From IMG/VR virus record IMGVR_UViG_3300045988_111857: a stretch of 18,888 nucleotides of DNA; one strand, 5' to 3'. The notes under the pieces were generated by a model. The model was not told where the DNA came from. It did no database searches and worked only from the letters and a program-made list of their open reading frames with translations. Shown here piece after piece: positions 1-18,888 of this stretch. The DNA is from a virus. Position 1 is the stretch's first letter. Each line of letters starts with the position of its first letter. The position numbers were made by a program, and so were the translations under genes.

Positions 1-34
1 TAGTGTCAAAACATTTTACCAATTTTTTCCATTT
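1..34. repeat. Left inverted terminal repeat (34 bp)
   Basis: Bases 1-34 (tagtgtcaaaacattttaccaattttttccattt) are the exact reverse complement of 18855-18888. Identity ends at base 35. This is consistent with a terminus of a protein-primed linear genome. Confidence 0.95.
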
Positions 35-90
35 TCCCCTTTGTTAAATTTTTCACATATGGTATAGTTAGTCATCTCTAACTGATATAT

Positions 91-300
91 TGTTAAATAA
101 TTAACACTTTAGTCCACTAAATCGATTGTGAAATTATTCACACACTTTAGCGATTCAAAGCATTAAAGCGCTTATATGTGTAGTGTTAGGCATTGCATGA
201 TTAGCATACACTTTACCACTTTAGAGCACTAAAGCGATTGTTAAGGATTTCACACTTTATTGCATTAGAGCACTAAAGCGATTGTTATCAATTTAACAGC
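91..300. repeat. Cluster of about 4-5 degenerate operator-like repeats related to the 46-bp tandem unit at 1649-1832
   Basis: The motif (a)ttgt(g/t)aa..a/cacactttag..ctaaagcg recurs. Palindromic cores are ctttagtccactaaat (107-122), ctttagagcactaaag (219-234, perfect 6+4+6 inverted repeat) and cattagagcactaaag (263-278). A full 46-bp unit lies at 125-170 and a partial unit at 281-305. Confidence 0.8.
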
Positions 301-334
301 ACACAATTATCCATATAATTTGCAACAATATTAC

Positions 335-363
335 ATTGTATTATTCTTATGGCATGTTATAAT
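335..363 (+). promoter_or_regulatory. Putative early promoter with extended -10 (TGtTATAAT)
   Basis: tgttataat lies at 355-363 (TATAAT 358-363 preceded by TG-n). A weak -35-like ttgtat lies at 336-341 (16-bp spacer). The site is about 75 nt upstream of the first + strand gene. A second tataat at 314-319 may be a tandem promoter. Confidence 0.55.
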
Positions 364-438
364 ATAATTGTAAAGAGGAAAGGGAAATAAAAGAAAATCC
401 CATTCCAAAACAAAAACATAAAAACGAGGTATTTTATT

Positions 439-804
439 ATGACTACTTGGAAAATTGAAAAAACTGTTGACGGCGAAAACGAGATTATTACTATTACGCG
501 CCCACTTAATGACAAGCCCAAGAGCACCGCCTGTGTGAGCCGCACGGTAAAGGCCGGCACGGTTGCCCGCGTAAAATACGCCCGGTTTAATGATGATTTT
601 TCCGTGGATACCGGCGAACTTGTAAAACAGTTTGACGGTGTTCTTGATGCAGAAAAAGTTGTAAAAGCCTTGCATAACTCCGAACCTTGCACCAAGTGGC
701 AAGTTCTGGAAGTTCAGCCCAAAGAGGAAAATACTTTGGGAATTCCGCGCGAGGTGTTCAATGCCGTTGCAGTTCCCATTGACCGCCCGCTTTCTCAACA
801 GTAA
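439..804 (+). CDS. Hypothetical protein (121 aa), GC-rich early gene
   Basis: ATG 439 lies 8 nt after GAGGT (426-430). The ORF is open to TAA at 802-804. I recognise no family. Hand-counted GC is 50-53% in 481-600, far above the neighbouring genes. Confidence 0.7.
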   Translation: MTTWKIEKTVDGENEIITITRPLNDKPKSTACVSRTVKAGTVARVKYARFNDDFSVDTGELVKQFDGVLDAEKVVKALHNSEPCTKWQVLEVQPKEENTLGIPREVFNAVAVPIDRPLSQQ

Positions 805-888
805 ATTTTAATCGTTCCGCCGGGTTCATCATTAAAGCCCGGTTCAATATGGCATAAAAGCCAAAATAAATTAAAAGAGGGTATAAAA

Positions 889-1143
889 ATGAAAATGCAA
901 GTTGTTACAATGAAAATTGACGGCAACAATTTTAGCATCAGCAGAAAATCGACCGATACTAAAAACCGCCGCAATACCGACTATGCTAGCTGCAATATTA
1001 CAGTATTAAAGCCTATGTTTTGTTGCAAAAGCGGCTTTATCGCTTCTGGCTTTTCTAGTTTTGAAAGTCCTATTGTTGAGCATGACTTGAATAATGTCAA
1101 TGAAAGCATTGACGACTTTATAAAGGCGGTGTTTTCAAAATGA
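889..1143 (+). CDS. Hypothetical protein (84 aa)
   Basis: ATG 889 lies 7 nt after AGAGGG (876-881). The stop overlaps the next start in an ATGA arrangement. Confidence 0.6.
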   Translation: MKMQVVTMKIDGNNFSISRKSTDTKNRRNTDYASCNITVLKPMFCCKSGFIASGFSSFESPIVEHDLNNVNESIDDFIKAVFSK

Positions 1144-1532
1144 TGCTTACTACACGTAAAGAGTTGGCAGACGCCGTTATTAGTGATTATAACCGCGCCG
1201 TAAATGGTCAGTGTGAACAACTTTATAATTGTAAAGCATGGATTGTAAACCCTGACAATTCCGATTTTTTAATCTTAAAAAGCTACTCAACTATTGTAGC
1301 GGCTTTTCAACGGTCAACTGGTTTTTTGTGGGTATTTGGTTTCTACAGCAATACTACAGCAAGCCATATAGCAAAATTCCGGAATTGGATTAGACACGAA
1401 TTTCAAACCGGTTGGAGCTATCCCGTTACTGTTAGGTTGTACAATGATTCCAGAACTGGCAAGCGCGCCGCCCGCAAAAATCTAGAAGATGACTTTGCAA
1501 GCGTCATTGCAACCGCATTAAATCAGTGTTGA
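1140..1532 (+). CDS. Hypothetical protein (130 aa)
   Basis: The ATG is coupled to the upstream stop (ATGA at 1140-1143). An intrinsic terminator follows. No family recognised. Confidence 0.7.
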   Translation: MMLTTRKELADAVISDYNRAVNGQCEQLYNCKAWIVNPDNSDFLILKSYSTIVAAFQRSTGFLWVFGFYSNTTASHIAKFRNWIRHEFQTGWSYPVTVRLYNDSRTGKRAARKNLEDDFASVIATALNQC

Positions 1533-1546
1533 CCCAAAAATAAAAC

Positions 1547-1578
1547 ATGCGTTGTCTTTAATGACAGCGCATTTTTTA
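1547..1578 (+). terminator. Rho-independent terminator ending the left three-gene cassette
   Basis: A 10-bp stem atgcgttgtc (1547-1556) / gacagcgcat (1563-1572) contains one G-U pair. The loop is tttaat and a T6 run follows at 1572-1577. Confidence 0.8.
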
Positions 1579-1648
1579 TACAAATTTTTAATTAGAACTC
1601 TTTACTATTAAGTACAAATAACTAGCAGTAGTTAAGCCTAACTACTAA

Positions 1649-1832
1649 CCTGTGAAATTCTTAACACACTTTAGTGGTTTAGAGTTCTAAAGCGCTTGTG
1701 AAATCTTTAACACACTTTAGTGGTTTAGAGTTCTAAAGCGCTTGTGAAATCTTTAACACACTTTAGTGGTTTAGAGTTCTAAAGCGCTTGTGAAATCTTT
1801 AACACACTTTAGTGATTTAGAGTTCTAAAGCG
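1649..1832. repeat. Four head-to-tail copies of a 46-bp repeat, each with a 14-bp palindrome TTTAGAgtTCTAAA
   Basis: Units start at 1649, 1695, 1741 and 1787 (exact 46-bp period). Units 2 and 3 are identical; units 1 and 4 differ at 1-2 positions. The unit is cttgtgaaatctttaacacactttagtggtttagagttctaaagcg. The palindrome in unit 2 lies at 1724-1737, with a direct half-site cactttag about 10 bp upstream. Confidence 0.95.
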
Positions 1833-1957
1833 TCCATCCGTTAAGAAAAATAGTGAGCAGGGCATTAACCTTAGCACCAACCCCGCCGCGCCGACCACCT
1901 GGGGTGTCACAAGAAGCCTGAAAATAAATCGGGGTTTAATTTCTTAAATTCAATAAT

Positions 1958-1979
1958 CCCCCTCTCCCTCTCCCTCTCT
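1958..1979 (+). repeat. 22-nt pure pyrimidine (CT) tract ccccctctccctctccctctct
   Basis: Read directly from the sequence. The tract lies about 15 nt upstream of the GAGGTGA ribosome binding site of the gene starting at 2008. Confidence 0.9.
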
Positions 1980-2007
1980 GTTATTGCTAAGAAATGAGGT
2001 GATACTT

Positions 2008-2262
2008 ATGATTACTAGAAAAGACCTTGCACCATTAAATGATTCAGACTTTGAGTTCTGGGAAAACAATCTTAAGTACAGGCAAGACAAAACTCTCTGG
2101 GCTTTATATGGATTCTGTCAGGACTTCTTTACATGGTCTTGTCCTAAAGATTATCTTGGTTGTACTTGTGACGGTTGTTTAAATCAAGAAATTTGTATTA
2201 GGTACAAGCTAACAATGAAAGCAGTTAAGCAAGAACTTAAATTAAGGGAGTGGTATAAATGA
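2008..2262 (+). CDS. Small five-cysteine protein, paralogue 1 (84 aa)
   Basis: ATG 2008 lies 7 nt after GAGGTGA; the track ORF opens at TTG 1984. The motif is C-x7-CP-x6-C-x-C-x2-C-x5-C (FCQDFFTWSCPKDYLGCTCDGCLNQEIC). The N-terminus MITRKDL resembles MTIKDL of paralogue 2. Confidence 0.7.
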   Translation: MITRKDLAPLNDSDFEFWENNLKYRQDKTLWALYGFCQDFFTWSCPKDYLGCTCDGCLNQEICIRYKLTMKAVKQELKLREWYK

Positions 2263-2468
2263 CTTTGTATGATTTATTTAATCATGATATTTTAGATGAA
2301 TCAAAAGCATATGTATATATCTTTAAGGATAATGTTTTGTATGCAGCTGGCTATTATAAAAATCTTAGTAGATTATATGATAACGAGATTTTTCAAGAAA
2401 TTTATATCAATTATGTTGATAATATAGTTATTTGTAGTACATACAGCAAATTTTTAGAAAGGAGCTGA
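2259..2468 (+). CDS. Hypothetical protein (69 aa)
   Basis: ATGA start/stop overlap with the upstream gene, with GGGAG upstream. The sequence is very AT-rich. Confidence 0.6.
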   Translation: MTLYDLFNHDILDESKAYVYIFKDNVLYAAGYYKNLSRLYDNEIFQEIYINYVDNIVICSTYSKFLERS

Positions 2469-2472
2469 TACA

Positions 2473-2748
2473 ATGCATTATGACGTTCCCATTCATCCCA
2501 TCCCCATAGGCTCAATCATTAAATACAATGTAAGAGAGTATGGTTATTTCTATGGAGATGGACAAGAGAAAAGAGCAATTACCATTGCTAAAATTGGTAA
2601 GGTTGTAAATATTGTGGAGCATAATGGCAGAGTAGTTTATTATTCTGTAGCACCAAGTTCTAATTGTACATTTAATCAATACTTTGTAGGTGATTGCCTA
2701 GATTCCGTTTGGCCAGAAAACGTGGAGGGTGTTTATTATGACTATTGA
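2473..2748 (+). CDS. Hypothetical protein (91 aa)
   Basis: ATG 2473 is preceded by AAAGGAG. The gene is tightly packed within the operon. Confidence 0.65.
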   Translation: MHYDVPIHPIPIGSIIKYNVREYGYFYGDGQEKRAITIAKIGKVVNIVEHNGRVVYYSVAPSSNCTFNQYFVGDCLDSVWPENVEGVYYDY

Positions 2749-2989
2749 AGAATTGTATAATGTTAATGAAGATATGTTTGATAACTCTATTTTTGTTGTA
2801 CATAGTGAATATACCAGACCCGACTGTAGAAAATCTTGTAATGATATTATAAACGGATGTGTAATCTATCAAGATGATTACTATTCTATGCCTAAAGTTC
2901 TTAAAGGTTTGCACGTAGCAAGTTTCAGATGTTCAAGCAATGTTAGGTTAAATGATGAACCCAATAAATGGGATATTTGGGTGGTATAA
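2738..2989 (+). CDS. Hypothetical protein (83 aa)
   Basis: ATG 2738 lies 8 nt after GGAGGG (2724-2729); the track ORF opens at GTG 2729. The N-terminus MTIEELYN resembles MTLYDLFN of the 2259 gene. Confidence 0.6.
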   Translation: MTIEELYNVNEDMFDNSIFVVHSEYTRPDCRKSCNDIINGCVIYQDDYYSMPKVLKGLHVASFRCSSNVRLNDEPNKWDIWVV

Positions 2990-2991
2990 TT

Positions 2992-3195
2992 ATGACAATT
3001 AAAGACCTAGATACAGAAACTCTTACCCTACTTAATAAACTATGTGATAACTGGTATATTAAAGCCTGTCCCTCATGGCTAACACACTTTATGGATAAGG
3101 ATTGCCAAGATTGTCAGCTTAGAGAGTTGTGTTATCTTCTTGACCGTTATGATAATGATGTTAAAGAAGAGCTTATAAATAGAGGTGAGTTTTGA
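2992..3195 (+). CDS. Small five-cysteine protein, paralogue 2 (67 aa)
   Basis: ATG 2992 lies just after the upstream stop, with GGGTGG upstream; the track ORF opens at 2968. The motif is LCDNWYIKACPSWLTHFMDKDCQDCQLRELC. Confidence 0.7.
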   Translation: MTIKDLDTETLTLLNKLCDNWYIKACPSWLTHFMDKDCQDCQLRELCYLLDRYDNDVKEELINRGEF

Positions 3196-3197
3196 TT

Positions 3198-3401
3198 ATG
3201 ATTCTTCATCTTGATAAATACGATGACTTATATCTAAACCAATTAAGAATTTTTATTGCTTATTGCTTAACTGGGATACCTTGTCCACCTAGAGGATATT
3301 GTGATTCAACTTGTGGTTTGCATCAATTCTGTAATTTTATGCAGCTTGCATATATTGATGTAATTAAGGAGGAATCTAAGCGCAATGGCACAAAACCATA
3401 A
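3198..3401 (+). CDS. Small five-cysteine protein, paralogue 3 (67 aa)
   Basis: ATG 3198 lies 8 nt after AGAGGTGAG (3181-3189); an alternative TTG start is at 3192. The motif is YCLTGIPCPPRGYCDSTCGLHQFC. Confidence 0.7.
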   Translation: MILHLDKYDDLYLNQLRIFIAYCLTGIPCPPRGYCDSTCGLHQFCNFMQLAYIDVIKEESKRNGTKP

Positions 3402-4125
3402 AACATTTAAGCGCCAAGCCGAAGCAACTAGGTTACTGGAAAAGATAGGCGCAACAAGACGTAAATCCAGAAAAGCAGGTATCACTGTAACAGGTGAGCT
3501 TAAAGAAAGTCTTAGAGGTAGACAATCGCCTGAAATTGCAAATGCTCTTAAATTTACTGCTAATACTGCTCTTGATGAAGCTGAAAAACTGTATAATGAC
3601 CTTATTGATGCAGCTAATAATGTTGAAGATAAAACATCACAAAAGCTAATGCAAGAGTATCTATCTAAATATTCAGAGCATATTAAATCATTAAATAAAT
3701 CTGTTACAGATAGTTATAGGTCATTGAGAGTAGCTAATCGTCTTGAGGATGTTTTTAATTATAGCGATGCCACATATAAGATTCTTAGAAATCCAGATAC
3801 CTATTTTGACAAAAAGAAATGGGGAGCAATTTCTGGTATTCTTAACAATCTTATGGGCACATATAGCAGGAATATTCCACCAGATGATTTGAAAAAATTA
3901 TGTGCATTAGGTCAAAAGTTAGGACTTGACACTTTGGCAGATATGGATAGAGCTTATGCAGAATATGACAATCTGCTAAGAAATTCTGACCAAATTGGTA
4001 AAGTGCTTGTTGATGCAAGTGATAAACTTAGGTCTATTACACAGGGTAATGAAAACTTCATAAAGCGGCATAAAAAAGCTTATGAAGAATTCACAGAACT
4101 TGCATCTAAATATAATTTGTGGTGA
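3385..4125 (+). CDS. Putative terminal protein (246 aa), assigned by position and size only
   Basis: ATG 3385 follows AAGGAGG (3366-3372). It is the largest early ORF upstream of the protein-primed polymerase gene. The size is close to the phi29 terminal protein (266 aa). The N-terminus is basic (KRQAEATRLLEKIGATRRKSRK). I recognise no sequence similarity. Confidence 0.45.
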   Translation: MAQNHKTFKRQAEATRLLEKIGATRRKSRKAGITVTGELKESLRGRQSPEIANALKFTANTALDEAEKLYNDLIDAANNVEDKTSQKLMQEYLSKYSEHIKSLNKSVTDSYRSLRVANRLEDVFNYSDATYKILRNPDTYFDKKKWGAISGILNNLMGTYSRNIPPDDLKKLCALGQKLGLDTLADMDRAYAEYDNLLRNSDQIGKVLVDASDKLRSITQGNENFIKRHKKAYEEFTELASKYNLW

Positions 4126-4130
4126 TTATT

Positions 4131-4258
4131 GTGGTTAATATACTAATCTTTATTATTCTATTTTTGCAGCTTTAACTCTTGGCGTTGTTTTTGTTTATGT
4201 ATATATCAAAGCAGTAGCTAAGTTATTGGAATGGTTAGATAAGAAACTAGGCAAATAA
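4131..4258 (+). other. Small hydrophobic ORF split across two frames at a T5 run
   Basis: GTG 4131 (GGTGA lies 5 nt upstream) reads VVNILIFIILFLQL then stops. The adjacent frame continues AALTLGVVFVYVYIKAVAKLLEWLDKKLGK to TAA at 4256-4258 but has no start codon. One extra T in ttttt (4161-4165) would fuse the two into a single-pass membrane peptide of about 42 aa. Confidence 0.35.
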
Positions 4259-4294
4259 AGAAAAATATACTATGGCGGCATAAGGGTGATTATT

Positions 4295-4426
4295 ATGGCA
4301 ATAGAACTTAAAATCATAATAGGAGTTTTATTAGGTCTTATCATTTCACTTGCACTCTCCTACTGTATACTTATCACGATAGGTTTTGTAGAATGTTTCT
4401 TTAACTGGCTTAATTCTCTATTCTAA
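4295..4426 (+). CDS. Small single-pass membrane peptide (43 aa)
   Basis: ATG 4295 lies 5 nt after AAGGGTGA. The product is MAIELKIIIGVLLGLIISLALSYCILITIGFVECFFNWLNSLF. It is below the ORF-track length cutoff. Confidence 0.5.
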   Translation: MAIELKIIIGVLLGLIISLALSYCILITIGFVECFFNWLNSLF

Positions 4427-4457
4427 TATTATATTATTATGGGAGGTGGTGCTGTAT

Positions 4458-6965
4458 GTGAGAAAGCGTAATGAGCATAAGTATTCAACTATCATATATT
4501 GCTATGATATTGAAACATCATCCTTAATGTATGGTGAGGATGAACTTCAAGAGCATCTGCAAAGCACTTATCTTCATGGCCTAGCTTCATTTGCTTATCG
4601 TCCCATACCTCATGCACCATTTAGTGACTTTGAGAATGAAATGAATTATAATTTCTTTAGAACTTATGATTCAATTTCTTCGGAATTTGAGAGAATCAAC
4701 GAGGATGCTAAGAATAATGATGTATATGTTAAAATCTTTGTACACAACTTAAGCTATGAATTTGAAGCAATGATGCGTAACATAAATTTCTGTATTAAGA
4801 ACTTTAATTCTAAACGTTTCATTGCAGTTGCTCCACACCAGCCATTAGTAGCAGCTTTTGACCATCTTGAATTTTATGATAGCTTCAAGATTCTTTCCTG
4901 TAAAAGTCTTGAGCTTATCGGTACAGAGCTTGGAGTTCCTAAACTTAAAGAAGTCAAAGGCGGTTACGACCAGAAATATTATTGGTGGTCAGATTTACCT
5001 GATTCTGAATACATTTACAATGAACGTGACTGTAAGCTAGTTTTGTATGCATTATGTAGATACATGGCTAACTTTACTAAAGTTGATAATGTATCAGATA
5101 TTGGAGTATCTAACACATCAATGATTAAGCGCGAAACAAGGCTTAACAGAAATATTGCTACCGATAAAGAAGTTCATACTGCACAATTTACAGCGGCAAT
5201 AGAACTCAAGAATAATGAACCATTTATGAAGTTCTTTCAGGACTGTCTTGCAGGCGGTTATACTCATGCTAATCCTTACGCGGTAGGTAAAATATTTAAG
5301 GATGTCTGGTGTTTTGATGCAAGTTCTATGCACCCATCAGCAATGTATGGTAGGCGATTTCCTTACAAATGGAGAAAAGAGGTTAATCCTAATGAATGTT
5401 ACCAAAATTTCCAGTCTGCAAACTATGAGTTCTTATCTGGCTGCGAAAGCGGCGCTAACTCAGGGTTCTTCGATTATCCCGACCAACGGATTAAGCTATA
5501 TGGATGTAAAGATGTTAAATTCTATTCAGTCCTCCAAGCAGCATACCGTGAATCAATCTTGTTTGAAAGACCAATAAAATATAACTTTATGGCTAATGTT
5601 ACCTTTTATAATATTAACGCTAAGGATTTTGGTAACTGCATTTACAGTTATATCAGTACGTCCAAATGCACAAATGTTAAAAATGGTAACTTCGACAATG
5701 GTAAAGTAGTCAAAGCAGATGAACTTACATTTCATGGTTGTGATATTGACTTTATGTTAATTCAAATGCTTTATGATTATAGTAGTTCAGAATGTGATGA
5801 ACTTTATTACGCAACAGCCCACAAGTTTATTAACAAGCCTTTACGCAATACAGTTAAATATTATGCACGCCAGAAAACAGGATTCAAAAAACTTGAGCAT
5901 AAAGTTGCTGACCATGTAGAAACGCTAAACGATTTTACATTTGAAGGATTGAAGCTTTATGACGATTCTGTGGCACAAGAGATTATGAATACCCATAACA
6001 AAGATTTAGTCCACTTCGCCTTAATGGCAAGCAAAGGTGGATTGAATGGTCAGTATGGATGTTCAGCAATGAAGCCATTACGGCAGGAAGTTGGCGTGCA
6101 GGGGGACGGTGATAAATTTGAATGGATTCCTACTGGGGTTAAGTTTCTTAAATCCAGAAATTCCCTAAACATTTTCACAGATGGTTTATACACAGTTGCT
6201 TACAGTAGACTGCACCTTATTTGCTTTATGCTCTATCTAGTATTAAGCCAAGGTATTGAACCTCTCTATCATGATACAGATAGTGGCTATTTTGTAGGTT
6301 ACAATGAGAATGTCCAAAAGGCCGTTGATAGATTCAATGAGAATATTCTCAACAACAGTGAGAATAAAGATTGTTACAATTTTGGCATTATGGACTTCGA
6401 TGGTCACTATGAGGATTTTGTAACATGGGGAAGTAAATGCTATTGTGCAACATACTTAGATGCAGATAAACACTTAAAAGTTAAGGCTACTGTAGCAGGT
6501 GCAAGCAAGAAGCAGCTTTCTGAATTGTTTACGCAAATAGTGAACGACGAAGATTTTGAGTACCTAGTTCAAGAATATTTTCGTCCAAATATCAGTTATG
6601 ATGAATCCATAAACAAGAAGCTTATTCGTAAAACTCCCGGAACACATATCATAGGAGATTTTACAGATGACAATGGAGAAACAGACCACTTAGACGAATA
6701 TTCTGTAACTGTGCTAGAACCTTGCGGCTATACATTACGCTCAACAAATAGTCCTGTTAATAGAATGTATTATTCATTCTGTTATTCATTGCGTGGAGAA
6801 TCTTATATAGATTATTTGCCCGAAGTTGTTAGCATAAACCATGATGAAAATGATAAAGAACTTTATGGGACTTATCATAAAGTACAATCCGACAAAGAAT
6901 ATGCTATGTTAATTGACGGCAATCCTGCAAGTATATTCCAGTGGGAATGGAGTGATAGGAGATGA
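4458..6965 (+). CDS. Protein-primed family B DNA polymerase (835 aa from GTG 4458; track ORF opens at 4446)
   Basis: Motifs found: Exo I YCYDIETS, Exo II HNLSYEF, Exo III YIYNERD, motif A FDASSMHPSAMY, motif B KGGLNGQYG (Kx3NSxYG type), motif C YHDTDSGYF (YxDTDS) and KxY GSKCYC. GTG 4458 lies 9 nt after GGGAGGTGG. Confidence 0.93.
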   Translation: MRKRNEHKYSTIIYCYDIETSSLMYGEDELQEHLQSTYLHGLASFAYRPIPHAPFSDFENEMNYNFFRTYDSISSEFERINEDAKNNDVYVKIFVHNLSYEFEAMMRNINFCIKNFNSKRFIAVAPHQPLVAAFDHLEFYDSFKILSCKSLELIGTELGVPKLKEVKGGYDQKYYWWSDLPDSEYIYNERDCKLVLYALCRYMANFTKVDNVSDIGVSNTSMIKRETRLNRNIATDKEVHTAQFTAAIELKNNEPFMKFFQDCLAGGYTHANPYAVGKIFKDVWCFDASSMHPSAMYGRRFPYKWRKEVNPNECYQNFQSANYEFLSGCESGANSGFFDYPDQRIKLYGCKDVKFYSVLQAAYRESILFERPIKYNFMANVTFYNINAKDFGNCIYSYISTSKCTNVKNGNFDNGKVVKADELTFHGCDIDFMLIQMLYDYSSSECDELYYATAHKFINKPLRNTVKYYARQKTGFKKLEHKVADHVETLNDFTFEGLKLYDDSVAQEIMNTHNKDLVHFALMASKGGLNGQYGCSAMKPLRQEVGVQGDGDKFEWIPTGVKFLKSRNSLNIFTDGLYTVAYSRLHLICFMLYLVLSQGIEPLYHDTDSGYFVGYNENVQKAVDRFNENILNNSENKDCYNFGIMDFDGHYEDFVTWGSKCYCATYLDADKHLKVKATVAGASKKQLSELFTQIVNDEDFEYLVQEYFRPNISYDESINKKLIRKTPGTHIIGDFTDDNGETDHLDEYSVTVLEPCGYTLRSTNSPVNRMYYSFCYSLRGESYIDYLPEVVSINHDENDKELYGTYHKVQSDKEYAMLIDGNPASIFQWEWSDRR

Positions 6966-6970
6966 TTTAA

Positions 6971-7171
6971 TTGAAAGAAAAAGATTCTTATAGAATCAGT
7001 AGAAGAGCTACATGTCCTTATTATATTTCTCATACCACAAATTACATTCGTTGTGAGGATATGAGAGTGTCACGCCAAGAATACAACCTTAAAACCGATT
7101 GTTGCGGCCAGTATAAAAACTGTCCTCAATATAAATTTCTTACTTACCATTATTTAACAAAGGAGAACTAA
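6971..7171 (+). CDS. Cys-rich hypothetical protein (66 aa)
   Basis: TTG 6971 lies 9 nt after AGGAG (6957-6961). The product has six Cys (CP..C..CC..CP). Confidence 0.55.
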   Translation: MKEKDSYRISRRATCPYYISHTTNYIRCEDMRVSRQEYNLKTDCCGQYKNCPQYKFLTYHYLTKEN

Positions 7172-7173
7172 CT

Positions 7174-7524
7174 ATGTACACTAACAAGAAAGCATCCGCT
7201 AAGGCCACCAATTCTGCTAAGTCCGCTTCTTCCATCATCACCGATATCCGTATCTTCCCTATCAATAACAAGAAGTCTAATTGTTGTGCTATGGTTTCCA
7301 TTACACTTGCAAATGTGTTCTGCATTACTGGTATTAAGATTATGGATGGAAGCAAAGGGCTGTTTGTTGCAATGCCCAGTGCAAAGAATAAGAAAGATGA
7401 ATGGCATGATATTTGCTATCCTATTACCAAGGAATTTCGTAAAGTTATGAGCGATTCTATTCTTAATGCTTTTGATGCTTTGCAGGAAGATGAAGATGAC
7501 GATGATGAAAGTGAGGATGACTGA
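7174..7524 (+). CDS. spoVG: SpoVG-family protein with Ser/Ala/Lys-rich N-terminal extension and acidic C-terminal tail (116 aa)
   Basis: ITDIRIFPIN..AMVSITL..GIKIMDGSKGLFVAMPS..WHDICYPIT aligns by eye with Bacillus SpoVG (VTDVRLRRVN..AIASITL..DIRVIDGNNGLFVAMPS..FRDI.HPIN). The tail is QEDEDDDDESEDD. Confidence 0.85.
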   Translation: MYTNKKASAKATNSAKSASSIITDIRIFPINNKKSNCCAMVSITLANVFCITGIKIMDGSKGLFVAMPSAKNKKDEWHDICYPITKEFRKVMSDSILNAFDALQEDEDDDDESEDD

Positions 7525-7576
7525 CAAGCTCCCCAATGAATTACCACCATATATAGACGATGATTTGCCATTCTAA

Positions 7577-7618
7577 ATAAAAAGCACCCCTAAGTGGATA
7601 ACCACCTAGGGGTGTTTT
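7577..7618. terminator. Bidirectional intrinsic terminator between the convergent early (+) and late (-) gene blocks
   Basis: The stem is cacccctaagtgg (7585-7597) / ccacctaggggtg (7602-7614) with one mismatch and loop ataa. An A-run lies upstream and TTTT downstream, so it can function on both strands. Confidence 0.85.
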
Positions 7619-7623
7619 ATTAG

Positions 7624-10158
7624 TTAAGTAATATTAGGACGAAGAACCTTAATAGCAGTCATACCATTGTTGTTATCCCAGCGAGGATAATCCATAGGAG
7701 TGCCATCTTCATTTCTAATACGGTCAAGAATAACAGGGGAGTTACCATCCATAAATCCAGAAACCTGAACCGTGACGGCATAAGATGCAGGACGTTTGAA
7801 GTAAAGGATGATAGCATTACCATCATTGGTATAATAAAGTCTATTCAAGTCATCAACTACATCCCAAGTAACAGTCTTGCCTACACCAGCGGGCGCTCCA
7901 TAAATGGCCTTATTAAGCTGACGATTATCAACAGCACTAATTGCAAACAACCCGTAAGATTCAGGGTTATTGCTAAGATAAACAGTAAAATCAATGTCAT
8001 TTCTATCCATCACACGGATAGAACCCTGTGAAGTAGAACCACCAGAAGGAACTGGAATAAATGCAAATGCCTTGTACAGTTCAGGGTCACCAGTTACGGA
8101 TTGCCCAGCAACCGTATACTGCGTCTGGTTAGTAATAGCCAAGTCAATGCAACGATGTTCACCAGCTGCACAGATATACTGCCCACGCTTTACAGCGTCA
8201 GTACCAAAGACATATTCACGCTTTGTATAAATGTAAACATCGTTAAGCTTACATACAGCATTAGTAACAGGATAAGTACCAATTGACTGAACAGTAGTGC
8301 TAACCTTAGCAGAACGATTGATAACGCCGCCATTAACAATGAACTGCGGATTAGGACTGGTACCAATCAGAGCGATAGCTGCATAACCAGTAGCAGTAGT
8401 AGCAGTTCCATCATTACATGCATAAATCAGATTATTGATGTAAGCTGCTGCTTTTCCCGGCCCATCGAATACAAAAGCATACTTGCAGGTATCTGCATAG
8501 AAGTTAGTAACATGAATATCATTGTTAGTAACCTTGCAAGCGATTGAGTTATCCCACCAAGTATTAGCGTCAGTACCACCAGTACCGCCAGAGGGAATAC
8601 CAGTATAGCTAGTCCAGTTGCAACCGTATACATTAGTACGGCAGTCAAAACCAACCTGACATACCATATTAACAAGGTTATTACATTCACAATCGGGAGC
8701 TTTATTGCCCCAGAAAAATGCAACAGAATCAGTCCAGCGTTCTACAGGAGTATTATCGCTAAATCCCCATACCATTACATTATTCATGTAGCAGTAACGG
8801 TTCAAAGTGCTGTTAGCAGGCTGCAAATAAACACCATAGGACTTAACCTTATTGATGCTTACATTGTAAATACTGTTATCGGTATATTTATTGGTAGTGA
8901 ATACAATGCCACCAATCATACCACTACAAGTAATGTCCAAATTAGCAATAACAATGTTACCAGTTACGTCATCACCTGATACGGTAATAACACCCTGACT
9001 GCCAAACGCAGTCGGACTAGCAGTATACTGTAAAATAGTATCACTTGTGCCACGCGCAGGGTCACGAGAAGAACCAGCACCATACAAGCTATGCTTAAGC
9101 TGCAAAGGACCACTTACCTTATAAGTACCAGCAGGAATAAACAGAGGTTCGTTCTTAGTGTGAGTGTTAATGGTGGCAGTAATATCATCCGTACCATCCA
9201 TTTTAAGGTCTTGATATGCACGAATATCAACGGGAGAGCTAGGGATAGTACTAAAGTCAGCAGTGTCACGAATAAGCGCAACTTTGTGTTGTTTTCCATT
9301 ATAATCCCTAAGCGCCCACCAGTCAAAATTATCGTTGTAATGCTGTATAATCAGGTTAGTTTTAACAGGGCCATCTAAAAACGTTCCACCCTGACTGCCA
9401 ATAGTAACGGGGGTGTTAGGGTCGTTAGGCACCACTAGCGCATTATAATGACCCTTGGTAGACTTTACAGCAAAATTATTTGCCTTGATAGTATAATCTC
9501 CGCTGACCGTCTGATTCATGTTACCGCCGACAGTCTGGTCAAGATTTCCAACAGTGTCTTTGTCAATCTTCTTATTAAGATTAGTGTTAATGTTTTCAAT
9601 ATTGGTATTGATTTTCTTAATAGAATCATCAACACTAGACTTATTACTCTCAACCTTAGTATTAAGGTCATTCAGCTGTTCACCGATGTTGGTTTTCTTA
9701 CAGTTAGTACCCTCAATATAGCGTGTACCAGCATCCATGGCTTTTGTAATAACATACAAATCATTATTAAGCCAAACAAGGTCGTTAATATTACGATTAG
9801 CACTTGCAGTAGTTTTCAGCTTTTCATCAACAGGAGTGATGGCAAGCTTAACACTTCCCCAGAGTTCAGAGAAGTTGCCAATCTTAGTCCAGTAATCTTC
9901 ATTATCAATATCAATGCCAATAGGTACAGGCTGTGTGCTCAAATATCCATCACCATTGACAGTGACAACAACTGTATTACGAGGATACTGTTTAGTAATA
10001 TCCCATTGAATGGGGTCTGCATAACTAATGGAACTGGTTTCAATGTACTGCTGCATTACCTCAATAACCTTAGATACCATTTCATAGTAACTAATGCTAT
10101 CATCATAGGCAACAGGAATTACAGAACGGAAAAGTTTGTCCAAAGGATTGTACTTCAA
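7624..10158 (-). CDS. Tailspike / pre-neck appendage-like protein with right-handed beta-helix (pectate-lyase-type) domain (844 aa)
   Basis: TTG 10158 lies 6 nt after AGAGGTGA. The size is close to phi29 gp12 (854 aa). An Asn-rich coiled-coil segment is present. A beta-helix cap-like motif reads MDGTDDITATINTHTKNEPLFIPAGTYKV, followed by a Gly/Asn/Thr-rich repetitive beta region. It is the last gene of the late block. Confidence 0.75.
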   Translation of the reverse strand: MKYNPLDKLFRSVIPVAYDDSISYYEMVSKVIEVMQQYIETSSISYADPIQWDITKQYPRNTVVVTVNGDGYLSTQPVPIGIDIDNEDYWTKIGNFSELWGSVKLAITPVDEKLKTTASANRNINDLVWLNNDLYVITKAMDAGTRYIEGTNCKKTNIGEQLNDLNTKVESNKSSVDDSIKKINTNIENINTNLNKKIDKDTVGNLDQTVGGNMNQTVSGDYTIKANNFAVKSTKGHYNALVVPNDPNTPVTIGSQGGTFLDGPVKTNLIIQHYNDNFDWWALRDYNGKQHKVALIRDTADFSTIPSSPVDIRAYQDLKMDGTDDITATINTHTKNEPLFIPAGTYKVSGPLQLKHSLYGAGSSRDPARGTSDTILQYTASPTAFGSQGVITVSGDDVTGNIVIANLDITCSGMIGGIVFTTNKYTDNSIYNVSINKVKSYGVYLQPANSTLNRYCYMNNVMVWGFSDNTPVERWTDSVAFFWGNKAPDCECNNLVNMVCQVGFDCRTNVYGCNWTSYTGIPSGGTGGTDANTWWDNSIACKVTNNDIHVTNFYADTCKYAFVFDGPGKAAAYINNLIYACNDGTATTATGYAAIALIGTSPNPQFIVNGGVINRSAKVSTTVQSIGTYPVTNAVCKLNDVYIYTKREYVFGTDAVKRGQYICAAGEHRCIDLAITNQTQYTVAGQSVTGDPELYKAFAFIPVPSGGSTSQGSIRVMDRNDIDFTVYLSNNPESYGLFAISAVDNRQLNKAIYGAPAGVGKTVTWDVVDDLNRLYYTNDGNAIILYFKRPASYAVTVQVSGFMDGNSPVILDRIRNEDGTPMDYPRWDNNNGMTAIKVLRPNIT

Positions 10159-10172
10159 ACCTAATCACCTCT

Positions 10173-10961
10173 TTACCATAAACGCATAAACAGAACTTCC
10201 ATATCTCTATACAAACAATTATAGATGTTCGTGTTTTCCTTCATATAATCGTTCATAATAGATACCAGAGAGCGACCGCGATAACCTTTTTCTACATGGT
10301 CAAGAACACGATGTTCATTACCATCACGATTTTCTTTTGTATTGTTTTTATCATCTTGAGTGGTATTGCTGTTACTGTTAGAATTGGCATTAGAGCTAAA
10401 ATCATTGGCGGAACTTGCCTTACTATGGTCAGCATCCGACATATACTTACCAGCAAGAAAATTATCAAGACTACCCTGCGGAGTATCAGTATGAGTATTG
10501 GTATTCTCTCCATTGCTGTTAGAATTGGAAGTATAATTGGAATTATTGGTACCGTCAATATTGACCTTACTATTCTTGGTTCTATCCTCAGTATTCACAT
10601 CATGATGTTCAGTATTTTCATCACTGGTAATGGAGAAATCATCAGTTAAGAACATTTCATACTGTTTATCAAGTGCTTCAAAGAGGGGATTGTAATAAGG
10701 CATATGGCTGTTCATCCAGTCATCCAGACGCAGCTGCCAAAGGCCAAAGGTTTCAGAACCAATTTCATTTGTATAGAAATGTTTAAGAATATTGGTTTCA
10801 AGCTCTTTTCGCTTATTCTCATTCCAGATAGGATAACTAAAATTGAAGATTTTAGGACGCGCACGCTCAATAATTTCTGAATAAGAAACATTGGTGTAAG
10901 GTTCAACAATACCTGCTTTTGATTCACAGATAAAGCGCACTTGAGTTGTGTACTTACTCAT
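10173..10961 (-). CDS. Lower collar protein (gp11-like by position; 262 aa from ATG 10961; track ORF opens at 10979)
   Basis: ATG 10961 overlaps the connector stop (aATGAGTAA). The gene sits between the connector and tailspike genes, as in phi29. It contains an Asn/Ser/Thr-rich low-complexity segment. Confidence 0.6.
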   Translation of the reverse strand: MSKYTTQVRFICESKAGIVEPYTNVSYSEIIERARPKIFNFSYPIWNENKRKELETNILKHFYTNEIGSETFGLWQLRLDDWMNSHMPYYNPLFEALDKQYEMFLTDDFSITSDENTEHHDVNTEDRTKNSKVNIDGTNNSNYTSNSNSNGENTNTHTDTPQGSLDNFLAGKYMSDADHSKASSANDFSSNANSNSNSNTTQDDKNNTKENRDGNEHRVLDHVEKGYRGRSLVSIMNDYMKENTNIYNCLYRDMEVLFMRLW

Positions 10962-11886
10962 TATCCCCACCATCCTCAATATTGGTATCGCTTAAATTCT
11001 CTTCATCTTCGCGCCCTTCCATAATCTTAGTTAATTCAAGCTGGGAACGCATAGATACGGAGATATTAGTGCCAAAGAGCCTGTTATAATCCTTACAGAA
11101 TTTTTGACGAGAGTACAATGGAGAAAGACGGTCTGCTTCTACCTGACCTAAGGTCATCTGAACTTCAGTAGTAAACTGCCGCTCTGCTTTCATATTGTAG
11201 TTGCTTTCAATACCTAAATAGGTAAGAGCTTCCGCAAGGGTTTCTTTTTTCTGCTGCTCTAACTGTAAGCCAATATACTGAACGCCTAAATCAAGAACGC
11301 CCATCATGTTCTTAATATCATCAGTAGAGGGATTGCCTTTAACGTACAGCCAAGGGTCATACTTATCTTGCTGATACACCATATTCTGTACAGAAAGTTT
11401 CGTATTCTCATTTGCATAAGCAATTCGTGGAGTTTTCTGTGCAGCAAGGTTTAAGTCAATCGTTCTGTCTATATTGGTAAGACGTTGTGCAAACTGTTTA
11501 ATGACAATAGTGTCAGGGGAGCGGCGCATATTACACCAAAGATAGGCACAGTTTTGTTTATTAAGGCCAGTTTTCTGGTAATTAGAATTATAGCCATAGG
11601 CACGCACATATTTAGGGTCTCCAATAATGTCAAAGTTATCACTGGGCATAGCAGGAAGAATCAAGTTGCCCATAACAGGGTCATGATAGCCAGCCATTAA
11701 AGGTTGCCAGAACAAGAACTGTTCAATGAATCGTTCATCCAAAAAAGGAGAATCTTCAAGTCCTTCCCATTTGAATCTTGCAAGTGCTACATCATACAGA
11801 CGATTAAACCAGTTAGCATAAGTTGCCATAGTTAAGTCGTAGGAATCAATCCAAGGTGGCTGTGGTTTTTGTGAACGTTTACTCAT
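10954..11886 (-). CDS. Head-tail connector / portal (upper collar, phi29 gp10-like; 310 aa)
   Basis: The length is 310 aa, against 309 aa for gp10. Recalled shared motifs are FKWEGLE vs FEWENLP, NLAAQKTPRIAYANENT vs NQNAQKTPVLIRANDNN, and KAERQFTTEV vs KKERMVTDEV. The C-terminus is acidic. The ATG immediately follows the upstream stop. Confidence 0.85.
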   Translation of the reverse strand: MSKRSQKPQPPWIDSYDLTMATYANWFNRLYDVALARFKWEGLEDSPFLDERFIEQFLFWQPLMAGYHDPVMGNLILPAMPSDNFDIIGDPKYVRAYGYNSNYQKTGLNKQNCAYLWCNMRRSPDTIVIKQFAQRLTNIDRTIDLNLAAQKTPRIAYANENTKLSVQNMVYQQDKYDPWLYVKGNPSTDDIKNMMGVLDLGVQYIGLQLEQQKKETLAEALTYLGIESNYNMKAERQFTTEVQMTLGQVEADRLSPLYSRQKFCKDYNRLFGTNISVSMRSQLELTKIMEGREDEENLSDTNIEDGGDNE

Positions 11887-13491
11887 TTACTCACCTACTT
11901 CTGGAATACGTTTATAGATAGAATTGTCTGCTTCATAATTTCCAACAAGTCCGGGATTATGCCAGAATGTAACACCACGATTAAAGATGTCGTTAATCAT
12001 TGTAGAAACATCCGCAGGAACATCACCTAAGCAGCAACAGTTTTGTGTTTTAACATAATTCCAGTTTCTTCGAGAATCAATGTTTGGAACCTGAACTTGA
12101 TGAATGGGATAACCAAACATAGTCCAGTAATCATCAATAACTTTTGCAAATTCTTTAGTAACATGATGATAGCTAGCCATAGCATACGGAGCACTTGCAT
12201 CCCTTGTCGGTAAAATACCAGAATCAGTAAAACGGAAATAAGGACTTACAGAACCGTGGCTCTGTGGTGGTAATCTGTCCATATCATCACGTTTTGCAAG
12301 CGTGCCAGCAATGTTAAGCATTTGATTGGCTAAGCCCTCAATAGCTCCATAAGTATTCTCAGGGAAAAGAGCAGGATGTTTACCAGTCATGGCCTGAACA
12401 TCTTTTGCTGGAGCGGTCAGCAGGTTAATGCCAGCAAACATTGTACCAGCTACCAAACCTGCATTTTCTACTGCCATAGAACTAGAGTTCTGTGCTACAT
12501 AAACTTTATAAATGTCGGTATTATAAGCACAAGTAGGCCAGTTGCTAATTGCAAATACATCTTCCTGATTATAACCAGTAGAGCCTTTATAATCCTCTGC
12601 CGCAAACATTGCTGTAGTCTGTCCAGCATTTGACATTATATTGTATCCGATATGCAGACTTTTCTTTCTATCTCCAAGTTCAAAACGAAAAACGTGATTA
12701 TCGCCTTGTGTGGAATAATAGCGGAGATAAAAATAAGGATATGTGAAAAGTTTATTATTCTTAGGGACATAACCGGCTACATTATTAGGAACCACAAAAG
12801 TCTTATCGTACTTACCACTATCAAAGGCAAGGGGAACCATATAAATTCCCAAAATGCCATCAGGTGCTTGCCCTGCTTCTACAGCCTTAGCAATAAAAGC
12901 GTTAGCGGATTCTGCTGTAGTAAAAAAGTTTTCTTTACAGCCTGAATAGATACCAAATCGTAAAGAGCCAGATGCAGGAGCGGAATCTTTTTCAGGCTTA
13001 TCGAATGTGGTAACAATACAGATACGCTTATCAAAGTCAATGTACTGCTGAATATCGTCAATATATGGGCCTGTATCCAGTTCATCATTGATGATATTAT
13101 CACCAATTTCATCAGTATTTGTATGAGAACGTTCAATAAAGCAAGGCTGTAACGTTACCTGATTAAACCAAGTTTGCATAACGTCAATAGTAAAATAAAT
13201 TCTACTGGTTTCGTTTGCAACGTATTCTACCCTGTCAATAAAGGCATAATACCATTTATTAGAAAAGTCAGCGTTCTGAAATACAATATAATTACACGGT
13301 TCAATCGTTTCAGCATTAACACCAACAGACAGATAACGGTCTAAACGCTGATAGGTGTAATTAGTAAGATGAAGAACGGATTTAGAAGTGAAATAAGCAA
13401 AACGAGAAGAATCAGACTGAAACCTAAGCACATGATTATAGGTTTTATCTGTAGGGATACCCTTACAGATATAAAGTTGCATATTTGACAA
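11887..13491 (-). CDS. Tail knob / distal tube protein (phi29 gp9-like; about 534 aa)
   Basis: NYIVFQNADFSNKWYYAFI...FTIDVMQTWF matches recalled gp9 SYIMFQNADYGNKWFYAFV...EIDVLQTWMF. The start is ambiguous: TTG 13491 lies 8 nt after AGGAG, ATG is at 13482, and the track ORF opens at 13509. Confidence 0.85.
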   Translation of the reverse strand: MSNMQLYICKGIPTDKTYNHVLRFQSDSSRFAYFTSKSVLHLTNYTYQRLDRYLSVGVNAETIEPCNYIVFQNADFSNKWYYAFIDRVEYVANETSRIYFTIDVMQTWFNQVTLQPCFIERSHTNTDEIGDNIINDELDTGPYIDDIQQYIDFDKRICIVTTFDKPEKDSAPASGSLRFGIYSGCKENFFTTAESANAFIAKAVEAGQAPDGILGIYMVPLAFDSGKYDKTFVVPNNVAGYVPKNNKLFTYPYFYLRYYSTQGDNHVFRFELGDRKKSLHIGYNIMSNAGQTTAMFAAEDYKGSTGYNQEDVFAISNWPTCAYNTDIYKVYVAQNSSSMAVENAGLVAGTMFAGINLLTAPAKDVQAMTGKHPALFPENTYGAIEGLANQMLNIAGTLAKRDDMDRLPPQSHGSVSPYFRFTDSGILPTRDASAPYAMASYHHVTKEFAKVIDDYWTMFGYPIHQVQVPNIDSRRNWNYVKTQNCCCLGDVPADVSTMINDIFNRGVTFWHNPGLVGNYEADNSIYKRIPEVGE

Positions 13492-13505
13492 TGTTCTTGC
13501 TCCTT

Positions 13506-14054
13506 TCAAAATCTGTAGGGTGGTTTACACATCATCCAAATGGGAAGTTTGCGTTTAACTGTAGGAGTAGGACTGGGGGCAGGTGGTGTTGGTGGATTTG
13601 TAGCATCCCATTCAACATCCCATGTACCTACTTCATTAGGAATGCCAAGAATAGCAGAGGGATCAGTTCTATATGCTGTACCATAACCACCTATCCAGTA
13701 TTCCCAGTGCGTATGAATACCACTAGCATTACCTGTTTGTCCTTGCTCTCCAATATATTGACCACGAGTAATTGTTTCACCAACACTATGAATCTGACTA
13801 ACAAAATGAGCTGCAAGCCAATAGCTATTATCACTCATTTTAACTACAATGTAGTTGCCCCAAGAATCATTACCAGTCGTGCCACCTTGCCAAGTATGGG
13901 CTGTTTCAACCGTACCTGCCATTGGTGCATAAGATTGATGATTTGTGTGTACCGTGTCAATACCACCATGAACTGAACCGTCAGGATAATGTGGATAACC
14001 TGCTGAAACTCTGATTGTGCTTTGGTCAGTGATACATTGTTTGTAAACTGCCAT
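13506..14054 (-). CDS. M23 (LytM-type) metallopeptidase, probable virion-associated peptidoglycan hydrolase (182 aa)
   Basis: It has an HxxxD motif (HGGIDT) and an HxH motif (GIHTHWE). A Pro/Thr-rich linker NPPTPPAPSPTPT lies near the C-terminus. The gene is embedded between the capsid and tail knob genes. Confidence 0.8.
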   Translation of the reverse strand: MAVYKQCITDQSTIRVSAGYPHYPDGSVHGGIDTVHTNHQSYAPMAGTVETAHTWQGGTTGNDSWGNYIVVKMSDNSYWLAAHFVSQIHSVGETITRGQYIGEQGQTGNASGIHTHWEYWIGGYGTAYRTDPSAILGIPNEVGTWDVEWDATNPPTPPAPSPTPTVKRKLPIWMMCKPPYRF

Positions 14055-14131
14055 ATAAGCAACGCGTGATATCGTATGCGCGCCCCACGTTCTTAGGAGG
14101 ATAAGCCTATTGGCTCAAGAAAATGTCAAGT

Positions 14132-15274
14132 TTAAGCTTTAGTAGTAAACTGCACAGCGTTAGCGAACGGAGATGCAGAATAGATACGCCAGATATGGTG
14201 GAAGTAATTCCAATCCAGAGTAGAGCCAAGGTCAGTTTCACGCATGGTGTTCAGCTTAGTATAAATCTGGAAGAAATCACGGTCAACCATAAGTGCCTGA
14301 ATAGCGGTCATATCATTATCGTCAGGGGTAACGTGAGTATAGGTCTTATCGCCACCAGTTGCAATAGTGACAGCACCAGAGTCAGAGGGGTCATTACCAG
14401 TAAGCAGATGTTCCAGACGTTCCACTTCATACTTATTAAGAGCGAAGCTATCAACTTCCAGACGATGACCCATGAAATCTGCCTTATCCATGTTAAATGC
14501 ACTTGCCAGAACATCAACATCAATAGAAGCGGAAATATCAACAGGAACAATGGTGTACAGACGTTCAGCCGGAGTATTCATAGGAATACCAGCAGCGTTA
14601 TATTCCTTAGAAATGAACTTCATCTTGCCATAAATCTGGCGGAACTTCTTAACCAGGGTCTTGCCGGAAGCTTCATCAGTAACAGCAGCGACAGTTACTT
14701 TCTTCAGCTTATTGTTCTTTACCAGCTGATACAGCAGGTACTTCTTCATAATGAAAGCATCCAGTTCAGCAGGCTTATAAATCTGGTCAATAATATTCTG
14801 TACAAAGGCAGACAGGTTAGCTTCACTCATGAAAGCAGTTTCCAGAGCTTCACGATTGACAGTTACCTTGTACTTAATACGAGAGTTCACAGCATGGTAA
14901 GCAGTGTAAACCTCAGCAGGGTCGCTACCAAATTCAGCTTTCATAACTTCATCATTGGTAGCACGGTCAGCAGAGAAGTAGGGGGTTGCTTTCTGCATCA
15001 TTACATAAATTTCCTGAACAGTAGCGCCAGTGCCCAGAACACCCTTATCAAAAACCTGCCAAGGGTCTTCAAAAGAAATGTAACGCATAACGGTCAGGCC
15101 AATACGGTCAACCAGAGCATTACAGAAATAGTTTAAACGGGGTTCGTAAGAATTGATAAACGTCCATGCGGATTTAATAGATTCAGTAGTGTTTTCAATC
15201 TGAGGAGCGCCACCAAAAGTAGCATCACTACCAAATACAGCCTGAATAATACCAACAGCAGCAGAAGTAGCCAT
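14132..15274 (-). CDS. Major capsid protein (phi29 gp8-like; 380 aa from ATG 15274; track ORF opens at 15304)
   Basis: Motifs shared with gp8 as I recall it: LVDRIGL, DVDVLASAFNM (gp8 DVDVLAKAFNM), WNYFHHIW (gp8 WNYYYHVW) and FANAV. ATG 15274 lies 10 nt after AAAGGA. Confidence 0.88.
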   Translation of the reverse strand: MATSAAVGIIQAVFGSDATFGGAPQIENTTESIKSAWTFINSYEPRLNYFCNALVDRIGLTVMRYISFEDPWQVFDKGVLGTGATVQEIYVMMQKATPYFSADRATNDEVMKAEFGSDPAEVYTAYHAVNSRIKYKVTVNREALETAFMSEANLSAFVQNIIDQIYKPAELDAFIMKKYLLYQLVKNNKLKKVTVAAVTDEASGKTLVKKFRQIYGKMKFISKEYNAAGIPMNTPAERLYTIVPVDISASIDVDVLASAFNMDKADFMGHRLEVDSFALNKYEVERLEHLLTGNDPSDSGAVTIATGGDKTYTHVTPDDNDMTAIQALMVDRDFFQIYTKLNTMRETDLGSTLDWNYFHHIWRIYSASPFANAVQFTTKA

Positions 15275-15291
15275 TATAGAATCATCCTTTC

Positions 15292-15603
15292 TTAATAATT
15301 GCACTCAATATCCAGAGTGCCATCAATAATGAGTTTGCCTTTAGCGTCAGCGGTTAGAGTTACAACACCAGCGGAAGTTACACTAGCACTAGAAATGGTG
15401 CCATCTGCAAGAACTACACGCAAGCAGGGAATAGAATTGGTAACTACAAATTTACCGTAATCAGTTTTCATAACACGAGCCATTACTTCACTGGGAATGG
15501 TAAATGCAGTAGTGTTCGGGGTTTTGTCTTTATCTAGGGCAGTATGGATAACCAGAACGTTAGAGAGGGTACTCATATTCTGGTTGTGGAAGGAATAGGC
15601 CAT
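15292..15603 (-). CDS. Hypothetical beta-rich protein (103 aa), possibly head-associated
   Basis: ATG 15603 lies 11 nt after AAGGAG and the gene is directly upstream of the capsid gene. No family recognised. Confidence 0.6.
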   Translation of the reverse strand: MAYSFHNQNMSTLSNVLVIHTALDKDKTPNTTAFTIPSEVMARVMKTDYGKFVVTNSIPCLRVVLADGTISSASVTSAGVVTLTADAKGKLIIDGTLDIECNY

Positions 15604-15618
15604 AAAATCATCAACTCC

Positions 15619-15864
15619 TTAAATGTCTTTGAGTAAATAAAAACCAATCAAATACGTGTAATCCTTAGTAATAGCTACTGGAGAATATAGAAAATATTTC
15701 TTGGTAAGTGTATCATACCTTATACCTACGGCACCTATATAACTTAATGAAGTGTTATAACTAGACACTACTCTCATCATCTGACAGGTATCATACAAAA
15801 GACGTTTAACAATCGCCGAAGGAACTTCTATAATCGGTGCAGAAGCTTCAAAATCTTTACCCAT
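15619..15864 (-). CDS. Hypothetical protein (81 aa)
   Basis: The ORF fills the gap and ends just before the RBS of the next gene. No clear Shine-Dalgarno sequence precedes ATG 15864. Confidence 0.45.
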   Translation of the reverse strand: MGKDFEASAPIIEVPSAIVKRLLYDTCQMMRVVSSYNTSLSYIGAVGIRYDTLTKKYFLYSPVAITKDYTYLIGFYLLKDI

Positions 15865-15947
15865 CTTAATATGACAAAAAAAGAAGATTATTGATTACCG
15901 TAAAATTATCATCATTGTAACTAAATGGTCTACTCACAATCTATCAC

Positions 15948-16265
15948 CTACTTTCTACCAAACATTTTCTTGACAAAAGCCTGCGCAGCTTCATCAATGG
16001 TAATTGTATTGCTGTTAGGTTTTTGATAATCATCATTCGGCTTATTATCATCATTCAGAAATGCTTTAACATAATCTTTGCGTAGATTATCATAGGCTTC
16101 ATGCCAGTTAGATGCACCATCGGGGCAACCATTAGTAAACTGTTCTGCTTCATTACGGCATTCATCAAATTCATCGAGAACGCCAGCAATCAGAGTTCCC
16201 TGTTCATCAGGTTTAGCATCGACAAAGCCACCAAGCATTGCAGAAATTTCGTCACGTGTTTTCAT
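15948..16265 (-). CDS. Acidic, probably helical protein (105 aa); scaffolding protein candidate
   Basis: TAATG overlap with the upstream stop. The size is near phi29 gp7 (98 aa) and the composition is Asp/Glu-rich. The assignment rests on size, charge and head-module location only. Confidence 0.4.
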   Translation of the reverse strand: MKTRDEISAMLGGFVDAKPDEQGTLIAGVLDEFDECRNEAEQFTNGCPDGASNWHEAYDNLRKDYVKAFLNDDNKPNDDYQKPNSNTITIDEAAQAFVKKMFGRK

Positions 16266-16864
16266 TATTTATTACTCCGTTCATAAGTAAGTTTAAGATT
16301 CTCACAAAGGGCAATAATTGCTTGCATATCAATGCCAGTTGCATGAATCTTAATAAAATCGCCTTTAGTAGATTCTCTGGGAACCGAAGTGTAATAACTA
16401 AGATGTTTCACGACATTAGAGTTTGCACAAGTAAAATCACTGTCCAACCAGTTAAGAGGATGTACACGCATATCGTGGTAAATTACTTCAAAGTGAAGGT
16501 GTGCGCCATAGCAATTACCAGTTGCACCAGAATACCCAATAAGCTGACCCTCGTAAACGTGTTGACCGTTTTTGACGAGACACTCTTTAAGGTGTGCATA
16601 GCGTGTTTCCAGCTTAGAACCATTATAATTGTTATGCCTAATTCTAACCATGTTGCCATAAGACTGCATCCCAGTTTTGGTTCTACCATCCCAGCTCTGT
16701 ACCTGATTTACTACACCATCCTCAGCTGCATAAACAGGTGTGCAAGGCGCAGCACGAAGGTCAATAGCATGATGGGCGGAACCGTCATTGTAAGTCCAGC
16801 CAGCTGTGATAATGTGTTTCTCTAAAGGCCAACAGAAAAGAACATCACCGTTTGATTTCCTCAT
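16265..16864 (-). CDS. M23 metallopeptidase endolysin candidate (199 aa from ATG 16864; track ORF opens at 16873)
   Basis: It has HxxxD (HHAIDL) and HxH (GAHLHFEV) motifs. ATG 16864 lies 9 nt after AGGAG. The gene directly follows and overlaps the holin gene. A non-catalytic C-terminal region of about 60 aa is present. Confidence 0.8.
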   Translation of the reverse strand: MRKSNGDVLFCWPLEKHIITAGWTYNDGSAHHAIDLRAAPCTPVYAAEDGVVNQVQSWDGRTKTGMQSYGNMVRIRHNNYNGSKLETRYAHLKECLVKNGQHVYEGQLIGYSGATGNCYGAHLHFEVIYHDMRVHPLNWLDSDFTCANSNVVKHLSYYTSVPRESTKGDFIKIHATGIDMQAIIALCENLKLTYERSNK

Positions 16865-17195
16865 TTTCTTCATCTCCTTTAAGTTTTTCCAGATAGGGCT
16901 TAAACAGAGCAGAAAGTTCAGGATTTACAGCGCACATATTCTCCATAATGCTGATAAGCTCCATAATGCAAATATAAGTAACTACAGCACCTACAAGGGG
17001 AATCTGGATGCCAAAGTCAACATATTGCATTGCATATTCAATACCATAAGAGCCTACCACAGCAAGAATTTCCATGCACTTGTGATAACCACCCTCACGC
17101 ATGATACTGGAATTATAAGAACCATCGTGCTTTGCTTTAATCAGCCCTGTGATAATGTCAAATACAATAAAACCAAGAACAATTACAAAGGGCAT
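16845..17195 (-). CDS. Holin (116 aa from ATG 17195; track ORF opens at 17213)
   Basis: ATG 17195 lies 8 nt after AGGAG. Hydrophobic segments are PFVIVLGFIVFDIITGLI, ILAVVGSYGIEYA and IPLVGAVVTYICIMELISI. The C-terminal tail is charged (KLKGDEENEEIKR). The FD.ITG and ELISI.EN motifs are typical of phi LC3/TcdE-type holins. Confidence 0.75.
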   Translation of the reverse strand: MPFVIVLGFIVFDIITGLIKAKHDGSYNSSIMREGGYHKCMEILAVVGSYGIEYAMQYVDFGIQIPLVGAVVTYICIMELISIMENMCAVNPELSALFKPYLEKLKGDEENEEIKR

Positions 17196-17212
17196 AAACT
17201 CAACTCCTAACA

Positions 17213-18211
17213 TTATACACCTACAATCTTCAAAATGTCCATCAGGTATCGCCTAATTATTTCATCTTCACAGTACAAACCCCCCAACCGATATTGTTTA
17301 ATAATATATAATAACCAGTTAGGACGTGGAGTGCGTGCAATCAAAATGGTGTTATAATCATGGTCATCATTTGTCAACGCATAAATCACGCCGCTACCCG
17401 GACTGTATTTTCTGGAAAGATAACATTTACCGGAAGAGAAGTCTACCCATAATCCTAAATAATCATCATGAATCTTAAAACCAAACTGATATTTAGCTTC
17501 AGGAGTTTTCTTAGCAATGCCAACTACACTATCAAGATAAAATTCATTGTGAACGGCATATTTACCAAACTTGCTACCTTTCATCAAACGGCCAAAGTCA
17601 GTTTTCTCTTTTGCTTCAATGTACTCTTCATTGTTAGCAATTTGAATTAAGACTAAACCCTCTCTAGTTGTAGCAATTTGCTTTTTGTTAATTGGCTTTT
17701 TAATATCGAATTCTGTGAAATATGGATTTGCCCATGTAACGGCATTGCCGAAGAAGAATACAACCACTCTGCGCATACGAGCAATGGTTTCATAGAGTTC
17801 ACAGAAAAATGTCACTTCATCTTTAAGATAACCGTGATGGCTTTCATCCATGGAGATAAATTCATCAAAGCAGATTTTATTAACGAGTGGAAGTTCTTCT
17901 GATTTTGCGCTTGAGATATAGCGAGTTTGACCAGCTAATTTGCCGTCTATATAATAAGCACCTTCAGGCGTTCCCTTTAACTCATGGTCGGGGAATTCAT
18001 GAGCAACAGCTGCCCAGAAATTTTCTTTGGCCTTCTTATTCATTTCAGTTTTATAGCGGCGAATATAAATAAATTGATTCCCGTTTTTGATAAAATCTTC
18101 AGCAGCCCATTTCTTAAAGCCATAAGTTTTACCACAACCACGAGAACCAACTACAAAATTAAAGAGCGCATTATAAGATAATGTGTTCTTTAAGTCCCAC
18201 CACATTGACAT
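17213..18211 (-). CDS. DNA encapsidation (packaging) ATPase, phi29 gp16-like (332 aa)
   Basis: Walker A is GSRGCGKT and a Walker B-like motif is ICFDEF. At 332 aa it is the same length as gp16. Recalled shared blocks are LSY..NFV.G.RG.GK, G.QFIY.RRYK, EFPDHEL and YIDGKLAG. ATG 18211 lies 9 nt after AAGGAG. Confidence 0.93.
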   Translation of the reverse strand: MSMWWDLKNTLSYNALFNFVVGSRGCGKTYGFKKWAAEDFIKNGNQFIYIRRYKTEMNKKAKENFWAAVAHEFPDHELKGTPEGAYYIDGKLAGQTRYISSAKSEELPLVNKICFDEFISMDESHHGYLKDEVTFFCELYETIARMRRVVVFFFGNAVTWANPYFTEFDIKKPINKKQIATTREGLVLIQIANNEEYIEAKEKTDFGRLMKGSKFGKYAVHNEFYLDSVVGIAKKTPEAKYQFGFKIHDDYLGLWVDFSSGKCYLSRKYSPGSGVIYALTNDDHDYNTILIARTPRPNWLLYIIKQYRLGGLYCEDEIIRRYLMDILKIVGV

Positions 18212-18229
18212 TGTAATACACTCCTTTCA

Positions 18230-18656
18230 TATTTAATATTAAGCCGAGGACTCGACCATTATGCTTAGAGTTAGCGTTCCAATTAACTTAGATTGCGAAC
18301 ATCTTGTGCTGTCCTTTTGGATGGCGGAGTAGGGAGAAAATGACAAACCTATGTAACCATCAAGCTAACAGGCGTGTTAGCGCGGCTGTTTCTCCGACTA
18401 TTGTGTTTAAGAATACTGCTGCGTTAGGTACCGAGCCTAACGGTTTTAAGAGTTCTACTACACAATGTCGGCTTTGGTGGTAGAAATGGGCACAACCCCA
18501 TTAACGTCCAATGACCAGTTTTCCGTTACTCTTAAAGAGTTCTACCATGTTAAGGGTGGCGAAAGGAATTGAGCTAGCAGTCACGCAAACCTATCCGTAA
18601 CGCTTCACGCGCCTGACCACGGCTTAGGAGCATCAATCGTGCCTTTCGCTCCCTAT
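18230..18656 (-). ncRNA. Long structured 5' leader / candidate stable RNA upstream of the packaging ATPase gene
   Basis: The six-frame track shows no ORF of 60 aa or more anywhere in 18212-18888. Hand-counted GC for 18241-18660 is about 47%. A consensus promoter lies immediately upstream. At least eight helices are readable by eye (coordinates given in the first finding). The 3' boundary is unknown. Confidence 0.6.
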
Positions 18657-18662
18657 GATTAT

Positions 18663-18691
18663 ATTATACTTTACAATCCGTATAAAGTCAA
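18663..18691 (-). promoter_or_regulatory. Near-consensus sigma-A/sigma-70 promoter for the leader RNA and late gene block
   Basis: On the - strand, TTGACT (18691-18686) is followed by a 17-nt spacer and TATAAT (18668-18663). The predicted start is near 18656-18654 (A), just before TAGGGAGCGAAAGG. Confidence 0.75.
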
Positions 18692-18767
18692 TAATACAGA
18701 TTGTACTTTTTGTAAAATTAGGAATGATTATTACATAGTGTATAATGCTAATTATGGGTTGGGTAAG

Positions 18768-18861
18768 AGGTACGATAAATGGGACTACTAAAATGAGCGA
18801 GGTGAGCAACCGGTTAAAGGTACGATAAACGGGACTCCAAGGTTAAAGTACGATAAATGGA
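18768..18861. repeat. Three subterminal direct repeats (g)gtacgataaa(t/c)gg at the right end only
   Basis: The copies are aggtacgataaatgggact (18768-18786), aggtacgataaacgggact (18818-18836) and aagtacgataaatgg (18846-18860). Copies 2 and 3 share the extended form ggttaaag(g)tacgataaa. Copy 3 runs into the ITR. Confidence 0.85.
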
Positions 18862-18888
18862 AAAAATTGGTAAAATGTTTTGACACTA
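18855..18888. repeat. Right inverted terminal repeat (34 bp)
   Basis: This is the exact reverse complement of bases 1-34. Confidence 0.95.

Follow-up and report, generated by a model that had tools for sequence, protein, structure and literature searches.

What is the function of four near-identical 46-bp repeats in the non-coding gap that separates an immediate-early gene cassette from the replication operon of a gut phage? The repeats lie towards the left end of the window, by which we mean the whole stretch of DNA analysed (18,888 bases), and which carries a perfect 34-bp inverted repeat at both ends. Its minus strand (18211–7624) encodes phi29-type capsid, connector, collar, tail-knob and gp16 packaging proteins, and its plus strand an 839-residue polymerase that matches a PHROG DNA-polymerase family of the protein-primed type; a terminal-protein candidate is also encoded. 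The combination of terminal repeats, phi29-type genes and polymerase identifies the window, as judged from its sequence, as a complete protein-primed phi29-like podophage genome of 18.9 kb from a human-gut lineage, and the closest GenBank record is a human-faecal 'Bacteriophage sp.' fragment. A Firmicute host is indicated by strong Shine–Dalgarno sequences, a G+C content of 37%, an M23 peptidase and the presence of a SpoVG-like gene. For comparison we used 60 close relatives from IMG/VR, the polymerases of which are 92–99% identical. The early and late blocks of the window are convergent, and a consensus promoter scan places TTGACT-17-TATAAT on the late/pRNA side.

We consider it somewhat more probable than an even chance (roughly 0.55) that the repeats constitute a composite operator array on double-stranded DNA, which would control early transcription and organise the genome's left end.

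Tandem Repeats Finder returns a tract at 1651–1832 with a period of 46, 4.0 copies, 97% matches, no indels and a score of 343, which bears out the original prediction of four contiguous, near-perfect 46-bp repeats at 1649–1832. The units run head-to-tail. Units 2 (1697–1742) and 3 (1743–1788) are identical in sequence, unit 1 (1651–1696) differs from them at two bases, and unit 4 (1789–1832) at one base within the repeat (G to A at 1815) plus two junction bases when it is cut as 1789–1834; the earlier description of two identical units and two differing by 1–2 nt thus holds. The array follows the terminator of the left cassette. After it come a 175-bp leader and then the main early (replication) operon, which extends to 7524 and has 2008–2262 (plus strand, ATG at 2008) as its first ORF. 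The gap, previously put at 430 bp, indeed measures approximately that from the terminator (1547–1572) to the ATG, and 475 bp from the preceding stop codon at 1532.

Two palindromic elements recur in the units. Box 1 is a 16-bp palindrome, TGTKAA-N4-TTMACA (TGTGAA-N4-TTAACA in each unit here), located at 1651–1666, 1697–1712 and 1789–1804 in units 1, 2 and 4, respectively. Box 2 is a 28-bp pseudo-palindrome, CACTTTA-N14-TAAAGCG, located in the same units at 1667–1694, 1713–1740 and 1805–1832; its half-sites (CACTTTA at 1667–1673 and TAAAGCG at 1688–1694 in unit 1) are 21 bp apart, centre to centre, in all four copies. The centres of boxes 1 and 2 alternate along the array at distances of 22 and 24 bp. 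The original prediction had missed box 1 altogether, as well as the outer dyad of box 2, which is the conserved one, and had centred instead on a 14-bp inner palindrome, TTTAGAGTTCTAAA. This is present at 1724–1737, as a 6+2+6 inverted repeat because its central GT is not self-complementary, but it is limited to one unit type and is not conserved, since most units of the relatives have CGCTTTAAAGCG or variants at this position. The sequence CACTTTAG occurs seven times in the window against 0.9 expected, a count reached by none of 200 shuffles. The additional half-site proposed upstream of the inner palindrome is likewise real (CTTTAG at 1715–1720 against TTTAGA at 1724–1729), but its offset is 8 bp rather than one helical turn. 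Directly upstream of the array lies a further conserved inverted repeat, AGTAGTTA-AGCC-TAACTACT (1627–1646), which in the relatives reads TTAGCAGT-N11-ACTGCTAA, and which is doubled, at 48-bp spacing, in the distant phage L118 (1347–1421).

The same boxes form a second array at the left terminus (42–298). Just inside the 34-bp terminal repeat is a perfect box 1, TGTTAAATTTTTCACA (42–57), which departs at one position from the 18-bp Rex pattern discussed below. It is followed by box 1 TGTTAAATAATTAACA (91–106) with a shortened box 2, CACTTTAG-TCCA-CTAAAT (105–122), then by box 1 TGTGAAATTATTCACA (127–142) with box 2 at 141–170 (position weight matrix, PWM, score 42.6 at 141), and finally by box 2 at 207–236, box 1 at 239–254, box 2 at 251–280 and box 1 at 283–298 (PWM scores 47.4 and 43.4). 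The right half of this last box 1 doubles as a -35-like hexamer, TTAACA at 293–298; TTAACA-15-TATAAT is also found in 10 relatives. Taken at face value, such overlap of box 1 with a -35 element is the classic operator-over-promoter arrangement. The putative cassette promoter (336–363, plus strand) has an extended -10, TGTTATAAT, at 355–363; this TGnTATAAT element, approximately 80 bp upstream of the cassette ATG, is conserved in the relatives.

The two arrays, in like orientation, bracket the left cassette, which comprises this promoter, three plus-strand genes and a terminator. The genes are c1 (439–804; 121 residues; a remote homologue of phi29 p6 by profile and fold), c2 (889–1143; 84 residues), of which two divergent alleles occur among the relatives, and c3 (1140–1532; 130 residues), which carries the Pfam label DUF8033 (PF26096). 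The intrinsic terminator (1547–1572, plus strand) has a stem that is maintained by differing sequences in the relatives. The cassette of the window (439–1532) has a raised G+C content, at about 0.45 against 0.30–0.38. A p6-like gene, a small ORF and a DUF8033 gene also form the first transcription unit at the left terminus of three more distant and otherwise divergent gut phi29-like phages (L116, L118 and L120), in which c1 and DUF8033 are thus the first left-end genes.

Both boxes are restricted to these two regions. Over the whole window, box 1 has nine matches with at most one mismatch, against 0.58 expected, and all lie at 42–298 or 1651–1804; among the 60 relatives, all 143 perfect copies lie within the first 2.3 kb, the remaining 827 kb having none. 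A box 2 PWM built from the relatives only scores seven sites in the window at 34–47, all of them within the two arrays, compared with a shuffle maximum of 10. Neither the PWM nor the box 1 scan finds a box outside 42–298 and 1651–1832, and the right terminus carries no array. Copies of the 9-mer AGAGTTCTA at the right end, considered as possible motif copies, look like chance because the PWM gives no full-length match there. The right end has a repeat of its own: three direct repeats, GTACGATAAA(T/C)GG, at 18769–18862, the last of which runs into the terminal repeat. The left end lacks them, and they may represent an element of the right origin.

Comparison of the units among relatives shows which bases are kept. 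Conservation falls on the outer CACTTTA-N14-TAAAGCG and on TG..AAAT.CTTAACA, which lies upstream; positions of high information content are TTCTTAACACACTTTA, the inner TTTA-AG and CTAAAGCG, and the 5–6 bases between half-sites are variable. The TTAACA half-site of box 1 is nearly invariant (100 of 107), whereas the left half is degraded to TGACAA or TGATAA in many internal units. No link between unit type (A or B) and the c2 and c3 alleles is apparent by inspection. About nine relatives carry a 51-bp variant unit (at about 1430–1900) which replaces or precedes the first unit and reads into the remaining ones; it has a good promoter, TTAACA-16-TATGAT, in which the right half of box 1 again supplies the -35 hexamer, as well as a palindrome of its own, CATATGA-N8-TCATATG. 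At greater distance, L118 (polymerase 80%, c1 38% and c3 45% identical) keeps the order box 1, box 2, box 1 at the equivalent place, so that between the window and L118 a non-coding motif is far better conserved than c1, c3, e3 and the terminal protein (32–45% identity). Neither box is present in L116 and L120, which have the c1 and DUF8033 cassette, ordinary polymerases and a phi29-type SSB.

The original prediction had recognised no DNA-binding fold in the genome. This no longer stands for c1, for which both the profile and the predicted structure are p6-like. A profile built from c1 and its few homologues finds p6 (8pw4_A) as its top match in the PDB, with E = 0.04–0.07 and residues 35–112 aligned on 5–80. 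In that alignment, with its E-value of only 0.04–0.07, the invariant p6 residues G37 and V59 align with G and V in c1, A44 with V, and R6 with the invariant R35 of c1. The AF2 model of c1 has a mean pLDDT of 67 (78–84 in the core), and Foldseek returns the p6 structures 8pw2 and 8pw4 as its best two hits (probability 1.00; target TM-scores 0.70 and 0.65; rmsd 3.1 Å), which is the outcome of the structure prediction that had been suggested for the small early proteins. The p6 fold, which has no other neighbours in the PDB (PMC10899789), comprises a four-stranded antiparallel sheet with α1 between β3 and β4 and a short α2, and the modelled core of c1 (residues 40–110) follows this with the order E-E-H-E-H. 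c1 has an additional N-terminal β-hairpin compared with p6, and it ends ...IDRPLSQQ, without the acidic run that forms the disordered C-terminal tail of p6. From the profile and the model together, we conclude that c1 is a remote homologue of p6, the histone-like dsDNA-binding protein of phi29. Searches of GenBank phages give no match for c1 or c3, and a pattern search of IMG/VR and the JGI metagenomes gives no distant c1 homologues; these were reached via a protein collection instead.

With a p6 homologue as the first and strongly promoted gene, the repeats could serve as sites where c1 loads with high affinity and then polymerises over the left end. In this way c1 would organise the genome, assist in opening the replication origin on the left and keep early promoters silent, as p6 does in phi29 from recognition regions close to the termini. 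The p6 protein nucleates near the genome ends, with a dimer for every 24 bp, and has good affinity for concatemers of 24-bp units (PMC10899789); 46 bp is close to 2 × 24, i.e. approximately two p6-dimer footprints, and the left array begins only about 40 bp from the terminus. We nonetheless think this unlikely. Phi29 p6 recognises bendability with a 12/24-bp periodicity and does so at both ends, rather than a sequence, whereas the units here are sequence-specific dyads conserved base by base, their Fourier power (three unit types) is nil at 11.5 and 23 bp with a dominant period of 8–9 bp, and they are confined to the left end. Furthermore, L116 and L120 have c1 homologues without such repeats, and the motif is nearly unchanged in L118 despite the divergence of c1.

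A second alternative is that each unit, or at least the first, is a weak or factor-dependent promoter for the replication operon, with the TGnGAAATT or TGnTAAATT of box 1 acting as an extended -10 and a -35-like hexamer supplied by the preceding unit. No σA promoter is conserved between the terminator and the first ORF among 57 relatives; the replication operon is thus left without a conserved canonical promoter after the cassette terminator, and a start site must lie somewhere. Unit junctions in relatives read gcgaTTGACAaattc, which contains a perfect -35 hexamer TTGACA, 12–14 relatives have TTTAAA-16-(TG)TAAATT, and about nine have the good promoter of the 51-bp variant; the downstream leader also resembles a transcribed, structured RNA. 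Against this, units 2–4 of the window read TGTGAAATC, without the T at -7 that is essential, a lenient consensus scan accepts none of the units, and the candidate -10 is not conserved, whereas its palindromic partner TTAACA, dispensable for a -10, is the nearly invariant element. The boxes of the left array, moreover, lie upstream of the consensus promoter and not at it. We regard a promoter function as quite unlikely, in keeping with the original prediction that the units contain no credible -35/-10 pair; the consensus scan lists none in 1649–1832 on either strand.

The leader (1833–2007, plus strand) between the right array and the first early ORF is conserved in 58 sequences, whatever ORF follows. 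It contains a GTTAAG/CTTAGC stem with a few compensatory changes and weak covariation, a second stem, GGGG...CCCC, that is invariant, and, directly ahead of the ribosome-binding site, the C/U-rich tract CCCTCTCCCTCTCCC. A search of Rfam with the leader gives no match. Possible roles are those of a structured 5′ leader or of an anti-SD element.

Copy number bears on whether the array is simply a neutral minisatellite, expanded by slippage or unequal recombination and without function beyond that of one or two ancestral units. Across 56 genomes, arrays have one unit at 11 loci, two at 40 and three at four, and only the window has four, with copies that are nearly identical; a single unit evidently suffices in 11 relatives. 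Such an origin accounts for the extra copies, but not for the unit itself: every relative covering the interval has at least one unit, with sequence and phasing conserved. The start-to-start spacing is exactly 46 bp in 51 of 51 cases, and neighbouring units in the relatives differ at a median of 10 of 46 bases, so that the phasing has been maintained and not merely inherited. The comparison of copy number and conservation that the original prediction had called for thus reveals one to four units with the 46-bp phasing kept throughout. Since the units of the relatives have diverged and the four of the window are near-identical, the array in the window is a recent expansion, and the ancestral state is thus two old, diverged units in exact register. 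As an explanation of the locus as a whole, neutral expansion is improbable. We give very little weight indeed to the proposal that the repeats, in RNA or in single-stranded DNA, fold into hairpins that act as signals for processing, stability or replication. In its favour, a 10–12 bp stem can be drawn in each box 2, the array would be intercistronic if the terminator leaks, and protein-primed replication displaces long single strands. Against it, complementary bases face each other just as often as in shuffled data at every one of the 14 positions of 130 distinct sequences of box 2, oppositions that do not pair are conserved (A·C in 106 of 130, C·C in 69 of 130) and Rfam gives no match.

In the lack of compensatory pairing and of a conserved σA promoter, sites for proteins on double-stranded DNA fit the repeats best. 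The original prediction had offered operators, iterons or centromere-like sites; conservation, phasing and restriction to the arrays are features of protein sites, whilst iterons and centromere-like sites find no support. As candidates, iterons and partition sites were rejected, the genome being linear and protein-primed and giving no match to a Rep or ParB family.

As to what binds, the cassette proteins and the SpoVG-like protein had been put forward alongside a host factor. L116 and L120 carry the cassette without the boxes, and the cassette proteins therefore do not require the motif; since the motif is also better conserved than c1, c3, e3 and the terminal protein, the cassette proteins are less likely binders. 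From these comparisons, a well-conserved phage protein or a host factor appears the more likely binder. Searches of the small early proteins against Pfam, PHROG, NCBIfam and PDB sequences give no DNA-binding family. The DUF8033 protein c3 was considered as a p4-like regulator and rejected: its AF2 model is confident (pLDDT 83), with no meaningful match in the PDB, and against viral models DUF8033 proteins are the only matches. Four small Cys-rich early proteins with the pattern CP...C..C...C (2008–2262, 2968–3195, 3192–3401 and 6971–7171), three of them paralogous, are without a family match and are candidate zinc-dependent DNA-binding proteins.

As for the SpoVG-like protein, a substitute for the single-strand-binding protein of the phage seems a better description than an operator binder, as it replaces the phi29-type SSB and would gain a DDDLPF tip from a conserved extension in the +1 frame. 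Among four lineages compared, SpoVG-like and Phi29_SSB genes never occur together. Within 7174–7576, the SpoVG-like ORF stops at ...ESEDD-TGA, beyond which DKLPNELPPYIDDDLPF-stop can be read in the +1 frame. Of 62 loci, 48 retain this tail, L118 among them; it would end in the DDDLPF tip, which is the C-terminal motif of Bacillus-type SSB. At the junction, GAG GAT GAC TGA C, an SD-like GAGGA closely precedes a UGA-C stop, as in the prfB +1 frameshift. The gene probably undergoes a programmed +1 frameshift that yields a SpoVG-fold SSB substitute.

For the operator array that we favour, we propose the following mechanism. Each unit presents two different dyad-symmetric boxes side by side, box 1 of Rex-operator type and box 2; the left array (42–298) lies upstream of and overlaps the promoter region of the immediate-early cassette, and the right array (1651–1832) separates the terminator of the cassette from the leader that heads the replication operon. 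Sequence-specific dimers would load cooperatively on these phased sites. Candidates are a Rex-type host factor for box 1 and an early protein of the phage for box 2, perhaps joined by the p6-like protein; the identity of the binders, and whether repression or activation results, we infer only. Their loading would set the level or timing of transcription of the cassette and the replication operon, the latter being transcribed, in our preferred but unproven scheme, by read-through of the cassette terminator. The cassette promoter could be occluded at the left array, the right array could act as a roadblock to read-through into the replication operon, or the two arrays could be looped together. 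The number of units (1–4) would tune the strength of the effect, as a gain control. We count against the operator array that its period of 46 bp corresponds to 4.4 helical turns, so that successive units face different sides of the helix.

The lead to a host factor comes from box 1. Rex, a bacterial redox sensor of NADH/NAD+, binds as a dimer and is released by NADH. Its operator is an 18-bp palindrome, TTGTGAANNNNTTCACAA, with the clostridial form TTGTTAANNNNTTAACAA (PMC6391272, PMC9600882). All nine box 1 sites, of both the G and the T variant, come within 1–2 mismatches of this pattern over its 14 specified positions; eight of the nine are perfect over a 12-position core. In one copy there is overlap with a -35 hexamer, which is common for Rex sites. 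The mismatch that recurs throughout lies at the final base, C instead of A, which the abutting box 2 fixes. Box 1 further differs from Rex operators in that it sits on a phage genome in arrays of 4–5, always abutting another box, and in that its left half is weakened in relatives. Its core is also common to Crp/Fnr-type sites (core TGTGA-N6-TCACA), and Rex is therefore not the sole candidate. In view of this shared core and the weakened left halves, it seems to us doubtful that box 1 is a genuine operator of host Rex. Were it so, the immediate-early cassette and the replication operon would, in a family of human-gut phi29-like phages, both be wired to the redox state of an anaerobic host; alternatively, Rex would be titrated by the thousands of phage boxes present after replication, and fermentation genes of the host would be released from repression. 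Next to it, on box 2, a protein of the phage would then act as co-repressor or anti-repressor.

To our knowledge, transcriptional control in phi29-type phages is understood only for those of Bacillus, via p4, p6 and Spo0A. The present analysis defines a conserved and easily testable control element in an abundant, uncultured gut lineage of this type, one that keeps a p6-like protein as its first gene, and offers a concrete candidate link between early phage expression and a metabolic sensor of the host. The natural variation between one and four units is a ready-made dose series.

Among known systems, the sites of phi29 p4 are similar in that a phi29-type phage carries several phased copies of an inverted repeat with half-sites approximately 21 bp apart. 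The p4 site is reportedly an inverted repeat, CTTTTT-N15-AAAATG. Lying between promoters A2c/A2b and A3, the p4 sites act with p6 on early transcription. They number four (PMC11476376). The differences are that the units described here add a second, unrelated box, and that no p4 homologue was found by Pfam, PHROG and PDB sequence searches of the small early proteins or by structural comparison of the c3 model. In addition, as the early and late blocks are convergent here, the array does not lie in a divergent early/late control region, unlike the p4 sites. The p6 complex resembles the present system in the p6-fold protein encoded beside the arrays.

Phi29 is also said to carry boxes for the host regulator Spo0A at early promoters and near its origins, which reportedly gate early transcription and p6 complex formation by host physiology. 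This would be a precedent for a phi29-type phage with multiple sites for a host transcription factor, and a Rex operator, if box 1 is one, would be its redox counterpart. The signals differ, sporulation in one case and redox in the other, and 0A boxes are 7-mers at scattered positions, as opposed to composite units in phased tandem. The architecture, and the architecture only, further recalls OL and OR of phage lambda: two clusters of like-oriented operators, here candidate operators, flank a transcription unit approximately 1.4 kb apart. Finally, Clostridium perfringens podophage CPQ1 is similar in layout and in having a SpoVG-like gene, but it lacks an array of this kind and its genes at the left show no homology. 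Two of its early promoters (160–215 and 618–650) each contain a different palindrome, of 18 bp, TTGACAC-N4-GTGTC(A/G)A, into which the -35 hexamer falls, and so share with box 1 a design principle (7-4-7) built on different half-sites.

What the first reader, a model, noticed from the sequence alone, without database searches (positions are those of the whole stretch)
18230..18691. About 430-nt ORF-free, GC-enriched, multi-domain RNA between a consensus promoter and the phi29-type packaging ATPase gene: candidate pRNA equivalent or new large structured phage RNA
Seen in sequence: a perfect TTGACT-17-TATAAT promoter on the - strand (18691-18663) fires into about 430 nt with no ORF of 60 aa or more, before the AAGGAG RBS and ATG (18211) of the gp16-like ATPase. 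Hand-counted GC is about 47%, against roughly 22-40% elsewhere. The RNA reads as a closed multi-domain fold, given here in + strand coordinates. A closing helix pairs 18649-18655 with 18330-18336 (TAGGGAG/CTCCCTA). Domain I is closed by 18642-18649 with 18559-18566 (GCGAAAGG/CCTTTCGC). Domain II is closed by 18540-18547 with 18478-18485 (TGGTAGAA/TTCTACCA); it contains hairpins 18528-18540 and 18487-18500 and a stem pairing 18502-18506 with 18524-18528. Domain III is closed by a 12-bp helix with one bulge (18460-18471 with 18394-18406) and contains a 7-bp hairpin (18422-18428 with 18436-18442). A further 7-bp hairpin lies at 18364-18381 with loop CGCC. The segment ACTCC (18326-18330), next to the closing helix, is complementary to the ATPase Shine-Dalgarno GGAGT (18220-18224), so alternative pairing could gate translation. 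Established knowledge: phi29-family packaging motors need a phage-encoded pRNA (174 nt in phi29) that bridges the connector and gp16, and pRNAs are poorly conserved in sequence. Inference: this is the only long structured non-coding region in the genome, so it is the best pRNA candidate. It would be unusual in being about 2.5 times larger than phi29 pRNA and made in cis with the ATPase mRNA. Alternatives are an antitermination or processive leader, a riboswitch-like translational switch for a late block that has a constitutive-looking promoter, or an unrelated large ornate RNA.
Basis: partly seen in the sequence, partly recalled or inferred. Interest (0 to 1): 0.88.

Follow-up and report, generated by a model that had tools for sequence, protein, structure and literature searches.

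The report
Prohead-RNA-like gene beside packaging ATPase
The first ~105 nt of this non-coding stretch fold like the phi29 "prohead RNA" that helps pack DNA into the phage head, and this RNA belongs to a large, undescribed family found next to the packaging ATPase gene in many gut phi29-like phages, a group in which no such RNA had been recognised.

Summary

1. Window 18656-18553 (- strand) is a ~105-nt three-way-junction RNA. All helices covary: 91-92% of cells are paired, against 34-50% in slid controls. A 4-5-nt complementarity between a bulge and a hairpin loop also covaries, in more than 20 sequence versions. This is the topology of phi29 prohead RNA (pRNA).
2. 18546-18475 is a degenerate tRNA-like element. 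At that position three sister lineages carry a true tRNA-Thr(UGU).
3. 18471-18394 is a hairpin that is present, swapped or absent among near-identical genomes.
4. 18387-18242 is a covarying four-way junction of unknown role.

A covariance model of module 1 finds full-length matches on the ATPase strand in 47 of 57 diverse IMG/VR loci and 34 of 65 MAG loci. They lie next to the gp16-like ATPase gene, usually upstream and in one clade downstream. One match is in a cultured phage, Clostridium phage CI461P2.

Rfam's pRNA model does not match this RNA, and this model does not match phi29.

Best reading: a divergent pRNA equivalent, released from the late transcript by tRNA-type processing.

The parts
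18663..18691 (-). Sigma-70-type promoter TTGACT-17-TATAAT. The predicted transcription start is about 18656, the first base of the terminal helix.
   Evidence: 11 of 12 consensus matches. Conserved in all full-length relatives.
18553..18656 (-). pRNA-like three-way-junction RNA ('Domain I'). Helices and loops:
- P1: 18654-18651 / 18556-18553
- P2: 18649-18642 / 18566-18559
- 3-nt bulge CAC: 18641-18639
- P2b: 18638-18630 / 18574-18567
- P3: 18628-18618 / 18599-90
- 5'-side bulge GUCAG: 18617-18613
- P4 hairpin: 18612-18600
- UUU linker
- D hairpin: 18586-18577, with loop GUGACU
   Evidence: RNAalifold and pair counts. Covariance-model hit of 128 bits. Within the clade it is 97.0% identical, against 84.2% at ATPase third codon positions.
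18580..18617 (-). Loop-loop (or pseudoknot) pairing of GUCA (18617-18614) with UGAC (18583-18580). It corresponds to the right-hand and left-hand loop pairing of pRNA.
   Evidence: 100% paired, with 3 of 4 pairs compensatory. At least 4 Watson-Crick pairs in 24 of 27 and 26 of 29 distinct sequences; 0 of 20000 and 0 of 5000 permutations reach the observed total.
18475..18546 (-). Degenerate tRNA-like element: a 7-bp acceptor stem GGUAGAA/UUCUACC, a D-like hairpin, an enlarged anticodon-arm region, a T arm AUGGG/CCCAU, and a 3' ACCA.
   Evidence: ARAGORN and the Rfam tRNA model do not call it. A true tRNA-Thr(UGU) occupies the homologous position in L056, L059 and L129. 98.9% conserved within the clade.
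18394..18471 (-). Among near-identical genomes it is present in a long form, replaced by a ~40-nt alternative, or absent.
   Evidence: Alignment A1; BLAST gaps; fold z = -5.2.
18242..18387 (-). Four-way junction with a cloverleaf-like topology:
- S1: 18387-83 / 18246-42
- S2: 18381-76 / 18369-64
- S3: 18361-57 / 18324-20, with a YCCUAC-containing loop
- CAAAA junction
- S4: 18314-11 / 18251-48, enclosing a second variable insert at about 18310-18262
   Evidence: Within-clade pair counts. Cross-clade compensatory versions of all four helices in L125, L126, L130 and L056 (read by eye). The MFE fold reproduces S1-S4.
18209..18241 (-). A/U-rich spacer, Shine-Dalgarno AAGGAG, and the ATG (18211-18209) of the gp16-like ATPase gene (17213-18211).
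   Evidence: The ATPase matches phi29 gp16 over its full length (7jqq_A, E = 5.5e-58) and carries PF05894.

Best explanation
The region is the non-coding leader of the late (packaging, lysis and structural) operon of a complete 18.9-kb phi29-like phage genome. It is modular.

Module 1. Transcription from the consensus promoter starts at about 18656. The first ~105 nt fold into a three-way-junction RNA built like phi29 prohead RNA. It has these parts:
- a long terminal helix that joins the 5' and 3' ends and carries a 3-nt bulge on its 5' strand
- a C/E arm with a 5'-side bulge
- a U-rich junction linker
- a short D hairpin

The bulge (GUCA) is complementary to the D loop (UGAC).

Inferred mechanism, by analogy with phi29. 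Copies of this RNA pair bulge-to-loop to form a ring on the narrow end of the connector of the prohead. The terminal helix then docks the gp16-like ATPase, which has no nuclease or portal-binding domain of its own. The RNA and ATPase leave after packaging.

Module 2. The adjacent tRNA-derived element probably serves as a processing signal. RNase P would cut at its 5' end, around 18547/18546, and release the small RNA with a defined 3' end. tRNA 3'-end processing would separate it from the downstream mRNA.

Modules 3 and 4. The variable hairpin is dispensable. The four-way junction just before the Shine-Dalgarno is under selection, but its role is not established; it could act in mRNA 5'-end processing or stability, or bind a protein.

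What is shown and what is inferred.
- Shown: the structure, its covariation, its conservation, its linkage to the ATPase gene, and the tRNA homology.
- Inferred: the role in packaging, ring formation, and RNase P processing.
For: Structure:
- In 13 diverse sequences, 85.7% of cells are paired against 39-46% in slid controls, and 29 of 42 pairs show double changes.
- In 38 sequences, 91.4% are paired against 38-50%, with a covariation score of 0.965 against at most 0.185.
- In an independent set of 32 sequences not used to build the model, 92.1% are paired against 34-48%.

Loop-loop pairing:
- It is always paired, in more than 20 different sequence versions (GUCA/UGAC, GCCA/UGGC, ACCA/UGGU, AUCA/UGAU, GCAA/UUGC, UCCAA/UUGGA, ACUA/UAGU, GUUA/UAAC and others).
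- Cognate pairs beat permuted pairs in 20000 of 20000 and 5000 of 5000 trials.

Same topology as RF00044: compare the consensus-structure lines (phi29; this RNA).

Strand: frequent G-U pairs (for example 11-15 sequences at several pairs) fit RNA from this strand, not a DNA element.

Linkage:
- Full-length model hits fall only on the ATPase strand.
- They lie 10-250 nt upstream of the ATG in most loci, and 29 nt downstream of the stop codon in clade L154-L169.
- 47 of 57 IMG/VR loci and 34 of 65 MAG loci are positive.
- There are no significant hits elsewhere in the loci.

Protein partners:
- The ATPase is a full-length gp16 homologue, including the C-terminal domain that binds the pRNA A-helix in phi29 (7jqq E = 5.5e-58; 6v1w E = 3e-9; bioRxiv 10.1101/2020.07.06.188573).
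- The connector is homologous to phi29 gp10 (1h5w E = 9e-21) and has a basic N-terminus, MSKRSQK.

No canonical pRNA lies elsewhere in the genome.

tRNA link: tRNA-Thr(UGU) directly follows the RNA in L056, L059 and L129. Elsewhere in the clade only the acceptor and T-arm minihelix is kept.

Purifying selection: 97-99% identity against 84% at synonymous sites.
Against: - Rfam's pRNA model RF00044 does not match the window even at E up to 10, although it scores 145 bits on phi29.
- The new models do not match phi29 or the left end of GA-1. Homology to known pRNA is therefore unproven, and the resemblance could be convergent.
- Covariation cannot tell whether the bulge/D-loop pairing is intermolecular or an intramolecular pseudoknot. 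The D stem is only 3 bp, against 6 bp in phi29.
- In phi29 the pRNA is an early transcript at the opposite end of the genome from gene 16. Here it heads the late transcript.
- One relative, L055, has a 99%-identical ATPase but an unrelated 1 kb upstream with no RNA; its contig is absent from the list of viral contigs carrying the Domain I 18-mer. It may be a chimeric contig.
- About 10 of 57 IMG/VR loci gave no hit within 1.5 kb. Cultured Cp-1 gave none anywhere in its genome, and Athos and phiZP2 gave none within 1.5 kb of the ATPase gene.
- There are no expression, processing or prohead-binding data.
Confidence: 0.72

Rival explanations
1. A cis-acting regulatory leader of the ATPase/late operon, such as a riboswitch, an antitermination element or a translational switch. 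The structured RNA would sense a signal or protein and control downstream expression, and would have no role in the packaging motor.
For: In the window and most relatives the RNA lies upstream of the ATPase gene on the same transcript. A conserved four-way junction sits directly before the Shine-Dalgarno. ACUCC in its S3 loop can pair with GGAGU of the SD in this clade.
Against: - In clade L154-L169 the same RNA lies 29 nt downstream of the ATPase stop codon, so it cannot be a 5' leader there.
- The RNA closes on itself through a 5'/3' terminal helix, with no conserved alternative pairing to a terminator or SD.
- No terminator-like site is present.
- The anti-SD complementarity is not conserved.
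- In this clade a tRNA or tRNA-like element separates the RNA from the mRNA.
- No Rfam riboswitch family matches.
Confidence: 0.1
2. A structured non-coding RNA with an intramolecular pseudoknot and a function unrelated to packaging. Examples would be a ribozyme, a decoy for a host defence or RNase, or a chaperone for tRNA processing. It would only resemble pRNA by convergence.
For: There is no detectable sequence or covariance-model similarity to RF00044 in either direction. Covariation is equally compatible with an intramolecular pseudoknot. The association with tRNA genes in one clade could hint at a tRNA-related role.
Against: - The RNA is linked to the gp16-type ATPase gene in both upstream and downstream arrangements, across ATPases only about 40-50% identical.
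- The order and proportions of its elements match pRNA point by point.
- The RNA is retained where no tRNA is present (L131, L142, L179, CI461P2).
- These phages have the pRNA-dependent type of ATPase and no other pRNA candidate.
Confidence: 0.13
3. One reading: one large RNA of about 430 nt, closed and multi-domain, that acts as a unit (an 'ornate large RNA' or an enlarged pRNA).
For: All modules lie on one predicted transcript. The MFE fold of the whole leader pairs the 5' GGGAG with the distal CUCCC. All modules are more conserved than synonymous sites.
Against: - The closing helix has no covariation and is only 4 bp in most of its own clade.
- The 5' end pairs locally in P1, with compensatory changes: ACAGGGUA/UACCCUGU in L056 and GUAGGGA/UCCCUAC in L128.
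- Modules 3 and 4b are present, absent or swapped among genomes with 99-100% identical ATPases.
- Distant relatives have only the ~120-nt RNA.
Confidence: 0.03
4. A DNA-level element near the genome end, such as a replication or packaging signal or a protein-binding site, rather than an RNA.
For: It lies about 230 bp from the right inverted terminal repeat. Repeated CCATTTATCGTAC motifs lie just outside it.
Against: - The compensatory changes preserve helices that include many G-U pairs, which would be C-A mismatches on the other strand.
- In other clades the element is internal, between the DNA polymerase and ATPase genes.
- A consensus promoter is positioned so that transcription starts at the first base of the terminal helix.
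Confidence: 0.02

Closest known systems
Prohead/packaging RNA (pRNA) of Bacillus phage phi29 and relatives (Rfam RF00044, Phage_pRNA)
   Same: - It is encoded by a phi29-like phage with a gp16-type ATPase, a gp10-type connector and a protein-primed DNA polymerase.
- It is about 105-120 nt, with the 5' and 3' ends paired in a long A-helix that carries a 3-nt bulge on the 5' strand.
- It has a three-way junction and a C/E arm with a 5'-side bulge.
- It has a 4-bp E hairpin, a U-rich linker and a D hairpin.
- A 4-5-nt covarying complementarity joins the bulge and the D loop.
- It starts right at a strong promoter and lies near a genome end in this genome.
   Different: - Covariance models detect no similarity in either direction.
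- The D stem is 3 bp rather than 6, and the CE bulge is 5-8 nt rather than 9.
- The gene lies next to the ATPase gene and in the same orientation, at the head of the late operon. In phi29 it is in the early region, at the opposite end of the genome from gene 16.
- In this clade it is fused to a tRNA or tRNA-like element. phi29 has no tRNA genes and carries a 3' 'domain II' instead (PMC11476376).
- The hosts are gut anaerobes such as Clostridium_AQ, not Bacillus.
Putative pRNA of Streptococcus phage Cp-1 (Martin et al. 1996, as cited in PMC6266182)
   Same: It is a proposal for a pRNA outside the Bacillus phages that the Bacillus-based covariance model cannot find.
   Different: The present model finds nothing significant anywhere in the Cp-1 genome (best E = 0.38). 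The Cp-1 ATPase is only about 27% identical to this one. I could not read the Cp-1 proposal itself.
tRNA-like 3'-end processing signals (the MALAT1/mascRNA type) and stable RNAs co-transcribed with phage T4 tRNAs
   Same: A non-coding RNA is immediately followed by a tRNA-shaped element that could direct RNase P cleavage to define its 3' end. I recalled this analogy from general knowledge; it was not tested here.
   Different: Those systems are eukaryotic nuclear lncRNAs or a T4 tRNA cluster. No processing data exist for this phage.

Membership tests
pRNA (Rfam RF00044 Phage_pRNA) | Scores above the family's covariance-model gathering threshold (100 bits) | tested here: not met
   There is no hit at gathering threshold on the whole window, and none at E up to 10 on 18100-18888. 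The positive control, phi29, scores 145.4 bits.
pRNA (Rfam RF00044 Phage_pRNA) | The 5' and 3' ends pair in a long A-helix with a bulge on the 5' strand, closing a three-way junction with a C/E arm and a D hairpin | tested here: met
   The consensus structure is supported by covariation in three alignments. Compare the structure lines.
pRNA (Rfam RF00044 Phage_pRNA) | Complementary right-hand (CE bulge) and left-hand (D loop) loops of 3-4 nt or more that covary (PMC12670572) | tested here: met
   At least 4 Watson-Crick pairs in 24 of 27 and 26 of 29 distinct sequences. More than 20 pairing versions. Permutation tests give 0 of 20000 and 0 of 5000.
pRNA (Rfam RF00044 Phage_pRNA) | The loop-loop pairing is intermolecular and builds a ring on the prohead connector | not testable with these tools
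   Covariation cannot separate intra- from intermolecular pairing. This needs gel-shift or complementation assays, or cryo-EM.
pRNA (Rfam RF00044 Phage_pRNA) | The same genome carries a gp16-type ATPase (no nuclease, pRNA-binding C-terminal domain) and a gp10-type connector | tested here: met
   The ATPase matches 7jqq_A at E = 5.5e-58 and the C-terminal domain 6v1w at E = 3e-9, and carries PF05894. The connector matches 1h5w at E = 9e-21.
pRNA (Rfam RF00044 Phage_pRNA) | Required for DNA packaging; present on proheads and absent from virions | not testable with these tools
   No experimental data exist for this phage group.
tRNA (for module 2, 18546-18475) | Recognised as a tRNA with a 7-nt anticodon loop by ARAGORN or the Rfam tRNA model | tested here: not met
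   ARAGORN finds 0 genes in the window. There is no tRNA hit at E up to 10. The anticodon-arm region is a 5-bp stem with a 17-nt loop.
tRNA (for module 2, 18546-18475) | A 7-bp acceptor stem stacked on a 5-bp T arm, with a discriminator base and CCA | tested here: met
   GGUAGAA/UUCUACC, AUGGG/CCCAU and ACCA. A true tRNA-Thr(UGU) is positionally homologous in L056, L059 and L129.
Known large or ornate phage-associated RNAs (ROOL, GOLLD, HEARO and others) and riboswitches in Rfam 15 | A match to any of the 4227 Rfam covariance models | tested here: not met
   Searches return only three chance-level matches (E from 1.2 to 1.9).

The most novel reading that the evidence does not exclude
A second, much larger and previously unrecognised lineage of prohead RNAs exists in phi29-like phages of gut and rumen anaerobes. 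It is encoded next to the packaging ATPase gene. In one clade it matures by hijacking tRNA-processing enzymes through a fused tRNA or tRNA mimic. If so, the RNA-dependent packaging motor is a general, ancestral trait of the phi29-like lineage rather than a peculiarity of Bacillus phages.
Probability: 0.6. Interest if true: 0.85.

Novelty: new variant of a known kind. Interest (0 to 1): 0.8.

Why it matters
pRNA is the only known RNA component of a viral DNA-packaging motor. Recent reviews and searches describe it as confined to phi29 and related Bacillus phages: PMC11476376 (2024), and PMC12670572 (2025), in which the 12 'new' pRNAs were retrieved with phi29, GA1 and DLc1 pRNAs as seeds. Whether the many other phi29-like phages with gp16-type ATPases use an RNA at all has been an open question.

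This family gives a concrete, testable answer.
These are useful both for motor mechanics and for RNA nanotechnology based on the pRNA three-way junction.
- It points to a cultured system, Clostridium phage CI461P2, in which the RNA lies in an unannotated 150-nt gap.
- It suggests a way of maturing a small RNA through a tRNA-like processing signal.
- It offers a covariance model that would allow annotation of the RNA in gut viromes.

Tried and rejected
- Rfam at gathering and at permissive thresholds gave nothing.
- DNA similarity to GenBank phages found no match for the region. Only a 91%-identical fragment of the early region matched.
- An 18-mer scan of viral contigs returned the same clade plus two GC-rich coding chance matches, L103 and L117, which I rejected after reading them.
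- nhmmer with a sequence profile did not reach the 42%-identity clades. Covariance models did.
- My first placement of the pseudoknot columns on alignment A5 was misregistered (helix 6). I replaced it with a register-free cognate-versus-non-cognate loop test.
- I looked for a bridge to known pRNAs. Models R1 and R3 do not hit phi29, R3 does not hit the GA-1 left end, and R3 does not hit Cp-1, Enterococcus phage Athos or C. perfringens phage phiZP2.
- Host assignment from MAG bins is inconsistent (Bacilli, Clostridia, even Bacteroidales and Methanobrevibacter bins), so I did not use it. Only the cultured CI461P2 gives a host.
- I considered a canonical intrinsic terminator after the RNA; none was found.
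- A small-ORF reading was rejected. There is no ORF of 60 aa or more, the indels are not multiples of three, and the substitutions are compensatory.
Full report
CONTEXT

The window is a complete linear phi29-like genome of 18,888 bp with perfect 34-bp inverted terminal repeats.
- Early genes lie on the + strand, including a protein-primed DNA polymerase (4446-6965).
- A long - strand operon starts with a gp16-like ATPase (17213-18211). It continues through holin, M23 peptidase, major capsid protein, tail, connector and collar genes.
- The finding covers the ~480 nt between the right terminal repeat and the ATPase start codon.

THE OBSERVATION

The following parts hold up.
- The promoter TTGACT-17-TATAAT (18691-18663, - strand) matches the consensus at 11 of 12 positions. 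It is conserved in every full-length relative.
- There is no ORF of 60 aa or more.
- GC is 45.5% over 18230-18660 against 37.7% genome-wide, in the top 0.5% of 430-nt windows.
Folding energy alone would therefore not establish anything.
- Rfam 15 finds nothing, either at gathering threshold or at E up to 10.

COMPARATIVE DATA

The ATPase protein retrieved 62 IMG/VR loci with 99-100% identical proteins (92-99% identical at the nucleotide level). It also retrieved more distant loci.
- In the close set the upstream region is alignable (A1).
- The distance from the -10 box to the ATG ranges from 315 to 475 nt, because two segments are present, absent or replaced.
- Targeted look-ups of ATPases at 68-84% identity gave six further lineages, L125-L130, plus L056 and L059.

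Together these sequences show that the region is four modules.

MODULE 1: 18656-18553

An alignment of 13 diverse sequences (A3) gives a consensus fold by RNAalifold with 17 of 25 pairs showing compensatory changes. The full model has these elements:
- P1: AGGG/CCCU. It is extended in relatives to AUAGGGA/UCCCUAU, ACAGGGUA/UACCCUGU and GUAGGGA/UCCCUAC.
- A 3-nt bulge.
- P2b.
- P3.
- A 5-nt 5'-side bulge.
- The P4 hairpin.
- A UUU linker.
- A short D hairpin.

On A3, 85.7% of cells are paired against 39-46% when the partners are slid. 29 of 42 pairs show double changes, against 6-13.

Four bases of the bulge (GUCA, 18617-18614) pair with four bases of the D loop (UGAC, 18583-18580). This helix is 100% paired, and three of its four pairs change on both sides.

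COVARIANCE MODELS AND SPREAD OF THE FAMILY

I built covariance models iteratively (R1 to R3).

57 IMG/VR loci were chosen only through a diverse ATPase alignment.
- 47 of them have a full-length hit on the ATPase strand.
- Most hits lie 10-250 nt upstream of the start codon.
- In one clade (L154-L169) the hit lies 29 nt downstream of the stop codon.

A second, independent collection consisted of phage contigs binned into GTDB MAGs.
- 34 of 65 loci are positive.
- All hits are upstream and on the same strand.
- No significant hits fall elsewhere in these loci.

The structure holds in both alignments.
- In A7 (38 sequences), 91.4% of cells are paired against 38-50% for slid partners. The covariation score is 0.965 against at most 0.185.
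- In A8 (32 sequences, none used to build the model), 92.1% are paired against 34-48%.
- These alignments were fitted to the model, which favours the nested helices.
- The bulge/D-loop pairing is not part of the model, so it is an unbiased test.
- At least 4 contiguous Watson-Crick pairs occur in 24 of 27 and 26 of 29 distinct sequences.
- They occur in more than 20 sequence versions.
- No permutation of D loops among sequences reaches the observed total (0 of 20000 and 0 of 5000).

COMPARISON WITH pRNA

The Rfam consensus structure of phi29 pRNA was printed in the positive control. It reads: A-helix with a 3-nt bulge on the 5' strand, C helix, 9-nt 5'-side bulge, 4-bp E hairpin, three-nucleotide linker, D hairpin, and return strand of the A-helix.
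- The consensus of the present family has the same elements in the same order and with similar sizes. The D stem is shorter and the bulge is shorter.
- In pRNA the bulge (right-hand loop) and the D loop (left-hand loop) pair between molecules to build the ring. Their covariation is used as a defining mark (PMC12670572).

The protein partners fit.
- The ATPase aligns end to end with phi29 gp16 (7jqq_A, E = 5.5e-58). This includes the vestigial-nuclease C-terminal domain (6v1w, E = 3e-9), which binds a pRNA A-helix mimic.
- The connector is a gp10 homologue.
- No other pRNA candidate exists in the genome.

Against membership:
- RF00044 does not score this RNA.
- R1 and R3 do not score phi29, and R3 does not score the GA-1 left end.
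- Common descent is therefore unproven.
- Covariation cannot show whether the pairing is intermolecular.

MODULE 2: 18546-18475

- ARAGORN finds a tRNA-Thr(UGU) immediately after module 1 in L056, L059 and L129. In L128 it finds one just before the ATPase gene.
- In the window ARAGORN and Rfam find no tRNA.
- The homologous segment nevertheless keeps a 7-bp acceptor stem, a T arm and ACCA.
- It is 98.9% conserved within the clade.
- L126, L128 and L130 also keep the acceptor/T-arm minihelix. In L125 and L127 the search did not detect it, and I saw it only by eye.
- The feature retained is the one that RNase P recognises. I therefore infer a role as a processing signal that frees module 1. This inference is not tested.
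- Distant relatives, including CI461P2, lack this module. There the RNA abuts the ATPase gene.

MODULES 3 AND 4

The hairpin 18471-18394 is dispensable. It occurs in three states among near-identical genomes.

The segment 18387-18242 is a four-way junction.
- All four of its helices have compensatory versions in L125, L126, L130 and L056. One example is S1: AGCCG/CGGCU, AUGGG/CCCAU, AAGCGG/CCGCUU and UUGAG/CUCAA. I read these from the sequences.
- Within the clade, covariation is seen in S2, S3 and S4.
- Its core is 91% conserved, against 84% at synonymous sites.
- Its function is open.
- The anti-SD idea is not conserved.
- It occupies the place that a true tRNA holds in L128, and it has cloverleaf topology.

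- The long-range closing helix has no covariation.
- It shrinks to 4 bp in most of its own clade.
- Its 5' strand is used by P1.
- The region is therefore not one closed RNA.

LITERATURE

Within the searchable library, pRNA is described as specific to phi29 and related Bacillus phages.
- The one proposal outside Bacillus, for Cp-1, is known only through a citation. The present model does not match it.
- Model R3 does hit a cultured phage, Clostridium phage CI461P2 from human faeces. The hit fills the unannotated 150-nt gap between the DNA polymerase and ATPase genes (E = 7.5e-7; bulge ACCA, D loop UGGU).
- There is a borderline hit in Eggerthella phage LE1-1.

VERDICT

The first-stage reader found a real and interesting element and named the right analogy, but drew its boundaries wrongly.
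- I consider it near certain that 18656-18553 encodes a conserved structured RNA of a widespread, undescribed family linked to gp16-type ATPases.
- I put the probability that it is a functional pRNA equivalent at about 0.7.
- The RNase P processing role of the tRNA-like element is plausible but untested.

Noticed in passing
window 1-34 and 18855-18888: Perfect 34-bp inverted terminal repeats. The window is therefore a complete linear phi29-like genome.
   Followed up: partly
window 1605-1878 and 81-298: Five tandem 46-nt repeats (TGTGAAAT..TTAACACACTTTAGTGGTTTAGAGTTCTAAAGCG), with related 44-48-nt copies near the left end. Both lie in non-coding DNA on the early-gene side. They may be arrays of protein-binding sites or promoters.
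   Followed up: no
window 18770-18860 (- strand): Three copies of CCATTTATCGTAC lie between the right terminal repeat and the promoter. The copy number and flanking sequence vary among relatives.
   Followed up: partly
L055 1-1001 (IMGVR_UViG_3300045988_078261): This relative has a 99%-identical ATPase, but its upstream 1 kb is an unrelated 169-aa ORF. The RNA is absent from the fetched locus, and the contig is not in the 18-mer scan list. It may be a chimeric assembly or a real replacement.
   Followed up: partly
L154-L169, 2513-2635: In one clade of phi29-like contigs the pRNA-like RNA lies 29 nt downstream of the ATPase stop codon instead of upstream.
   Followed up: partly
L283 1345-1463 (Clostridium phage CI461P2, OP172764.1): A cultured phage of human-gut Clostridium_AQ carries the RNA in an unannotated 150-nt gap between the DNA polymerase and the packaging ATPase genes.
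   Followed up: partly
window 18442-18460 and 18529-18546: The variable hairpin contains TAGAACTCTT, which also forms the 5' part of the tRNA-like element. This suggests a partial duplication.
   Followed up: no
L128 38-554: This relative has two tRNA-shaped elements after the pRNA-like RNA. One is an enlarged tRNA-like element. The other is a true tRNA-Thr(UGU) that ends 11 nt before the ATPase start, in the place occupied by the four-way junction in the window.
   Followed up: partly
window 2979-9217: The only GenBank phage record with nucleotide similarity is an unannotated 6.9-kb human-faecal fragment, MT837423 (91% identity). It covers early genes and part of the late region, not the RNA.
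   Followed up: no
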